A DNA stretch of 64,000 nucleotides from an uncultured bacterium (GTDB lineage: Bacteria; Eisenbacteria; RBG-16-71-46): positions 1,346 to 65,345 of the forward strand of contig CAYONG010000135.1 in NCBI GenBank assembly GCA_964405235.1, read 5' to 3'. This document shows positions 1 through 64,000 of the stretch, piece after piece (within the stretch, counting starts at the first letter, position 1; each line of letters opens with the position of its first letter). The position numbers and the translations under genes are program-made. The notes under the pieces are model-generated. The model was given only the letters and a program-made list of their open reading frames with translations. It was not told where the DNA came from and ran no database searches.

Positions 1-507
1 CGGCACCGCGTCCTGCTTCAGGCGAAAGACCGGCACCGAAAAGCTGTGCAGGACGTCCCTCGACTCGAGTAGGAAGTGATAGGTCTTCCCCACCTCCACG
101 TGGAGGTCATCCGAGGTCACGATGTCGTCTGGAGTGTCGAGCTTCCCGTCGGTGCCGGCGTGGACGAAGGTCCACACCCACTGCTGGCCGACCACGCGGA
201 CCTGCTCGTCCGCCGCGGGCAGGTTCTGCTTGATCTCGACCCACACCTTGATGGCGGCGACGATGATGACCACGTCGAACATGATGATGAAGATGTGGGG
301 GATGTTGATCCAGCGCTTGACGTGCTTCTCCTTGCCCGTGAGGTACTGCGCCGGGACACCCTCGCGGGCACGGAAGCGGAAGATGAGCCAGAAGAACATG
401 CCCTGGGCCACAAAGAACCAGAACCCCACCAGCACGGTCACGAGCAGGATCAAGCCGTCGACGTCGCCGGCGTAGCTGGATGCGTTCTTGACCCACCCTT
501 CAATCAT
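1..507 (-). CDS. coxB: Cytochrome c oxidase subunit II, N-terminal part (the ORF runs off the left edge of the window)
   Basis: My own translation of the minus strand gives MIEGWVKNASSYAGDVDGLILLVTVLVGFWFFVAQGMFFWLIFRFRAREG...QQWVWTFVHAGTDGKLDTPDDI...HSFSVPVFRLKQDAVP. This shows two TM helices plus the start of the cupredoxin domain, as in CoxB/CtaC. It is missing from the ORF track because the frame is open to position 1. Confidence 0.8.
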   Translation of the reverse strand, partial: MIEGWVKNASSYAGDVDGLILLVTVLVGFWFFVAQGMFFWLIFRFRAREGVPAQYLTGKEKHVKRWINIPHIFIIMFDVVIIVAAIKVWVEIKQNLPAADEQVRVVGQQWVWTFVHAGTDGKLDTPDDIVTSDDLHVEVGKTYHFLLESRDVLHSFSVPVFRLKQDAVP

Positions 508-508
508 T

Positions 509-649
509 TCACCGCCCCACGTCAGCGCTGAGGACGAAGATGGCGACCGCGGCCACGAAGAGGGCGGCGCTGATCACGGTGAAGAGGAACGTCTTGCGGG
601 CGATCCCGTTGCCCCACTGATCGTCGCGCGATTCGTCGCCGCCTGCCAT
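509..649 (-). CDS. Small (46 aa) single-TM membrane protein immediately upstream of coxB
   Basis: Hand translation gives MAGGDESRDDQWGNGIARKTFLFTVISAALFVAAVAIFVLSADVGR. A GGAGGGGGG Shine-Dalgarno-like run lies about 8-14 nt upstream. Its stop is 1 nt before the coxB ATG. No family was recognised. Confidence 0.35.
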   Translation of the reverse strand: MAGGDESRDDQWGNGIARKTFLFTVISAALFVAAVAIFVLSADVGR

Positions 650-667
650 CTCAGCCGCCCCCCTCCG

Positions 668-1339
668 TCACTTGCGCAGCGTCCGGATATAGGCGATCAC
701 GTCCAGCATCGCTTTGTGATCTTCGAGCGTCGCCGACATCGCGGCCATCTGCGCGCCCTGCACATCGCGCGGGTCGGCGCCACGTATGCCGGACTTGAAC
801 TTCTCAAGCTGCCGCACCATGTACCAGTCGGCCTGATTCACCAGCGTGGGCGCGCCCATCGCCTCGAGCCCCATGGCGTCCGGCCCGTGGCAGACGGTGC
901 ATACCGTGGTGTAGCGGGCGGCGCCGGCCGCCGCATCGCCGCCGGCGAGCGTCTGCGGCGCGGGACGTGCCGGCAGGCTGGCGACGTACTGCGCCACCGA
1001 GGAGACATCCCCCTCGAGGTTGAGCGAGCGCGCCATCGGCCGCATGCGGTGCCCTTCCGAGTCCGACGGATGCGCGCCACGTATGCCGGACCGGAACTTG
1101 GTGAGCTGCGCCTCCAGGTACCAGAGCGGCAGACCGGCGATCGACGGGGCCCCGAGCGACGTGTTTCCGGCACCATTGTCCCCGTGGCAGGGCGCGCAGG
1201 TGTCGTAGAGATCCGCCCCCCTGGCGATGCCCGCCCGCGCGCGCCCGCCGCAACCCCAGAGCGTCAGTGCCAGCAACGGCGCCGCGAGCAGGGCGAGTGC
1301 AACACCACGCAACAAATAGGCCTCCAGAGGCGAATCCAC
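668..1339 (-). CDS. Diheme c-type cytochrome (class I), probable lipoprotein
   Basis: Two CxxCH motifs (CAPCHG and CTVCHG), each followed by an MRPMA/MAAMS-type Met ligand region. Lipobox-like signal LLALTLWGCGG. The start is set at GTG 1339 (VDSPLEAYLLRG...). The track ORF to 1741 has an Arg/Pro-rich, implausible N-terminus. Confidence 0.8.
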   Translation of the reverse strand: MDSPLEAYLLRGVALALLAAPLLALTLWGCGGRARAGIARGADLYDTCAPCHGDNGAGNTSLGAPSIAGLPLWYLEAQLTKFRSGIRGAHPSDSEGHRMRPMARSLNLEGDVSSVAQYVASLPARPAPQTLAGGDAAAGAARYTTVCTVCHGPDAMGLEAMGAPTLVNQADWYMVRQLEKFKSGIRGADPRDVQGAQMAAMSATLEDHKAMLDVIAYIRTLRK

Positions 1340-1554
1340 CGGCGCCGGGACCCGGCGAACCGGGAGCCGTTTGCGGTGGCGAGGTCTGACGAGACGCAGC
1401 GACGCGCCGGGAACACACTGCCAGAGGAAACATGGTGTATACACGAATCGAGGACACCGAGGCAAGCGCGGCCGGGGGTTCATACGCCCGCCCAGCGCGA
1501 GGCCGCGGGGATCCCGGGCGCCGTCACGCGGCGCGCCCACCGGCCGGACCGCGA

Positions 1555-2199
1555 TCACGGCCGGAGGCGTAACGCCCGGGCCTCCTCCCCCGACAGGACC
1601 TCGATCGCTCCGAACTCGGCCGACGCGTGGCCGCCGGTGTCGTCCGCATCGCAGATCACTCCGATCGCCGCGATCCGCTCGGGCACGGCGCCGAAAGCGC
1701 GCAGCAGATCCGCCTCGAGGTCGCGCGTCTCCTCGCGCCAAATGGAATCAGCGGGCGAGTCCCGCAGCACGACACTCGGCACCCGACCGCTGTAGGGACT
1801 GTGACTCCACTCCCCGGCCGGGCGCGACGGCGTCCACTGATAGAGCAGCGCGCGCGTGCGGCCCGGAATGCGGCTACGCCGCACAATGACCAGCACACCG
1901 GCGGCGCGGTCGTCGCGGGAGCGCACCTCGGGGTCGGCGCCCGCCGGGTGTTGCAGCACCCGCCAGCGCCACTTCAGGATTACCCCGCGCGGGTCGATCG
2001 AAAGCGGCGTGAGCAGCGCCGAGTTGCGATCGCGCGCCTCGGCGCGCAGCGTGGCCTGGTCGCCTTCGCCGACCCGCAGGTAGTCGGTGCGGCCCCGGTA
2101 GCGCTGCTCATGCCATTCACGTGCGCCTGGAACCCGGGGGCCCGCGGGGCCCCATCCCAGCAGCAGCGAGGCGGCCACCACGATGGGGATGAGTCTCAT
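1555..2199 (-). CDS. DUF3047-family protein (secreted)
   Basis: MRLIPIVVAASLLLGWG signal peptide. The VILKWRWRVLQHPAGADPEVRSRDDRAAGVLVIV motif is typical of DUF3047. The ATG at 2199 overlaps the upstream stop as ATGA. Confidence 0.7.
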   Translation of the reverse strand: MRLIPIVVAASLLLGWGPAGPRVPGAREWHEQRYRGRTDYLRVGEGDQATLRAEARDRNSALLTPLSIDPRGVILKWRWRVLQHPAGADPEVRSRDDRAAGVLVIVRRSRIPGRTRALLYQWTPSRPAGEWSHSPYSGRVPSVVLRDSPADSIWREETRDLEADLLRAFGAVPERIAAIGVICDADDTGGHASAEFGAIEVLSGEEARALRLRP

Positions 2200-2882
2200 G
2201 GTCGGTAGAACCGGGCCAGCGCCGCCGCCGGGACACCCGATCCGTGCAGCGTCACGATCGCGGCGTTGATCGCGAGCTGGCGCCAGGGCCCGGTCGCGAG
2301 GAAACGCCGGGCCGAGGTGCGCGCGCACTCCCGGAGTCGGACCAGTCGCCCGCGGCCGGCCAGCCGTCGCGCCAGCCCCAGGTCCTCGAGGAGCGGCATT
2401 TCGGGGTAGCCGCCGACTGCCGCAAAGTCCGCGCGCCGGCAGAAGAACCCCTGGTCACCGAAGAACGCCGTCCGCCACGAGAGGGCGCTCAGCCGCTCGA
2501 GCAGCCGCAGCGCCGGGTGGGCGGCATCGAAGGCAAGTCGGAAGCCCCCTCCGGCCACATCCGGGCGTTCGAGCGCCCGGCGCACCGCTTGCGCGGCGTC
2601 CGGCGGTAGCCGCGTGTCGGCGTGCAGGAACAGCAGCAGCGTCCCGCGGGCCGCCGCCGCACCGCGGTTAAGCTGCGCGCCGCGCCCTGCGACCGGGCAC
2701 TCCACCCAGCGCAGGCGCGGGCAGCGCCCGGCCCACCGCCGGACCGCGGCGCGCTCGCCCCACGCCGCCACCACCACCTCGTCGACGCCGGGGATCATCG
2801 CCAGAGCCGCCAGGCTGCCGAGGAGCGTCTCGCCCTCCTGCCGCGACGGGATGATCACGCTGAGTACGTCACCAGCTCCCAT
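2196..2882 (-). CDS. Family 2 glycosyltransferase (resembles the TIGR04283-type transferase, from memory)
   Basis: LSVIIPSRQE..., GRGAQLNRGA, LLFLHADTRLP, FGDQGFFCRRADF and PLLEDLGLARRL are GT-A fold GT2 hallmarks. The start at MGAGDV (2882) overlaps the DUF547 gene by 14 nt. Confidence 0.75.
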   Translation of the reverse strand: MGAGDVLSVIIPSRQEGETLLGSLAALAMIPGVDEVVVAAWGERAAVRRWAGRCPRLRWVECPVAGRGAQLNRGAAAARGTLLLFLHADTRLPPDAAQAVRRALERPDVAGGGFRLAFDAAHPALRLLERLSALSWRTAFFGDQGFFCRRADFAAVGGYPEMPLLEDLGLARRLAGRGRLVRLRECARTSARRFLATGPWRQLAINAAIVTLHGSGVPAAALARFYRP

Positions 2883-3663
2883 TGAGCAACCAATCGTATT
2901 TGAGGTACTCGACGGGCCGGTCGGGCCGGAACGCTCCGCCGGCCGGCTGATGCCGCAGGACGAATGCCTCGACGCTGCCATCTGATTTTCGGAAGTCCTC
3001 CGCATACCACTTGAAGATCGCCGAGAGCCTCATGCCCCGCTCGGGATCGATTTGGTTGCGGGTTGAATCGGCGAGAAAGCGGCGGGTCGCCGAGTCGAGG
3101 TCGGCCTCGAGCGTTGCCGCGCTGAGCGCGCGCTCGGGGAGCACCGGACAGGAGACCGAGGCGCAGTTGAGCACGAAATGCAGGCGCGGCTCGGCGTAGC
3201 GCGCGCGCAGGATGCGATGCTCGATGTCGTCGAGTGAGCGCCGCGCCCCGGCGGTGAGCCGCTTTTCGCGGAAGAAGCCGAGGGTCGGGATGCCGATCAC
3301 CTTGCGCACGTCGAGCACGCTCTTCACGCCCGGTCTGCGGATGATGCCGTCCAGCACGCGGGCGTTGTAGGCGTTGACCCAGAAGGCGATCTGCTCTTCG
3401 CGCGGCCATTCCGACTCGCGGGCATCCGCGCGGGCATCCGGGCGGGCGGCCGCGACCGCCGCCAGATATCGGTCGAGACCCGCGTGATCGCGCAGGAGCG
3501 CCCCATAGTCCACGCGGCCGTCGTGCAGCACCCGCGCCAGCACCGTGTCGAACGCCGCGTGCGAGAACGGCTCGGCGTGCGCCGGCCGCGCGACGCCGCT
3601 GAGCAGCACCCCCACGCATGTTGCCGCACACCTGGCCGCGTGGGTGGCCATCATGCGCGGCAT
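2869..3663 (-). CDS. DUF547 domain protein (secreted)
   Basis: Signal-like N-terminus MPRMMATHAARCAATCVGVLLSGVARPAHA. FWVNAYNARVLDGII...HFVLNCASVSCPVL...SAIFKWYAEDF is the canonical DUF547 core. Confidence 0.75.
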   Translation of the reverse strand: MPRMMATHAARCAATCVGVLLSGVARPAHAEPFSHAAFDTVLARVLHDGRVDYGALLRDHAGLDRYLAAVAAARPDARADARESEWPREEQIAFWVNAYNARVLDGIIRRPGVKSVLDVRKVIGIPTLGFFREKRLTAGARRSLDDIEHRILRARYAEPRLHFVLNCASVSCPVLPERALSAATLEADLDSATRRFLADSTRNQIDPERGMRLSAIFKWYAEDFRKSDGSVEAFVLRHQPAGGAFRPDRPVEYLKYDWLLNGSW

Positions 3664-3701
3664 ACGGGCCCAACCCGCCACGCGGTCGTTTCCCGGTCGG
3701 G

Positions 3702-4613
3702 CTAGGCGCCCGTATGGCCCAGCGTCCGCACCGCCGCGTCGGCCGCCATGAAGATGAATAGCAGGAACAGATAGAGGATCGAGTAGCGGAAGAGCAGGAC
3801 GGCGTGCGGGGTCGAGGCCGAACGCCAGAGCCGCGCGGCGTAGTAGATGAAGAGCCCGCCCAGGGCGGCCGCGGGCAGCCAGTAGAGCGGTCCCGACCCG
3901 CACAGCGGCGCCACCGCGAGCGTCACCGGCACCATCACCAGCGAGTAGAGGAGGATCTGGCGCCGGGTCTCGGCCTCGCCGTGGGTCACCGGGAGCATGG
4001 GGATGTTCGCGCGCAGGTAGTCTTCACGACGGTAGAGCGAGAGGGCCCAGAAGTGCGGCGGCGTCCACAGGAAGACGATGGCCGCGAGCAGGATCGCCGG
4101 CAGCTCGACCCGCCCGCTCACCGCCGCCCAGGCAATCAGGGGCGCCGAGGCCCCGGCCGCGCCGCCGATGACGATGTTCTGCGGCGTCCGCCGCTTGAGC
4201 CACATCGAGTAGATCACCGCGTAGTAGGCGATGGACGCCATCGCGATGCCGGCCGCGAGCATGTTGGCGCAAAGCATCAGGGTCACCCACGCGAGCGCGG
4301 CGAGCGCGAAGCCGACCACCAGGGCGTGGTGCGGCGGCAGAACGCCGGAGGGGAGCGGGCGCGTGGCGGTGCGATGCATCAATGCGTCGATGTCCCGGTC
4401 CACGTAATGATTGAAGCTCGCCGCCGAGCCCGCGGCGAACACGGTCCCGGCCAGCGTGCCCCAGAACAGGACCGGGTCCGCTAAGCCTCCGGCCGCGAGC
4501 AGCAGGGCCGGCACGGCCGTCACCATCACCAGCATGGAGATGCGCGGCTTGGTCAGTTCGAGATAGGCCAGCGCGCGACGTCGCGCGCCCACCGATGCCA
4601 GCGCCACGCTCAT
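3702..4613 (-). CDS. ctaB: Protoheme IX farnesyltransferase (heme O synthase)
   Basis: LELTKPRISMLV, NHYVDRDIDALMHRTATRPLPSG and LWTPPHFWALSL are UbiA-family CtaB/CyoE motifs. The start at MSVALAS (4613) overlaps the ctaA stop by 4 nt. The long track ORF (to 5450) overlaps ctaA out of frame. Confidence 0.9.
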   Translation of the reverse strand: MSVALASVGARRRALAYLELTKPRISMLVMVTAVPALLLAAGGLADPVLFWGTLAGTVFAAGSAASFNHYVDRDIDALMHRTATRPLPSGVLPPHHALVVGFALAALAWVTLMLCANMLAAGIAMASIAYYAVIYSMWLKRRTPQNIVIGGAAGASAPLIAWAAVSGRVELPAILLAAIVFLWTPPHFWALSLYRREDYLRANIPMLPVTHGEAETRRQILLYSLVMVPVTLAVAPLCGSGPLYWLPAAALGGLFIYYAARLWRSASTPHAVLLFRYSILYLFLLFIFMAADAAVRTLGHTGA

Positions 4614-5608
4614 GACGAAGCCGCCTCGCGGGAGCGCCACGCCACGCCCGAGGCGGGGACAGGGGCCGGGCCCGGGACCGCCGCGGTACGCGGCAGTAGG
4701 GCGATGCGCATCGTGGCGCTCAGCAGCACGCCCAGCAACGCGGTCGCGATCGCCAGATGCGCGGCCGAGAGCCACACCGGCGTCCGCAAGTAGACGTTGG
4801 ACACGCCGAGCACCACCTGCAGCACGACCAACCCCAGCGCCAGCGGGCCGGCCGCGCGCACCCGCGGATCTGGCGCCGAGCGCGCGAACGCCGCCGCGGC
4901 CAACACGAGGGCGGTGAGGAGATAGGCGCCATAGCGGTGCGCCATCTGCAGACCGACCAACCCCTGCAGCGGTGGGAACCACTCGCCGAAGCAGGCCGGC
5001 CAGTCGGGGCAGGCGAGCCCGGCGTGGTGGGTGCTCACCATGCCGCCGAGCAACGACTGGAGGTAGGTGAGCGTCGTCGCGCCCGCGAAGGCAGGCATCA
5101 GGCCCGCCGGCCGCGCCGTGGACGGGACGGCGCCCGCCTCGGCGGCCTGCCCCGCGACACGGGTGTAGCCGAGCAGCGTGGCGAAGATCAGCAGCGCGAC
5201 CGCGAGGTGCCCGCTCACCACCGAGGGATCGAGCAGCTTCCAGACCGTTAGCGCCCCGAGCAGAACCTGCACGGCGAGCAGGCTCAGGGCGAGAACGACC
5301 AGGCCACCGAGCCGCTTGCGCAGCACGGAGCGCATGAACGTCAGGACCGAGAGCGCGACCATCGACAGGCTCACCAGCAGCGCCACCAGGCGGTGGGTCC
5401 ACTCGATCATGACGTTGAACTGGAACGCGGGGATGAGCCGCCCCTGGCACAGCGGCCAGTCTGGACAGGCGAGACCCGAGCCGGTCGTGCGCACCACCGA
5501 GCCGATGACGATCAGGACGAAGGTGAGGAGCGTGGACGCAAACCCGAGGCGGGCGGCAAGGCGGAATGTGGGGTTCGCGGACAAGGTGCTCTCCTGCGCG
5601 AGATCCAC
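4610..5608 (-). CDS. ctaA: Heme A synthase (COX15/CtaA family)
   Basis: GSGLACPDWPLCQG and HAGLACPDWPACFG Cys pairs, HRLVA and HRYGA His motifs, about 8 TM segments. The start is uncertain: GTG 5608 or TTG 5584. Confidence 0.85.
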   Translation of the reverse strand: MDLAQESTLSANPTFRLAARLGFASTLLTFVLIVIGSVVRTTGSGLACPDWPLCQGRLIPAFQFNVMIEWTHRLVALLVSLSMVALSVLTFMRSVLRKRLGGLVVLALSLLAVQVLLGALTVWKLLDPSVVSGHLAVALLIFATLLGYTRVAGQAAEAGAVPSTARPAGLMPAFAGATTLTYLQSLLGGMVSTHHAGLACPDWPACFGEWFPPLQGLVGLQMAHRYGAYLLTALVLAAAAFARSAPDPRVRAAGPLALGLVVLQVVLGVSNVYLRTPVWLSAAHLAIATALLGVLLSATMRIALLPRTAAVPGPAPVPASGVAWRSREAASS

Positions 5609-5785
5609 CCCGGCGAGCGGACTTGAGTGCCGGGAATGGCGGTCGGTACGGATTCGAACATGTCCCGTCGAACGGCTAGCGACCCTAGCACAGTGGCACG
5701 TCGTTTCAAGGGCAGGGTACCGGCCGCCGTGCCGGCCGGGAATCGACCGCAGCAACGCCGGGGCGCTGGTCGTACGGTTGCGGGG

Positions 5786-7612
5786 CTAGCGGGGAACTGG
5801 ATGCAGGTCGAGGACCAGACTCGGGGAGGTGCGGTCGTCGCCGATCAGGAACCTCGCATCCGCGGCGCCCACGGTGATCAGCGAGCCGGGCAGTCCGTCG
5901 TTGACGCCAGGATCCACGACCCCCGCGATGCGTCGGTAGGTCCGCCCGAGATCCACCGTGAGTGCGCTCGACGCGGGATTGACCAGCACCACGCCGTTCT
6001 GGAAGTCCCGCCGCCAGAGATGGGTGACGTCCTTCTGGAAGTGGACATCATCGAGCCAGACATCCCCGGCGGCGCCGGCGAGGAAGAAGGAGAGCGAGGC
6101 GCTCCCGGCGCCCCACGGGATCAACTCCACCTGGTAGCGGCGCCACTCGGCCGTGAGATCCACGGTCCGCCGGGCGACCTCGCCGACACCCCCCACGCCG
6201 ACGATGACGGGAAGCGTGCGCGGCGCAGACGATCGCGCCCAGAAGGTGGCGGAGAGCGCGCGCCCGTCGCCGATGCTGAGCGTGCCGACCGTATTCAGGT
6301 TTACGCGCCAGTCGAAATCGCCCGCGACCGGGAGGTGGACATGCGCCGACGCGATTCCCGACGCGGCCGTGCCCGCATCGCGCGTCAGCGTCGCCGGTAT
6401 CCCGGCGACAAAGGTCCAGCCACTCGTCACGTCGGTCTCGAAATCCGGGTTGGTCGAAGCATCGGGCGCGCTGCCGATCCAGATCATCTGGAACGGGGGA
6501 CCCAGCGGCTGGCCGAGCCAGCCGGTGTCGGCCAGACGTTCGCTCGCGCGGCCGGTCGCGAGGTCCACGGCGTATTCGTCGTACCACCAGCCGGAGTAGT
6601 TGAACTCGCTGACGTTGCGGCTCGAGTAGCCGAACGCGCCATAGCCTTCGCCGAGCGAGGCGCTGCCGAGGCCGAAGCGCACCCTGCGGGCGTTCTGCAC
6701 GGTGTACGGATCCCAGGGCGGATTCGCGGCGGAGAACAGGTAGTTGTGGCGCGGGGCGCGAAACTTCACCTCGTCGGTGAAGTAGCCGCCCGGGGCGCGG
6801 AACATGTTCTCGGACCAGGTGCCGCCGTTCTGAAACGGGAAGTTCTCCCGCATCCAGCCGTTGAACGAGACGTACTTGGTGCCCTGCGCGCAGTTGCCGA
6901 CTAGCAGGAACGAGGGGCCGGCGAGGCTGCGCAGACGATTGGCGAGCACCTCGCCCCCCGCCTGGTAGGCGGCATCGAAGGCTGCCAGCGTCGCATAGCC
7001 GGCCCGCTGGTAGTCGATGCTCTCGGCGGCAGTCTGCGTCCAGCCGATGCGATCGCAGAAGACATCCAGCATCATGCCGTCCCAGATTCCGGTGCGAACG
7101 ATTGCGTCGTGGAACAGGTCTGCGATCCCCTCGGCCAGCGCGTAACGGCCGAAGGCGTCGCGTTTGGCGAGGTTCACGTTGTAGTCGCGATAGTGGCTTC
7201 CGGTCCGGGCGTAGAGAAACCCATCCATGTCACGCACCAGCCGACGGAATCGCGTGGGGTAGTGGACGGTCGAGTCCGCCTCGGCCGCCGGCCAGATGGC
7301 CCCTGCATTGATGTAGGCGAGCAGGGAGATGTCGGGGTTCCGCGCCCGCAGCGCCGCCGCGACGTCGGGTCGGTACTCGGAGATGGGGCTCGCATCGAGG
7401 ATCACCTGGTCGAAGCGCGCCACCGAGTCGCAGGTCGCCTCATCGAGCGCGCCGTTGCGATTGCCCCCTTTGATGAAGGGATAGCCGATCCCCATGATCC
7501 CGCCGTAGAGACCGAGCCGCGGGTAGCCGGCGGCGACCGCCGAGGACGCAGGACCAAGCGACAGCAGGGCGATCAGCGCCAGAGACCTGAGGATTGTCGG
7601 GCGGGCGCTCAT
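5786..7612 (-). CDS. Secreted putative glycoside hydrolase (GHL15-like TIM-barrel region) with a C-terminal CBM-like beta-sandwich
   Basis: Signal peptide MSARPTILRSLALIALLSLGPASSAVAAG. The N-terminal 330 aa resemble hypothetical glycosyl-hydrolase-like proteins (ILDASP...LLAYINAG...WDGMMLDVF). The C-terminal 230 aa have CBM4/9-like features. The family call is from memory only. Confidence 0.5.
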   Translation of the reverse strand: MSARPTILRSLALIALLSLGPASSAVAAGYPRLGLYGGIMGIGYPFIKGGNRNGALDEATCDSVARFDQVILDASPISEYRPDVAAALRARNPDISLLAYINAGAIWPAAEADSTVHYPTRFRRLVRDMDGFLYARTGSHYRDYNVNLAKRDAFGRYALAEGIADLFHDAIVRTGIWDGMMLDVFCDRIGWTQTAAESIDYQRAGYATLAAFDAAYQAGGEVLANRLRSLAGPSFLLVGNCAQGTKYVSFNGWMRENFPFQNGGTWSENMFRAPGGYFTDEVKFRAPRHNYLFSAANPPWDPYTVQNARRVRFGLGSASLGEGYGAFGYSSRNVSEFNYSGWWYDEYAVDLATGRASERLADTGWLGQPLGPPFQMIWIGSAPDASTNPDFETDVTSGWTFVAGIPATLTRDAGTAASGIASAHVHLPVAGDFDWRVNLNTVGTLSIGDGRALSATFWARSSAPRTLPVIVGVGGVGEVARRTVDLTAEWRRYQVELIPWGAGSASLSFFLAGAAGDVWLDDVHFQKDVTHLWRRDFQNGVVLVNPASSALTVDLGRTYRRIAGVVDPGVNDGLPGSLITVGAADARFLIGDDRTSPSLVLDLHPVPR

Positions 7613-7717
7613 CGAATGCCTCCTCTGCCTCACACCCTATCCATCGGCGCTTCCACCCCCACGCTTGACGCGCGAGTGGAGTGGGCCCGGCGCGGGTGCT
7701 ACGTTGATGTCCTCGCC

Positions 7718-8794
7718 ATGTCCACCACCGACGCCGCCTCGCCCGCTGTCCAGACTCAAATGCCCGCCGATGCCGCCGACCTCAGATATTGCCGCGAGGC
7801 GCTGCCGAGGGTATCGCGCACGTTCGCCCTCAACATGCGGCTCTTGACCGGGACGCTCGGCGAGGCCGTGCGGCTCGGGTACCTCCTGTGCCGCGCCGCC
7901 GACGCACTCGAAGACTCGTGGCCCGGCGAGCCGGGGCTGATTCGGGACCGTTTCGAGCGGTTCCTGATGGCCCTGAACGGCGACGCGCTGGCCCTGGCCG
8001 GCCTGTCGGCCGAGACGCGGGCCCTCGCCTCGGACCGCATGGACCTGGCGCTGGTCGGCGACCTCGGACGTCTGCTGCGCGTGCATGCCTCCCTCCCGCC
8101 GGCGCACCGGGAGGCGCTCACTGGTGGGGTCGGCACCCTGGCCGAGGGCATGGGGCGCTACGCCGCCCGGGCGGCGGGGCGCCCGGCGGGGACCGCCTAC
8201 CTCGACAGCGAGGCCGAGCTGGACGACTACTGCTGGGTGGTGGCCGGCTGTGTCGGGGTGATGCTCACGCGACTGTTCGCCGCCGAGTACGGTCCCGCCG
8301 ATCCCGCCCTCGAGGCCCGCCGGCTGGCGGCCGCCCCGGCCGTGGGACAGGCGCTTCAGCTCACCAACATCCTGCTCGACTGGCCGAGCGACGTGCGGAA
8401 CGGGCGCTGCTACCTGCCGGCGAGCTGGCTCGCGGAGGCGGGCATCACGCCGCGCGATCTGGTGGACCGCGCCGGGCCCGGCACCCTCGCCGTCGCGCGC
8501 CGGCTCGAGCGCAAGGCGCGCGAGGCGCTCGCCCGGGTGCCCGACTATCTGGACCTGATCCCGGTGCGCCGCGTGCGCTACCGGCTATTCTGCCTGTGGC
8601 CCGCCCTCTGGGCGCTCGGGTCGCTCCGCCATGCCCGTCGCGATCCGGAGTTCCCATGGGGGCCGCGCCGCCCCAAGCTGCCGCGCGCCGAGGTCTGGAG
8701 CGCGGCGTTCGGCTCGACGCTCCTGGTGCATCACGCCGCCACGCTGCGCGGGCTCTACGCCTTGACCGCCCGGCCGGCCGCCCCGGCGGGTTAG
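7718..8794 (+). CDS. Squalene/phytoene synthase family enzyme (squalene-synthase-like)
   Basis: SRTFALNMRLL...YLLCRAADALEDSW (first Asp-rich-type motif region), DDYCWVVAGCVGVML and LQLTNILLDWPSDVRNGRCYLP. The start is at MSTTDA (7718). Confidence 0.8.
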   Translation: MSTTDAASPAVQTQMPADAADLRYCREALPRVSRTFALNMRLLTGTLGEAVRLGYLLCRAADALEDSWPGEPGLIRDRFERFLMALNGDALALAGLSAETRALASDRMDLALVGDLGRLLRVHASLPPAHREALTGGVGTLAEGMGRYAARAAGRPAGTAYLDSEAELDDYCWVVAGCVGVMLTRLFAAEYGPADPALEARRLAAAPAVGQALQLTNILLDWPSDVRNGRCYLPASWLAEAGITPRDLVDRAGPGTLAVARRLERKAREALARVPDYLDLIPVRRVRYRLFCLWPALWALGSLRHARRDPEFPWGPRRPKLPRAEVWSAAFGSTLLVHHAATLRGLYALTARPAAPAG

Positions 8795-10074
8795 CGTCCG
8801 ACGTTCTCGGGCAAGGCGGGCAGGGCGGCAAGGGCCGCTTCTCGCGCGGCCAGCGTGCGGAGACGGAAGAAGACCCACAGCGCCCCCCCGAGCAGCACCA
8901 GCGCCGAGCCGGTGGACGCAGCCGGGGCTCCCCAGCGCTGCGCGATCCCGCCCGACATGAGTGCGCCGATCGGAGCGGTGCCGATGAACATGAAGGTGTA
9001 CAGGCTCATGATGCGCCCGCGAAAGCGGTCCTCGGTGGTGAGCTGGAGCAGCGTGTTGATGCTCGCCACGAAGAGGATGAGGCCGAAGCCCGCGATGAAT
9101 CCCATCGCGAGCGTGAGCGGCAGCGCCCGCGACCAGGCGAACACGCCCATCCCGACCCCGGCGCTGCCGAGCCCGACCAGGAGGTTTCGGCGCAGCGCCC
9201 ATCGGTCCTGTGGCCGGGTCATGACCAGCGCCGAGAGCAGCGAGCCGAGGCCGAACGCGGCGACCATGAGGCCATAGGCCTTCTCGTTCGCGTGCAGGAT
9301 GTCGCGCGCGTAGACCGGGAGCAGCACCATGTACTGGAAGCCGAGCCCCGCCGTCACCCCGAGCAAGCCCAAGAGATTGCGGATCTGGCGGTTGCCGAGC
9401 GCGTAGTTCACTCCTTCGCGCAGCGTGGCGAGCGTACTCTTACCCGAATCCCGCTCGGCGACGTGCGGCGCCATGTCCAGTCGCAGCAGCACCGCGATCA
9501 CCGAAAGAAAGGTGAGCGCGTTGATCCAGAAGCACGCACCCTCCCCCGCGCCGGCCATGACCACCCCCGCCACCGCCGGGCCCAGCACGCGCGCGGTGTT
9601 GAACGCGGCCGAGTTGAGCGCAATGGCGTTCGGCAGGTCCTCCTTGCCGACCATGTCGATCAGGAACGACTGGCGCGCCGGCAGGTCGAACGCGTTGACC
9701 GTGCCGAAGACGAGCGCGAGGCCGATCACCATCCACGGTTGCACCACCCCGAGGCTCACCACGGTCGCGAGCGCGATCGTCTGCCCGAGCATCAGCACCT
9801 GGGTGGTGAGGATGAGACGGCGCTTGTCCATGCGGTCGGCGACGACACCCGCCCAGAGCGCGAGGAGCATGACCGGCAGGAACTGCGCGAAACCGAGCAC
9901 ACCCAGCATGAACGCCGAGCCGGTCAGGCGGTGCATCAACCAGCCCTGGGCCACGCTCTGCATCCAGGTGCCGATCAGCGAGACCAGCTGGCCGGACCAG
10001 AAGAGGCGAAAGTTGCGGTGGGTGAGGGCGCGGAAGCGGGTGTGGAGCAGCTCGCCGGGCGCGGTGCGGAACAT
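8791..10074 (-). CDS. MFS transporter (EntS/DUF894-like subfamily)
   Basis: 12 predicted TM segments. N-terminus FRALTHRNFRLFWSGQLVSLIGTWMQSVAQGWL, and the VADRMDKRR loop is typical of this MFS clade. Confidence 0.85.
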   Translation of the reverse strand: MFRTAPGELLHTRFRALTHRNFRLFWSGQLVSLIGTWMQSVAQGWLMHRLTGSAFMLGVLGFAQFLPVMLLALWAGVVADRMDKRRLILTTQVLMLGQTIALATVVSLGVVQPWMVIGLALVFGTVNAFDLPARQSFLIDMVGKEDLPNAIALNSAAFNTARVLGPAVAGVVMAGAGEGACFWINALTFLSVIAVLLRLDMAPHVAERDSGKSTLATLREGVNYALGNRQIRNLLGLLGVTAGLGFQYMVLLPVYARDILHANEKAYGLMVAAFGLGSLLSALVMTRPQDRWALRRNLLVGLGSAGVGMGVFAWSRALPLTLAMGFIAGFGLILFVASINTLLQLTTEDRFRGRIMSLYTFMFIGTAPIGALMSGGIAQRWGAPAASTGSALVLLGGALWVFFRLRTLAAREAALAALPALPENVGR

Positions 10075-10133
10075 ACCCGCCGCACGCTAGCACGGGCGCG
10101 CGCAGGCGTCACGGCGCGCGGGGCGTATCGTCG

Positions 10134-11063
10134 CTATCCGCCCGTCTCGTCCTGCACGACGGTGAGCATGGGGCCGGGGCGGGAAGCGGGGTTCCACACC
10201 CCGTCCACCCACCCCTCCACCGTCTCCACCAGCCACGCAGCGCCCGAGAGCGGATGGAGGTGGGCGACGCCGGGCGACACGCGGACCTCGGCGCCGGAGA
10301 TGAGCCGCGCCATCTCATCGGTGGCCTCGCGCGCCCAGCGGGTCTCGCGCTCGCCGACAATCAGCAGCGTGGGGATTGCGATCCGCGACAACTCGGCCCG
10401 CGTGTCGTGGGTGAAGGCGAGGCGCACGCGCTCGCGGGCCAACCCGAGCGGGACGCTGCGGATTCCGTGGCGGACGAAGGCGAGGATGCGCTCGTCGCAC
10501 CGCGGGTCGTACACCCACGCGCCACGCGCGGCGAGCCGTCGGGCCAGCGCTGCGGCCAGCGCCTCGGGGAACCAGCGCTGCGAGGCGAGCACCAGCGACT
10601 GCTCGATGTATCGCTTGCGCCACTGGCCCCGGGTGCTGCCGACGCGCGGGAAGCTGCTGCTCAGCACCAGCGCCGCGACCCGCCCGGGTCGCGCCAGCGC
10701 CCAGCGTTGCGCCAGTGCGCCACCCAGCGAGTGCCCCACCACGACCGCCGCGCCCGGAGCGAAGGCGTCGGCCACGCGCGCGAGGTCGCCGAGCAGCGCC
10801 GCCCAGGAGGGAGGACCGCTGAAGCGCGCCATGAGATCGAAGGTGATCACCCGGAATCGGCGCGCGAGGCGCCACGCCACCGCGATCCAGGCCTCCTTGT
10901 AGCCGGGCAGCGGCGGCAGCAGCAGCAGCGGCGGGCCCTCGCCCATCACGACCACCTCGGTGGTCCCCTCGCCCAGGTCGAAAGGCCGCGGCCGCCATCC
11001 CGCAAGCCAGGCGGGGTCGACCAGGCGCTCCCAACCGGGGGCGAGACGGGCGGCGACGTGCAT
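10134..11063 (-). CDS. Alpha/beta hydrolase fold protein
   Basis: Nucleophile elbow GHSLGG with surrounding VVVGHSLGGALAQ. The C-terminal His region is GVAHLHP. The start is taken at MHVAARL. Confidence 0.8.
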   Translation of the reverse strand: MHVAARLAPGWERLVDPAWLAGWRPRPFDLGEGTTEVVVMGEGPPLLLLPPLPGYKEAWIAVAWRLARRFRVITFDLMARFSGPPSWAALLGDLARVADAFAPGAAVVVGHSLGGALAQRWALARPGRVAALVLSSSFPRVGSTRGQWRKRYIEQSLVLASQRWFPEALAAALARRLAARGAWVYDPRCDERILAFVRHGIRSVPLGLARERVRLAFTHDTRAELSRIAIPTLLIVGERETRWAREATDEMARLISGAEVRVSPGVAHLHPLSGAAWLVETVEGWVDGVWNPASRPGPMLTVVQDETGG

Positions 11064-11221
11064 GCGCGCCACGATAGCGACCGTCCGCACTGCCGTCACG
11101 CGGGGCGCTGGCGCGGCCGATGCGCGCCCGGGCGGCATCCTGCTACCCTCCCGCTGGGAACATGGCAGGCGCGATCCCGCGTCAGGCGCCGTGGAGCCGG
11201 CGAGTGGAGGGGACGAGAGCG

Positions 11222-12562
<1,341 letters not shown>

Positions 12563-12588
12563 CTCCAGGGCGCCGTGACTCACCGGAC

Positions 12589-13486
12589 TGTGATATGTAC
12601 GACCCTCCGAGACAGATCTAATCTAACGGAACTGCCAAGGAGGTGCGCATGCTGGTGGCTCAGCGGGACCGTGAGATCCGGCGGAAGATGCGGGTCCCGG
12701 AATACGCGGCGAGCGTGGGAAGTGCCTCTCAAGCCTGCCGATATTTCGGCAAGCGCCTCCAGAGGTCGTGGAGAAGGTGCTGCATCTGAGGCGCACCTAC
12801 CACTTGGGGCCGGTCCGCATCATGTGGTAGCTGCAGCGCTACCACGGCATCAAGCTCTGCGATGCGGGCGTCTACCGGATTCTGAAACGCCATGGCCTCA
12901 ATCGACTGCCACGCAAAGTTGGCCGGCGGGCGGTTCATACCGCCCGATACGCCAAGCAGGTGCCCGGACACCACATCCAGGTAGACGTGAAGTTCCTCTC
13001 CCTCAAGCAGTCCGATGGAGCGACCGTTCGCAGATTCCAGCACACCGCCATCGACGATGCGACTCGGGTGAGGGCCCTGAAGATCTACTTGCGACACAAC
13101 CAAGCCAGCACGATTAACTTCATCGACCACGTGATCGCGAAGTTCCCTTTCCGAATCCATACGGTCCGCACCGACCGCGGGCACGAGTTCCAGGCCAAGT
13201 TTCACTGGCACGTGGAGGACCAGGGGATCCGGCACGTCTACATCAAGGCACGCACGCCGCAGCTGAACGGCAAGGTGGAGCGGTCCCACCGGTCAGACCA
13301 GGAGGAGTTCTACCAGCTTCTGACCTACGTCGACGACGTGGACCTGGAGAAGAAACTGGCGGAGTGGGAGCAGTTCTACAACTTCGGGAGACCCCACGCG
13401 GCCTTCAACGGAAAGACACCGTACGAGGTCCTCCGTGAAAAGCTACAATGATCAACGATCTGTCTCGCAGGGTGCTGCCTATCACA
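12589..13486 (+). mobile_element. Decayed IS481-family insertion sequence (about 898 bp), bounded by imperfect 30-31 bp terminal inverted repeats beginning TGTGATA
   Basis: The left end 12589-12618 (tgtgatatgtacgaccctccgagacagatc) matches the reverse complement of the right end 13457-13486 at about 25/30 positions. This includes a perfect 11-mer: cgagacagatc paired with gatctgtctcg. The interior encodes an rve-type transposase. No flanking direct repeat was seen. Confidence 0.75.
12649..13451 (+). pseudogene. IS481-family transposase, inactivated (internal deletion with frameshift near 12750, plus in-frame TAG at 12828-12830)
   Basis: The HTH part (...SASQACRYFG) is in frame 1. PPEVVEKVLHLRRTYHLGPVRIMW*LQRYHGIKLCDAGVYRILKRHGLNRLPRKV...VPGHHIQVDVKFL continues in another frame, with TAG where family members have Tyr. 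The rve core has the DDE pattern (QVDVK...VRTDRGHEF...PQLNGKVER). Confidence 0.75.
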
Positions 13487-13664
13487 CCAGCCCGCTCGGC
13501 AGATGCGTGATGCGCACCGCCGAGTCGGTGGTATTGACGCCCTCCCCGCTGGGGCCGCCGGCGCGGTAGACATCGACGCGCAGATCCTTCTCCTCGACCT
13601 GCACGCCCACCTTCTCCACCTCGGGGAGCACCGCCACGGTGGCGGCCGAGGTGTGGATACGGCC
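13487..13664 (-). pseudogene. Peptide chain release factor 1-like remnant, 3'-truncated by the IS and with a destroyed GGQ motif
   Basis: [17 protein letters not shown]...[34 protein letters not shown] matches the RF1 core (RIHTS..., [15 protein letters not shown]). The universally conserved SG-GGQH is here GPSGEG. The frame runs straight into the IS right inverted repeat, which supplies the stop. Confidence 0.7.
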
Positions 13665-13830
13665 CGTCCCGGTTTGCCCGCTCACGGTTCGTCTCCCCAA
13701 CGGCGCGGAGACTGATACGGCCGGTCTTGACGGCCTTCGCCGCCGTTGAGCGCAGATCGTGTTGAAACTGTGGAGGTGTCCCGGGACATTGCGCCCCTCG
13801 CGCCAGACCCAATCAGCCGAGGACAACCCA

Positions 13831-16800
13831 TCATTTCAAGAGCACCATCCGTCGCGTGCCGATGAAACCCGGTGTCTTGAGCTGATAGAAGTACAAACCG
13901 GGCTGCAGACCCGAGGCCCGGAACTCGACCTCGTGGTGTCCTGCCTCTCGGAACTCGCCATCCACCGGTCGTGCGACCAGCCGACCATCCACCCCGTACA
14001 CCGCAAGCGTGACAGGGCCCGGTCTGGCCAGATCGAACCCGATGCTCGTTCGCACTCGGAACGGATTTGGCGAGCTTGGCGATAGCGAGAATCTCGACGG
14101 TCGATCGGTACCCGTGCCCGCCGTGCCCGTGCAGCTGTCCGCGAAGACACACGAGTCCCGGCACCCGGCAGCCGACGTCCGCACGACTTTGAACCCCGCC
14201 ATGCCGGAAGCCCCCGCCGTGTAAGTGATGCAGCTCGTGCCCTGCCCCCCGGTGATCGCCCAGCCCGGATCCGCGAATGGCAGCGACCACGCGTAGTCCA
14301 CCGCGCCGCTGGCCGCCACGCACAGCTGGTTGCCCGTTGATCCGCATTGCGTGCGCAGCGAATCGGGGTCGAATATCGCGCAGCTCAGCGAGTCCAACGC
14401 GACGGTGACCGAGCCCTGCGCGGAACATTGAGCGACGTCGGGCGCGAACTTGTGGCCCTGCGAGCAACCCTTCCCCCCCTCAGCAACGACGTAGAGGCTA
14501 CCGCTAGCGCCAACGGCGATGCCCATCGGCCAGCCGGTATACCCGTCCATGCAGCTCCCGCCCGCGAAATCTGACCAACTCGAGAGATACTCCCCGGCAG
14601 GAGTGAACGTGATGATGGACGCCCGCATATTTCCGACAAGAACCCTGGCGCAGGGATAGTCGGGCCGAGGTGGCGCTATCGCTACACAGGTGGCAACCCT
14701 GTAGGAGTCTTGCCCGAATTCTCTGATAAATACTCCGTCGTGTGTGAATACCACGACTCTTGAAACCGGTGCAACGCCCTGGTAACCGCCTCGGTAAACG
14801 ACCGCGTAGACATCATCGTCGGCACCGACCGCGAGGTCGCCAACGAGTTCCTTCAGCGGGCCGATCGAGCCAACCGCCCACGACGTGACGAACTCGCCGG
14901 CATTGGTGAATTTCTGAATGCGAGAAGGATGTGCGCTGGAGAAGCCCAGGTCTGAGACATAAATGTAGCCACTGGCGGTGGCCGCTACAGCGCTCGGATA
15001 GGCGAACTGGCCGTCCCCGATCCCGATTCCACCCCATTGAGCAAGATATGCCCCGTCGCTCGTAAACTTCTGGATGCGATGGTTAAATTGGTCCGCGACG
15101 TACACATTCCCGCTGAAATCGACTGCCACGCCCGCCGGATAGCGGAATTGTCCGGCGCCAGTGCCGTTTTCACCCCACTGGGTAAGATAGGTGCCGTCGC
15201 TCGCAAACTTCTGGAGACGATGGTTCCCGCCTTCCACGCCGCCTTCCACGACGTACACGTTTTCTGCCGCGTCAACCGCGACGCCGCGGGGCCGAGAAAA
15301 CTGCCCGTCACCGCTGCCAGGGCCGCCCCACCTGGTAACGAGTACAGGTGGCTGGGACGGACCCGGGCAAGAGCTGCCAAGGGTGTAGGTCACGTCGTAA
15401 GTGCCCGCATTCGACGCCGTGGCATTGGCGATCACCGGGTTCTGCTGACTCGATGTGAACCCATTGGGCCCGGTCCACGCGTAGCTGCCCCCCGGCGGGT
15501 TGCCCACCGCGCTCAGCTGAATCGTGCCGCCAGGGCACATGGCCGCATCCGCCGATGCCAGCACGCTGCATCCTGAATCCGCCGGACAGGAGACGGGGAG
15601 TGTGCACTCCCGGCACCCGGCAGCCGACGTCAGCACGACCTTGAAGTAGGCCATGCCGGAGGCCCCCGCGGTGTAGGTGATGCAGCTCGTGCCCTGCCCG
15701 GCCGTGATCGCCCAACCCGAATCCGCGAATGCCAGCGACCACGCGTAGTGCACCGCGCCGCTGGCCGCCACGCACAGCTGATTGCCCGTCGACCCACACT
15801 GCGGCGGCAGGGAATCCGGATCGAAGATCGAACACCCCAGCGTATCCACCTGAACGGTGATCGAGTTCGACGTCGTGCAAGAGGCCGCGTAGTAGGTGGC
15901 CACGTAGGTGCCGGCGTCGGCGCCGGTGGGGTTGACGATCACCGGGTTCTGGAAGGTCGAGAAGAAACCGTTGGGCCCCGTCCACACGTAATAGCCACCC
16001 GGAGGGCTGCCCACCGCGCTCAGGTGAATCGTGCCGCCCGCGCACGCGGCGGTGCCGGCCACGCTCACGCTGCATGGCGCAGCCACGGCGCAGCTGTCGG
16101 CGAAGAAGCACGAGTCCCGGCACCCGGCAGCCGACGTCAGCACGACCTTGAACAAGGCCGTGCCGGTGGCACCCGACGTGTAGGTGATGCAGCTCGTGCC
16201 CAGCCCGCCGGTGATCGCCCAGCCTGGATCCGCGTTCACCATCGACCACCCGTAGTCCACCACTCCGCTGGTGGCCACGCACAGCTGGTTGCCCGTCGAG
16301 CCGCACTGTGTCGCCAGGGAATCCGGATCGAAGATCGAACAACTCAGCGAATCCACCTGAACGGCGATCGAGTTCGACGTCGTGCAAGGGGCCGCGTAGT
16401 ACGTGGCCACGTAGGTGCCGGCATCGGCGCTTGTGGCGTTGACGATCACCGGGTTCTGGAGGGTCGAGAAGAAGCCGTTGGGCCCCGTCCACACGTAGGA
16501 ACCGCCCGGCGGGCTGCCCACCGCGCCCAGTTGAATCGTGCCGCCCGCGCACGCCGAGGTCGCGGACACGCTTACGCTGCATGGCGCCGCCGCGACGCAG
16601 CTGTCGGCGAAGGTGCACGAGTCCAGGCACCCGGCAGCCGACGTCAGCACGACCTTGAAGTGGGCCATGCCGGCGGCCCCCGCCGTGTAGGTGATGCAGC
16701 TCGTGCCCTGCCCACCCGTGATTGCCCAGCCCGCATCCGCGAATGCCAGCGACCACGCGTAGTCCACCGCGCCGCTGGCCGCCACGCACAGCTGATTGCC

Positions 16801-17262
16801 GGTCGACCCACACTGCGGCGGCAGGGAATCCGGATCGAAGATCGAACAACTCAGCGTACCCACTTGAACGAATACTGAGTCCCGCGCCACGCACCGGTCC
16901 TGGATGTAGCGTACGACGTAGAGACCGGCATTCGAGGGTTGCCCGTTCGCGATCATGGGATTCTGCAGGCTCGAGGAGAATCCGTTGGGGCCCGACCACG
17001 AGTAGGTGCCACCCGTCGGGGTCCCCGCCGCGCCCAACTGAATTGTCGCGCCCAGGCACACCAGCGACTCGGCGGATGCGATGACGCTACAGGCGCCCGC
17101 GTTGCCGGTGCTTTCTCCTTTGGCTGTCTGCGAGCTTGCGCCCATGAACAGGCAGGCGACGGAGAGGATGCAGAAGTTGCGGACGCGGATGCGGGACGAA
17201 CTCAGCCCCGAGACGGTGGCACCCAGGTCGCGTGGCATCGTACCGATCTCCCCAGCAGACAT
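13831..17262 (-). CDS. Large secreted cell-surface protein: signal peptide, about 3.5 tandem 169-aa two-domain Cys-rich Ig-like repeats, an NHL-repeat beta-propeller, and a FlgD-Ig/T9SS-type C-terminal domain
   Basis: Repeated W(S/T)GPNGF.S..QNP.I.N......G.Y motif. NHL repeats ([21 protein letters not shown]..., [11 protein letters not shown]...). The C-terminus [33 protein letters not shown]...[22 protein letters not shown] is a typical sorting/FlgD-Ig domain. The start is at MSAGEIG (17262) or MPRDLG (17238). Confidence 0.85.
15601..17121. repeat. Three tandem 507-bp coding repeats inside the surface-protein gene. A further copy is split at about 15340-15600 and 14110-14420.
   Basis: The anchor gtaggtgatgcagctcgtgcc recurs at 15673, 16180 and 16687 (period exactly 507 bp). 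A variant (gtaagtgatgcagctcgtgcc) occurs at 14221. The protein copies are near-identical. Confidence 0.8.
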
Positions 17263-18042
17263 GTGAATCACCCGAAAGAGACACCGGTGACGTCGCGCTG
17301 CCCCGGGGCGGAGCAACTTCGCATTCTTCGGCGAGGTTCGAGATCGCGCGGCACACGGCCCTATCGAGCGTCGCATGAGACGCTTGTAGTGTAGGCCGAG
17401 GCTGGGCAACTTCAAGACCTTTCGCACAATGACACGAGAGGGTGCGGCGGCCTCCAGACATGCCGCTGCTCGGGCGTGGAGGGTGTGACGCCCTGCCACC
17501 CCCCGCCCGAAGTCCGGCCCCGGCGCCATGGCGGGCTGCTGTGAGGCCCTCACCCGCACTCGCTACGCCCTTCCCCCGGAGGTGCGCGGCCGTCCGGTCC
17601 GGGCCGCGCCAGCCTGAGGTTAGAGTATTAGTATAGATGTGATGAAGCGGCTGACCCCCGCTGTGACGTGGTACCCATTGCGGGGTCCACCGGATGTTTC
17701 ACGAGGTCTATGCCGCACACAGGGATGGAAAGAACACGCATGTGCGCGACCCCGAGCCTACGCCCGTCTGCCACCGCGCTCAGCCTGATCTCCCGCGCGT
17801 GCGCCCGACCCGGACCCCGGCGCGCCGCGCGACCTGCGCGAGGGACGGTCCGCCACCCGGGGGTCACTTCGACCCCGGCGGCGACATCGCGCTCCCCCCC
17901 TCAAGAGAGCGGGCGCGGAGCCTGAGCCCCGCGCCCGTCTCGGTGCTTCGCCGTCCGCTCCGCCCGCCGCGGTCGCGACGGTCCCGCGCGCCCTACCCCT
18001 TCGCGCCCCCTCCACCCCATCTGCCAGCACCGTCGCGCGGTT

Positions 18043-18159
18043 CTCGGTCAAGAGCGTGGGCTGGTAGCCGACGGCGCTCGGCATGCGGCCCAGGAACTCC
18101 TCCCCGACCGGCACGGTGATCGGCGCTCCGGTGTCTGTGGCGGCCATGCCGTGCACTAC
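18043..18159 (-). pseudogene. ATP synthase F1 beta-subunit (atpD) remnant with an internal deletion
   Basis: The minus-frame peptide is VVHGMAATDTGAPITVPVGEEFLGRMPSAVGYQPTLLTE. The segment LGRMPSAVGYQPTL is identical to the conserved AtpD motif. PITVPVGEEFLGR matches the N-terminal PIxVPVGxxTLGR segment that normally lies about 250 aa upstream. Confidence 0.65.
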
Positions 18160-18292
18160 GCCGGGCGTCCCGGTTGCCCATAAGAATGAGGTCCATGGGG
18201 GGACATTTTCACTGACGTCCCACATCGGCGTCCGGCCACCTGGGAATCCGCCCGCCTCTGCGTTACCTTCCCTCCCCGAAAGGAGTCTCCCC

Positions 18293-18475
18293 ATGTGCCC
18301 TATCTGCAAGCCGCACGTCGGCAAGCCCTGCACGCTTGAGGAGCAGTCGGACGGCCGCATCGTGTGTTCCTGCGGACTCCATTCCTGGCCCAACTCGGGC
18401 GCGCTGGAAGAGACCTGTCGGCGCCTGAGCCTGACTCTCACCGGTCAGGTCCATACCTGGACCCAGGGCTACTGA
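18293..18475 (+). CDS. Small (60 aa) Cys-rich, zinc-ribbon-like protein upstream of hsp20-lon
   Basis: MCPICKPHVGKPCTLEEQSDGRIVCSCGLHSW.... An AAAGGAG sequence lies 7 nt upstream of the ATG. The third codon position is strongly G/C-biased, as in neighbouring genes. No family was recognised. Confidence 0.4.
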   Translation: MCPICKPHVGKPCTLEEQSDGRIVCSCGLHSWPNSGALEETCRRLSLTLTGQVHTWTQGY

Positions 18476-18504
18476 GGTCCGCACCGAGACTGCCGAAGCC
18501 TGCC

Positions 18505-18944
18505 ATGCCCCGCACCCCTTCCGATCCTCCCGAGAACATCCAGCGCGAGGTCGTACGGTTGTTTCATGACCTCGGCTACCACGGGCACCCGTCCGCCCAC
18601 TTCGCCGAGCAGCCCTGGGTGCCGCCGGCGGACCTGGTGGTCACCGAGCGATCGGCGCGCGTCATCGTCGAGCTGGCCGGCGTGCCGCGCGAGAGCGTAC
18701 GGGTACGCCTGCGCGGGAACCTCCTCGAGGTGAGCGGGCGGCGCATTGCGCCGCAGGAATCGCCGGGCGCCCACTACCACCGGGCCGAGATCTATTTCGG
18801 CGAGTTCTCCCGGGTGGTCGAGCTGCCCTGGAACGCCGACGAGGCGAGCGTGTCCGCCACCTATCGCGACGGGATGCTGGAGATCCGCCTCCAGGCGGTG
18901 CCCGCGCCCCGGCCGACCGAAGTTCCGGTGCGGGAGAGCGCGCC

Positions 18945-18948
<4 letters not shown>
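18505..18948 (+). CDS. Hsp20/alpha-crystallin family small heat-shock protein
   Basis: Alpha-crystallin domain: PPADLVVTERSARVIVELAGVPRESVRVRLRGNLLEVSGRR...FSRVVELPWNADEASVSATYRDGMLEIRL. Confidence 0.85.
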
Positions 18949-21554
<2,606 letters not shown>

Positions 21555-21570
21555 TCCTGCCTCTTCTGAT

Positions 21571-22053
21571 CTAACCTTCAGCGCCCGCGAGCGACTCCGC
21601 AAACCACAGCACGACGGGGGCGGCGACGCGCCGGTAGTCCTCGAATGGCATCTGGATCGCCTCGACATGTGAACCGGCGTTGAAGACGATCTGCCGGTCA
21701 TGGGTGAGCGATTCGTCCAGGTAGGTCTTGAGTCCCTCGAGGATGCCGAACGGCGGCATCGCCCCGGGCTCGCAGTCGGGGAACGCTGCGGCGACTTCGG
21801 GCTCGGACGCCAGACTGATCTCTTCGCCGAGCACGGCGCCCAGCCGTTTGAGATCGACGCGGGATTGAACGGGCAGCACCGCGAGCGAGAAGGCACCACC
21901 CCGACGGATCACCACGACCTTGGCAATATCCCGCCCCGACAGGTGCTTCGATTGGGCGGCTTCCTGCGCCGTGTGCGCCGGGGAGTGTGTGAGGACCTCG
22001 TACCTCGCGCCGTGCTGGTCGAGCAATTCACGCAATCGGGGACTGACGGACAT
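21571..22053 (-). CDS. YbaK/aminoacyl-tRNA-synthetase-associated (trans-editing-like) domain protein
   Basis: HSPAHTAQEAA...IAKVVVIR...VDLKRLGAVLG...PGAMPPFG...IVFNAGSH pattern typical of the YbaK/EbsC-like fold. Confidence 0.7.
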   Translation of the reverse strand: MSVSPRLRELLDQHGARYEVLTHSPAHTAQEAAQSKHLSGRDIAKVVVIRRGGAFSLAVLPVQSRVDLKRLGAVLGEEISLASEPEVAAAFPDCEPGAMPPFGILEGLKTYLDESLTHDRQIVFNAGSHVEAIQMPFEDYRRVAAPVVLWFAESLAGAEG

Positions 22054-22253
22054 CGCACGGCCCTCCCACCGCGGCGCCAGGGGGTGCACCACGCGATCAT
22101 CCGAGATGTTCTGCCGAACCGGGCAACCCTACTCGCCACTGCGGAAAGCACGCAACTGGAGATCGTGAGCAGGCCCGCGATCCCAAGGAAGGCGGGCCCT
22201 AGAACACGTTGGCCTCGAAGCGGTTGGCCCCGGAGCGGTCCGGCGGGCGATAC

Positions 22254-24242
22254 CTACGATGTCGGCCGGGTGAACCGGTATAGGCGTACCTCCTCGTTGG
22301 CGATCTCTTCGTCCCACTGCGAACGCCTCCGGAATCCCTCCCAGACGGCATCGGAGACCTCGCCTCGCCGTAGCAGCAGGTACAGGGGCATGTCGAACCC
22401 CTCGAGGTAGAGGGCCTGCGTCTCATTCAATTGCCCATCGGCGAACAGGGTGCGCTGGATGCCCCTGCGGACCTGGAACTCCTCCATCAGCGCCAGCATG
22501 TCGCGGCTTCGCGCCTGGCCGCCGTCGAAGTGGTTCGAGAGATAGACGTCCAATGAGCCGCAGAACACCCGCCGCTCGCCGAGCACCGGGACCGGCTCGT
22601 TCACCGTCGGGCGCGGCAGCTCGATCACTACCGCATCTACGGGCAACCGCTCACGCATGAACCGGTACACACCGTTCTCCGGCCCGGTCGCGAGCGGCAG
22701 CTGGCGCGCCGCCGGCGCATCCCCGCGGATCAGCATGCCCGGCGAGCGACGGTCGCTGGCGGTCCCGATCGCGTAGAGCCCGGCGGTCGGGAGGATCAAG
22801 GCGGTGAGCAGGGCGAGGCGCGCCACCGTGGGCAGCCGCATGCGATCGCCCCACCACACGACCCCCGCGGTCGCCAGCGGGGCCAGTGACACCCAGACGA
22901 GGTAGAAGAACTTGTCGCTGTTGTATTCGGGGAGCACGACCATGACCGCGATTCCCACCGCGGCGACGGCGGCGGCGAGGGTGAACCGGCCCGCGGCACC
23001 GCCGCGCCAGGCCGTAATGAGAGCCGGGGCCACTACCACCCACCAGGGCCCAATCGCGAGCAGCAGCGACCAGAGGTTGCGCGAGTAGATCCCGAGATGC
23101 ACGGCGGTGGTCGTCCCCGGCACACTGCATGCGCGGATCCAGGCGGCCCCGGCGGCGGTCGCGAGCGCGAGCGCACCGAGCAGCGCGAAGCCTGCGCCCC
23201 GCCGCTTGCCAGCGGCTACGGCCGCGACGGTCCCCACGCAGATCGACACCACCGCGAACGCCGCGTAGGCGGGGTGGATCGCGAACAGGGCGAGCGCGAG
23301 CAGCAGGGTCATGAGCCAGGCGGCGCGCGATGGGCGGTCGAGCGCTCGGGCCACGCTCCACGCGGTCGCGATCCCCAGCGCGATCGCGGGGGTGAGCGCG
23401 GTACCGGTCCAGAACCGGTTGAGCAGCGAGACGTGCCAGGGTGGGAACATCCAGGCGAGCCCGTTCGCCGCCCCGTTGGTACTCGCGAAATCGGCGATGG
23501 CGGCCATGAGCCCACGGGTCTCCCCGACCGCTCCGCGGATCAGCCAGTAGCACCAGCCCAGCGGGTCGAGACCCAGCACCACGATGGCGCCGACCCACAC
23601 TGCGGCGCCCCGGCCAAATGCACGGTAGGCGAGCTGGGCGGCCGCCAGCACGGTCACGAACGCCGCCCAGGCGTTGATCAGCGCCATCGTGTGGAAGGGC
23701 GAGAGCCTGCCGGCCGTCCCCAGCAACGCCAGGAGGAAGTGGTAGACCCAAGCGTAGTAGAGGGGCACGCCGGCGAAGTTCGGATCCTGTGGCGGAACCC
23801 CGCGGCGGGCGACCTCGAGCGTCGCCGCGGCGTGGAACCACGCGTCGCTCCACATCCGCACCATCGGAACCGAGAGCGCCACGCCGGAAACCAGCAGGGT
23901 GGCCAGCAAGGCGCTCGTCAAAGCCACGACCGAGGGAAACCCATGCCCGCGCTCGGGCAGGGGCTCGGGCGGGGGCGCCTGCGAACCAGGCGCCGAGCGC
24001 GGCCACAGCGCGGCGACGATCCAGATGAACTCGGATTGCCACAGGCACGTATCCAATGGCAGGCGCACGAACAGCGCGAGCACCAACGCCGGCGCGGCGA
24101 GGGCGAACGGCGCCAGCGTCGTCGCGAGCAGGAACCGCTCGGTGAGGCGTAAGCCCCGGCCGGGATGGCGGAACACGGCGACCGCGGGCGGCACGAGCAC
24201 CGCGATCACGACGCCCAAGCCACGCAGTGTCTCGCTCCCCAT
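22254..24242 (-). CDS. Large polytopic membrane protein, GT-C-like (ArnT/PMT-like glycosyltransferase or polymerase-like) with a C-terminal soluble domain
   Basis: About 13 hydrophobic segments over 470 aa, followed by a 190-aa soluble tail. It is the last gene of the operon 27178->22254. The function is inferred from architecture only. Confidence 0.55.
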   Translation of the reverse strand: MGSETLRGLGVVIAVLVPPAVAVFRHPGRGLRLTERFLLATTLAPFALAAPALVLALFVRLPLDTCLWQSEFIWIVAALWPRSAPGSQAPPPEPLPERGHGFPSVVALTSALLATLLVSGVALSVPMVRMWSDAWFHAAATLEVARRGVPPQDPNFAGVPLYYAWVYHFLLALLGTAGRLSPFHTMALINAWAAFVTVLAAAQLAYRAFGRGAAVWVGAIVVLGLDPLGWCYWLIRGAVGETRGLMAAIADFASTNGAANGLAWMFPPWHVSLLNRFWTGTALTPAIALGIATAWSVARALDRPSRAAWLMTLLLALALFAIHPAYAAFAVVSICVGTVAAVAAGKRRGAGFALLGALALATAAGAAWIRACSVPGTTTAVHLGIYSRNLWSLLLAIGPWWVVVAPALITAWRGGAAGRFTLAAAVAAVGIAVMVVLPEYNSDKFFYLVWVSLAPLATAGVVWWGDRMRLPTVARLALLTALILPTAGLYAIGTASDRRSPGMLIRGDAPAARQLPLATGPENGVYRFMRERLPVDAVVIELPRPTVNEPVPVLGERRVFCGSLDVYLSNHFDGGQARSRDMLALMEEFQVRRGIQRTLFADGQLNETQALYLEGFDMPLYLLLRRGEVSDAVWEGFRRRSQWDEEIANEEVRLYRFTRPTS

Positions 24243-24263
24243 CCGCTCTCCCGCCGGGGCGTG

Positions 24264-25133
24264 TCAGGCCTTCAGTGCCCGCAGCTCCGCAGTCAGGTCC
24301 TCGAGATCCACCAGATCGGCGACCACGCCGTGCGCTCCGTGGTCGAGCGCGTAGCGCGCACCCTCGATCAGCGGCACCGTCCCGGCCGCGCGCACTTCCT
24401 TGGCGAGCACCGGCACCTTCGAAACGCGCAGCGCCGCCAGCAGCTCGTCGGAACTGGGCTTCATCAGGAGTCCGCGCGGATTGATCGGACCGACGACCAG
24501 GTCAGGTGTGATCCCCCACTCACGCAGCCGACTGAGGAGGTGACCCAGGTTGTGGGTCTCGAACCCGGCGGCGGCGCCGAAGCGGCCGCGCACGAATTGT
24601 CCGAAGTGCTCGAAGAACACGCGATGCCGGCCGGCCAGCGCCAGATCGGTCAGCGGCGCTGCGAGCACCACGGCCCGCAGATCCCTGGCGCCGAGCGCGG
24701 CCGCTTCCAGCTCGAGCAGCAGCGGGACCATCCCGGTGAAGTCGCTCTTGAGCACCGCGAGCGTGTGGGTGAGGCCGGTGAAACCGAGGCGCGCAAGCGT
24801 GAGCGGGCTGGCCCGCCGCACGCGCTTCAGGGCCGCCCCGACCAGCCCCAAGTCGGAGGAATCCCGCACGTACTCGGGCACGTTGGGGAGCAGCGCGTAG
24901 ATGGGGACCGACTGCTTGAGCTCGGCGAGCGCCGCGCGCAGCGGCTGTGACGGGCTGACGAGCACACCCTCGGCGCCCGCCGCCAGCGCCTTCGAAAGGG
25001 TTACGGCGAGGGTCTCTGGGTCGTTGTAGCGCGCGGTGAGGGCGAGCATGCGGTCGCGCGGCGCGCGCGAGACACCGAGCAGGGACTCGCCGCCCAGCAG
25101 CAGGCGTGGCGCGACGAAGGGCGGCCGCGTCAC
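24264..25133 (-). CDS. Hypothetical protein (289 aa), family not recognised
   Basis: Clean ORF with host-like codon bias. Its start overlaps the upstream stop as ATGA, so it is probably translationally coupled to the SDR::GFO fusion. Confidence 0.7.
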   Translation of the reverse strand: MTRPPFVAPRLLLGGESLLGVSRAPRDRMLALTARYNDPETLAVTLSKALAAGAEGVLVSPSQPLRAALAELKQSVPIYALLPNVPEYVRDSSDLGLVGAALKRVRRASPLTLARLGFTGLTHTLAVLKSDFTGMVPLLLELEAAALGARDLRAVVLAAPLTDLALAGRHRVFFEHFGQFVRGRFGAAAGFETHNLGHLLSRLREWGITPDLVVGPINPRGLLMKPSSDELLAALRVSKVPVLAKEVRAAGTVPLIEGARYALDHGAHGVVADLVDLEDLTAELRALKA

Positions 25134-27178
25134 CCACCCACCCGCACGGCAGCGCCGCCCGCGGTGGCGGAGCGATAGAGCGCATCCATCGCGCGCTGCA
25201 CCCTGACCGCCGCCTCGACCGTGGTGGGCGGCGGCGGACCACCCGTCGCCCAGGCCAGGAAGGCGGCGTCCTCGAGGTAGTAACCGTCGCCGTTCACGTC
25301 GAAGCGCGCGGGCTGGGGCAGTTCGGCGTGCCGCATCCGGGTGTGGCCCGCGGGCCAGCCGTCACGGGCCTCGAGGAGATCCAGCTCGAACGCGTCGTTC
25401 GAGATCAGTAGCTTGCCGTTCTCACCGTCCAGTTCGATCACCACCGCCGAGAGCGGGTAGCCCGGCACGCTCCACGAGGAGTCGAACCCGACCTCGGCCC
25501 CGCTCGCCAACGTCATCATCCCGTGCAGCTCGTCCTCGACCGCCCCGTAGAGCTTCTTCCAGGTCGCGCGCACCTCGACCGGCGTCCCCAGGTACCACTC
25601 GAGCAGGAACAGCAGGTGCGACGAGATGTTCGCCACCACGCCGCCGCCCGAGCGGGCCGGGTCGTACATCCATCCCCGACGGGGCCCGAAGACCTGCGAG
25701 AGATACATTGAGGAGCGCGCCTGGCGCAGCGTCCCGATCGCCGCAACCGCGTCGCGGGCCCGTGCGAACACTGGCAGGTAGGCGAGCGTGTAGCCGCACG
25801 AGACCGGCAGGCCGGTCCGGGCCGAGAGTGCGGCCAGCGCCTCGGCGTCGGCGAGCGTGTGGGCGAGCGGTTTCTCGACGAACACTGCCGCCCCCGCCTC
25901 GAGCGCCATCTTCGCGAGCCGGAGGTGGACGTCCTGCTGGGTGCATACCATCACAGCGTCCGGGCGCGTGGCCGCCAGCATCTTCTCGAGGCTGGTGAAG
26001 AACGGTGCCTGGTAGCCCATTCCGCGCACGGTCTTGCCGAGTGGCGCGTGATGGTCCGCGATCCCGACCACCTCGCAGTCGGGAATCATCGAGAGCACGG
26101 CGGTATGCGCCACCCCCATCTTGCCAAGACCGACCACCGCGACCCGCACCGGGCGCAACGGTCGCGGCGCGGTCACGAGCGGCGCCGGCGAGGGATGGGC
26201 GATCGGGCCGCGCGCCTGCGCGCCTGCGGCCTCCGCGCTGGTCGCTGCGGCGACGACGGTGCCGGCGGCGCCACCGCCGGCGGCACCCGCAGCCCCACGC
26301 CCGAAGGCTTCGAGTCCGTCCACCAGCGGCGTCCAGCGGATCGCAAAATCGCGCCGCGCCGGAGCGCGATCCACGCGGGCGGGCGAGGTCATGCCGAGCA
26401 CGTTGTCCACCGACACCGGCGGGCGCTTCGAGATTAGACCGAGCACCGCGGCCATCACGAGCGCGATGCCGCCCGGAATGTGGACGACAGGCCGGTGGAT
26501 GCCCAGCTCGCGCGATAGCCGGTCCAGGAACTCGTTGAAGGTCACCCGGTCGGGGCCGAGCAGGTCGTAGGTTTTCCCCACCACGTCGGCGCGGGTGACG
26601 CACTGGACCAGGACCTCGCACACGTCGTCGACGTGGATCGGGTCCAACTCGATGCGTCCGTTCCCGATCACCGGCACCACCGGAAGCGCGCGCAGGTAGC
26701 CGGCCAACGTCGCGAACAGCCCCACCGGCGCCGCGCCGTAGACCAGTGAAGGCCGCACCGTCACCCACTCGAGCCCCGAGTGGGCGACCATCGCCTCGCC
26801 CTCCCGCTTGGTGCGCCCGTAGGGGCCCATGCGCTCGCGGGTGGCCGAGATGGTCGAGACGAACACGAACCGCCGCGCACCGTGGCGCTGGGCGGCGTCG
26901 AGTAGAGCGCGCGTCCCGTCCACGTTCACGCGGCGGACCTGGGCCTGGTCCGCCACCCCTGTGGCGCAGGCCAGGTGGATCACCGCGTCCATGCCCTGGG
27001 TCGCGCGGTCAAGCGACCCGGCATTGAGCAGGTCGCCCGCGAACGCCTCGATCCGGGTCTGCCTGGGGACACTTTCCGGGCGGCGTGCCAGCGCGCGGAC
27101 CTCGTGCCCGCCGGCAGCCAGCCGCGAGACCAGCGACTGCCCAATGAACCCGGACGCGCCGGTGACCAACACCTTCAT
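25130..27178 (-). CDS. Bifunctional fusion: N-terminal NAD-dependent epimerase/dehydratase (extended SDR) and C-terminal Gfo/Idh/MocA-family oxidoreductase
   Basis: MKVLVTGASGFIGQSLV (Rossmann GxxGxxG) and the YGRTK catalytic YxxxK. An Ala/Gly-rich linker follows. Then VRVAVVGLGKMGVAHT...VFVEKPLAHT (Gfo/Idh/MocA EKP motif). Confidence 0.8.
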   Translation of the reverse strand: MKVLVTGASGFIGQSLVSRLAAGGHEVRALARRPESVPRQTRIEAFAGDLLNAGSLDRATQGMDAVIHLACATGVADQAQVRRVNVDGTRALLDAAQRHGARRFVFVSTISATRERMGPYGRTKREGEAMVAHSGLEWVTVRPSLVYGAAPVGLFATLAGYLRALPVVPVIGNGRIELDPIHVDDVCEVLVQCVTRADVVGKTYDLLGPDRVTFNEFLDRLSRELGIHRPVVHIPGGIALVMAAVLGLISKRPPVSVDNVLGMTSPARVDRAPARRDFAIRWTPLVDGLEAFGRGAAGAAGGGAAGTVVAAATSAEAAGAQARGPIAHPSPAPLVTAPRPLRPVRVAVVGLGKMGVAHTAVLSMIPDCEVVGIADHHAPLGKTVRGMGYQAPFFTSLEKMLAATRPDAVMVCTQQDVHLRLAKMALEAGAAVFVEKPLAHTLADAEALAALSARTGLPVSCGYTLAYLPVFARARDAVAAIGTLRQARSSMYLSQVFGPRRGWMYDPARSGGGVVANISSHLLFLLEWYLGTPVEVRATWKKLYGAVEDELHGMMTLASGAEVGFDSSWSVPGYPLSAVVIELDGENGKLLISNDAFELDLLEARDGWPAGHTRMRHAELPQPARFDVNGDGYYLEDAAFLAWATGGPPPPTTVEAAVRVQRAMDALYRSATAGGAAVRVGG

Positions 27179-27413
27179 GATCGGGGGGCGAACCGCAAGT
27201 GAGTGGGGGCTCGGGGGTTCGGGCGTGTTCTCGCGCGAATGCGAACGCGCATCGTCCGGCACGCCGGGCACTTCCCGGTGCCGAGTGAGCGAGGCAGTCT
27301 ACACGCGGGCTGGACGGGCGGCAAACCCGCCTGCACGAATGGGTCCCGGGCGGCAGAGCGTCGCACGTCCGGGACCCTTCGCACTCACTCCGCCCGGTCT
27401 TCTGGAGAGCCCG

Positions 27414-27439
27414 GATCGGGCGAAACCTGCAGCCCGATC
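27414..27439 (-). terminator. GC-rich hairpin 2 nt downstream of the lemA stop (possible terminator, no U-tract)
   Basis: gatcgggc (27414-27421) pairs with gcccgatc (27432-27439), giving an 8-bp perfect stem and a 10-nt loop. Confidence 0.25.
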
Positions 27440-27441
27440 GG

Positions 27442-28020
27442 TCAGCTCGCCATCGCGAACTTGATCTCGATGTCTTCTCGATCCGCATCCTCCACCTTGA
27501 ACAGCTCGGCGGGCGCCAGGGCGAGCCAGCGGGCGACGATCGCGTCGGGCAACTGCTCGATCCGCGTGTTGAAGGTGGTCACGGTGTCGTTGTAGTACTC
27601 GCGCCGGTCGGCGACCTGGTTCTCGATCTCGCTGATGCGGCTCTGGAGCTGGAGGAACGACAGGTTGGCCTTGAGATCGGGGTAGCTTTCGGCCACCGCG
27701 AAGAATCCTCCCAGCGCGTGCGTGAGCATGCTCTCCGCCCCGCTGCGCTGCTCGACGCTCCTGGCCTTCATGAGCGCGCCACGCGCTTCGCTCAGCCGGT
27801 CGAACACCGCGCGCTCGTGCTGCATGTAGCCCTCGCAGGTCTTCACCAGCTTGGGCAGTTCGTCGTGCCGTTGCTTGAGCAGCACGTCGATGTTGGCCCA
27901 CGAGCGACCGATGTTGTTCTTCAGCGACACTAGGCTGTTGTAGATGGACAGCCCGTACCCGACGCTGCCGACGACCACGAGACCGATGACGACGGTCCAG
28001 AGGATCTCCCCAGGATGCAT
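27442..28020 (-). CDS. lemA: LemA family protein
   Basis: N-terminal TM, then YNSLVSLKNNIGRSWANIDVLLKQRHDELPKLV...YPDLKAN..F..LQ......EN.....R..YN, the canonical LemA pattern. Confidence 0.9.
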   Translation of the reverse strand: MHPGEILWTVVIGLVVVGSVGYGLSIYNSLVSLKNNIGRSWANIDVLLKQRHDELPKLVKTCEGYMQHERAVFDRLSEARGALMKARSVEQRSGAESMLTHALGGFFAVAESYPDLKANLSFLQLQSRISEIENQVADRREYYNDTVTTFNTRIEQLPDAIVARWLALAPAELFKVEDADREDIEIKFAMAS

Positions 28021-28069
28021 CTCACGCCTCCCACAGAATTAGGTTCGAGACTCGTTGCCCCGCTCCCGG

Positions 28070-28889
28070 TTACCAGGGCTTTCGCCCCGAGGACATTGCC
28101 ATGAGCCAGTAGCCGAGTCCGCCCACCGTGAGTACCGGCCCCCCCACCAGCTGGAGGAGAGCGCGGGCGCCGAGGCTGAGCATCAGGCCCTTCTCCGACT
28201 CCTGGCTGACGATAAAGGTGGATTCGTTCTCGCCGCGCCGCACGACGGCGACGACCTCACGATCGAGTGTGGTCCGTCGCGTCGCCATCGGCCCATCGGT
28301 GCCGGTCGCCTGCAATTCCTCGCTCTCGGCCACGACGCGCGCCTGGCTGCGGGGCATCGCGGTGCCGAGCACGTACACCCGCTGGCCCGCCTCCAGCACG
28401 CGCTCGCGGAAGCGCAGGTGCCCGATACGGGCGATCCGGCCGAACACCGACGTGTGCGCGTCCATGTACTCCGCGTAGCACGGCGGGAGCATCAACCCCG
28501 GGCAATGCTCCTCTGTGCCGAAGCGGATACTGCATTGGGCTCCATGCGGGTAGACCAGCGCCGCGCCCGTGTCGTCGCTCAGGTAGAACGGATTCCCGGA
28601 CTGGTTCCGGTGCACGATCCGCCAGCTCTGCCGGCTCTGGATCGCGACGTCGACCTCCCAGTAGGCGCACGGCTTGCCCGAGAAGGGTGCACGCAGCATG
28701 CTGCGCGGCTCGACGGCGCCGTTGATCTCGACCAGGCCCATCGCCATGGAGCGGATGCGCGCAGTCGGCGTGTTGGCGATCAGCCGCCGGGTGCGCAGCG
28801 TGCGGAACCCCCGGTAGTAGAGCCAGGGTCCAGTCGCCAGCCCCGCGGTCGCCCAGATCGCAGTCTCGAGATTCGTCATCGTCGCCCCT
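28070..28889 (-). CDS. GIDE-domain membrane protein (bacterial homologue of the MUL1/GIDE region)
   Basis: N-terminal TM and a C-terminal TM pair. GLVEINGAVEPRSMLRAPFSGKPCAYWEVDV is the GIDE signature (G.V......L.[AS]P.SG..C..Y). Confidence 0.75.
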
Positions 28890-29841
28890 AGAAACGCCCC
28901 TGGGTGTGTAGCTGATCGGCCGCGTGTGCCAGGTAGAGGAGGCCGGTGAGGCTCAGGGCCGGCCCGAGCAGCAGTCCGAGCGTCCGCCACCGCGACATGA
29001 CGAGCTGATCGCCCGCGGGCGGTGCGTCCGAGACCAGGACGAAATCCAACAGGCCCCCGCCGTCCACCCACAGGTCTACGTCGCCCGGGAAGGGACGTCC
29101 GGGCGCCCGGCGCTCGATCCCGAACGGGCCGGTTCTCTTGGGCGGGATGCTCTCCGGCGCCCCCGCGGGCTCCACATCCGGCTCCTCCGCCCGCTCCGGG
29201 ACCAGATAGATCGCCTGTTGGGGGCGGCCCGAGACCATTTGGACCACGTCATCGGTGCCGGTGCGCACCAGCTCCATCTCGGGCGACAGCTCGTACGGCC
29301 TCGCGCGCCGGACTTGGCCGACGACGTGCGTCTGGGCCCCGGCGAACAGGGCGTGTTCGGTGAGCACCATCGGCATGCCACGGTGCTTGAGCAGGAGGAC
29401 GTCCGCCGAGCGACCCAGCAGGGCGGCAAGCCGCTCACTCACGCTCTCGTCTGGCGCGATCTCCCGGCGCCCGGTCTCGGAGACGACCCAGCGTCCCGCG
29501 CCCGCCATGACCCGCGCGCTGGTGTCGCCGCTGACGATCCGGAATGGACGGCGCTCTTCGACCACAGTCGCCCTGGCCGCGCCGCTGCCCTGCACCTCGA
29601 GCCGGTACCCGGCGCACGGCCTCCCCGTGAGCGGCGAGAAGAGCGGGCTGTCGAGAAGGACGCGGCCGCGCGTGTGGATGAATCCGACCGGCTCTTCGTC
29701 GAGTGGGCGCTCGCTCAGCTTTTCGAACTGCCGCCGCAGGCGAAACGTGCGAAGCCCGTCACTGAATATCGGAGCACCTCCGGCGACCGCGAGCGCGGCG
29801 AAGGCGGCCCCAGCAATGGTGGGCTGCAGGAGGATTTCCAT
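28888..29841 (-). CDS. Second, divergent GIDE-like membrane protein
   Basis: Same architecture as the neighbour. FIHTRGRVLLDSPLFSPLTGRPCAGYRLEV is a GIDE-like signature. It overlaps the downstream GIDE gene by 2 nt. Confidence 0.65.
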   Translation of the reverse strand: MEILLQPTIAGAAFAALAVAGGAPIFSDGLRTFRLRRQFEKLSERPLDEEPVGFIHTRGRVLLDSPLFSPLTGRPCAGYRLEVQGSGAARATVVEERRPFRIVSGDTSARVMAGAGRWVVSETGRREIAPDESVSERLAALLGRSADVLLLKHRGMPMVLTEHALFAGAQTHVVGQVRRARPYELSPEMELVRTGTDDVVQMVSGRPQQAIYLVPERAEEPDVEPAGAPESIPPKRTGPFGIERRAPGRPFPGDVDLWVDGGGLLDFVLVSDAPPAGDQLVMSRWRTLGLLLGPALSLTGLLYLAHAADQLHTQGRF

Positions 29842-29943
29842 GGTGCGAGGGTTATCGGCCCCTCGCACCCCTCGCCTGAGTCCGAAACAGAGTGCAGGCA
29901 GGAGGTTCCCGGCCGCGTGAGCGGCCCGGGCGTTCGGGGCGGC

Positions 29944-30723
29944 TCAGCGCGCGCTGGCGAGCGCCCGACCCCCGTCTATCGAGCAGCAGGTGCCGGTGAT
30001 CCAGCCGGCCTCGTCGGCCAGGAGATACAGGACCAGCGATGCGACCTCGTCCGGGGTCCCCACCCGGCCGATGGGATGGGTCCCCTTCGAGCGCTCGAGG
30101 AAGGCGGCGTAGTCGGGAATCGCCTGGGTGACGGTGTGGAGCTCGGTCACCACGACGCCCGGATTCACCGCGTTGACCCGCACACAGTGCGGCGCCAGAT
30201 CGAGGGCCGCACACTGGGTGAACATGTCGACGCCGGCCTTGCTGACGCAGTAGGCCATGAGCCCAGCATAGGGACGGAGCCCCGCGACCGACGAGATGCT
30301 CACCACGCTCCCCTTGCGCTTGATCAACTCGGGGGCCGCAGCGCGCGTGAGCAGGTAGACCGACTTGAGGTTCGAGTCCACCATGCGGTCCCACTCGGCC
30401 GGGACCGTCCCGAGGAGCCCGAGACCGGGCCCGATGACCCCCGCCGCGTTCACCAGGTGGTCGAGCCCGCCGAAACGCCCGGCTGCGGTCGCCACCCACG
30501 TGGCGCAGACCGCTTCGTCACGCACGTCGCCCTCGACCGCGATCGCGGTGCCACCCGCCGACTCGATGCTCGAGACCACCTCGGCCAGCCGTTCGCGTCG
30601 CCGGCCGGTGGCCACGATGCGGGCGCCCTCGGCGCCGAGGGCGAGCGCGCACGCGCGGCCGATGCCGCTGCTCGCGCCGGTCACCAGCGCGACGCGGTCC
30701 TTGAATCGTATGCCTTGCGACAT
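29944..30723 (-). CDS. Classical SDR oxidoreductase (FabG-like)
   Basis: TGASSGIG, NAAG, S...YCVSK catalytic residues and PGVVVT. Confidence 0.9.
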   Translation of the reverse strand: MSQGIRFKDRVALVTGASSGIGRACALALGAEGARIVATGRRRERLAEVVSSIESAGGTAIAVEGDVRDEAVCATWVATAAGRFGGLDHLVNAAGVIGPGLGLLGTVPAEWDRMVDSNLKSVYLLTRAAAPELIKRKGSVVSISSVAGLRPYAGLMAYCVSKAGVDMFTQCAALDLAPHCVRVNAVNPGVVVTELHTVTQAIPDYAAFLERSKGTHPIGRVGTPDEVASLVLYLLADEAGWITGTCCSIDGGRALASAR

Positions 30724-30888
30724 GTCCCCCTCACTCGTCGTGGGTAATCCCGTCGGGTGATCCCAGACATCGCGCGGACGCTCCCGCGCCCCGGCACCCT
30801 AGCCGAGGCGCTCGGCGGGCGTCCATCCGTTGCCTGGGGGAGCCGGGCAGAGGTTGAGAGCCTGCCCACCGGAGCGCATCATACGGCG

Positions 30889-31440
30889 ATGCGGATGATC
30901 GGACAGGAATTCGAGGCTCTGGCGGACGATCTCGACGCGACGATCGCCGAAATCCTCGCGGCGATCGGACAGGCCTCCGGACGGTGGGAACACGGCCGGC
31001 CCGGCAGTTGGACGGTCGGCCACCACGCCGCGCACGTCGGCATCACCCTGCTGCGGACGGCCGAGGATCTCGAAGCAGCGGAGCGGTCGTTGCGCGCCGG
31101 GACGCTCGCGCCGGTGCCGACGAAGCGCGACCCGATCCAGAGACTGTTCGTGTGGCTGGTCGCGGGACGCGGATTCATGCCGCGCGGCGGAAAGACCGCG
31201 GGCTGGGCGGTGCCGCCCGAACGGCCCGACCTGCGGCACGCGCTCGATGCGCTGCGGCAGGGGGCGGACCGCCATCGCGTCCTCGGTGCGCGACTTGACG
31301 CCGGAGAGCGGGACCGGCTCTGGATCGCAAACCCGTTCAAGGCGGGCTGGCATTACCGCATGCCGGAGGTGGTGCGGGTCCAGGCAGTCCATGCGCGGCA
31401 CCACGCGAAACAGATCGCGCAGATCGCGGTCCAATCCTGA
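30889..31440 (+). CDS. DinB-superfamily (DinB_2-like) protein
   Basis: Four-helix-bundle His pattern: WTVGHHAAHV ... VHARHHAKQI. Confidence 0.7.
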   Translation: MRMIGQEFEALADDLDATIAEILAAIGQASGRWEHGRPGSWTVGHHAAHVGITLLRTAEDLEAAERSLRAGTLAPVPTKRDPIQRLFVWLVAGRGFMPRGGKTAGWAVPPERPDLRHALDALRQGADRHRVLGARLDAGERDRLWIANPFKAGWHYRMPEVVRVQAVHARHHAKQIAQIAVQS

Positions 31441-31563
31441 TCAATCCGCCTTCTTCTCCCGCTCCCGCTGCTCGCGGCGCTCCTGTGCCCGGCCCTTGCG
31501 ATAGCCGTACGCGTAGACGAGCGCGGCCGCGACCACGTGGAGCAGCCACCATGCGGGCTTCAT
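31441..31563 (-). CDS. Possible 40-aa membrane peptide (MKPAWWLLHVVAAALVYAYGY + charged tail)
   Basis: ORF only. One TM followed by an RKGRAQERREQREREKK tail. The RBS is weak. The start could instead be GTG 31641. Confidence 0.25.
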   Translation of the reverse strand: MKPAWWLLHVVAAALVYAYGYRKGRAQERREQREREKKAD

Positions 31564-31647
31564 GAACTGCAACCCATCCGGCAGTAGCGAGCCCGACCCA
31601 TTCAAGATCACCATTGGGCGAGAGTCCGCCTCATGCGACACCGGGGC

Positions 31648-32103
31648 TCATCGGCTCCGGCCCCCAAGGCTCTTGAGGAACTCGCGATCGCCTGCCAGGA
31701 CGGTGTCGAGGTCGATGGCGTCGGGCGTCAGCCAGCGCGCCGCATGCACCGCCGCGCTGGGTGTGAACTCGAACGTGGCCAGCTCGCAGCGCACGAAGCT
31801 GACCTCGACCTCGAGCCCGTGCGGGTAGTCGTGGGTGTCCACATCGAGCACCTCGTGCGCCGTGGCGTGGACGCCCAGTTCCTCGCGGATCTCGCGGACC
31901 AGCGCGTACCCGGGGCTCTCGCCCGCCTCGATCTTGCCGCCCGGCAGCTCCCACTGGAGCCCGAGCGGGCCTCCCGGAGGTCGCTGGGTCAGCAGCAGCC
32001 GCGCGTCGCGCCATACCACCGCGGCCACAACGCGAATGCGCCGGCCGGCGAAGGACACGGGCGGGTGCTGGGCGTGCGGGGCCGGCCCAAGCTCATCGCT
32101 CAT
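31648..32103 (-). CDS. NUDIX hydrolase (MutT-like)
   Basis: Nudix box GGKIEAGESPGYALVREIREELGV. Confidence 0.85.
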   Translation of the reverse strand: MSDELGPAPHAQHPPVSFAGRRIRVVAAVVWRDARLLLTQRPPGGPLGLQWELPGGKIEAGESPGYALVREIREELGVHATAHEVLDVDTHDYPHGLEVEVSFVRCELATFEFTPSAAVHAARWLTPDAIDLDTVLAGDREFLKSLGGRSR

Positions 32104-32191
32104 CGGGTCCTCCGGAGGCCGTTTCCACGCCGTCGCCTCGGTCGGCACGCCGCACGGGATGTGCACAGCATGGCATCCGATCCGAACGCGT

Positions 32192-32815
32192 TCAAGCGCG
32201 CGGTGTCCGTCCGAATCCGAACATCTCGAGGAGCGCCGTCCCGAGCCCCGCCCGTCGCCGGACCCCGGGGTCAGGGGCGGGTAGATCCCGAAGGGCAAGC
32301 TCCACGTCGCGCTCGAAGCGCTGGAGGTAGTTACGCACGCCACGCTCGCGCGCCTTGAGCGCGTCGGCTGCCGCGCGATGGAGCAGTGTCGCGTCGCGGG
32401 CCGGGAGTTGACGCTGGTGCCGGAGTCGGTTGGGCACACGCAGGTAGCCGGGTGGCGTGTCCACCAGCAGCGGGGAGCGGGCGAGCGCCCACAGATCGCA
32501 CGCGCGCTCGCCGCGCGGCACCAGGCCGCGCGCCTGGAGCAGGTGGGTGAACTCGTGGGCGATGATAAAGGCGTCCAGCCGCCGCGGCCTCACCCACACA
32601 CCCGGATGATCGGGATGGAGCGACCCCCAGCCGAGCACGCCCGGCTTGCGCACCAGCCCCACGCGCACGGTGATACCGTCCAGCTCGGGGAAGAACCCGC
32701 GCACGAACTCCAGGCGCTCGCGGATGCGCTCGCGGTACGAGGAGCGGAGCGCCAGCCGGGAGAAGCGCCAGCGCGGAGGGCTGGGCCCGAAATCGATTGC
32801 GAGCTGCTCCAACAC
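32192..32815 (-). CDS. Hypothetical protein with an HExxH zinc-metallopeptidase-like motif
   Basis: FIIAHEFTHLLQ. No further family assignment is possible by eye. Confidence 0.55.
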   Translation of the reverse strand: MLEQLAIDFGPSPPRWRFSRLALRSSYRERIRERLEFVRGFFPELDGITVRVGLVRKPGVLGWGSLHPDHPGVWVRPRRLDAFIIAHEFTHLLQARGLVPRGERACDLWALARSPLLVDTPPGYLRVPNRLRHQRQLPARDATLLHRAAADALKARERGVRNYLQRFERDVELALRDLPAPDPGVRRRAGLGTALLEMFGFGRTPRA

Positions 32816-32884
32816 GGGCGCCCGGCGCCGCGGCCGTGCGGAGCGACGGTCCGTGCGTGCCCGTGCGAGCGATCCGCTCAGGCG

Positions 32885-33352
32885 CTAGCCCACCCGGGGC
32901 GCGATCGGACCGTACTCGAGACTTCCGATGGCGGGACCCGCCTCGCGCATCGGCGCCCAGGTCACCAGCGGAAAATCGTTGTGGAAGACAATGGTGCGGG
33001 TTTCGCCCCGATCGAGTTTGATCTGGATGGACGAGGACCGGGAGCTGACGACTTCGTCGATGTTCTTGAACCAGCGGGTGATTGTCACATCGTGGGTGCC
33101 GACGCTCAGGCCTTCGTAGGCATGACGCCGATCCCCACGCCGATCCCTGCGGACGGTCACCTGCGAGCCGCCGTCCAGTGTGACCTGGACAGAGTCGACC
33201 AGCCCGTTCTGCCGCACGAGCACCTCGATGCGCCCGCTGTTGGCGGCGGGGCAGGTCGGGCACTTGCCCACATCCTGGAAGCACGAGACGAGCGCCAGGG
33301 CGACGAGAGCGATGGGGGCGACAAGCAGACGACTCCAGGCGACGCGGGGCAT
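32885..33352 (-). CDS. Small lipoprotein (155 aa), beta-rich
   Basis: Lipobox LALVSC after MPRVAWSRLLVAPIALVA. The long track ORF upstream (to 34255) is antisense to the GT2 gene. Confidence 0.6.
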   Translation of the reverse strand: MPRVAWSRLLVAPIALVALALVSCFQDVGKCPTCPAANSGRIEVLVRQNGLVDSVQVTLDGGSQVTVRRDRRGDRRHAYEGLSVGTHDVTITRWFKNIDEVVSSRSSSIQIKLDRGETRTIVFHNDFPLVTWAPMREAGPAIGSLEYGPIAPRVG

Positions 33353-33436
33353 GGCGATCTCCAGGCGGACTGGTTGAGGCGGGGAGTGGGTCGGTTGGCA
33401 GGAAAGGTACGCAAGGGGACCCGGCTCTGTCCATCT

Positions 33437-33488
33437 GCGGTTCGGGGCAGCGGTTCGGGGCAGCGGTTCGGGGTGGCGGATCGGGCCG
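33437..33488. repeat. 13-bp direct tandem repeat x4 (gcggttcggggca, decaying in copies 3-4) in a divergent intergenic region
   Basis: Read directly: gcggttcggggca gcggttcggggca gcggttcggggtg gcggatcgggccg. Confidence 0.7.
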
Positions 33489-33559
33489 GCGCGGGGACAT
33501 GGCCGGTCCCGGCTGGCGTGGTTGGACAAGCGCGGCGCGGCCCGGCAGACTCCCACCAT

Positions 33560-34369
33560 ATGGACACGCCCCCGACGGCATCGCGCGCGCCCCTCCCGTG
33601 GCCGGCCGCCGCCCGCGCCGGGACCCCGCCCGACGACGCTTCGGCGGCCGAGCGGCTGGCGCCCGAGCTCTCGGTCGTCATTCCCGCCTACAACGAGCGG
33701 GAGAACATTGTTCCGCTCTTCGATGAGCTGCGCGAGGCGCTCGCCCGGGCGGGACGCAGATACGAGATCGTGATGGTGGACGACGGGAGCCGGGACGGCA
33801 CTGCGGAATGGCTGGTGCGCGAAGCGGCGCGCGACCCGCGGGTCGTGCCCGTGCTTCTGGCGGGGAACCACGGCCAGAGCGCCGCAATAGCCGCCGGCCT
33901 TCGCCACGCACGAGGAGCCGTGATCGTGACGCTCGACGCGGACCTCCAGAACGACCCTGCCGACCTGCCCAAACTGCTCGCGGCGCTCGAGTCGGCCGAC
34001 GTGGTCTCGGGAGTGCGCGCGCGGCGCCAGGATGATTGGCTCCGCCAGGTCTCTTCTCGGATCGCGAACGGCGTGCGGCGCAAGGTGCTGGGCGATCCGC
34101 TCACCGATATCGGCTGCTCGTTCAAGGCCTACCGGCGTGAAGCTCTCGATGGGATCCCGATGTTCACGGGCGCCCATCGGTTCCTGCCCGCGCTGTGCAT
34201 GTTCCGCGGCGCGCGCCTGGTCGAGGTGCCCCTCTCGCACCGGCCACGCCGCCACGGCGTCTCCAAGTACGGCGTGGGCAACCGGCTGTGGCGGGGGCTC
34301 TACGATCTGATCGGCGTCCGCTGGCTCAAGTCGCGGATGCTGCGCTATCGGGAGCGCGAGCCTCGGTAG
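33560..34369 (+). CDS. Polyprenol-phosphate glycosyltransferase (GT2; ArnC/GtrB/DPM1-like)
   Basis: LSVVIPAYNERENI, VMVDDGSRDGT, TLDADLQNDPADL, and the C-terminal GVSKYG motif. Confidence 0.85.
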   Translation: MDTPPTASRAPLPWPAAARAGTPPDDASAAERLAPELSVVIPAYNERENIVPLFDELREALARAGRRYEIVMVDDGSRDGTAEWLVREAARDPRVVPVLLAGNHGQSAAIAAGLRHARGAVIVTLDADLQNDPADLPKLLAALESADVVSGVRARRQDDWLRQVSSRIANGVRRKVLGDPLTDIGCSFKAYRREALDGIPMFTGAHRFLPALCMFRGARLVEVPLSHRPRRHGVSKYGVGNRLWRGLYDLIGVRWLKSRMLRYREREPR

Positions 34370-34449
34370 CGGGGTTCGGCACCCCGCGCCACCGCAACGG
34401 GCTGCCAGGCCCGCACGAGATCGGTGGCAAGGGTCGTTCCAGATTGCGT

Positions 34450-34478
34450 TTGGCGCGTCTCTTCCATCGGTCTATAGT
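34450..34478 (+). promoter_or_regulatory. Sigma70-like promoter candidate for the outer membrane protein gene
   Basis: TTGGCG - 17 nt - TATAGT, about 60 nt upstream of ATG 34542. A GAGGAG RBS lies 9 nt before the ATG. Confidence 0.3.
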
Positions 34479-34541
34479 GCGGGTCGCTCCCCGGCGAACC
34501 GGCCGCCTGTGTCAACGGACTGACCAAGAGGAGTGTGCTGT

Positions 34542-35087
34542 ATGCGCTGGCTCACACGGATGTCCCTGGTGGCGCTGTCGAGTGCCGCCATCGCCCCCAC
34601 TGCTTCGGCGATGAAGCTCATCGCGGTCGACGTGATGACCTCGACGGTGAAGCAGGAGGGGCAGAGCTCGTTCTCGGGTGTCGCCCTGCGCGCGCGGATG
34701 ACGTCGCCCATCTTCATCCAGGGCATCGAGTTTATGCCGACGGTCGAATACTGGCGCAACGCCAGCAGCCTCGAGCCGTTCGGCATCCGCACCGCGCGCA
34801 AGGACGCCACCATCGCGGTGGATGTCCGATACGCGCTAAAATCGACCGGGACCAAACCCTACGTGGGCGCGGGCTACGCGATTCATTTTCTCTCGAGCTC
34901 GGTGGACGCCCCTACACTGGGGCTCAACGACGAGACCCACGCGCTGGTCAAGGGCGGGTTCGGGTTCCTGGGCGGGCTGGCGTTCCCGCTCACCCAGAAG
35001 ATCGAGAACTTCCTCGAGCTCAAGTACCACCACGTCCCCAGCTACCGGCAGTTTAAGTTCAGCTGGGGGCTGGCGATCAACCTGTAG
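34542..35087 (+). CDS. Outer-membrane beta-barrel protein (OmpW/OmpA-barrel-like small porin family)
   Basis: Signal peptide MRWLTRMSLVALSSAAIAPTASA, alternating beta-strand pattern, and a C-terminal aromatic end (WGLAINL). Confidence 0.6.
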   Translation: MRWLTRMSLVALSSAAIAPTASAMKLIAVDVMTSTVKQEGQSSFSGVALRARMTSPIFIQGIEFMPTVEYWRNASSLEPFGIRTARKDATIAVDVRYALKSTGTKPYVGAGYAIHFLSSSVDAPTLGLNDETHALVKGGFGFLGGLAFPLTQKIENFLELKYHHVPSYRQFKFSWGLAINL

Positions 35088-35160
35088 AGCGCGCAGGGTC
35101 GCGGGCAGTGGAGACGAGGGACGGGTCCCCGATGGGCTCGTCGCTCGAGACCGGCCGGCT

Positions 35161-35526
35161 TCAGTACGAGTACCCGAGCAGGCCCGGGTCCGGCATCAGG
35201 TCGGGGCTCCAGGCGTCGGGCATGAGCTCGACCTCGCACTCCTGCGGCACCACGCTCGTCACCGCCTGCTTCACGTCCGCGATCATCTGCGGGGCGTAGG
35301 GGCAGAATGGGGTGGTCAGCATCATGCGGATGAGCGTCTTCGGGGGCTCGAGGAATATCACCTCCCGGATCAGCCCCAGGTCGATGACCGACAGGTTGAT
35401 CTCGGGGTCCATCACGGTCTCGAGCGCCGAACGGACCGCCATCTCCTGCTGGGACGGGGCGCTGGTGCTGGCGGGTTCCCCGGCGGCGGGCGGGGCCACG
35501 GGCGCGTCCTTCGTCTCGTCGCTCAT
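35161..35526 (-). CDS. sufT: SUF system Fe-S assembly protein SufT (DUF59/MIP18 family)
   Basis: VRSALETVMDPEINLSVIDLGLI...LTTPFCPYAPQM. Confidence 0.8.
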   Translation of the reverse strand: MSDETKDAPVAPPAAGEPASTSAPSQQEMAVRSALETVMDPEINLSVIDLGLIREVIFLEPPKTLIRMMLTTPFCPYAPQMIADVKQAVTSVVPQECEVELMPDAWSPDLMPDPGLLGYSY

Positions 35527-35852
35527 CACAGGGCCACCTGGATCTCGTCGCCCTGGACACGGACGGAGTAGGTCGTGACCGGGGTGGTCGCGGGCATCCC
35601 AAGCACCACACCGGTGCGGATGTCGAACTTCGCGCCGTGCCGCGGGCACTCGATGACGTGATCCTCGATCAGCCCCTCGGCCAGCGGTCCGCCATCGTGC
35701 GTGCAGACGTCGTCCATCGCGTGGTAGGCGCCGGCGACGTTGAATACCGCGATCTCCTGATCGCCGATGCGCATCACCTTGACGCCGCCGGGCGCGATCT
35801 CGCCCACCTTCGCCACGGTCGTGTACGCGCCGGCCTTCGTTCCGCTCATCAA
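35526..35852 (-). CDS. Rieske [2Fe-2S] ferredoxin-like protein
   Basis: CTHDGGPL ... CPRHGAKF (CxH...CxxH). Confidence 0.85.
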   Translation of the reverse strand: MMSGTKAGAYTTVAKVGEIAPGGVKVMRIGDQEIAVFNVAGAYHAMDDVCTHDGGPLAEGLIEDHVIECPRHGAKFDIRTGVVLGMPATTPVTTYSVRVQGDEIQVAL

Positions 35853-35862
35853 GCCCCTCCCC

Positions 35863-36261
35863 TCAATCGTCTTCGCCGGGCCACTGGTGGAGGCCGTAGA
35901 CGCCCGACTTCAGCGTCTTCAGCGCCAGCATCCCGCACTTGAGCCGCACCGGACCCAGATCGATACCGAGCATCTCGAGCATGTCGTCGCGTGAGAGCTT
36001 GCGCACCTCGTCGAGCGTTCTGCCCTCCACCGCCTCGCACAACATCGAGGCCGCGGCCAGGCTGATCGAGCAGCCGACGCCCGAGAACCGCACCTGCTCG
36101 ATGCGATCGTCCTTGACCATCACGTCCATGCGGAGACGATCGCCGCACAGGGGATTGGCGTCCTCGAAGGTGATGTCGGGATGCTCGAGTGTGCCGCGGT
36201 TGCGCGGATGCTTGTAGTGGTCGAGGATGTTCTCCCTGAACAGGTCGTCCATCCCGCTCAT
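35863..36261 (-). CDS. sufU: SufU/NifU-like sulfur-transfer scaffold protein
   Basis: ILDHYKHPRNRG, NPLCGD, GVGCSIS, and VRLKCGMLA. Confidence 0.9.
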   Translation of the reverse strand: MSGMDDLFRENILDHYKHPRNRGTLEHPDITFEDANPLCGDRLRMDVMVKDDRIEQVRFSGVGCSISLAAASMLCEAVEGRTLDEVRKLSRDDMLEMLGIDLGPVRLKCGMLALKTLKSGVYGLHQWPGEDD

Positions 36262-37631
36262 GTCGCGAACACCTTGCGTGCGCGATGAAGCCCGCGCACC
36301 AGCGCGTCGATCTCCTCGGGCACGGTGTAGCAATGGAACGAGGCGCGGACGCTCGCCGGCACGCCCAGCTTCTCGTGCAGCGGCATCGCGCAGTGGTGTC
36401 CGGCGCGCACCGCCACCCCCTCGTCGTCGAGCACGGTCGCCACGTCGTGCGGGTGGAGGCCGTCGAGCGTGAAGGCAATGACGCCGCCGCGCCGCTCGGC
36501 ACCGGGCCCAAGGATGGTGAGGTCGGGGACCTCGCGCAGGCATTCCATCGTCGTCGCAGCCAGCTCACGATCGTGGGCAAACACCCGGTCCATGCCGAGC
36601 GCTTCGAGGTACTGCACCGCAGCGCCGAAACCCACCGCCTCTGCGATCGCCATCGTGCCGGCCTCGAACTTCCACGGCAGCTCGTTCCACAGCGACTCGC
36701 GCAGCTTGACCTCGCGGATCATCTCCCCGCCGCCGAGGAAGGGCGGCATCGCCTCGAGCAGCGCGCGCCGCGCCCACAGAGCGCCGATGCCGGTCGGGCC
36801 CAGCATCTTGTGGCTCGTGAACGCCATGAAGTCGCAGCCGAGCGCCTGCACGTCCACCGGGCAGTGCGGCACGCTCTGCGAGGAGTCCGCCAGCATCAGT
36901 GCGCCGGCGGCATGGGCCTCCCGGGCGATCTCGGCGATCGGGTTGACGGTGCCGAGCACGTTCGAGATGTGGACGGCCGCGACCAGCTTCACCCGGCCGT
37001 CGGCGAGCAGCCCGGGCAGGGCGCCAAGGTCCAACTCGCCCGAGCCGGTGACCGGGATGAAGCGCAACTCGATCCCGCGCTCAGCGGCGAGGATCTGCCA
37101 CGGCACCAGGTTCGAGTGGTGCTCCATCTCGGTCAGCACGATGGCGTCACCGGCCTTCAACTGCGAGCGGCCCCACGAGTAGGCGACGAGATTGATCGCC
37201 TCGGTGCTGTTGCGGGTGAAGATCAGCTCGCGCGGCGAGCGGGCGCCGACGAAGGACGCCACCCGCCGGCGGGCGTCCTCGTAGGCCGCCGTGGCCTCCT
37301 CGGCGATGCGGTAGATGCCGCGATGGATATTTGAGTTGCACGTGGAGTAGTAGTGGTCCATCGCCGCCAGCACGCTGTCGGGCTTCTGGCTGGTCGCGGC
37401 GCTGTCCAGGTAGCAGAGCGGCTTCGCGCGCGCGGTGCGAAAGATCGGAAACTGCGCGCGGATGGCGTGCGCGTCGAACGGACGGGGCGCCGGGTGCTCG
37501 TTCACGGTCCGGGGGACGCCCTCTCCTCGCTCGGGCCGCTCGATCGCACCCACGCGGGCACCACGCGAAGCGAGGTCCGCGGCCTGTCGCGATGAGAGGG
37601 CGTCCCCCGGACCTTCCGCTGGAGCGTTCAT
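36258..37631 (-). CDS. sufS: Cysteine desulfurase SufS (class II aminotransferase V)
   Basis: YLDSAATSQKP, NIHRG, the PLP-Lys motif FTSHKMLGPTG, and active-site RAGHHCAMP. The N-terminal about 42 aa are Ala/Arg-rich, so an alternative GTG start at 37505 is possible. Confidence 0.9.
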   Translation of the reverse strand: MNAPAEGPGDALSSRQAADLASRGARVGAIERPERGEGVPRTVNEHPAPRPFDAHAIRAQFPIFRTARAKPLCYLDSAATSQKPDSVLAAMDHYYSTCNSNIHRGIYRIAEEATAAYEDARRRVASFVGARSPRELIFTRNSTEAINLVAYSWGRSQLKAGDAIVLTEMEHHSNLVPWQILAAERGIELRFIPVTGSGELDLGALPGLLADGRVKLVAAVHISNVLGTVNPIAEIAREAHAAGALMLADSSQSVPHCPVDVQALGCDFMAFTSHKMLGPTGIGALWARRALLEAMPPFLGGGEMIREVKLRESLWNELPWKFEAGTMAIAEAVGFGAAVQYLEALGMDRVFAHDRELAATTMECLREVPDLTILGPGAERRGGVIAFTLDGLHPHDVATVLDDEGVAVRAGHHCAMPLHEKLGVPASVRASFHCYTVPEEIDALVRGLHRARKVFAT

Positions 37632-37636
37632 GGGCG

Positions 37637-38971
37637 CTATCCGATCTTTCGCTGGATCACCTGCCGCAGATGTTCGCGGATCTCCTCCAGCGGGATGCGA
37701 TCGATCACCGGCGCAAAGAATCCCTCGACGATCAGGCGCTGTGCGTCGTTGCGCGGCAGCCCGCGCGCCATGAGGTAGTACATTTGCTCCGCGTCCACGT
37801 TGCCGATCGTCGCCCCGTGGGTGCAGCGCACGTCGTTGGCGAGGATCTCGAGGCCCGGGATGCTGTCGGCGCGCGCGGTGTCGGAGAGCACCAGGTTCCG
37901 GTTCGCCTGGTAGGCGTCGGTGCGCTGCGCGCCCTCGGCGACCTGGATCAGGCCCTGGTAGACGCTGCGCGCGCGGTCCTTGAGGCAGCCCTTGATGAGC
38001 AGGTCGCTGGTGCAGTGGTCGGACAGGTGCCGCTGCAGCGTGTGGAGATGGAACTGCTGCCGGCCGTCGCCGAACATGAAACCGTGAACGAACGCCTGCC
38101 CGCCGGGGCCGACGAGATCGAAGTAGGAGTTGGTCTTCACCATCCGGCCGCCGAGGATGGTCTGGATCCACTGCAGCTCGGCCCCGCGTCCGATCTGCGC
38201 CCTCTGGTTCGAATAGTGGTAGACATGCCCGCCCCACTCTTGAAGGGTGCCATACACCAGCTTCGCGTCGTCACCCAGGAACACCTCGGTGCCGCCCAGA
38301 TGGAACGCGATCCCCTCACCCGCGCCCGACAGCTCCTCCTCGACAATGGTGGCGCGCGCGTTCTTACCCATCACGATGACGCTGCGCGGCGCCACGATCT
38401 GGCCGGTGCCGTCGAGCCAGTGGAAGAGGCGGATCGGCACCGCCGCCTCGACACCGTCCGGGACGTAGACGAAAGCGCCGCCCGAGCGTAGCGCCGCCCC
38501 CAGCGCCGCGTATCCGTCGTAGTCGGGTTCGATCAACGCCCCCAGCCGGTCACCTAGCTTGTCCGCGTGCTGGACCAACGCGCGCTCTAGCGAGCAGACG
38601 ATGACGCCCTGGCGCGCCAGCTCGGGCGCGGTCTGCTCGATGACCACGGCGGTATTGCGCTGCACGACGAGCCCGATGCGGCCCGCCTCGCTCCCGAGGC
38701 GCTCGAGCAGTACCGGTGGCAGATCGTCCAGATTGCGGGTGGCGGGGCTCGCGCGCAGCGGATCGAGTGATGGAAACGCCTGCTCGAGCGTGCGGAAGTC
38801 GATCCGGCGCCACAGCTCCTGCTCGCGGCCCGGGAACCCGAGCGTGCGCGCGTTGCCGGCGGCCGCGCGGCGCTGGGCAATCGCCCAAACCGGCTCGTCC
38901 TTTCGGACCGCGCGCTCCAATGCGGCAGTCGTCCAGGTGTCGACGTCGAAGGCCATCGTCGCGGGCGTCAT
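37637..38971 (-). CDS. sufD: Fe-S cluster assembly protein SufD
   Basis: Beta-helix core and C-terminal VRCTHGATIGNVDAEQMYYLMARGL...A..L...GF, typical of SufD. Confidence 0.85.
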   Translation of the reverse strand: MTPATMAFDVDTWTTAALERAVRKDEPVWAIAQRRAAAGNARTLGFPGREQELWRRIDFRTLEQAFPSLDPLRASPATRNLDDLPPVLLERLGSEAGRIGLVVQRNTAVVIEQTAPELARQGVIVCSLERALVQHADKLGDRLGALIEPDYDGYAALGAALRSGGAFVYVPDGVEAAVPIRLFHWLDGTGQIVAPRSVIVMGKNARATIVEEELSGAGEGIAFHLGGTEVFLGDDAKLVYGTLQEWGGHVYHYSNQRAQIGRGAELQWIQTILGGRMVKTNSYFDLVGPGGQAFVHGFMFGDGRQQFHLHTLQRHLSDHCTSDLLIKGCLKDRARSVYQGLIQVAEGAQRTDAYQANRNLVLSDTARADSIPGLEILANDVRCTHGATIGNVDAEQMYYLMARGLPRNDAQRLIVEGFFAPVIDRIPLEEIREHLRQVIQRKIG

Positions 38972-41390
38972 CCGACCGAGCCTTCCATCTGCAGCTGGAT
39001 CAGCCGGTTCATCTCGACCGCATACTCCATCGGCAGCTCCTTCACGATCGGCTCGATGAACCCCGAGACGATCATGGCCGCCGCCTCTTCCTTGCCGATC
39101 CCGCGACTCTGCAGGTAGAAGATCTGCTCGTCGCCGATCTTGGACACCGTCGCCTCGTGGCCGATCGTGACGCGATCCTCCTCGATTTCCATGTAGGGAT
39201 AGGTGTCCGATCGCGACTTCTCGTCCAGGATCAGGGCATCGCAGTTGACGGTGCTGCGCGAATCCACCGCACCCTTCTGCACTTTGACCAGCCCGCGATA
39301 ACCCGCGCGCCCGCCGTCCTTGCTGATGGACTTGGAGATGATCTTGCTCGACGTATTCGGCGCGCAGTGGATGACCTTACCACCCGCGTCCTGGTGCTGG
39401 CCCTTGCCGGCGAAGGCGATCGAGAGGATCTCGCCATGAGCTCCCGGCTCCATCATGTAGACGCTCGGGTACTTCTGGGTGATCTTGCTGTTGTGCACGA
39501 CGAAGCCATTCGCAACGAAGTTGTGCGTGCCATCAACCTCGATATCCCACGTATCCTCGACCCCAAGCGGCTCGATCTCCATCAGGCGTGTGAAGTACAC
39601 CGGCTTGTCGTAGCGGCCCTCGCCGAAGTAGAGGAGATAGCACGTGTACTCCTTGACCTCTTTGCCCAACTTCAGTTTTTCGCGACGCGTCCAGGTGCTG
39701 ATCTTGCGAGGATCGAGGCCACAGGAGATCGCCAGGGTCTTCACGTCCTCCAGCAGTGCCCGATGAACGCTCGCAAGCGAGATGTTCTTGTGGTTCGCGC
39801 GAATGTGCCCGTCTGCAGCCAGATAGCCCTCGATGAATGCCTCCCGCTGCGATCGCGGCAGCTGGAAGACCCACTCGGGAACTCGCTTCGTGTGCGCGTT
39901 TCCGCTGAGCCCGGCAGCAACTATCCAGTCTCGCATCCACCCCGAATTGATCCGCACCGCATTGCCATGAACCTGACAATCCGTCCCGAACAAATCAGCC
40001 AGCAGCCTCACCATCCGCACATGCGCTTTGTCGCCTGGCGGCACAGCGAAGTTCACCCGATTTGGCTCGAGATAGCCATCACCGACATACAGGCCGAGGA
40101 GCCACATCAGATCGTCGGAGCTCTCGCTTGGGAGCCTCAAGGCCTTGCTGCCTCGACGGGCCGGGATGTCGAAGGCCTTCGCCTTGCCGTGGTCGGGCAG
40201 CACACCAGAAATCGCCAGCAGGTCGCCGGTCTTGAGCTCATCGAGACGCTTCCACGATAGCGACACATGACGGCCGGTCTTGCTCAGGGAAAGGAACGGA
40301 TGATTGGCGGTTGCCCGAATCTGACGATGGTTTTCCGTTCTGAGGCGATAGACCACCTGCTTGCCACTATATCGCTTGGCGAGCACCTTGCGCCGTTCCC
40401 ACTCCATCCCCGCGTTGAGTGTGTAGGCCATCGCACCGGGCTCGAGGTTGCTGATCGGCACGACATCATTGTTCACAAAGACGAGCGAGTCCCCCGTCAG
40501 GCATCCGAGATTCCCGTCCACCCACTCCATCGTGGCGTTCCGATACGCCACCGCGCGCTTGGTGACGAGGTTGTATACATTGTTAGACCAATTCTGAATA
40601 GTGGTATATCGACAGCGCGCGCCGGGCTTGACGATGATCTCAACCACTGCTGAATGGAGTGAATCACTACTATAGGTAGGGGCCGTGCACCCCTCGACGT
40701 AATGCACGAACGCGCCCTCATCGACGATGATGAGCGTGCGCTCGAACTGGCCCATGTCCTTGGTGTTGATCCGGAAGTAGGCCTGGAGCGGCACGTCCAC
40801 GTGCACGCCCTTCGGTATGTAGATGAACGATCCACCCGACCACACCGCCGAGTTGAGGGCGGCGAACTTGTTGTCGCTGGACGGGATGATGGTGCCGAAA
40901 TATTGCTTGAACAGCGCCTCGTGCTCCTTGAGGCCATGGTCGCAGGAAAGGAACAGCACACCCTGCTTCTCGAGCTTCTCCTGGATCTTGTGGTAGACGA
41001 CCTCGGAGTCGTACTGGGCGCCCACACCCGCCAGGAACTTCTGCTCGGCCTCGGGGATGCCCAGCTTGTCGAACGTGCGCTTCATGTCGGCGGGCACGTC
41101 CTCCCAGGACTTGGCCTCCTCCGACGTGGGCTTCACGTAGTAGTAGATGTTCTGGAAGTCGATGGTCGAGAGGTCGGGGCCCCAGGTCGGCATCGGTTTC
41201 TTCTCGAAGATCTCGAGCGCCTTGAGGCGGTAGTCCCGCATCCAGGCGGGCTCCTGCTTCATGTCCGAGATCTGGGCGACGATCTCGCGGTCGAGACCTC
41301 GGCGGCTCTTGAACACGGACTGCTCCGCGTCGTGGAAACCGTACTTCTCGGTGTAGCTGTCGCGCAGGTCGAGTTTGGGCGTCTCGGTGC

Positions 41391-41394
<4 letters not shown>
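38968..41394 (-). CDS. sufB: Fe-S cluster assembly protein SufB interrupted by an in-frame intein (808-aa precursor; 470-aa mature SufB)
   Basis: N-extein to ...[12 protein letters not shown]-extein from [12 protein letters not shown].... The conserved SufB tail is [20 protein letters not shown]...A..MIV.GF. Confidence 0.9.
39490..40503 (-). mobile_element. SufB intein (338 aa) with a LAGLIDADG homing-endonuclease domain
   Basis: Starts with Cys (TGC at 40503-40501; CLTGDSLV is block A). TANHPF is block B (TxxH). Two LAGLIDADG motifs are present: [10 protein letters not shown] and [11 protein letters not shown]. It ends ...[11 protein letters not shown], followed by the +1 Ser. My hand counts of two 100-nt samples inside gave 57-58% GC, versus 67% for one extein sample. 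Confidence 0.85.
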
Positions 41395-42194
<800 letters not shown>

Positions 42195-42235
42195 GTCGTC
42201 GCGGTCCTCTGTTGGAAGTCGTCGGTTCCGGTCGG

Positions 42236-42559
42236 TCAGACCGAGAAGCTCTCACCGCACGCGCAGCCGTGCCGCACGTTTGGGTTGGTGAATTTGAATC
42301 CGGTGCCCATCAGGCCCTCGACGTAGTCCACCTCGGTCCCGCCGAGCAGTGTCGCGCTGCGCGCATCCACCACCAGGCGCACGCCTTGCGACTCGATGAT
42401 CTGGTCCTCGGGCGCTTCGGCGTCGCAGAACTCCATGAAGTACGAGTTGCCCGAACAGCCGCCGCCGCGCACGCCGACACGCAGCCCGGCCTGCGGGTTG
42501 CCGCGGCCGGCGAGCAGGCCCTTGACCCGCTCGGCCGCCACCGGGGTGAGGGTGATCAT
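42236..42559 (-). CDS. sufA: A-type Fe-S carrier (SufA/IscA/ErpA, HesB family)
   Basis: GGGCSG ... C-terminal GCACGESF. The start at MITLTP (42559) has AGGAG 11 nt upstream. A longer start at MNDGETK (42595) is possible. Confidence 0.85.
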
Positions 42560-42632
42560 CGTGAGGCTGTCTCCTTTCGTCTCACCATCGTTCATGGTCG
42601 CGCCCTCTCTTGCACTCGGGGCAATTCTGAGG

Positions 42633-43181
42633 TCACGTGGTCTCCAGTCCTTCCAGATGCACCAGTCCGCCCCGCCCACCGCGGCGGCTCCGCTCGGGCG
42701 TCGAGGTGATCCCCGCCACCAGCGCGGGCTCGCGCGGCATGCCATGATCCTGCCCGCACTGCACGCACCCGTTCACCTTTACCCCGGGCGTGGCGCATTC
42801 CCGGCAGGTCTCGAGGTAGGCCAGCCCCTCGGTCAGTTCGCGCTCGAGCTGCTGGTGGCGCGTCACCGCCGCTCGGGTCTCCTCCAGCTTGCGCGCGAAC
42901 AGCCCGCGCAGGCGCTCCATCGCATCCGGTCCCAGATCGGCGCCCCACCACGAGCGCAGCAGCTCGCTCATCTCGTGCAGCGAGAAGCCCATGCCGTGAA
43001 GCAGGGCGATCCAGCGTACGCGCTCGACCACCGAACGCTCGTAGAGGCGGAAGCCGCCGCTGGTGCGGGTCGCGGGGCGAAGCAGTCCCAGCTCTTCGTA
43101 GAGGTGAATCGCCCGCACCGTCTTGCCGGTCTGGCGGGCGAGGTCACCGATACGCAGCAGGTGGGCTGATTCGGGATTCAT
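42633..43181 (-). CDS. MerR-family transcriptional regulator with a C-terminal CxxC-x10-CxxC cluster, first gene of the suf cluster
   Basis: HTH LRIGDLARQTGKTVRAIHLYEELGLL..R...G.R.Y, a coiled-coil dimerisation helix, then CRECATPGVKVNGCVQCG. Start at ATG 43181 (GGGAGA RBS), or possibly 43199. Confidence 0.8.
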   Translation of the reverse strand: MNPESAHLLRIGDLARQTGKTVRAIHLYEELGLLRPATRTSGGFRLYERSVVERVRWIALLHGMGFSLHEMSELLRSWWGADLGPDAMERLRGLFARKLEETRAAVTRHQQLERELTEGLAYLETCRECATPGVKVNGCVQCGQDHGMPREPALVAGITSTPERSRRGGRGGLVHLEGLETT

Positions 43182-43229
43182 CGGTCTTGCGTCTCCCATA
43201 CCCTTACGCGCGGGTTAGATTCAGACCGG

Positions 43230-43258
43230 AACGTACGAGAACCAATCATCTTTGTCAA
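43230..43258 (-). promoter_or_regulatory. Sigma70-like promoter candidate for the merR-like/suf transcription unit
   Basis: On the minus strand: TTGACA - 17 nt - TACGTT, ending about 30 nt upstream of ATG 43199. Confidence 0.35.
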
Positions 43259-43323
43259 CGATTCTGCGCCGAATCGCGAGCCAATGGGCGGGATCGGGGT
43301 GGGCTCGTCTAACTCGTTTTACG

Positions 43324-44787
43324 TCAGGCGGTTGGCCGGCTTCGACGCATGAGCGCCAGGTAGAGCACCCCGGCCGAGAGGAACCCCACGAACCAGGCGT
43401 AGTCGTAGAGCGGGCGCAGCACCGGGACGACCAACCCGCCCCAGGCGAGCGCACAGCCCACCAGCGTCGCGATCACGGCCGGCATGTTCCAGCCGCCGTA
43501 GCGACCGTCGGGCAGGTAGAGGTCGGCGAGGTGCAGTTCCCGCCTGCGCACGATCCAGTAGTCGGCGATCAACACGCCGGCGATCGAGCCCAGCCCACCC
43601 GAATAGCCGATCAGCCAGGCGAAGATGTAGCCCTTGGGATCCGCGAGCAGCCGCCACGGCTGCATGGCGATGCCGACCAGCCCGGTGATGAGCCCGCCGG
43701 TGCGGAAGCTGATCCAGCGCGGCAGCGCGTTGGCGAAATCGTTGGCCGGGGAAACCACGTTGGCGGCAATGTTGACCGCCAGCGTGGCGACCACGACCGA
43801 AAACATCGCGAAGCCGACCACGAACGGATTCCCGAACTTCGCGACCAGCTTCACCGGGTCCCAGATCGCCTCGCCATAGATGATGGCGGTGGCGCTGGTG
43901 ATCATCACTCCCATCGCCGCGAACATGAACATGGTGGTGGGGAGCGCCAAGGCCTGACCGACGATCTGCTCGCGCTGGCTGCGGCCGAAACGGGTGAAGT
44001 CGGGCATGTTGAGCGAGAGCGTCGCCCAGAAGCCGATCATGGCGGTGAGCGACGGCGCGAATATCGGCAGGAACTCAGCCATGGTCTCGAACTTCCCCGG
44101 CTGAGAAAGGAGCGGCCCGAAACCATCCGCGGCCTTCACCGCCCACACCAGCAGCCCGATGGTGACGATTAGCACGTAGGGCGCCGCCCAGTTCTCGACC
44201 TTCCGGAGCAGATCCATGCCGCGGTAGATGATCCAGATGTTGAGACCCCAGAAGAGCATGAACGAGAGCCACTCGCTCCCGCTGTGCCCGCCGAAGCCGG
44301 GGCCGAGCATGTCCTTCCATCCCGGGATCAGGGCGGCGAAGAACGTATTGAGCGCCTCGCCGCCGATCCAGGCCTGGATGCCGAACCAGCCGCAGGCGAC
44401 CAGGGCACGCATGAGCGCGGGGAGGTTGGAGCCCGCGGTCCCGTACGCGGCGCGCGCGAACACCGGGAACGGGATGCCGTACTTGGTGCCCGGATGCGAG
44501 TTGAGCAGGATCGGGATGAGCACGATGGTGTTGCCGAGAAGGATGGTGAACAGCGCCTGCTTCCAGTTCATCCCCTGCGCCATGAGGCCGGAGGCCAGCA
44601 TGTAGGTGGGGATGCAGTGCGCCATCGAGATCCACAGCGCCGCGTAGTTGTACGTGGACCAGGTGCGGCGGGCGATCGGGACCGGGGCCAGGTCGCGGTT
44701 GTAGAGCGGGCTCTGGTGGATGGCCGCAACACCGAGCAACTCCACCCGTCCGTCGGGGAGCTGGATCTGGCTCTTCTCGGCGTCCAT
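43324..44787 (-). CDS. NCS1-family nucleobase:cation symporter (cytosine/uracil/allantoin/hydantoin permease-like)
   Basis: NRDLAPVPIARRTWSTYNYAALWISMAHCIPTY and GWFGIQAWIGG. 12 TM segments. Confidence 0.85.
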   Translation of the reverse strand: MDAEKSQIQLPDGRVELLGVAAIHQSPLYNRDLAPVPIARRTWSTYNYAALWISMAHCIPTYMLASGLMAQGMNWKQALFTILLGNTIVLIPILLNSHPGTKYGIPFPVFARAAYGTAGSNLPALMRALVACGWFGIQAWIGGEALNTFFAALIPGWKDMLGPGFGGHSGSEWLSFMLFWGLNIWIIYRGMDLLRKVENWAAPYVLIVTIGLLVWAVKAADGFGPLLSQPGKFETMAEFLPIFAPSLTAMIGFWATLSLNMPDFTRFGRSQREQIVGQALALPTTMFMFAAMGVMITSATAIIYGEAIWDPVKLVAKFGNPFVVGFAMFSVVVATLAVNIAANVVSPANDFANALPRWISFRTGGLITGLVGIAMQPWRLLADPKGYIFAWLIGYSGGLGSIAGVLIADYWIVRRRELHLADLYLPDGRYGGWNMPAVIATLVGCALAWGGLVVPVLRPLYDYAWFVGFLSAGVLYLALMRRSRPTA

Positions 44788-44805
44788 GGAGGCGGCGGGG
44801 CTCCC

Positions 44806-45027
44806 TCAGGAACCAGTCTTGCGCCCGGCGCGGAACCAGAGCGCGGCGCCGATGAGGATGGCGAGCCCGTTGACGGCCGGCGGCAGCGCAAGCTGGCGCT
44901 TCTCGGTCGCCTGCATCTTGAGGCCGCCGAGCTGGGCGATGGTCTCCCTGCGGTCGTACGGGATGCCGCCGAACATGAGCCCCAGCATCCCGAGGACGAC
45001 AAGCACCGCGCCGAGCGGCTTGATCAC
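44806..45027 (-). CDS. Small two-TM membrane protein (DUF3185-like architecture)
   Basis: MIKPLGAVLVVLGMLGLMFGG...NGLAILIGAALWF. It overlaps the preA stop by 4 nt and sits between preA and the NCS1 permease. Confidence 0.5.
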   Translation of the reverse strand: MIKPLGAVLVVLGMLGLMFGGIPYDRRETIAQLGGLKMQATEKRQLALPPAVNGLAILIGAALWFRAGRKTGS

Positions 45028-46397
45028 GCCGTACCTTTCGCCCGTGCCCCATGCGCGGCGCGGTAGTCAGCGAGTCCGCCCGGCACCTTCGCGGTGCCTT
45101 TGGCGATGCGGTCGTTCCAGGATTCGAACGGGGCGCCGTTGGACTCGTCCTTCATCGTGATGCAGCCAGGAACCGGGCAGACCGCCGCGCACAGGTTGCA
45201 GCCGATACACTCGCTCTCGTCCACCCAGACGATGTGCGAGTCCCGGGCCTTCGCTGCCGCGATCGCGCCCTCGCGCGTGGTGGCGCGGTGGCCGGACTTG
45301 AGCGGCTCGTCGGCGTTGTGGATGCAGTGCACCGCCGTGTCACGGCAGGCCACGTAGCACAGGTTGCAGCCGATGCACGTGTCGGCGTCCACGTGGGCGA
45401 TCACCTTGTAGTTCAGGTCGAGATCGCCCCACTCGACGAACGCGGGCAGCGCCTTGCGGTGAAGCTCCTTGACCGACGTCATGCCCTTGTCGTCGAGGTA
45501 GGCGCTCAGCCCGTCGATCATGTCCTCGACGATGCGGAATCCGTGGTGCATGGCCGCCGTGCACACCTGGACGCTGGTCGCCCCCAGCGCGATGAACTCG
45601 GCGGCGTCGCGCCAGGTCGAGATCCCGCCGACGCCCGAGATCGGCACCGTGATGCGCGGATCGCGCGCCAGGGCCGCCACCATGTGGAGCGCGATCGGCT
45701 TGACCGCCGGGCCGCAGTAGCCGCCATTGGTCGAGCGGTTCCCCACCACCGGGTAAGGCACGAACTTGTCCAGGTCCACGCCGATCAGGCTCTTGATGGT
45801 GTTGATGAGCGAGAGCCCGTGCACCCCCGCCTCGACCGCGGGCACGCCGGCCTCGAGGATGTCGCCGATATTGGGCGTGAGCTTGATGAGCACCGGGACG
45901 GTCGAGTACTCGACCGCCCAGCCGGCCACCACCTTCAACACCTCGGGCTCCGAGCCCACCGCCGAGCCCATGCCGCGCTCGCACATGCCGTGCGGACAGC
46001 CGAAGTTGAGCTCGATGCCGTCGCAGCCGGTATCCACCGTCGCCTTGATGATGTCGCGCCAGTCCTCCTTCGACTCGACCATCAGCGAGACGATCACCGC
46101 GCGGTCCGGGTACTTGCGCTTGACCTCGCGGATCTCGCGCAAGTTCACCTCGAGCGGCCGGTCGGTGATGAGCTCGATGTTGTTGAACCCCACCATGCGC
46201 GTGCCGTTCACGTCGAGCGAGCCGAACCGGCTCGAGCTGTCGACGATCGGATCGCCCAGCGTCTTCCACACCGCGCCGCCCCAGCCCAGGTCGAAGGCGC
46301 GCATGACCTGGTCCCCGGAGTTGGTGGGCGGTGCGCTCGCGAGCCAGAAGGGGTTCGGGCTCTTGATCCCCGCGAAATCGATGGAGAGGTCCGCCAT
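45024..46397 (-). CDS. preA: NAD-dependent dihydropyrimidine dehydrogenase subunit PreA-like (DHOD-like TIM barrel plus a 2x[4Fe-4S] ferredoxin domain)
   Basis: IELNFGCPHGM, GGISTWRDAAEF, and C-terminal CIGCNLCYVACRD and CIGCNLCAAVCPV. The start is at MADLSID (46397). No preT partner is in the window. Confidence 0.85.
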   Translation of the reverse strand: MADLSIDFAGIKSPNPFWLASAPPTNSGDQVMRAFDLGWGGAVWKTLGDPIVDSSSRFGSLDVNGTRMVGFNNIELITDRPLEVNLREIREVKRKYPDRAVIVSLMVESKEDWRDIIKATVDTGCDGIELNFGCPHGMCERGMGSAVGSEPEVLKVVAGWAVEYSTVPVLIKLTPNIGDILEAGVPAVEAGVHGLSLINTIKSLIGVDLDKFVPYPVVGNRSTNGGYCGPAVKPIALHMVAALARDPRITVPISGVGGISTWRDAAEFIALGATSVQVCTAAMHHGFRIVEDMIDGLSAYLDDKGMTSVKELHRKALPAFVEWGDLDLNYKVIAHVDADTCIGCNLCYVACRDTAVHCIHNADEPLKSGHRATTREGAIAAAKARDSHIVWVDESECIGCNLCAAVCPVPGCITMKDESNGAPFESWNDRIAKGTAKVPGGLADYRAAHGARAKGTA

Positions 46398-46721
46398 GGG
46401 TCTCGTCGCGCTCAGCGGGCGCCGGGGCGCCGGCAGGTGGAGCGGCTCACGGGCCGCGGACATCGCGGGCTGACGGTGGGCATGGGGTCCCGCCCAATCG
46501 GCGTGTCGAGCGCCCCCGTGCCAAGCGCGCAGTCTATCACCCGGCGGCTACGCGTACACCTCCGAGGCGCCCCGGTTCCGAAGCGGGGCGCAAGCCGGCT
46601 GTCCTCTCAGGGATCTCCGTGGGCGCTCCGAGGCGGCAGGGGGACCAAACACCGGCGGCGGGTGGACGTCATGAGCCCACGAATCGCCACGGTCCCTGAA
46701 CCAGACCGGACCGATAAGAGC

Positions 46722-47546
46722 CTAGCGCCCGTGACCGAAAACGGATCTCGCGAGCAGGAGGGCGCCGAGCAGCGCGATCAGTACGGCACTCACGCGAGGC
46801 ACGTAGACGGCGAGTCCGCGCGTCTCGAACATGCGCGACGCCCATCGACCCGCCTGGACAAACAGGACGCCGATCGCGATCAGGGTCGCGGCGATGTCGA
46901 GACTCATGGCGGCGACGACGGCGATTCCGGTCGCCGGGCGCCCAAGGTTCACAGCCGCCAGGAGTGCGGTGAGCGCGGCGGGGCACGGCACGAGTCCGCC
47001 CGACGCCCCGACCGCGACCAGAGTCCAGATCCCCAGGGGATCCCTCCCTTCTGGGATCTTCACATCATGCGTGTGGCCGTGGTGGGCATGATGAGCGTGA
47101 GCATGGGGGTGAACAGGGTCGTGACCGTGGTCGTGCGCGTGATGCACATGGTCGTGCGGGTGGTCGTGCGGGTGCGCGTGCCCCGCCCCGTGCGCGTGTC
47201 CATGGTTAATCCGCCCCCGGCGGCGCAGGAGGTCGAACGAGGTCAGAATCATCCAGATCCCGACCCCCAGCACGAGGATCCCGGATACGACCTCGAGCCA
47301 GGATGTCACCTGCCCGGTGGCGAACCGATCGGCCAGAACCAGTGCGCCAAGGGCGAGCAGGAAGACGATCAGCGTGTGGGTCACCGTCACGACGAGTCCC
47401 AGGAGGAGGGCGTGCCGCACACCGCCGCGGGAGGCGACGAGGTAAGCCCCCATGATGGACTTCCCGTGACCAGGCTCGAGGGCGTGGAGCGCACCAAGGC
47501 CGAAGGCGACCACCAGGATCCAGCTAAGACTCGCGTTCCAATCCAT
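46722..47546 (-). CDS. rcnA: Nickel/cobalt efflux protein, RcnA/NicO family, with a His-rich loop
   Basis: LHALEPGHGKS motif, the central loop HGHAHGAGHAHPHDHPHDHVHHAHDHGHDPVHPHAHAHHAHHGHTHD, and GLVPCPAAL. Confidence 0.8.
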   Translation of the reverse strand: MDWNASLSWILVVAFGLGALHALEPGHGKSIMGAYLVASRGGVRHALLLGLVVTVTHTLIVFLLALGALVLADRFATGQVTSWLEVVSGILVLGVGIWMILTSFDLLRRRGRINHGHAHGAGHAHPHDHPHDHVHHAHDHGHDPVHPHAHAHHAHHGHTHDVKIPEGRDPLGIWTLVAVGASGGLVPCPAALTALLAAVNLGRPATGIAVVAAMSLDIAATLIAIGVLFVQAGRWASRMFETRGLAVYVPRVSAVLIALLGALLLARSVFGHGR

Positions 47547-47693
47547 GATCCCTCCGATTGCCGGCGAACGGGCCGTACGATTCAACCCTGCGCCGGCGTC
47601 CCCCCAGGAGTGTGGCATGACGCTCGGGGTCCCTTGCTCTAATTCCGGCAGCCAGGACAAGCGGTCGGAAGATGTCAACGACTCCGAGACCCT

Positions 47694-48872
47694 TCATGGC
47701 AGGAGGCTGGCCGACTGTCTGGCCAGCGCGACGTCGATCCGCGCGACTGCAACCGCCGCGCGCGCTTCCATCCACGCGCGCTCCCCCTCGACGACTCGGG
47801 ACCGCAGCAGCAGGGTCTCCGAGGGATTGGCCTCGCCGGAGGCGAGCAATCCCTCAATCGCCCGAAGCGCTGGCGCCGCCTCCGCGCCGATGTCGGGCGC
47901 CAGCGTCGCGAGCGACTCCTCCGCCACTCTCAACCGCTCGGCGGCGCGCACTTCCTCGGTGGCCGCCCGTCCTGCCGTGGAAGCCTCGATGGCTTGGGCG
48001 AGCCTCAAGTTTCCCCGCGCCGCGCCGACGCGAGACTGGTTCCAGTTCCAGAGGGGCACCTCAAAGGTGACGGCTGGCCCGAAGATCTCGCGCCCCTCAT
48101 CCCTCTCGTAGAAAGCGCCCAGCCCGATCGCGGGGAGCACCGCGGCGCGCTCGCGGGAGAGCGTCGCACGCGCGGCGCGCGTGGCCGCGCTGGTCGCGAT
48201 CAGATCTGACCGGGACGTCCCGGGCCCTGGCTCCGCCGGCCCGGCCACGAGCGGGTCCTGGGCCAACGGGCCCGGTGTCATTCCGATGAGCGCCGCCAGA
48301 TCGGTGTCGGATGCGGTCGCCTGCGCCTGAGCGTCGAGCCACGCGGCCATCGCGCGAGCCTGCTCGAGGCGAGCCAGTCTCAGGTCGAGGTCGACGCCCT
48401 CGCCTGCCGCCACCCTCGCCTCGGCGACCCCGCGCTGCCGCGCGAGCAGGGCCCGGTCCTCCTCAGCGAAGCGGAGCAACTCCCGGGCGAGCACCGCCCG
48501 GGAGTAGGCCCGGCGGGTCGTGGCGGCGGTCTCGAAGTGGGCGCGCTCGGCCGCAGCCTTTGCGGCGTCCAGACCGGCGCGCACGCTCCTGGCCGCGTGG
48601 ATGCCTTCGCCCGTCAGAGAAAGCGGCTGAGTCACCGAGCCGCAGCGCCGGGCGCGGTCGGTGGTGGAAGACAGGGTGATCTCTGGATTGTTTCCCAGGA
48701 AGAACGTCTCGCGCCGCGGCGACTGAACCGTCATGCTGCCCTCGAGGAGATTGAAGACCAACCCGTCTTCGCCACCTGCACAAGGCGCCACCTCGCGCCT
48801 GAGGACGGTGATCTCCTCGGCACAGTCCATGCCGTGGATCCTGAACTGCATCTCTGTGGCCGCGGTTCGCAT
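47694..48872 (-). pseudogene. Chimeric ORF: HMA (heavy-metal-associated) N-terminal fragment of a P1B-ATPase fused in frame to the C-terminal about 320 aa of a CzcC/TolC-type outer-membrane factor. No signal peptide.
   Basis: MQFRIHGMDCAEEITVLRREVAPCAGGEDGLVFNLLEGSMTV resembles the CadA/ZntA-type N-terminus. From about aa 70 onward it has OMF coiled-coil/beta repeats (...VPLWNWNQSRVGAARGNLRLAQ...). The OMF N-terminal lipobox and first repeat are missing. Confidence 0.55.
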
Positions 48873-48894
48873 CGGCGAGAGTGAGTCCCCCCGG

Positions 48895-49233
48895 TCAGAT
48901 GGCGGCGTCTCCGGTCTCGCGGCTCCGCACGCTCACGACGCTCTCCACGTTGGTCACGAAGACCTTCCCGTCCCCTTTGCGGCCCGAGTGCGCACCCTTG
49001 ATGATAGCTTCGACAATCGCTTCGACTTGCTCATCCTGGCACAGGAGCTCGAGCTTCACCTTGGGCGTGAAGTCCACGGCGAAGTCGGCCGAGTGGTGGG
49101 GATAGCTCTCGTCCTTCTCGCGGCCGAAACCCCGTACGTCCATGACCGTGAGGCCGTGGGCGTGGGCGTCGCGCAGCTCGTGCATGACGCGCGTGAGCAT
49201 GAACGGTTGGATGTAGGCTTCGACTCGCTTCAT
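48895..49233 (-). CDS. P-II (GlnB/GlnK-like) family signal-transduction protein embedded in the czc operon
   Basis: 112 aa, collinear with GlnB (MKRVEAYIQPF...GFGREK...KVKLELL...GDGKVFV...R.R.GE.DAAI). The T-loop is divergent (DESYPHHSADF) and lacks the canonical Tyr51 context. Confidence 0.85.
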   Translation of the reverse strand: MKRVEAYIQPFMLTRVMHELRDAHAHGLTVMDVRGFGREKDESYPHHSADFAVDFTPKVKLELLCQDEQVEAIVEAIIKGAHSGRKGDGKVFVTNVESVVSVRSRETGDAAI

Positions 49234-49242
49234 GAGCCCTCC

Positions 49243-52200
49243 CTAGAACTCGACCTCGCGGTGCTCGAACCACCGGTACAGGATGGGTAGCACGAACAGG
49301 GTGAGCAGCGTCGAGGTCACGAGCCCGCCGATCACGACCACCGCAAGCGGGCGCTGGACCTCCGAGCCCGGTCCGGTGGCGAAGAGCAGGGGGATCAGAC
49401 CCAGGCTGGCGACCAGGGCGGTCATGAGGACCGGCCGCAAGCGCAGCTCGCCGCCCTTGAGGATCGCTTCTTCGAGGCTCGCGCCCTCGCGCCGCAGCTG
49501 ATTGAAGTACGTGACCATGACGACCCCGTTGAGGACCGCCACGCCGAACAGGGCGATGAACCCGACGGAGGCCGCGACGCTCAGGTTCTGCCCCGAGAGG
49601 AAGAGCCCGATGACCCCGCCAACCAGGGCAAACGGAAGATTGAGGATGATGAGAAACGCGTTGCGGAGCGACCCGAAGCTGGTGAACAGCAGAATGAAGA
49701 TGAGCAGGACCACGATCGGCACGACCACCGAGAGCCTCGCCATGGCCCGCTGCTGATTCTCGAACTGGCCGCCCCAGGTCATGAAATATCCGGGCGGTAG
49801 CGGCACATCGCGGCCTACCGCCCGCTGGGCGTCGGCGACGAACGACCCGATGTCGCGGCCCACGATGTTGCACTCGACGACGATTCGCCGCTGCCCGTTC
49901 TCGCGGCTCACCTGGGAAGGGCCCTCGACCACCTGGATGGTGGCCAGCTGGCCGAGCGGCACCCGGGTACCGTCACTCGCCGTGACCAGTAGGTTGGACA
50001 GCCGGGCGGGATCGGACCGAACGCTTTCGGCGAACTTTACGACCACAGCAAAGAGTCGCTGACCCTCGCGCATCTGCGTCGCTTCCGCGCCGCCGAGCGC
50101 CGTCTCGATGATGTCCTGGACGTCCGCGACGTTGATGCCGTAACGGGCGATCCGCTGGCGATCGATCTGAATTTCGAGATAGGCCGTGCCGGCGACCCGC
50201 TCGACGTTGAGGTCGGCGACCCCGCGCACACGGCTGATTGCCCGGCTCACGGCATCGGCCTGCTCGCGGAGGATATCGAGGTCGTCGCCGAAGATCTTGA
50301 TCGCGAGCTGGGCCTTGACCCCGGAGATCAACTCGTCCACGCGCAGCTGGATGGGCTGAGAGAAGCTGAAGGTCGCCCCGGGGACTCGCCCCAGACGCTC
50401 CCGGATCTTCTCGACCAGCTCTTCACTGGTCCGCGCGGTGCGCCAGAACCGGCGGGGTCGCAGATTCGCGATCACGTCGCTGACCTCGAGGCCCATGGGG
50501 TCCGAGGCGATCTCGGCGCGGCCGGTCTTCGAGACCACCGTCTCGATCTCGGGGAACGACAGGAGAATCTGTTCCACCTGCAGCTCGATGCTGCGGGACG
50601 TGGAAAGCGAGATGCTGGGCAGGCGGAAGGTCTGAAGCCCGATCGCGCCTTCGTCGAGCGGTGGAAGGAACTCGCGGCCAAGCCGGGTGAACAGGACGAG
50701 GCTCAAGATCATGGCGCCCAGTGTCAGACCGACCGGGATTCGCCAGTGCGCCAGCGCCCAGCGAAGGCCGGCGATATAGGCGCGCTTGCACCATGCGACC
50801 ACCGGGGTATCCCGTTCCGACAGCTTGCCCCGCAGGAGGAAACTGGCCGCGACCGGAACCAGCGTCAGCGAGAACACGAGCGAGCCGGCGAGCGCCGCGG
50901 TGATCGTGAAGGCGAGCGGCGAGAACATCTTCCCCTCGAAACCCTCGAGGGTGAAGAGCGGGAGGAACACGACCGCGATGATCGAGATGCCGAAGACGAT
51001 CGGCCGCGCGACCTCGCGTGACGCATCTCGGACCACCTCGATGACGTTGCGGCTTCCATGGGCCTCCACGAGGTGCCGATAGATGTTCTCCGTCATCACC
51101 ACCGCCCCGTCGACGATCATGCCGATCCCGATCGCGAGCCCGCCGAGGGACATAAGGTTCGCCGAGTAGCCGGCGCCCTTGAGGAAGATGAACGCGACCA
51201 GCGCCGAGAGCGGCAGTACCATCGTCACGACCAGTGCGCTGCGGAGGTTTCCGAGGAACAGGATGAGCGTGATGACGACCAGCAGCGCGCCCTCGAGAAG
51301 CGCTTTCGTCACGGTGTGCATCGCCCGGTCGACGAGCTCGGTTCGATCGTAGAAGGGCGACAACCTGACGTCCGGTGGCAGCGCCTTCTGCACCGTCTTG
51401 ACCTTCTCCTTCACCGCCGCGACGACATCGCGTCCGCTGGCACCGCTCAGCATCAGCACGATGCCGGCGACAGCCTCGCCCTTTCCGTCACGGGTGACAA
51501 AGCCCTGGCGTGGCTCCGGGCCCAGAACCACGTCTGCCAGGTTGCGCACGTAGACGGGCGTTCCATCGTGGGTGGCCACGACGATGTTGCCGAGGTCTTC
51601 GACCGATCGAGCCAGGCCCAGGCCGCGCACCACGTACTGCTCGCCGTGGTGCTCGATGTAGCCACCGCTGGCGTTGGTGTTGTTCGCGGCCAGCGCCTCG
51701 AGCACCTGCCGGAGGGTGAGCCGGTAGCTCGTGAGCTGCTCGGGCCGGACCAGCACCTGGTACTGCTTCACGAAACCGCCGAAGCTGTTGACATCGGTGA
51801 CCCCGGGCACGGAGCGGAGGATGGGACGCACCACCCAATCTTGAAGCGTGCGGAGTTCCATCGCGTCCCGCGTCGGGCTCTCGAGCGTGTACTGGTAGAT
51901 CTCGCCAAGCCCGGTCGAGATCGGGCCAAGCTGGACCTCCACGCCGGGGGGCAGTTTCCCTCGTGCCTGTTGCAGACGCTCGAAGACAAGCTGCCGGGCG
52001 AAGTAGATGTTGACGTGATCCTCGAAGGCAACCGTCACGACGCACAGGCCGAGCTTCGAGAGTGACCGAACCTGCTCGACATCGGGCAACCCTCCCATCG
52101 AGACCTCGATCGGATAGGTCACGAGCTGCTCGACCTCGACCGGCGCCATGCCCGGCGCCTCTGCGAGAATCTGGACCTGGACGTTGGTGACATCGGGAAA

Positions 52201-52311
52201 GGCGTCGATCGGTAGCTGGCGCACGGCCTGGATGCCAAAGAACAGCAGGCCCAGGCAACCCAGGATGACGAGCAACCGCTGGCGCAGCGCGAAGGAGACG
52301 ATGCGTTCCAT
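49243..52311 (-). CDS. czcA: CusA/CzcA-family heavy-metal efflux RND transporter
   Basis: 1022 aa, 12 TM with two large periplasmic loops. The N-terminus is IVSFALRQRLLVILGCLGLLFFGIQAVRQLPIDAFPDVTNVQVQI, and the GIGMIVDGAVVMTEN motif is typical of the HME-RND family. Confidence 0.95.
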   Translation of the reverse strand: MERIVSFALRQRLLVILGCLGLLFFGIQAVRQLPIDAFPDVTNVQVQILAEAPGMAPVEVEQLVTYPIEVSMGGLPDVEQVRSLSKLGLCVVTVAFEDHVNIYFARQLVFERLQQARGKLPPGVEVQLGPISTGLGEIYQYTLESPTRDAMELRTLQDWVVRPILRSVPGVTDVNSFGGFVKQYQVLVRPEQLTSYRLTLRQVLEALAANNTNASGGYIEHHGEQYVVRGLGLARSVEDLGNIVVATHDGTPVYVRNLADVVLGPEPRQGFVTRDGKGEAVAGIVLMLSGASGRDVVAAVKEKVKTVQKALPPDVRLSPFYDRTELVDRAMHTVTKALLEGALLVVITLILFLGNLRSALVVTMVLPLSALVAFIFLKGAGYSANLMSLGGLAIGIGMIVDGAVVMTENIYRHLVEAHGSRNVIEVVRDASREVARPIVFGISIIAVVFLPLFTLEGFEGKMFSPLAFTITAALAGSLVFSLTLVPVAASFLLRGKLSERDTPVVAWCKRAYIAGLRWALAHWRIPVGLTLGAMILSLVLFTRLGREFLPPLDEGAIGLQTFRLPSISLSTSRSIELQVEQILLSFPEIETVVSKTGRAEIASDPMGLEVSDVIANLRPRRFWRTARTSEELVEKIRERLGRVPGATFSFSQPIQLRVDELISGVKAQLAIKIFGDDLDILREQADAVSRAISRVRGVADLNVERVAGTAYLEIQIDRQRIARYGINVADVQDIIETALGGAEATQMREGQRLFAVVVKFAESVRSDPARLSNLLVTASDGTRVPLGQLATIQVVEGPSQVSRENGQRRIVVECNIVGRDIGSFVADAQRAVGRDVPLPPGYFMTWGGQFENQQRAMARLSVVVPIVVLLIFILLFTSFGSLRNAFLIILNLPFALVGGVIGLFLSGQNLSVAASVGFIALFGVAVLNGVVMVTYFNQLRREGASLEEAILKGGELRLRPVLMTALVASLGLIPLLFATGPGSEVQRPLAVVVIGGLVTSTLLTLFVLPILYRWFEHREVEF

Positions 52312-52314
52312 GGG

Positions 52315-53427
52315 TCACTCCTCTCCGAGCTCGCCCTTGAGGGCCTGGGATTTGATGAGGAACGCCCCGTGCACCGCGACCCGCGACCCTGGCAGGAGCC
52401 CCTTCGTGACCTCCACCAGGTCGCCGCCGAGCGCGCGCAACTCCACAGGTCGTGCCACGAACTCCGAGTCGGAGAGCGCCACGAACACGACCTTGCGGCC
52501 GCCCATCTCCTGGACCGCGCCTTCGCTGAGCACGATCGCCTGCCGGGTCGCTCCGGTCGCGATCCGGGCCGAGACGAACATCCCCGGCTTGAGGGCGAGC
52601 CCCGGATTCTCCACCCGAAGCCGCACGCTGAGCGTGCGTGTGGCCTCCTTGATGACCCCCTCGAGACTGCTGACCCGCCCGCCAAAGCTCCGGCCCGGGT
52701 AGGCGGTGGTGATGATCTGAGCGGGCTGGCCCATGCTGAACTTGCCGATATCACCCTCGTACGCCTCGACCACGGCCCACACCTCTGAGAGGTCGGCGAT
52801 GCCGAACAGGTCGGTCCCCGGCGTGACCTGCTTCCCGACCGCAGCTTCGGCCTCCGTGATCACGCCCGCGATGGGACTCCTCAGGAGAAGATAGGGAATC
52901 GACTCCTGGGTTTGGTGCAGGGTCTCCACATCCGCCGCATTCGCGCCCATGACTTCCAGCCGACGATCCGACGAGTGCGCGATGCTCTGGAGCGCTTCAG
53001 CCTCCGGACTGCCCGAAGCCACTGCGCGATCCGCCCGCTCGTGGGCCAGGAGGAAGTCGGACTGCGCGGCCAGGAACTCGGGGCTGTAGATCGTGGCCAG
53101 AGCCTTGCCCCGAAGGACGCGATCGCCCGCAATGGCCGTGACGGCTTGAACGGTGCCGGAGACCCTGGCCGAGACGTGGGCCATCTTGAGAGGGTTGGCC
53201 TGGATCTCGCCCGACACGACCAGGGTGTCAGCCAGAGGACGTACCGGGATGGTCGCGATGCGCACCTCGCCCGCGGCCACGACCGCGGCCGGGACGTGCA
53301 CCAATGTGTCCAAAGCGAAGGCCGCAGCCGGCCCGGCATCCTTCGCCTTGCTGCACCCCATCGAGACTACGGCCAGGAGCGGCAGCATGCCGATCGCGAG
53401 GGAACGGATGAGACTATTCTTCGACAT
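52315..53427 (-). CDS. czcB: RND efflux periplasmic adaptor (CzcB/CusB-like membrane fusion protein)
   Basis: Lipoprotein-like signal (LLAVVSMGCS). Biotinyl-lipoyl, beta-barrel and MP domains are present (G.V..V.V..GD.V..G..LA.I.S). Confidence 0.85.
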   Translation of the reverse strand: MSKNSLIRSLAIGMLPLLAVVSMGCSKAKDAGPAAAFALDTLVHVPAAVVAAGEVRIATIPVRPLADTLVVSGEIQANPLKMAHVSARVSGTVQAVTAIAGDRVLRGKALATIYSPEFLAAQSDFLLAHERADRAVASGSPEAEALQSIAHSSDRRLEVMGANAADVETLHQTQESIPYLLLRSPIAGVITEAEAAVGKQVTPGTDLFGIADLSEVWAVVEAYEGDIGKFSMGQPAQIITTAYPGRSFGGRVSSLEGVIKEATRTLSVRLRVENPGLALKPGMFVSARIATGATRQAIVLSEGAVQEMGGRKVVFVALSDSEFVARPVELRALGGDLVEVTKGLLPGSRVAVHGAFLIKSQALKGELGEE

Positions 53428-53433
53428 GGGTGA

Positions 53434-54699
53434 TCACTCCGCGGTGCCGAGGTCGGTGAGGGCCAGGTGGTAGTTGAGCAGCGCCCGGATGTGTTCCAAT
53501 TGCACGCTGCGGTAGGTCCGAATCGTCTCGAAGAGCTCGAAACCGTCGACCTGCCCGAGCTGAAAGCCGCGCGTAGCCGACTGGATGGCATCCGACACGT
53601 CGGGCAGCAGCTGCCGCTCGAAGCTCTCGACCTGGGCAGACAGGGCGCGAGCGTCCTGGTAGGCGTTGCGGAGCGCCAGGTCGAGCCCCCGCTCCGACGC
53701 GTCTAGCGCAGCCTGGGCTGCGCCTCGCAGCGCCTCGGATTCCTGGATGCGTGCGCTTCGGTCGGTCCAGGGAGCGAAGGGCAGCGTCAGGGCGACCGAG
53801 CCACCGATGCCCGGGCCGCTCGCACCCGGGACCCGGTCCAGGCCCAGAGACACCTCGGGAGTCGGCAGCCGTGCGCTGCGCGCGAGGCTCGTGGCAGCCT
53901 GCTCCCGCTCGACGCTCAATCGGGCCGCTCGCAGGCTGGGTCTCGTTTCGCGGGCACGGGCGAGGATGGCCGCAAGGGTGTCCTCCAGCGCGGCGAAGAC
54001 CAGGGAATCGGCCGGCTCCAGGGGCTCATCGGCCCCTCGAGCCATCAACGCGTTCAGTGTCTGCGTGTCATTGCGCAGCGCCCGCTCGGACTCGATCAGG
54101 TCGTTCTCAAGGCGGGCTCGCTCGGATCGCGCACGCAGCACATCGAGATACCTGGCGCCGCCGGCCTGGAGCCGCACCTTGGTCGCTTCCTCGAGGTCGG
54201 CCACCGTGCTCCGCAGACCTGAGAGCACCCGAAGCGTCGCCCGGTCGGCCTGCAGTCGCCGGTAGGCCCGGGTCACCTCGGCACGTAGACGCAGGAGTCG
54301 CGACTCCCGGGAGGCCTCCACCAGCGCCAGCTCGAGGCGTGCGACACGCCCCGCTCGGCTTCGCTGCACCGGGAGTGGGAATCCCTGCGAGAGTCGAAGC
54401 GATGCCTCCCGCTCCTCACGGCTCACCAGGGTACCGAGCTTGCCGAAGTCGTAGGACAGCGTCGGCGGATCAAACGCCAGCGCCTGCCGCCGCCGTGCTC
54501 TCGCTGCTTCAACCTCGCGGTCTGCCCCCGTGATCTGCGGGCTGCGACGCGCAGCGATGGTCAGACAGGAGTCGAGGGAGAGAACATCGGCGCCGGCCAC
54601 GGCGACCGGCCATGTTGCGGTGGCAACGGAGATGAGTGCTGTCGAGATGAATGCCGGGATGAACGCCAAGGCGCCACCCAAACGGTCGCGTCGCTGCAC
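53434..54699 (-). CDS. czcC: TolC-family outer membrane efflux protein (CzcC-like), full length
   Basis: Signal peptide, two OEP repeats, and the C-terminal LNYHLALTDLGTA. Confidence 0.85.
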   Translation of the reverse strand: MQRRDRLGGALAFIPAFISTALISVATATWPVAVAGADVLSLDSCLTIAARRSPQITGADREVEAARARRRQALAFDPPTLSYDFGKLGTLVSREEREASLRLSQGFPLPVQRSRAGRVARLELALVEASRESRLLRLRAEVTRAYRRLQADRATLRVLSGLRSTVADLEEATKVRLQAGGARYLDVLRARSERARLENDLIESERALRNDTQTLNALMARGADEPLEPADSLVFAALEDTLAAILARARETRPSLRAARLSVEREQAATSLARSARLPTPEVSLGLDRVPGASGPGIGGSVALTLPFAPWTDRSARIQESEALRGAAQAALDASERGLDLALRNAYQDARALSAQVESFERQLLPDVSDAIQSATRGFQLGQVDGFELFETIRTYRSVQLEHIRALLNYHLALTDLGTAE

Positions 54700-54788
54700 G
54701 GATGGACTCCTTCACTGGACGAACAGGGTTGATCGAAGTAAGACCCGGTCGCGCGCTGCGCAGAGAGGCAGCGCGGCAGTGAAGAAGA

Positions 54789-55211
54789 TCAGCAGCGGAG
54801 ATTTACGGTCTGGAGCGCCGATGTTGAGAAGCGGGGGTAAGCGTGGCGGGATCTTTTGCGAGAGTCCTCGGCGGTACGGGCCAGGCAGCCATGCGGAGTC
54901 GCAGCTGTGGCGAGTACGGTGGAGGCGCTCAACTGCTGGAGCTCGTCCTTCGATCCGCTCGCCCGGACAAAAGCGGAGGATCCGAGGGGAAGGTCTGCGC
55001 ACGGCGTGCAGCACCCCTCCGTGTGCACAAGACCTGCATTAGCGGAGCCGTCATCATGATGGGCGGAATCGTCGAGGACGGGGCACCGATCCTGGCCAGA
55101 CTCAATGGCGACGTGGCCACCCGGGGCGATACAGAGTACGAGGGCACTCGGCTGGCTCCAGCCGGTGGCGGCGACCAGGAACAGCGCGCCAAAGCTCCTC
55201 ATAATACGCAT
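54789..55211 (-). CDS. Small secreted His/Cys-containing protein at the head of the czc operon
   Basis: Signal MRIMRSFGALFLVAATGW, then ALVLCIAPGGHVAIESGQDRC...DDSAHHDDG...HTEGCCTPCADL. No family was recognised with confidence. Confidence 0.45.
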   Translation of the reverse strand: MRIMRSFGALFLVAATGWSQPSALVLCIAPGGHVAIESGQDRCPVLDDSAHHDDGSANAGLVHTEGCCTPCADLPLGSSAFVRASGSKDELQQLSASTVLATAATPHGCLARTAEDSRKRSRHAYPRFSTSALQTVNLRC

Positions 55212-55265
55212 AAAAGCGTGCACGTATCTTGGAGTTTAGGCGAGCGCTGCATCAAGCGTCAACGA

Positions 55266-56108
55266 CTAAGCCGAAACGGCTGCCTTCACCCCCGACGCCA
55301 GCACCGCCGGCATGGCGAACTCGACCCCTTCCCCGCGCGCGTGTCGCGCGGCTTCCCTCCGGGCCGCCACCCGGATCGCCGCCAGCGCCTCGGGGGTCTG
55401 CGCCAGCAGCAGCCCGCGCGTGCGCACGCCGCCCTCGAGGAATGCGTCCAGCAGCGCCTCGGGTGCGGGAAGCCGCCAGCGCATCGGTAGCTCCCGGACG
55501 GCGGCGTGTGAGAAGCCGGTCGCCGACAGCACGCGGCGGCACTCGTCGTGGTCGGCGAAGCGGAAGAACGGCGGGCCCTCGGGAAGTACCACGTCCATGC
55601 GGCCGTGCGCCTCGATGGCGTTCAGCACGATCGCGAAGCCCTCGCACTGCTCGGGCGGCGCCCACGCCGTGAACGCGAGACGGCCGCCGGGACGCAGCAC
55701 ACGGTGGGCCTCCGCGATCGCCCGATCGGGGCGCGCGAAGTGGAGCACGCCGAAGTTGATGACCACGGCGTCGAAGACGGCGTCATCGAACGGGAGGTCC
55801 TCCGCATCGCCGGTCCGGAACTCCACGCCCGGTTGGAGGCGCCCCGCCTCCTCGACCATCGCGGCGGCGAAGTCCATCCCGGTCGTGTTCGCGCCGCGCT
55901 TCACCGCCTCGGCGGCGGCGTCACCGGGTCCGCACGCCACGTCGAGCAGGCGTACACCGGGGCCGGCTGCGACGGCGTCGAGCAGCGGGCCGATGGACTG
56001 CGTGGTCAGGGACGAAAAAGCATCCCGATAAGGGAGCGCGACGCTCTCCCAGCCCTTGTGCTCGAAGGCTTTGAAGGCGTCGGTGGAGCGGGGGTCGGGC
56101 TCGGACAT
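55266..56108 (-). CDS. Class I SAM-dependent methyltransferase
   Basis: Motif I LLDVACGPG, and motif post-II FDAVVINFGVLHF...LRPGGRLAF. Confidence 0.85.
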   Translation of the reverse strand: MSEPDPRSTDAFKAFEHKGWESVALPYRDAFSSLTTQSIGPLLDAVAAGPGVRLLDVACGPGDAAAEAVKRGANTTGMDFAAAMVEEAGRLQPGVEFRTGDAEDLPFDDAVFDAVVINFGVLHFARPDRAIAEAHRVLRPGGRLAFTAWAPPEQCEGFAIVLNAIEAHGRMDVVLPEGPPFFRFADHDECRRVLSATGFSHAAVRELPMRWRLPAPEALLDAFLEGGVRTRGLLLAQTPEALAAIRVAARREAARHARGEGVEFAMPAVLASGVKAAVSA

Positions 56109-56162
56109 GACCCCGGCATGATAGCCGGTATCCCGGTCGGGATCCGATCCCCACCGATCAGG

Positions 56163-56669
56163 TCAGAACGCCACGCCTGCCGTCCAGCGGAGGACCTCGA
56201 AAAACTGGCCGGAGCGGAAGAGGAGCTGGGCGTCCATCGCGAGCCTCAGCCTCGCCCCTTCGCCGCGACCCATGTCCGCGCCGAACCCGACCATCGTACC
56301 GCCGGATGCGTTCGACGCCCCCCGGGAGGTGTCATGGCGGAGAAGCAACATGACATGCACGAACGGGGACGCCATGACTCCGCTCTGCTCCCAGCGTGGC
56401 CCGGCGGCGGCGGTCACCGTTCTGAGGCCCTCGTCACGATGGTAGGCGAAGTCGCCCTCGAATCCGATCCGCTGAGTGGCGCTCGAAGCCGACAGCCGGT
56501 GAGTGGCGCTCGAAGCGGACAGACTGATCCCCAATGGGGCCACACCCCCGCCCGTCTCCAGATAGAGCGCGAGCGAGTATCCGATCGCGATCGTCGAGGT
56601 CTTCTCCTGGGCGACCACCGGGGCGACCACCACGACACTCAGCAGCATCACCGCAAGGACCTTCCGCAC
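56163..56669 (-). CDS. Outer-membrane beta-barrel protein (small)
   Basis: Signal MRKVLAVMLLSVVVVAPVVAQ, alternating strands, and a C-terminal ...WTAGVAF aromatic terminus. It contains an in-frame 27-bp tandem duplication. Confidence 0.6.
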   Translation of the reverse strand: MRKVLAVMLLSVVVVAPVVAQEKTSTIAIGYSLALYLETGGGVAPLGISLSASSATHRLSASSATQRIGFEGDFAYHRDEGLRTVTAAAGPRWEQSGVMASPFVHVMLLLRHDTSRGASNASGGTMVGFGADMGRGEGARLRLAMDAQLLFRSGQFFEVLRWTAGVAF

Positions 56670-56823
56670 CGGATACCCCCTTTAGGTCCGAGGGATTCCG
56701 ACCGCACCGATCGCCGGGGAGTCGAGGCGGCCATGCGAGAGCGCGTTGACGGCGCTCATCGTGCGGAAGTCTAGTCCCGGCTGTCGGGCTCAACCAGCGT
56801 TTTCCGCCGGTTCTCCGCGCCTC

Positions 56824-58104
56824 CTAGAACTGCTGCTCTTCGGTCGAGTCCTTGAGCGCCGCGGTGGAGAGCTGGCCGTCGGCGATCGTCTTCGCCACGT
56901 CGTCGAAGTAGCCGGTGCCGACGAAGCTCTGGTGCTTGACCGCCGCGTAGCCGTGCGGGTTGTTGAGAGCGAACTCGCGGTCCTGCAGCTTCGCGTAGGC
57001 CGACATGCCGCTCTCGCGATACTCACGCGACAATTCGAACATCCCGAGGTTGAGCGAGTGAAAACCCGCCAGGGTGACGAACTGGAACGCATAGCCCATC
57101 TCGCCCAGTTCCTTCTGGAACCTGCCGATGGTCGCGGCATCGAGGTGTTTGGACCAGTTGAACGAGGGCGAGCAATTGTAGGCCAGCAGCTTGTCGGGGT
57201 AGCGGGCGTGGATCGCCTCGGAGAAGGCGCGCGCCTCGTCGAGGTCGGGCGTTGACGTCTCGCACCAGATGAGATCGGCGTAAGGCGCGTAGGCGAGCCC
57301 GCGCGCGATCGCCGCTTCGAGCCCGCCCCGCACGTCGTAGAAACCCTCGGGCGTGCGCTCGCCGGTGAGGAACCCGCGGTCGCGGGAGTCGGAATCGCTG
57401 GTGATGAGCCGGGCGCTGCCGGCGTCGGTGCGCGCCACCAGCACGGTGGGCACATCCAGGATGTCGGCCGCGAGCCGAGCCGCGCACAGCTTGCGGATGA
57501 ACTCCTGGGTCGGGACCAGCACTTTGCCGCCCATGTGGCCGCACTTCTTGGCCGAAGCGAGCTGGTCCTCGAAGTGGACGCCGGCAGCCCCCGCCTCGAT
57601 CATCGCCTTCATCAGCTCGAAGGCGTTGAGGTCGCCGCCAAAGCCGGCCTCGGCGTCGGCGACGATCGGGGCGAACCACTCGACCTTGCCGCCGCGACCC
57701 TCCATGTGATCGATCTGGTCGGCGCGCTGGAGCGCGTGGTTGATGCGACGCACCACCGCGGGCACGCTGTCCACCGGATAGAGGCTCTGGTCCGGATACA
57801 TCTGTCCGGCGCTGTTGGCGTCGGCCGCCACCTGCCAACCGCTGAGATAGATGCCCTTGAGCCCCGCCGCCACCTGCTGCACCGCCTGGTTGCCGGTGAG
57901 CGCGCCGAGCGCCCGCACCGGCGGCTCGTGGGTCAGCAGGTGCCAGAGCCGCTCGGCGCCGCGGCGGGCGAGCGAGTGCTCGATGTGCACCGTGCCGCGC
58001 AGACGCATGACGTCGCCCGCCGTGTAGCTGCGATGGATACCCTGCCAGCGCGGGTCAGATGCCCACGAACGCTGGATCTCTTCGGCGCTGCGTTGGTGCG
58101 ACAT
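56824..58104 (-). CDS. aceA: Isocitrate lyase
   Basis: Catalytic loop KKCGHMGGK, plus WQVAADAN.., DAEAGFGG and SPSFNW. 426 aa from MSHQRSAEE. Confidence 0.95.
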
Positions 58105-58200
58105 GGGATCGCTCTCTCTGCGGGGGTCACGGACGGGCAACGCGGTGCCCGCCCACGGCTGCGGTCGGTCTCCCAGCTATCGGCAGGATGGCAGCGTGGC

Positions 58201-58899
58201 TTAAGCGCGGGACTCCGGATCCCAGAACGCACCCAGGAGCCCCACGGTCGCGAAGATCTCCCGCATCTCCTCGGGTCGCGACCTGCGCCACGTGGCTTGG
58301 AGGCGGGTCGTGAACCACGCGAGGGCGAGCCCCCACAGTTGGTCCATCCGTACGAGCGGTCGCACCGGGGCGCCCCTGGCATCGCACCATTCGCGAACCC
58401 GTTCTTCCGACCGGAAGAAGAGCATGGTGCTTCAGGTGAAAACGACGTCGTCCCACCAAAGGGCGGCCGGCAACAGGCAGTGGAACAGCCAGTCCGAGCG
58501 CTGGAGGCCGGTCGCGGAAACCTCGAGGCGCAGGGGCTCGAACGACTGTCCGCACCGGGACTGGATGCTCGCCGGCTTCCCGAGGGCGGCGGGAATACCG
58601 AGCGCGTCCCATGCGCAGTTGGCGAAATAGGAGACCCCTCCGGCATTCACGACATGCTCGGTCGGAACACCCGAGAACGGGGCCGCCATCCGGATCGAGG
58701 CCTCATCCGGCTCGAGCACGAGAATTCGCTGGTCCCGGAGCCGGCGAATAGCCTCGAGCACGGTGGGGACATCTGCCGCCACCTGGGCCGCCGTCTGCTC
58801 CGGTGACGGGCGGCCACCCGTCGCGACGAAGTGCCGGTAGACGGCGAGCCTGACCTGGAGGTCCAGATCCGCAGGCGTGGGGTCGAACGTGGTGCTCAT
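58201..58899 (-). CDS. MerB-family (alkylmercury-lyase-like) protein with a single in-frame TGA (58434-58432) at the catalytic-Cys159-equivalent position. It is either a candidate selenoprotein (232 aa including U) or a nonsense-disrupted gene.
   Basis: The track splits it into 58432..59091 and 58201..58425. Both are in the same frame, separated only by TGA-AGC-ACC. YFANCAWDALGIPAALG aligns to MerB YAWCALDTLIFPALIG (C96/D99). VFT-TGA-STMLFFRSEERVREW aligns to SFCCHVHFFASVPTAEDW (C159). Confidence 0.7.
58384..58429 (-). promoter_or_regulatory. SECIS-like RNA stem-loop directly downstream of the in-frame UGA
   Basis: The mRNA reads UGA-A-[GCACCAU]-GCUC-[UUCUUCC-GGUC-GGAAGAA]-CGGGUUCGCGA-[AUGGUGC]. 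The upper stem is a perfect 7 bp (58419-58413 pairs with 58408-58402). The lower stem is also 7 bp (58429-58423 pairs with 58390-58384). The upper stem begins 12 nt after the UGA. Confidence 0.5.
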
Positions 58900-58900
58900 G

Positions 58901-59473
58901 CTATGAACACCCATCGGGGCCGGCCGGATCGACGGCGGGCCGCGCAAGGCGGTAGGTCCACTCGTCGCTGGCGCGTCCCTTGAAAAAGTCCGCGTTCGGT
59001 CGGAACCCCTCGCGCTTGAATCCGAGGCGCTCGAGCAGCCGGATCGAGGGCCGATTGCGCGTGTCCACCTCGGCCACGATCCCGGTGACACCGCCCGCCT
59101 CGAACAGCGCCCGGATCACCGGGCGGCAGGCCTCGGTCGCGATGCCTTGTCGCCAGAACGCCGGGCCGATCTCGTAGGCGAGGTGCGCGCTGGCATCCTG
59201 GCGGATCGTCACCTCGACCCGGCCCACGCAGCGGCCGTCCGACTTCGAGCGCACGACCCAGTTGAGCCACCACTCGTCTTCCTTCGCCGACCGCCGGGTC
59301 TCGAGGCGCTCGTATCGTGCGGTGAGCGCCTCCAGCGTCGCGGGCGGATCGTGTGGGAGGTAGCGGTAGAGCCGCTCGTCCGAGAGGACCTCGAACAGTT
59401 CGGCGGCGTGGGCGCCCCGCAGCGGCTCGAGGTGGAGGCGTTCGGTCTCGTATCGAGTCTCGCCGATTTCCAT
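58901..59473 (-). CDS. GNAT-family N-acetyltransferase (RimJ/RimL-like)
   Basis: The pattern WW...VR...G..VG.V.......A.LAYEIGP.FWRQGIATEA.......F is typical of Acetyltransf_3. Its start overlaps the aceB stop by 1 nt, and its stop is 1 nt before the merB-like ATG. Confidence 0.85.
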   Translation of the reverse strand: MEIGETRYETERLHLEPLRGAHAAELFEVLSDERLYRYLPHDPPATLEALTARYERLETRRSAKEDEWWLNWVVRSKSDGRCVGRVEVTIRQDASAHLAYEIGPAFWRQGIATEACRPVIRALFEAGGVTGIVAEVDTRNRPSIRLLERLGFKREGFRPNADFFKGRASDEWTYRLARPAVDPAGPDGCS

Positions 59474-61056
59474 CACACCGGATCGAACCAGCCGTTCCTG
59501 ATCAGCTCTTCGCTCCTGTGCCGCGCCTCGCGCATGGTCTCGGGGGTCCCCAGGTCGCGCCCCGGCGTGGGCGAGTCGAGCAGGCGCGCGAGCTCCTCGT
59601 CGAAGAGCTGGCTTACCCGCTCGGGCGTGTGCGCGACCGCCTGCCCTGAACCGTCGGTGATGGTGACCGCATCGCGGTGCACCATGCGTTGGGCGATCAT
59701 CAGGCGGTAGATGCGGTCGGTGGCGAGGTCCTCCATGTAGCCGTCGAGGAGACTCGCCCCCCTGCCGTTGAGCACGCCGTTGCGGTAGCGGATCGCGGTG
59801 CGCACAGCCGCGCGCGTCCCATCCAACGAATGTCGCCCGACGCCGGCCGGAACCGGCCTCAAGTCCGGATAGCGTTCGACGCCGGGCGGCCTCGCGGCGA
59901 GCTGATTGGGCGCCGGGAACTGCGCGACTGCGATCGCGTTCTGGTCCGGGTGGCCAGTCCAGGCGCCGTCCATGAAGCACGCCGCCTCGTTCTTCTTGTC
60001 ATGCTCCAGCACCTCGAGCGCGCGGGCGTTGAGCTCGGCGTCCTCGCGGCTCGGGTAGAGCGCGGTCATGCCGCCGATCGCGAGCGCGCCCCGCCTGTGA
60101 CAGATGTCGGCGAGCAGGTGGCGCAGGCGCTGGAAGAACGGCACATCGTGCGGGATGGTATTGCGGTCGGGCAGCACCCAGGCGGGATCGGCGTGTGTGT
60201 AGTGGATGAGGCTCGCCATGTAATCCCAGCGCCCCAGGTTGAGACCCAGGATATGGCCGCGGAGATGATGGAGGAACTCCTCCATCTGATAGGCGAAAGG
60301 GTGGGATTCGACCAGCGCCATGCACTTGATGGTCCCCAAGGGCCAGCGCTTGGCGCGCTCCAGCGCGCCAAACACCTCCACCCACCAGAGTGCCTCCTCG
60401 GCCGATTCGGACTTGGGGATGTAAAAGCAGAGCGGATGGCGCAGCCGCTCCGCGTCCACCTGGTAGGTGATCAAGGCAAGATCGAACAGCGAGGCCGAGG
60501 TGAGGTCCTCCCCCGACAGCACCCCTGCCTGCGCGAGGTGGAGGCCGCGCACCCGCGACCAGATGACGGTCGGGCTGGGTTCGATGCCCACCGTGCGACC
60601 CCGCTTCTTGTCCTCGTAGGTCAGCTCGCCGCGCAGCGCGCCAAGGATATTGCGCACGCCGAGCATCAGGTTGGGCCAGGCGTTGGCCATCGAATCCTCG
60701 AGGTCGAGCATGACGCCCGGCGCCCCCGAGTTGAGCATCTTCACCACCAGCTCGCCGTCGTCGGCCGGGCCGGTCATCTGGTTGCGCTGATCCGCACACC
60801 AGGCGGGCAGCGTGATGCGCCAGTCGCCGGTCGTGGCGGAGGAGGCTGGGAGATGTTCCGGGAGGTGGCCGTGTTGCGCGGCAGCGAGGACGCGCAGCCG
60901 CTCAGCGGCGAGCGCCTGCTGGCGCGGCGTAAACGCGCGGTGGAGCGGCCCGTAGAAAGTCCAGAAACCCGAGGGCAGGTCGCGCTCGGGGTCGAACCCC
61001 GGGGGCGCATGGTTCATCCGCGGATCAAGCATCACCCTGGCCTGGGCTCGTCCCAC
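59473..61056 (-). CDS. aceB: Malate synthase (A-type)
   Basis: MLDLEDS, CMALVESHPFAYQMEEFL, LNLGRWDY, and FMDGAWTGHPDQ. The start is ambiguous (61056, 61032 or 61017). Confidence 0.9.
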   Translation of the reverse strand: MGRAQARVMLDPRMNHAPPGFDPERDLPSGFWTFYGPLHRAFTPRQQALAAERLRVLAAAQHGHLPEHLPASSATTGDWRITLPAWCADQRNQMTGPADDGELVVKMLNSGAPGVMLDLEDSMANAWPNLMLGVRNILGALRGELTYEDKKRGRTVGIEPSPTVIWSRVRGLHLAQAGVLSGEDLTSASLFDLALITYQVDAERLRHPLCFYIPKSESAEEALWWVEVFGALERAKRWPLGTIKCMALVESHPFAYQMEEFLHHLRGHILGLNLGRWDYMASLIHYTHADPAWVLPDRNTIPHDVPFFQRLRHLLADICHRRGALAIGGMTALYPSREDAELNARALEVLEHDKKNEAACFMDGAWTGHPDQNAIAVAQFPAPNQLAARPPGVERYPDLRPVPAGVGRHSLDGTRAAVRTAIRYRNGVLNGRGASLLDGYMEDLATDRIYRLMIAQRMVHRDAVTITDGSGQAVAHTPERVSQLFDEELARLLDSPTPGRDLGTPETMREARHRSEELIRNGWFDPV

Positions 61057-61081
61057 CGTCCGTGGTGGTGTGTGGACCGCA

Positions 61082-62332
61082 TTAGCGCAGCGCCAGCCCC
61101 GTGCCCACCTTCTGGGCCAGCCGCTCTCCGATGGCGGTGATGAAGCCCTCGGTCGTGGCGAAACGCGGGACGGGCGGCTGGGCGATCGCCGACAGGTCCT
61201 TGGTGACAGTGCCGCTCTCGATGGTCTCGATCACCGACTCCTCGAGCGCCCGAGCGAACGCGACCAGCTCGGGCGTGCCGTCGAGCTCGCCGCGCTTGGC
61301 CAGCGCGCCGGTCCACGCGAAGATGGTGGCGGTCGAATTGGTCGAGGTGGGCTCCCCGCGCTGGTGCTGGTAGTAGTGCTTCTGCACCGTGCCGTGCGCG
61401 GCCTCGTACTCGAAATGTCCCTCGGGCGAGACCAGCACCGAGGTCATCAGGCCCAGGCTGCCGAAGCCCGAGGCGACCATGTCGCTCATCACGTCGCCGT
61501 CGTAGTTCATGCACGCCCACAGGAACCCGCCCGGGGCCCGCACCGCGCGCGCCACGGCGTCGTCGATGAGCAGGTAAGTGTAGGAGATGCCGGCCTTCTC
61601 GAAGTCCGCCTTACGGGCCTCGACCTCCTGCCGGAAGATCTCACGGAACGCGCCGTGATAGACCTTGGCGATCGTGTCCTTGCCGCTGAACCACATGTCC
61701 ACCTTGTCGTGCAGTGCGTAGGTGATGCAGGCCTTGGCGAACGAGCGGATCGAGGCGTCCAGGTTGTGGACGCCGCGCACGATCCCCGAGGCCTTGAACT
61801 CGTGGACGAGAATCCGTTGCGGTCCGCTGCCGTCGGCCGGCGTGAAGACGAGCTCGACGCGCCCCGGCTGGCGGATGCGCATCTCTGCGCTCTTGTACAT
61901 GTCGCCGTAGGCGTGGCGGCCGATGATGATCGGCTTCACCCACGAGCGCACCATCGGCGGCACGTTCTTCACGATGATCGGCTTGCGGAAAACCGTGCCG
62001 TCGAGGATGGCGCGGATGGTGCCGTTCGGGCTCGGCCAGGCCTTCTTGAGCTTGTACTCGGTCACCCGATCGTCGTTGGGCGTGATGGTCGCGCACTTGA
62101 CGCCGACCCCGTACTTCCTGATCGCCTGGGCGGCCTCCACGGTGACGGCATCGTCGGTGCGGTCACGATTCGGCAGGTGGAGGTCGTAGGCTTCGAGCTT
62201 CACGTCCACGAAGGGTTCGATGAGTTGTTTCTTCACCATCGCCCAGATGACCCGGGTCATCTCGTCACCGTCCATCTCGACGATGGGGTTCTTCACCACT
62301 ACTCTGGGGGCTGCTCCGCCGTGCATGGTCAT
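61082..62332 (-). CDS. icd: NADP-dependent isocitrate dehydrogenase (homodimeric, eukaryote-like subfamily II)
   Basis: [40 protein letters not shown], and EAAHGTV..HY. Confidence 0.95.
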
Positions 62333-62493
62333 CGAGTTCTCCGGAATCGGGCAGGATTACCGTGACCACAAAGGTACCAGAGCGCGGGGCGCCCGACGAG
62401 CGGGCCGGGGGCGCATCCCCCCAGGGTGGGGCCCCCACGGGGCGCCCGGGCCGGCTTGTGTCCGGCGCTCGACCCTGATAGAAATGTCCCCTA

Positions 62494-63681
62494 ATGCGCA
62501 TCGCCGTGCCGCGAGAGATCATCCCGGGCGAGAACCGCGTCGCTCTGGTGCCCGAGACCGTCGCCAAGCTCGTAAAGAGCGGACTCGAGGTCGCCGTGGA
62601 GACCGGCGCCGGGGCTCAGGCCATGTTTGCCGACGAGGCCTACCGCCAGGCGGGGGCCACCATCGTGCCCGGTGCGCGCGAGCTCTACGCCGCGGCCGAC
62701 GTGGTGCTCAAGGTGCGCGAACCGGTCGCCAGCGACACGCTCGCGGCGCACGAGGCCGACCTGATCCGCGAGGGCGCCACCCTCATCGCGTTCCTCGGCC
62801 GCGACGCGCAGAGCGAGGCGGCAAGGAAGATGGCCGCGCGCGGCATCACCGCCTTCTCGATGGAGATGATCCCGCGCATCTCGCGCGCCCAGAAGATGGA
62901 CGCCCTCTCCTCGATGAGCACCGTCGCCGGCTACAAGGCGGTGCTCATGGCAGCGGCGACACTCGGCAAGTTCTTCCCGCTCCTGATGACCGCGGCCGGC
63001 ACCATCGCCCCCGCGCGCGTGTTCGTGCTCGGGGCCGGTGTCGCAGGGCTCCAGGCGATCGCCACCGCGAGAAGACTCGGCGGGGTGGTCGAGGCGTTCG
63101 ACGTGCGGCCCGCGGTGCGCGAGGAGGTGCAGAGCCTGGGCGCGACGTTCGTGGGCCACGATCTGCTCGACGAGGCTGCCGTGGCGGCGGGTGGCTACGC
63201 GAAGGAGCTGACGCCCGAGCAGCAGGCGAAACAGCGCCAGCTCGTGGCCGACCGCTTGAAGCAGTCCGACGTGGTGGTGAGCACCGCGATGGTGCCGGGC
63301 CGCACGGCCCCCATCTTGATCCCCGAGGCGACCGTGCGCGAGATGCGGCCCGGCTCGGTGATCGTGGACCTGGCTGCCGAGATGGGCGGCAACTGCGAGC
63401 TGACCCAGGCCGGGGCGGATGTCGTGCGGCACGGGGTCACCATCCTCGGCCCCGTCAACCTCGCCGCGACGGTGCCGGTACACGCGAGCCAGATGTACGC
63501 GCGCAACATCTCGGCGCTGCTCACCCACCTGATCAAGGACAAGGCGCTGAGCCTAGACTTCGAGGACGAGATTACCCGCGACACCTGCCTGGTGCGGGCG
63601 GGCGCGGCCGCCGCATCTGCGGGCGCCGGCGCCGTCGCGGCCCCTATCGCGGCCCCCGTTGGCTCTGAGGCGACGTCATGA
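62494..63681 (+). CDS. pntAA: NAD(P) transhydrogenase subunit alpha, part 1 (dI domain)
   Basis: MRIAVPREIIPGENRVALVPE, and the Rossmann motif VFVLGAGVAGLQAIATARRLGG. Confidence 0.9.
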   Translation: MRIAVPREIIPGENRVALVPETVAKLVKSGLEVAVETGAGAQAMFADEAYRQAGATIVPGARELYAAADVVLKVREPVASDTLAAHEADLIREGATLIAFLGRDAQSEAARKMAARGITAFSMEMIPRISRAQKMDALSSMSTVAGYKAVLMAAATLGKFFPLLMTAAGTIAPARVFVLGAGVAGLQAIATARRLGGVVEAFDVRPAVREEVQSLGATFVGHDLLDEAAVAAGGYAKELTPEQQAKQRQLVADRLKQSDVVVSTAMVPGRTAPILIPEATVREMRPGSVIVDLAAEMGGNCELTQAGADVVRHGVTILGPVNLAATVPVHASQMYARNISALLTHLIKDKALSLDFEDEITRDTCLVRAGAAAASAGAGAVAAPIAAPVGSEATS

Positions 63682-63977
63682 GCCCCACACTGCTCGCCGA
63701 GATCTACGTGTTCGTGCTGGCGGTATTCGTGGGCTTCGAGGTCATTTCGAAGGTGCCGGTGGTGCTCCACACGCCGCTCATGTCGGGCACCAACGCCATC
63801 CACGGCATCGTCATGCTGGGCGGCGTGCTGGTGCTCGGGACCGCCGACAGCCCGCTGCTGGTCGCGCTCGGGTTCGCCGCCGTGGTGCTGGGGGCGATGA
63901 ACCTGTTCGGCGGGTTCGTGGTGACCGACCGCATGCTCTACATGTTCAAGAAGAAGCCGCAGGCCAAGCGCCCATGA
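63678..63977 (+). CDS. pntAB: NAD(P) transhydrogenase subunit alpha, part 2 (membrane dII segment)
   Basis: VFVGFEVISKVP..LHTPLMSGTNAIHGIV. 3-4 TM segments. It overlaps the neighbouring genes by 4 nt on each side. Confidence 0.9.
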   Translation: MSPTLLAEIYVFVLAVFVGFEVISKVPVVLHTPLMSGTNAIHGIVMLGGVLVLGTADSPLLVALGFAAVVLGAMNLFGGFVVTDRMLYMFKKKPQAKRP

Positions 63978-64000
63978 CCGCCTCCGGGCCGCTCGCCACT
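63974..64000 (+). CDS. pntB: Start of NAD(P) transhydrogenase subunit beta (only 9 codons in the window)
   Basis: ATG overlapping the pntAB stop (ATGA). The call rests on conserved operon order only. Confidence 0.4.

Follow-up and report, generated by a model that had tools for sequence, protein, structure and literature searches.

A minus-strand gene of the MerB family, interrupted by an in-frame TGA where MerB has its second catalytic cysteine, very probably encodes a single 232-residue protein in which the UGA at the Cys159 position of MerB is decoded as selenocysteine (Sec); judging from sequence comparisons, we put the chances of this reading at close to nine in ten. The original prediction of a Sec codon at the second catalytic Cys, followed by a SECIS-like hairpin, is supported by a TGA that is invariant among relatives, by homologs that carry Cys at the same site and by a hairpin that is partly frozen and partly covarying. 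The prediction knew of no described Sec-containing member of the MerB family, yet one had already been reported, namely SaoL (NF040728), a Sec-containing MerB-like organometallic lyase (Haft & Gwadz, bioRxiv 10.1101/2022.07.06.499078; listed in PMC13188914), whose Sec162 was aligned to MerB Cys159 (bioRxiv 10.1101/2022.07.06.499078) and thus occupies the same alignment position. Given this precedent, the idea of Sec in a MerB protein is not itself new. The novelty lies in a clade that is distinct from SaoL, as it displays a T-U motif, falls outside the SaoL model and is accompanied by neither an SAO locus nor a mer operon. Hereafter, the window designates the whole 64-kb stretch of DNA that was analyzed.

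An intact gene with a TGA in the MerB active-site column

As originally described, two adjacent ORFs of the minus strand (58432..59091 and 58201..58425) lie in one frame with nothing but TGA AGC ACC between them, and both their coordinates and the joined length of 232 codons were reproduced (Table 1). In the translation from the ATG, this TGA alone breaks the 232-codon frame, and the gene is intact. A scan of the window for further interrupted genes, in the form of in-frame-TGA pairs with coding-like GC3, returned ordinary adjacent genes only.

Table 1. Features of the recoded MerB-family gene and of its mRNA hairpin (positions in the window)
Feature	Position	Strand	Description
Recoded CDS	58201..58899	-	ATG 58899, 155 codons, TGA, 76 codons, TAA; MerB-family, 232 residues
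Cys95 codon TGC	58615..58617	-	Equivalent to MerB Cys96 in the phmmer alignment; invariant in the clade
Asp98 codon GAC	58606-58608	-	Equivalent to MerB Asp99 in the phmmer alignment; invariant in the clade
In-frame TGA, proposed Sec codon	58432..58434	-	Residue 156; on the MerB Cys159 column
C-terminal 76 codons after the TGA	58204..58431	-	STMLFFRSEERVREWC...FWDPESRA
SECIS-like mRNA hairpin	58402..58419	-	UUCUUCC-GGUC-GGAAGAA; 7-bp stem, within the F-F-R-S-E-E codons
Hairpin 5' arm	58413-58419	-	UUCUUCC
Hairpin loop	58409-58412	-	GGUC
Hairpin 3' arm	58402-58408	-	GGAAGAA
Outer 7-bp stem	58384..58430	-	GCACCAU (58424-58430) / AUGGUGC (58384-58390); MFE fold
TAA stop of the recoded CDS	58201-58203	-	

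With Cys placed at the TGA, the protein matched the Pfam MerB model (PF03243) over residues 75-196 with 99.8 bits (cut-off 27; E=1.4e-28), and this match runs across the TGA position. A phmmer alignment to the MerB entries of the PDB (1s6l and related entries), for which a neutral X was placed at the TGA, located this X on the first C of SF-CC-HVHFF, that is on Cys159, and superimposed NCAWD of the window protein on WCALD of MerB (Cys96/Asp99), in agreement with the earlier claim that Cys96 and Asp99 are kept and that the TGA stands at the second catalytic Cys. In terms of the MerB triad Cys96/Asp99/Cys159, the first two members correspond to Cys95 and Asp98 and the UGA codon sits in the column of the third, such that the triad is complete only if this codon is decoded as Sec or Cys. 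The NCBIfam MerB models NF009710 and NF033555 scored below their cut-offs (48.8 bits vs 193 and 43.8 vs 200, respectively), and, according to the NCBIfam scores of the window protein, no NCBIfam model covers its clade.

The structure comparison was performed on the AlphaFold2 (AF2) model of a full-length homolog, P0005, which is 56% identical to the window protein (pLDDT 83.5). Its 11 best PDB matches were all MerB or MerB2 structures, with TM values of 0.55-0.69 over approximately 190-203 columns; the comparison with MerB2 (5c17) and MerB (3f0o) gave TM values of 0.60-0.69 over about 200 columns. Enzymes with the MerB fold cleave carbon-metal bonds. The window protein shares its Pfam family and fold with MerB (R831b; PDB 1s6l, 3f0o, 3f0p) and MerB2 (5c17), and has in common with MerB the catalytic Cys-x-x-Asp, a third ligand on the same column and the conserved FF five residues downstream. 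It differs from MerB by an overall identity of about 20%, by a proposed Sec in place of Cys159, by the lack of the adjacent Cys160 and by the location of its gene outside any mer operon.

Conservation of the TGA and of the downstream frame

Relatives of the MerB-like protein are present in 407 species-level genomes. A TGA was found at the homologous codon in 80 out of 80 species-genome loci and likewise in 73 out of 73 contigs that could be resolved in a metagenome set of greater divergence, with no TAA or TAG at this codon in any of these genomes and contigs. Altogether, 154 sequences carry the invariant TGA at identities down to about 36% at the protein level, and the 80 species genomes belong to Acidobacteriota, Verrucomicrobiota, Gemmatimonadota, Chloroflexota, Eisenbacteria, Planctomycetota and other phyla. 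As many as 142 distinct 45-nt segments were counted among the relatives, which are thus not assembly artifacts of one sequence. The residue motif at the site reads F-T-U-S in the window protein and [FY]-[TN]-U in relatives. In all 80 and 73 loci, the frame stays in phase after the TGA, where it encodes a conserved tail some 76 residues long, and this tail is under purifying selection: its amino acids are kept while synonymous sites vary, which indicates that it is translated in that frame. The TGA is conserved, and it is seated on the catalytic-Cys column. Two metagenome loci (L116 and L117) that had appeared to be read-through forms with Cys proved to be frameshifted and were rejected.

These data leave next to no probability to a fresh pseudogene, in which a recent nonsense mutation would have created the TGA and the hairpin would have arisen by chance from the codons for FFRSEE. 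Such a pseudogene would agree with public gene calls that list the two halves as separate ORFs, as well as with the non-significant single-sequence fold and the lack of an Rfam SECIS match reported below. Against it, the same TGA recurs in many phyla, the downstream amino acids are conserved while synonymous sites vary, and frameshifts are absent; the original preference for recoding over a recent nonsense mutation is strongly supported by the comparison. The sole copy found without the TGA (L088, which has AGA) also has a mutated hairpin and a premature stop, as expected of a decayed copy.

The public records of close relatives that we examined are split into an "alkylmercury lyase" of 146-155 aa and a "hypothetical protein" of about 76 aa, while in others a wrong genetic code has been applied and the TGA is translated as Trp or Gly. 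Out of the 120 best database matches, 116 end at ...WWDD[IV]VFT, and the best 120 of 307 relatives are almost all ORFs of 70-86 aa; in public gene calls of relatives, the stretch after the TGA appears as an orphan "hypothetical protein" of 74-86 aa. The two ORFs called by every annotation pipeline would also be obtained from a naturally split enzyme, in which translation stops at the UGA and a C-terminal part of 74 residues is re-initiated at an ATG, producing a MerB fold without the second catalytic thiol. An ATG at codon +3, 6 nt past the TGA, is indeed kept in 140 of 150 sequences, which is compatible with re-initiation, and ribosome pausing at the hairpin might, in principle, serve the coupling. 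We nevertheless regard a split enzyme as very improbable, since neither TAA nor TAG ever takes the place of TGA, even though TGA, the commonest ordinary stop, terminates just 29 of the 46 likely genes of the window (63%). Moreover, neither spacing nor phase varies, the two codons in between are kept in frame, and no Shine-Dalgarno-like sequence precedes the ATG, which is replaced by ATC or ATA in 8 of the 150 relatives; the downstream stretch is therefore no independent gene. Finally, loop and spacing of the hairpin are those of a SECIS, and the stop falls exactly on the catalytic-Cys column of both MerB and the Cys forms of the same subfamily.

The presence of such Cys forms among homologs, which had been put forward as a check of the prediction, was confirmed: 16 of the 150 best cluster representatives read through with Cys at this site, and more distant full-length homologs (27-43% identity) show ...T-C-xT.L.F..., with the Cys exactly at the position of the TGA. 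The Cys forms (e.g. P0242, P0245, P0266 and P0283) have the same C-terminal tail as the window clade and a common motif, ...WWDDI..T-[C/U]-xT.L.FRS.... They differ from it by TGC instead of TGA, as read in the DNA of four of them, by an Arg codon CGC where the window clade has CGG, and by the absence of the C-GGUC-G hairpin in all four genes with readable DNA. A protein search that used 43 residues across the Cys site as its query yielded just two fragments.

A SECIS-like hairpin under RNA-level selection

The 7-bp UUCUUCC/GGAAGAA stem capped by GGUC was found as predicted, with the stem starting 12 nt and the loop 19 nt past the UGA, and its sequence occurs a single time in the window. The hairpin agrees with the bSECIS consensus of PMC13188914 in its 4-nt loop, in the GG at the first loop positions, in the 7-bp stem and in the 19 nt from UGA to loop, and its MFE, from -7.5 (18 nt) to -9.8 (25 nt) kcal/mol, is borderline by that consensus. 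The E. coli fdhF SECIS had been correctly given as UGA + 12 nt + GUUGCA-GGUC-UGCACC. Like this element (RF01988, SECIS_2), the window hairpin lies within the coding sequence and has a GGUC apical loop; the loop is reached at nearly the same distance from the UGA (19 nt, against 18 nt in fdhF). The 7-bp stem differs in being perfect, with no bulged U, and in having an unrelated sequence, and neither RF01988 nor the other Rfam SECIS models detect the hairpin.

A background result with SECIS covariance models had been named in advance as speaking against the prediction, and this is the result that was obtained: no Rfam SECIS model matched, either in the window at the gathering score or in 58300-58500 at E<=10. 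The same search recovered the E. coli fdhF SECIS, used as a positive control, at 87.1 bits. The Rfam search returned a chance mir-490 match only. At least SECIS_2 is thus able to recognize an fdh-type element. In our reading, the Rfam SECIS models are specific to particular gene families, and for this reason we give the comparative data more weight than the missing match.

The significance of the hairpin comes from the comparison with relatives, as the single-sequence fold is not significant (no more stable than shuffled sequences, z = -0.84). TGA, frame and hairpin are jointly conserved in about 150 relatives. In the close clade, TTC TTC CGG TCG has a synonymous entropy of zero over 80 of 80 sequences, against 0.8-2 bits for Arg, Ser and Phe codons elsewhere in these genes. 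In the divergent clade, the stem undergoes compensatory changes from U-A to C-G at pair 16-33 and from C-G to G-C at pair 18-31, and the closing pair changes from C-G to U-A (CGG TCG to TGG TCA). Changes on both sides affect three of the seven stem pairs (86 cells), and 98.1% of cells are paired, versus 90.6% in shuffles, none of which reaches this value (0/500), and 40-63% in slid controls. The co-conservation of TGA and hairpin with compensatory changes in related genomes, which had been put forward as a check of the prediction, is thus observed. The F-F..E-E peptide yields part of the stem automatically, since wobble pairs absorb synonymous changes. For a stem imposed in this way by the peptide, conservation by itself is weak evidence, and the case rests on the frozen CGG TCG together with the coupled amino-acid changes. 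The hairpin is under selection at the RNA level and its geometry is SECIS-like.

The second stem of the original description, GCACCAU/AUGGUGC, does form in the window sequence but is not conserved: all seven pairs are possible in just 5 of 80 and 2 of 70 relatives, and this stem is missing from the alifold consensus. It is lineage-specific and probably lies outside the functional element.

Decoding of the UGA and relation to SaoL

The 64-kb window contains no tRNA genes and hence no tRNA-Sec, and tblastn searches with E. coli SelA, SelB and SelD revealed no selA, selB or selD in the window and nothing in about 0.7 Mb of the relatives' flanks. In a Chloroflexia MAG (L019), a tRNA-Sec (ARAGORN; Rfam RF01852, 58.6 bits) follows the gene at a distance of about 500 nt. 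Sec decoding is known in some Acidobacteria and Chloroflexi (PMC1794560).

The lack of Sec machinery within the window would also suit a UGA read through as a residue other than Sec, be it Cys via a tRNA(Sec)-like opal-suppressor tRNA(Cys) or Trp via near-cognate read-through stimulated by the hairpin. Opal-suppressor tRNA(Cys) has been reported in Deltaproteobacteria and related allo-tRNAs in Acidobacteria (PMC5389517), hence in some of the phyla involved here, and a Cys at the site would restore the canonical MerB triad. We consider such a decoding very improbable because a genuine tRNA-Sec, above the RF01852 threshold, adjoins the gene in one host, because the hairpin fits the SelB-type consensus and carries the loop of E. 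coli fdhF, and because a lineage in need of Cys could use TGC, as the Cys forms do; a UGA and a hairpin kept together across phyla are, in addition, the usual signature of Sec. Genetic codes 4 and 25 were ruled out by the rank of TGA as the commonest stop of the window. From these comparisons we infer that the residue inserted at the UGA is Sec and no other amino acid.

For Sec decoding, the following course can be proposed. The ribosome would arrive at the UGA, and the hairpin 12 nt downstream, acting as a bacterial SECIS, would recruit SelB-GTP-Sec-tRNA(Sec). Once Sec156 is inserted, the ribosome would go on to translate the last 76 residues of the fold. The resulting active site would consist of Cys95, Asp98 and Sec156. 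By analogy with MerB, the organometal would be bound via S and Se and the carbon protonated via Asp, making the enzyme a putative organometal lyase.

SaoL resembles the window protein in its MerB fold (PF03243), in an in-frame UGA on the MerB Cys159 column with the equivalents of Cys96 and Asp99 kept, in database entries that are usually truncated at the UGA and in the rare placement of Sec at a metal-binding, not redox, site. The window protein nonetheless fails the SaoL model NF040728 (38.7 bits vs a cut-off of 140), to which residues 41-130 alone match. SaoL has a C-U dipeptide at its metal site where the window protein has F-T-U-S, and about 50 residues follow the Sec in SaoL compared with about 76 in the window protein. 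SaoL is encoded in a nine-gene SAO locus, whereas the window gene, judged by gene content, has no SAO neighborhood. Lastly, SAO hosts are exclusively anaerobic, while the window clade is mainly found in soil Acidobacteriota, Verrucomicrobiota, Gemmatimonadota and Chloroflexota.

The neighbors of the gene in the window are a GNAT gene, a methyltransferase and the genes for isocitrate lyase, malate synthase and isocitrate dehydrogenase, with glyoxylate-shunt genes among them. No merA, merR, merT or merP was found in the neighborhoods examined (window and relatives), and an SAO-type set of ABC-transporter/efflux genes is absent from the neighborhoods of the window and of three further loci (L081-L083), which also differ from one another. 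The clustered flanks of 80 loci contained no conserved partner gene; as the ORF picker used for the flanks is unreliable at the local G+C content, precomputed gene calls were checked too. Since the gene lies outside both mer operon and SAO locus, classical mercury resistance is not implied.

A corrected family model would fix the split records in many soil MAGs. In 2021, a census of mer genes listed no MerB homolog for Acidobacteria (PMC8261052), a phylum in which this MerB-like family is common despite that census. With SaoL, the clade would provide a second, apparently separate, case of Sec serving as a metal ligand rather than as a redox residue. The proposed SECIS is near-identical across phyla and similar to that of fdhF, which makes heterologous expression in E. 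coli realistic. Possible, but doubtful, is the broader proposal of an uncatalogued T-U clade of MerB that appears Sec-dependent, would act as a mer-independent organometal lyase, for instance a methylmercury demethylase, and would have spread, probably by HGT, over at least 10 mostly soil phyla with a near-invariant GGUC SECIS. If this is true, gene surveys of mercury cycling overlook the clade, as its database records end at the UGA, and it would be a candidate to account for some of the demethylation in soils that is independent of mer and so far unexplained.

The interrupted reading frame and its predicted fold

The MerB-like gene (58201-58899, minus strand) consists of two open reading frames in the same frame, 58432..59091 and 58201..58425, split by TGA AGC ACC, as first described. 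Translation from the ATG at 58899, one base beyond the TAG that ends the upstream GNAT acetyltransferase gene, gives 155 residues, the TGA (58432-58434, minus strand) and 76 further residues before a TAA stop. With Cys placed at the site, the match to the Pfam MerB profile (PF03243) runs over residues 75-196 and so spans the TGA (E=1.4e-28). The original prediction placed the TGA on the second catalytic cysteine of MerB, with Cys96 and Asp99 kept, and this was confirmed with phmmer on MerB chains from the PDB: when the site is given as an unbiased X, it aligns with Cys159, the first Cys of SF-CC-HVHFF, and N-C-A-W-D of the window protein aligns with W-C-A-L-D, the segment containing Cys96 and Asp99.

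An AlphaFold2 model of P0005, a full-length homologue 56% identical to the window protein, reached a pLDDT of 83.5 using an alignment built from N- and C-terminal fragments. MerB and MerB2 structures make up all 11 of its top PDB matches (TM 0.55-0.69 over about 190-203 columns), and the part following the TGA is therefore part of one and the same domain. Together with this fold, the conserved Cys and Asp and the proposed Sec predict an organometal lyase function.

Conservation of the TGA and of the downstream hairpin

Searching 5.8 billion proteins retrieved 3113 relatives, and 116 of the 120 best are 136-163 residues long with a query coverage of only 59-67%; all 15 truncated sequences fetched terminate at ...WWDD[IV]VFT. 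A genome scan with one genome per species identified 407 encoding genomes, from which the best 80 loci were kept. Their hosts are Acidobacteriota (Thermoanaerobaculia, Terriglobia, Blastocatellia, Vicinamibacteria), Verrucomicrobiota (including Ca. Udaeobacter), Gemmatimonadota, Chloroflexota, Ca. Eisenbacteria, Planctomycetota, Anaeromyxobacteraceae and a small number of further groups; some of these assignments, such as the labels Patescibacteria, Clostridia and Azonexus, may reflect binning errors. The codon after ...FT is TGA in 80/80 loci, followed by the in-frame tail x-N/T-M-L-F-F-R-S-E-E-R-V-R-E-W-C...F-W-D-P-x-S-D-x-F-G. Scanning metagenomes with divergent truncated forms as seeds (30-43% identity among them) added 80 loci, of which the 73 resolvable ones all carry TGA at the same place, with the tail K-T-M-L-L-F-R-S-E-Q/E-H-V-D-R-W-C... 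Neither TAA nor TAG occurs at the site in these 80 genome and 73 metagenome loci; in the window, TGA ends only 29 of 46 likely genes.

Downstream of the TGA, amino acids are conserved and synonymous sites vary freely, and the tail is therefore translated in frame. A recent interruption was rejected, given the conservation of both the TGA and the tail across the two sets of loci. An unlikely alternative is a split gene, with termination at the TGA and a separate downstream gene starting from an ATG 6 nt later: this ATG is conserved in 140 of 150 sequences, but ATC or ATA replaces it in 8, and plain termination is at odds with a stop that is exclusively TGA. Overall, comparison with relatives supports a Sec-containing MerB-like gene, and we put the probability that the window gene is a genuine, intact selenoprotein gene at about 0.88.

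In four genome loci (L009, L030, L035, L060) the tail loses its conserved sequence part-way along, owing to an apparent frameshift or truncation, possibly from sequencing errors in MAG assemblies or real decay. One further copy (L088, 505-1029) has the sense codon AGA in place of TGA; decay of this copy, or an assembly rich in errors, is the probable explanation, because hairpin changes (ACC to ATC, TTC to TTT, GAA to AAA) and an early stop accompany the AGA.

The proposed 7-bp hairpin with a GGUC loop is present in the window as described, with 19 nt from UGA to loop and a folding energy of -7.5 to -9.8 kcal/mol. These values fit the bacterial SECIS consensus given in PMC13188914, the energy lying at its limit. 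The fdhF SECIS of E. coli was described correctly (checked on MG1655), and its GGUC loop starts 18 nt after the UGA versus 19 nt here. Taken singly, the window sequence folds no better than shuffles (z = -0.84), so the case for the hairpin rests on comparison with relatives. In 80 close-clade sequences, codons +5 to +8 (TTC TTC CGG TCG) show zero synonymous entropy, CGG and TCG being found in 80/80 despite six possible codons each for Arg and Ser; elsewhere in these genes, conserved codons for Arg, Ser and Phe have an entropy of 0.8-2 bits. Divergent clades carry CTG TTC CGG TCG GAA CAG, forming a CUGUUCC/GGAACAG stem, or CTC...GAG, which converts U-A to C-G, or TGG TCA for CGG TCG, an Arg-to-Trp replacement coupled with a synonymous Ser change that converts the closing C-G to U-A. 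Across 142 distinct sequences, 98.1% of cells are paired versus 90.6% in shuffles (0/500 reach 98.1%) and 40-63% when the partner is moved by 1-3 columns. Changes affect both sides in 3 of 7 pairs (16-33: UA 63, CG 52; 18-31: CG 116, GC 26; 22-27: CG 132, UA 8). Together with the frozen codons, these compensatory changes, which the original prediction had proposed to look for, show RNA-level selection on the hairpin.

The RNAalifold consensus retains only the 7-bp stem and the GGUC loop. The proposed outer stem GCACCAU/AUGGUGC does enclose the hairpin in the window but is not conserved, all seven pairs being possible in only 5/80 and 2/70 sequences. Rfam SECIS models gave no match to the hairpin at any threshold tried, with the fdhF control found at 87 bits; formally this counts against the original prediction, and we read it as reflecting models specific to particular gene families. 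Proteins from different phyla among the 80 genome loci are 58-73% identical with a nucleotide-identical 18-nt hairpin, which points to horizontal transfer.

Cys forms and gene-call artefacts

With P0005 as query, an exhaustive HMMER search of 1.84 billion cluster representatives yielded 1885 relatives. Among the best 150, 65 stop precisely at the TGA position, 16 extend to full length (about 220-240 aa) and carry Cys there (...T-C-xT.L.F...), four have W like P0005, one (P0296) passes with Pro and 64 fall outside the motif-search classes. The expected Cys homologues hence exist, with TGC at the site in the DNA of 4/4, and with them the family shows the classical signature of a Sec/Cys pair. 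In the same four, a small sample, the Arg codon is CGC and the C-GGUC-G hairpin is missing. One Cys form, P0266, lies ~1.8 kb from a gene for a MerR-family regulator (PF13411; L172, 2843-3262); the Sec forms examined had none nearby.

Among database proteins, the few passing the site with W or G include P0005, P0157, P0247, P0255, P0280 and P0317. The DNA of P0005 (W; L087, 191-868) has TGA and gives no translation under code 11, and the gene caller must therefore have decoded TGA as an amino acid, W being consistent with code 4; P0157 (G) is presumably the same mis-call, fitting code 25. Gene callers seem to have switched to code 4 or 25 on short contigs, an annotation artefact that hides the selenoprotein.

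Genomic context and relation to known families

Features in the window and at L019, a Chloroflexia MAG locus
Feature	Position	Strand	Remarks
Methyltransferase	55266-56108		window neighbour
ORF, 168 aa	56163-56669	minus	hydrophobic N-terminus, no Pfam match; between methyltransferase and isocitrate lyase
Isocitrate lyase	56824-58140		window neighbour
Hairpin UUCUUCC-GGUC-GGAAGAA	58402-58419	minus	starts 12 nt after UGA
GNAT acetyltransferase	about 58901-59473		upstream of MerB-like gene
Malate synthase	59473-61056		window neighbour
Isocitrate dehydrogenase	61082-62332		window neighbour
Transhydrogenase subunits, pntA-type genes	62494-63977		window neighbours
tRNA-Sec gene (L019)	4169-4264	minus	ARAGORN; Rfam RF01852, 58.6 bits vs cut-off 47
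Tyrosine-recombinase integrase-like ORF (L019)	4391-5092		directly after tRNA-Sec; from inspection of the translation

The GNAT and MerB-like genes sit between malate synthase and isocitrate lyase, with isocitrate dehydrogenase and transhydrogenase alongside, and the pair thus lies inside a glyoxylate-shunt cluster. This arrangement was not seen among the relatives examined, whose neighbours are unrelated and include no mer genes. The MerB-like gene appears to stand alone, so its neighbours offer no clue to the substrate.

The 64-kb window contains no tRNA genes, selA, selB or selD, and no other candidate selenoprotein gene was found in it. At L019, the MerB-like gene is followed about 500 nt downstream by a tRNA-Sec gene, an arrangement resembling a selC integration hot spot. 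Some Acidobacteria and Chloroflexi are documented to decode Sec (PMC1794560).

The original prediction knew of no described Sec-containing MerB-family protein, but SaoL (NF040728) had been reported, with the Sec of its C-U motif on the column of MerB Cys159, in the nine-gene SAO locus of anaerobes and with truncated database entries (bioRxiv 10.1101/2022.07.06.499078). It is listed in two reviews (PMC9312934, PMC13188914), and the table of the 2026 one has only SaoL under MerB-like. The window protein shares with SaoL the catalytic column of its proposed Sec and truncation in databases; it differs by its score (38.7 bits vs the NF040728 cut-off of 140), its T-U motif, the lack of a SAO locus and its different hosts, and it is not a member of the SaoL family. 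Its scores are likewise under the cut-offs of the MerB equivalog models. Acidobacteria have no MerB homologue in a census of mer genes from 2021 (PMC8261052), and no published description of the clade was found in the literature searched, which is no proof of absence elsewhere. The concept of a Sec-containing MerB-like protein is not new; this clade seems to represent a so far unrecognised variant of it, widespread in soil.
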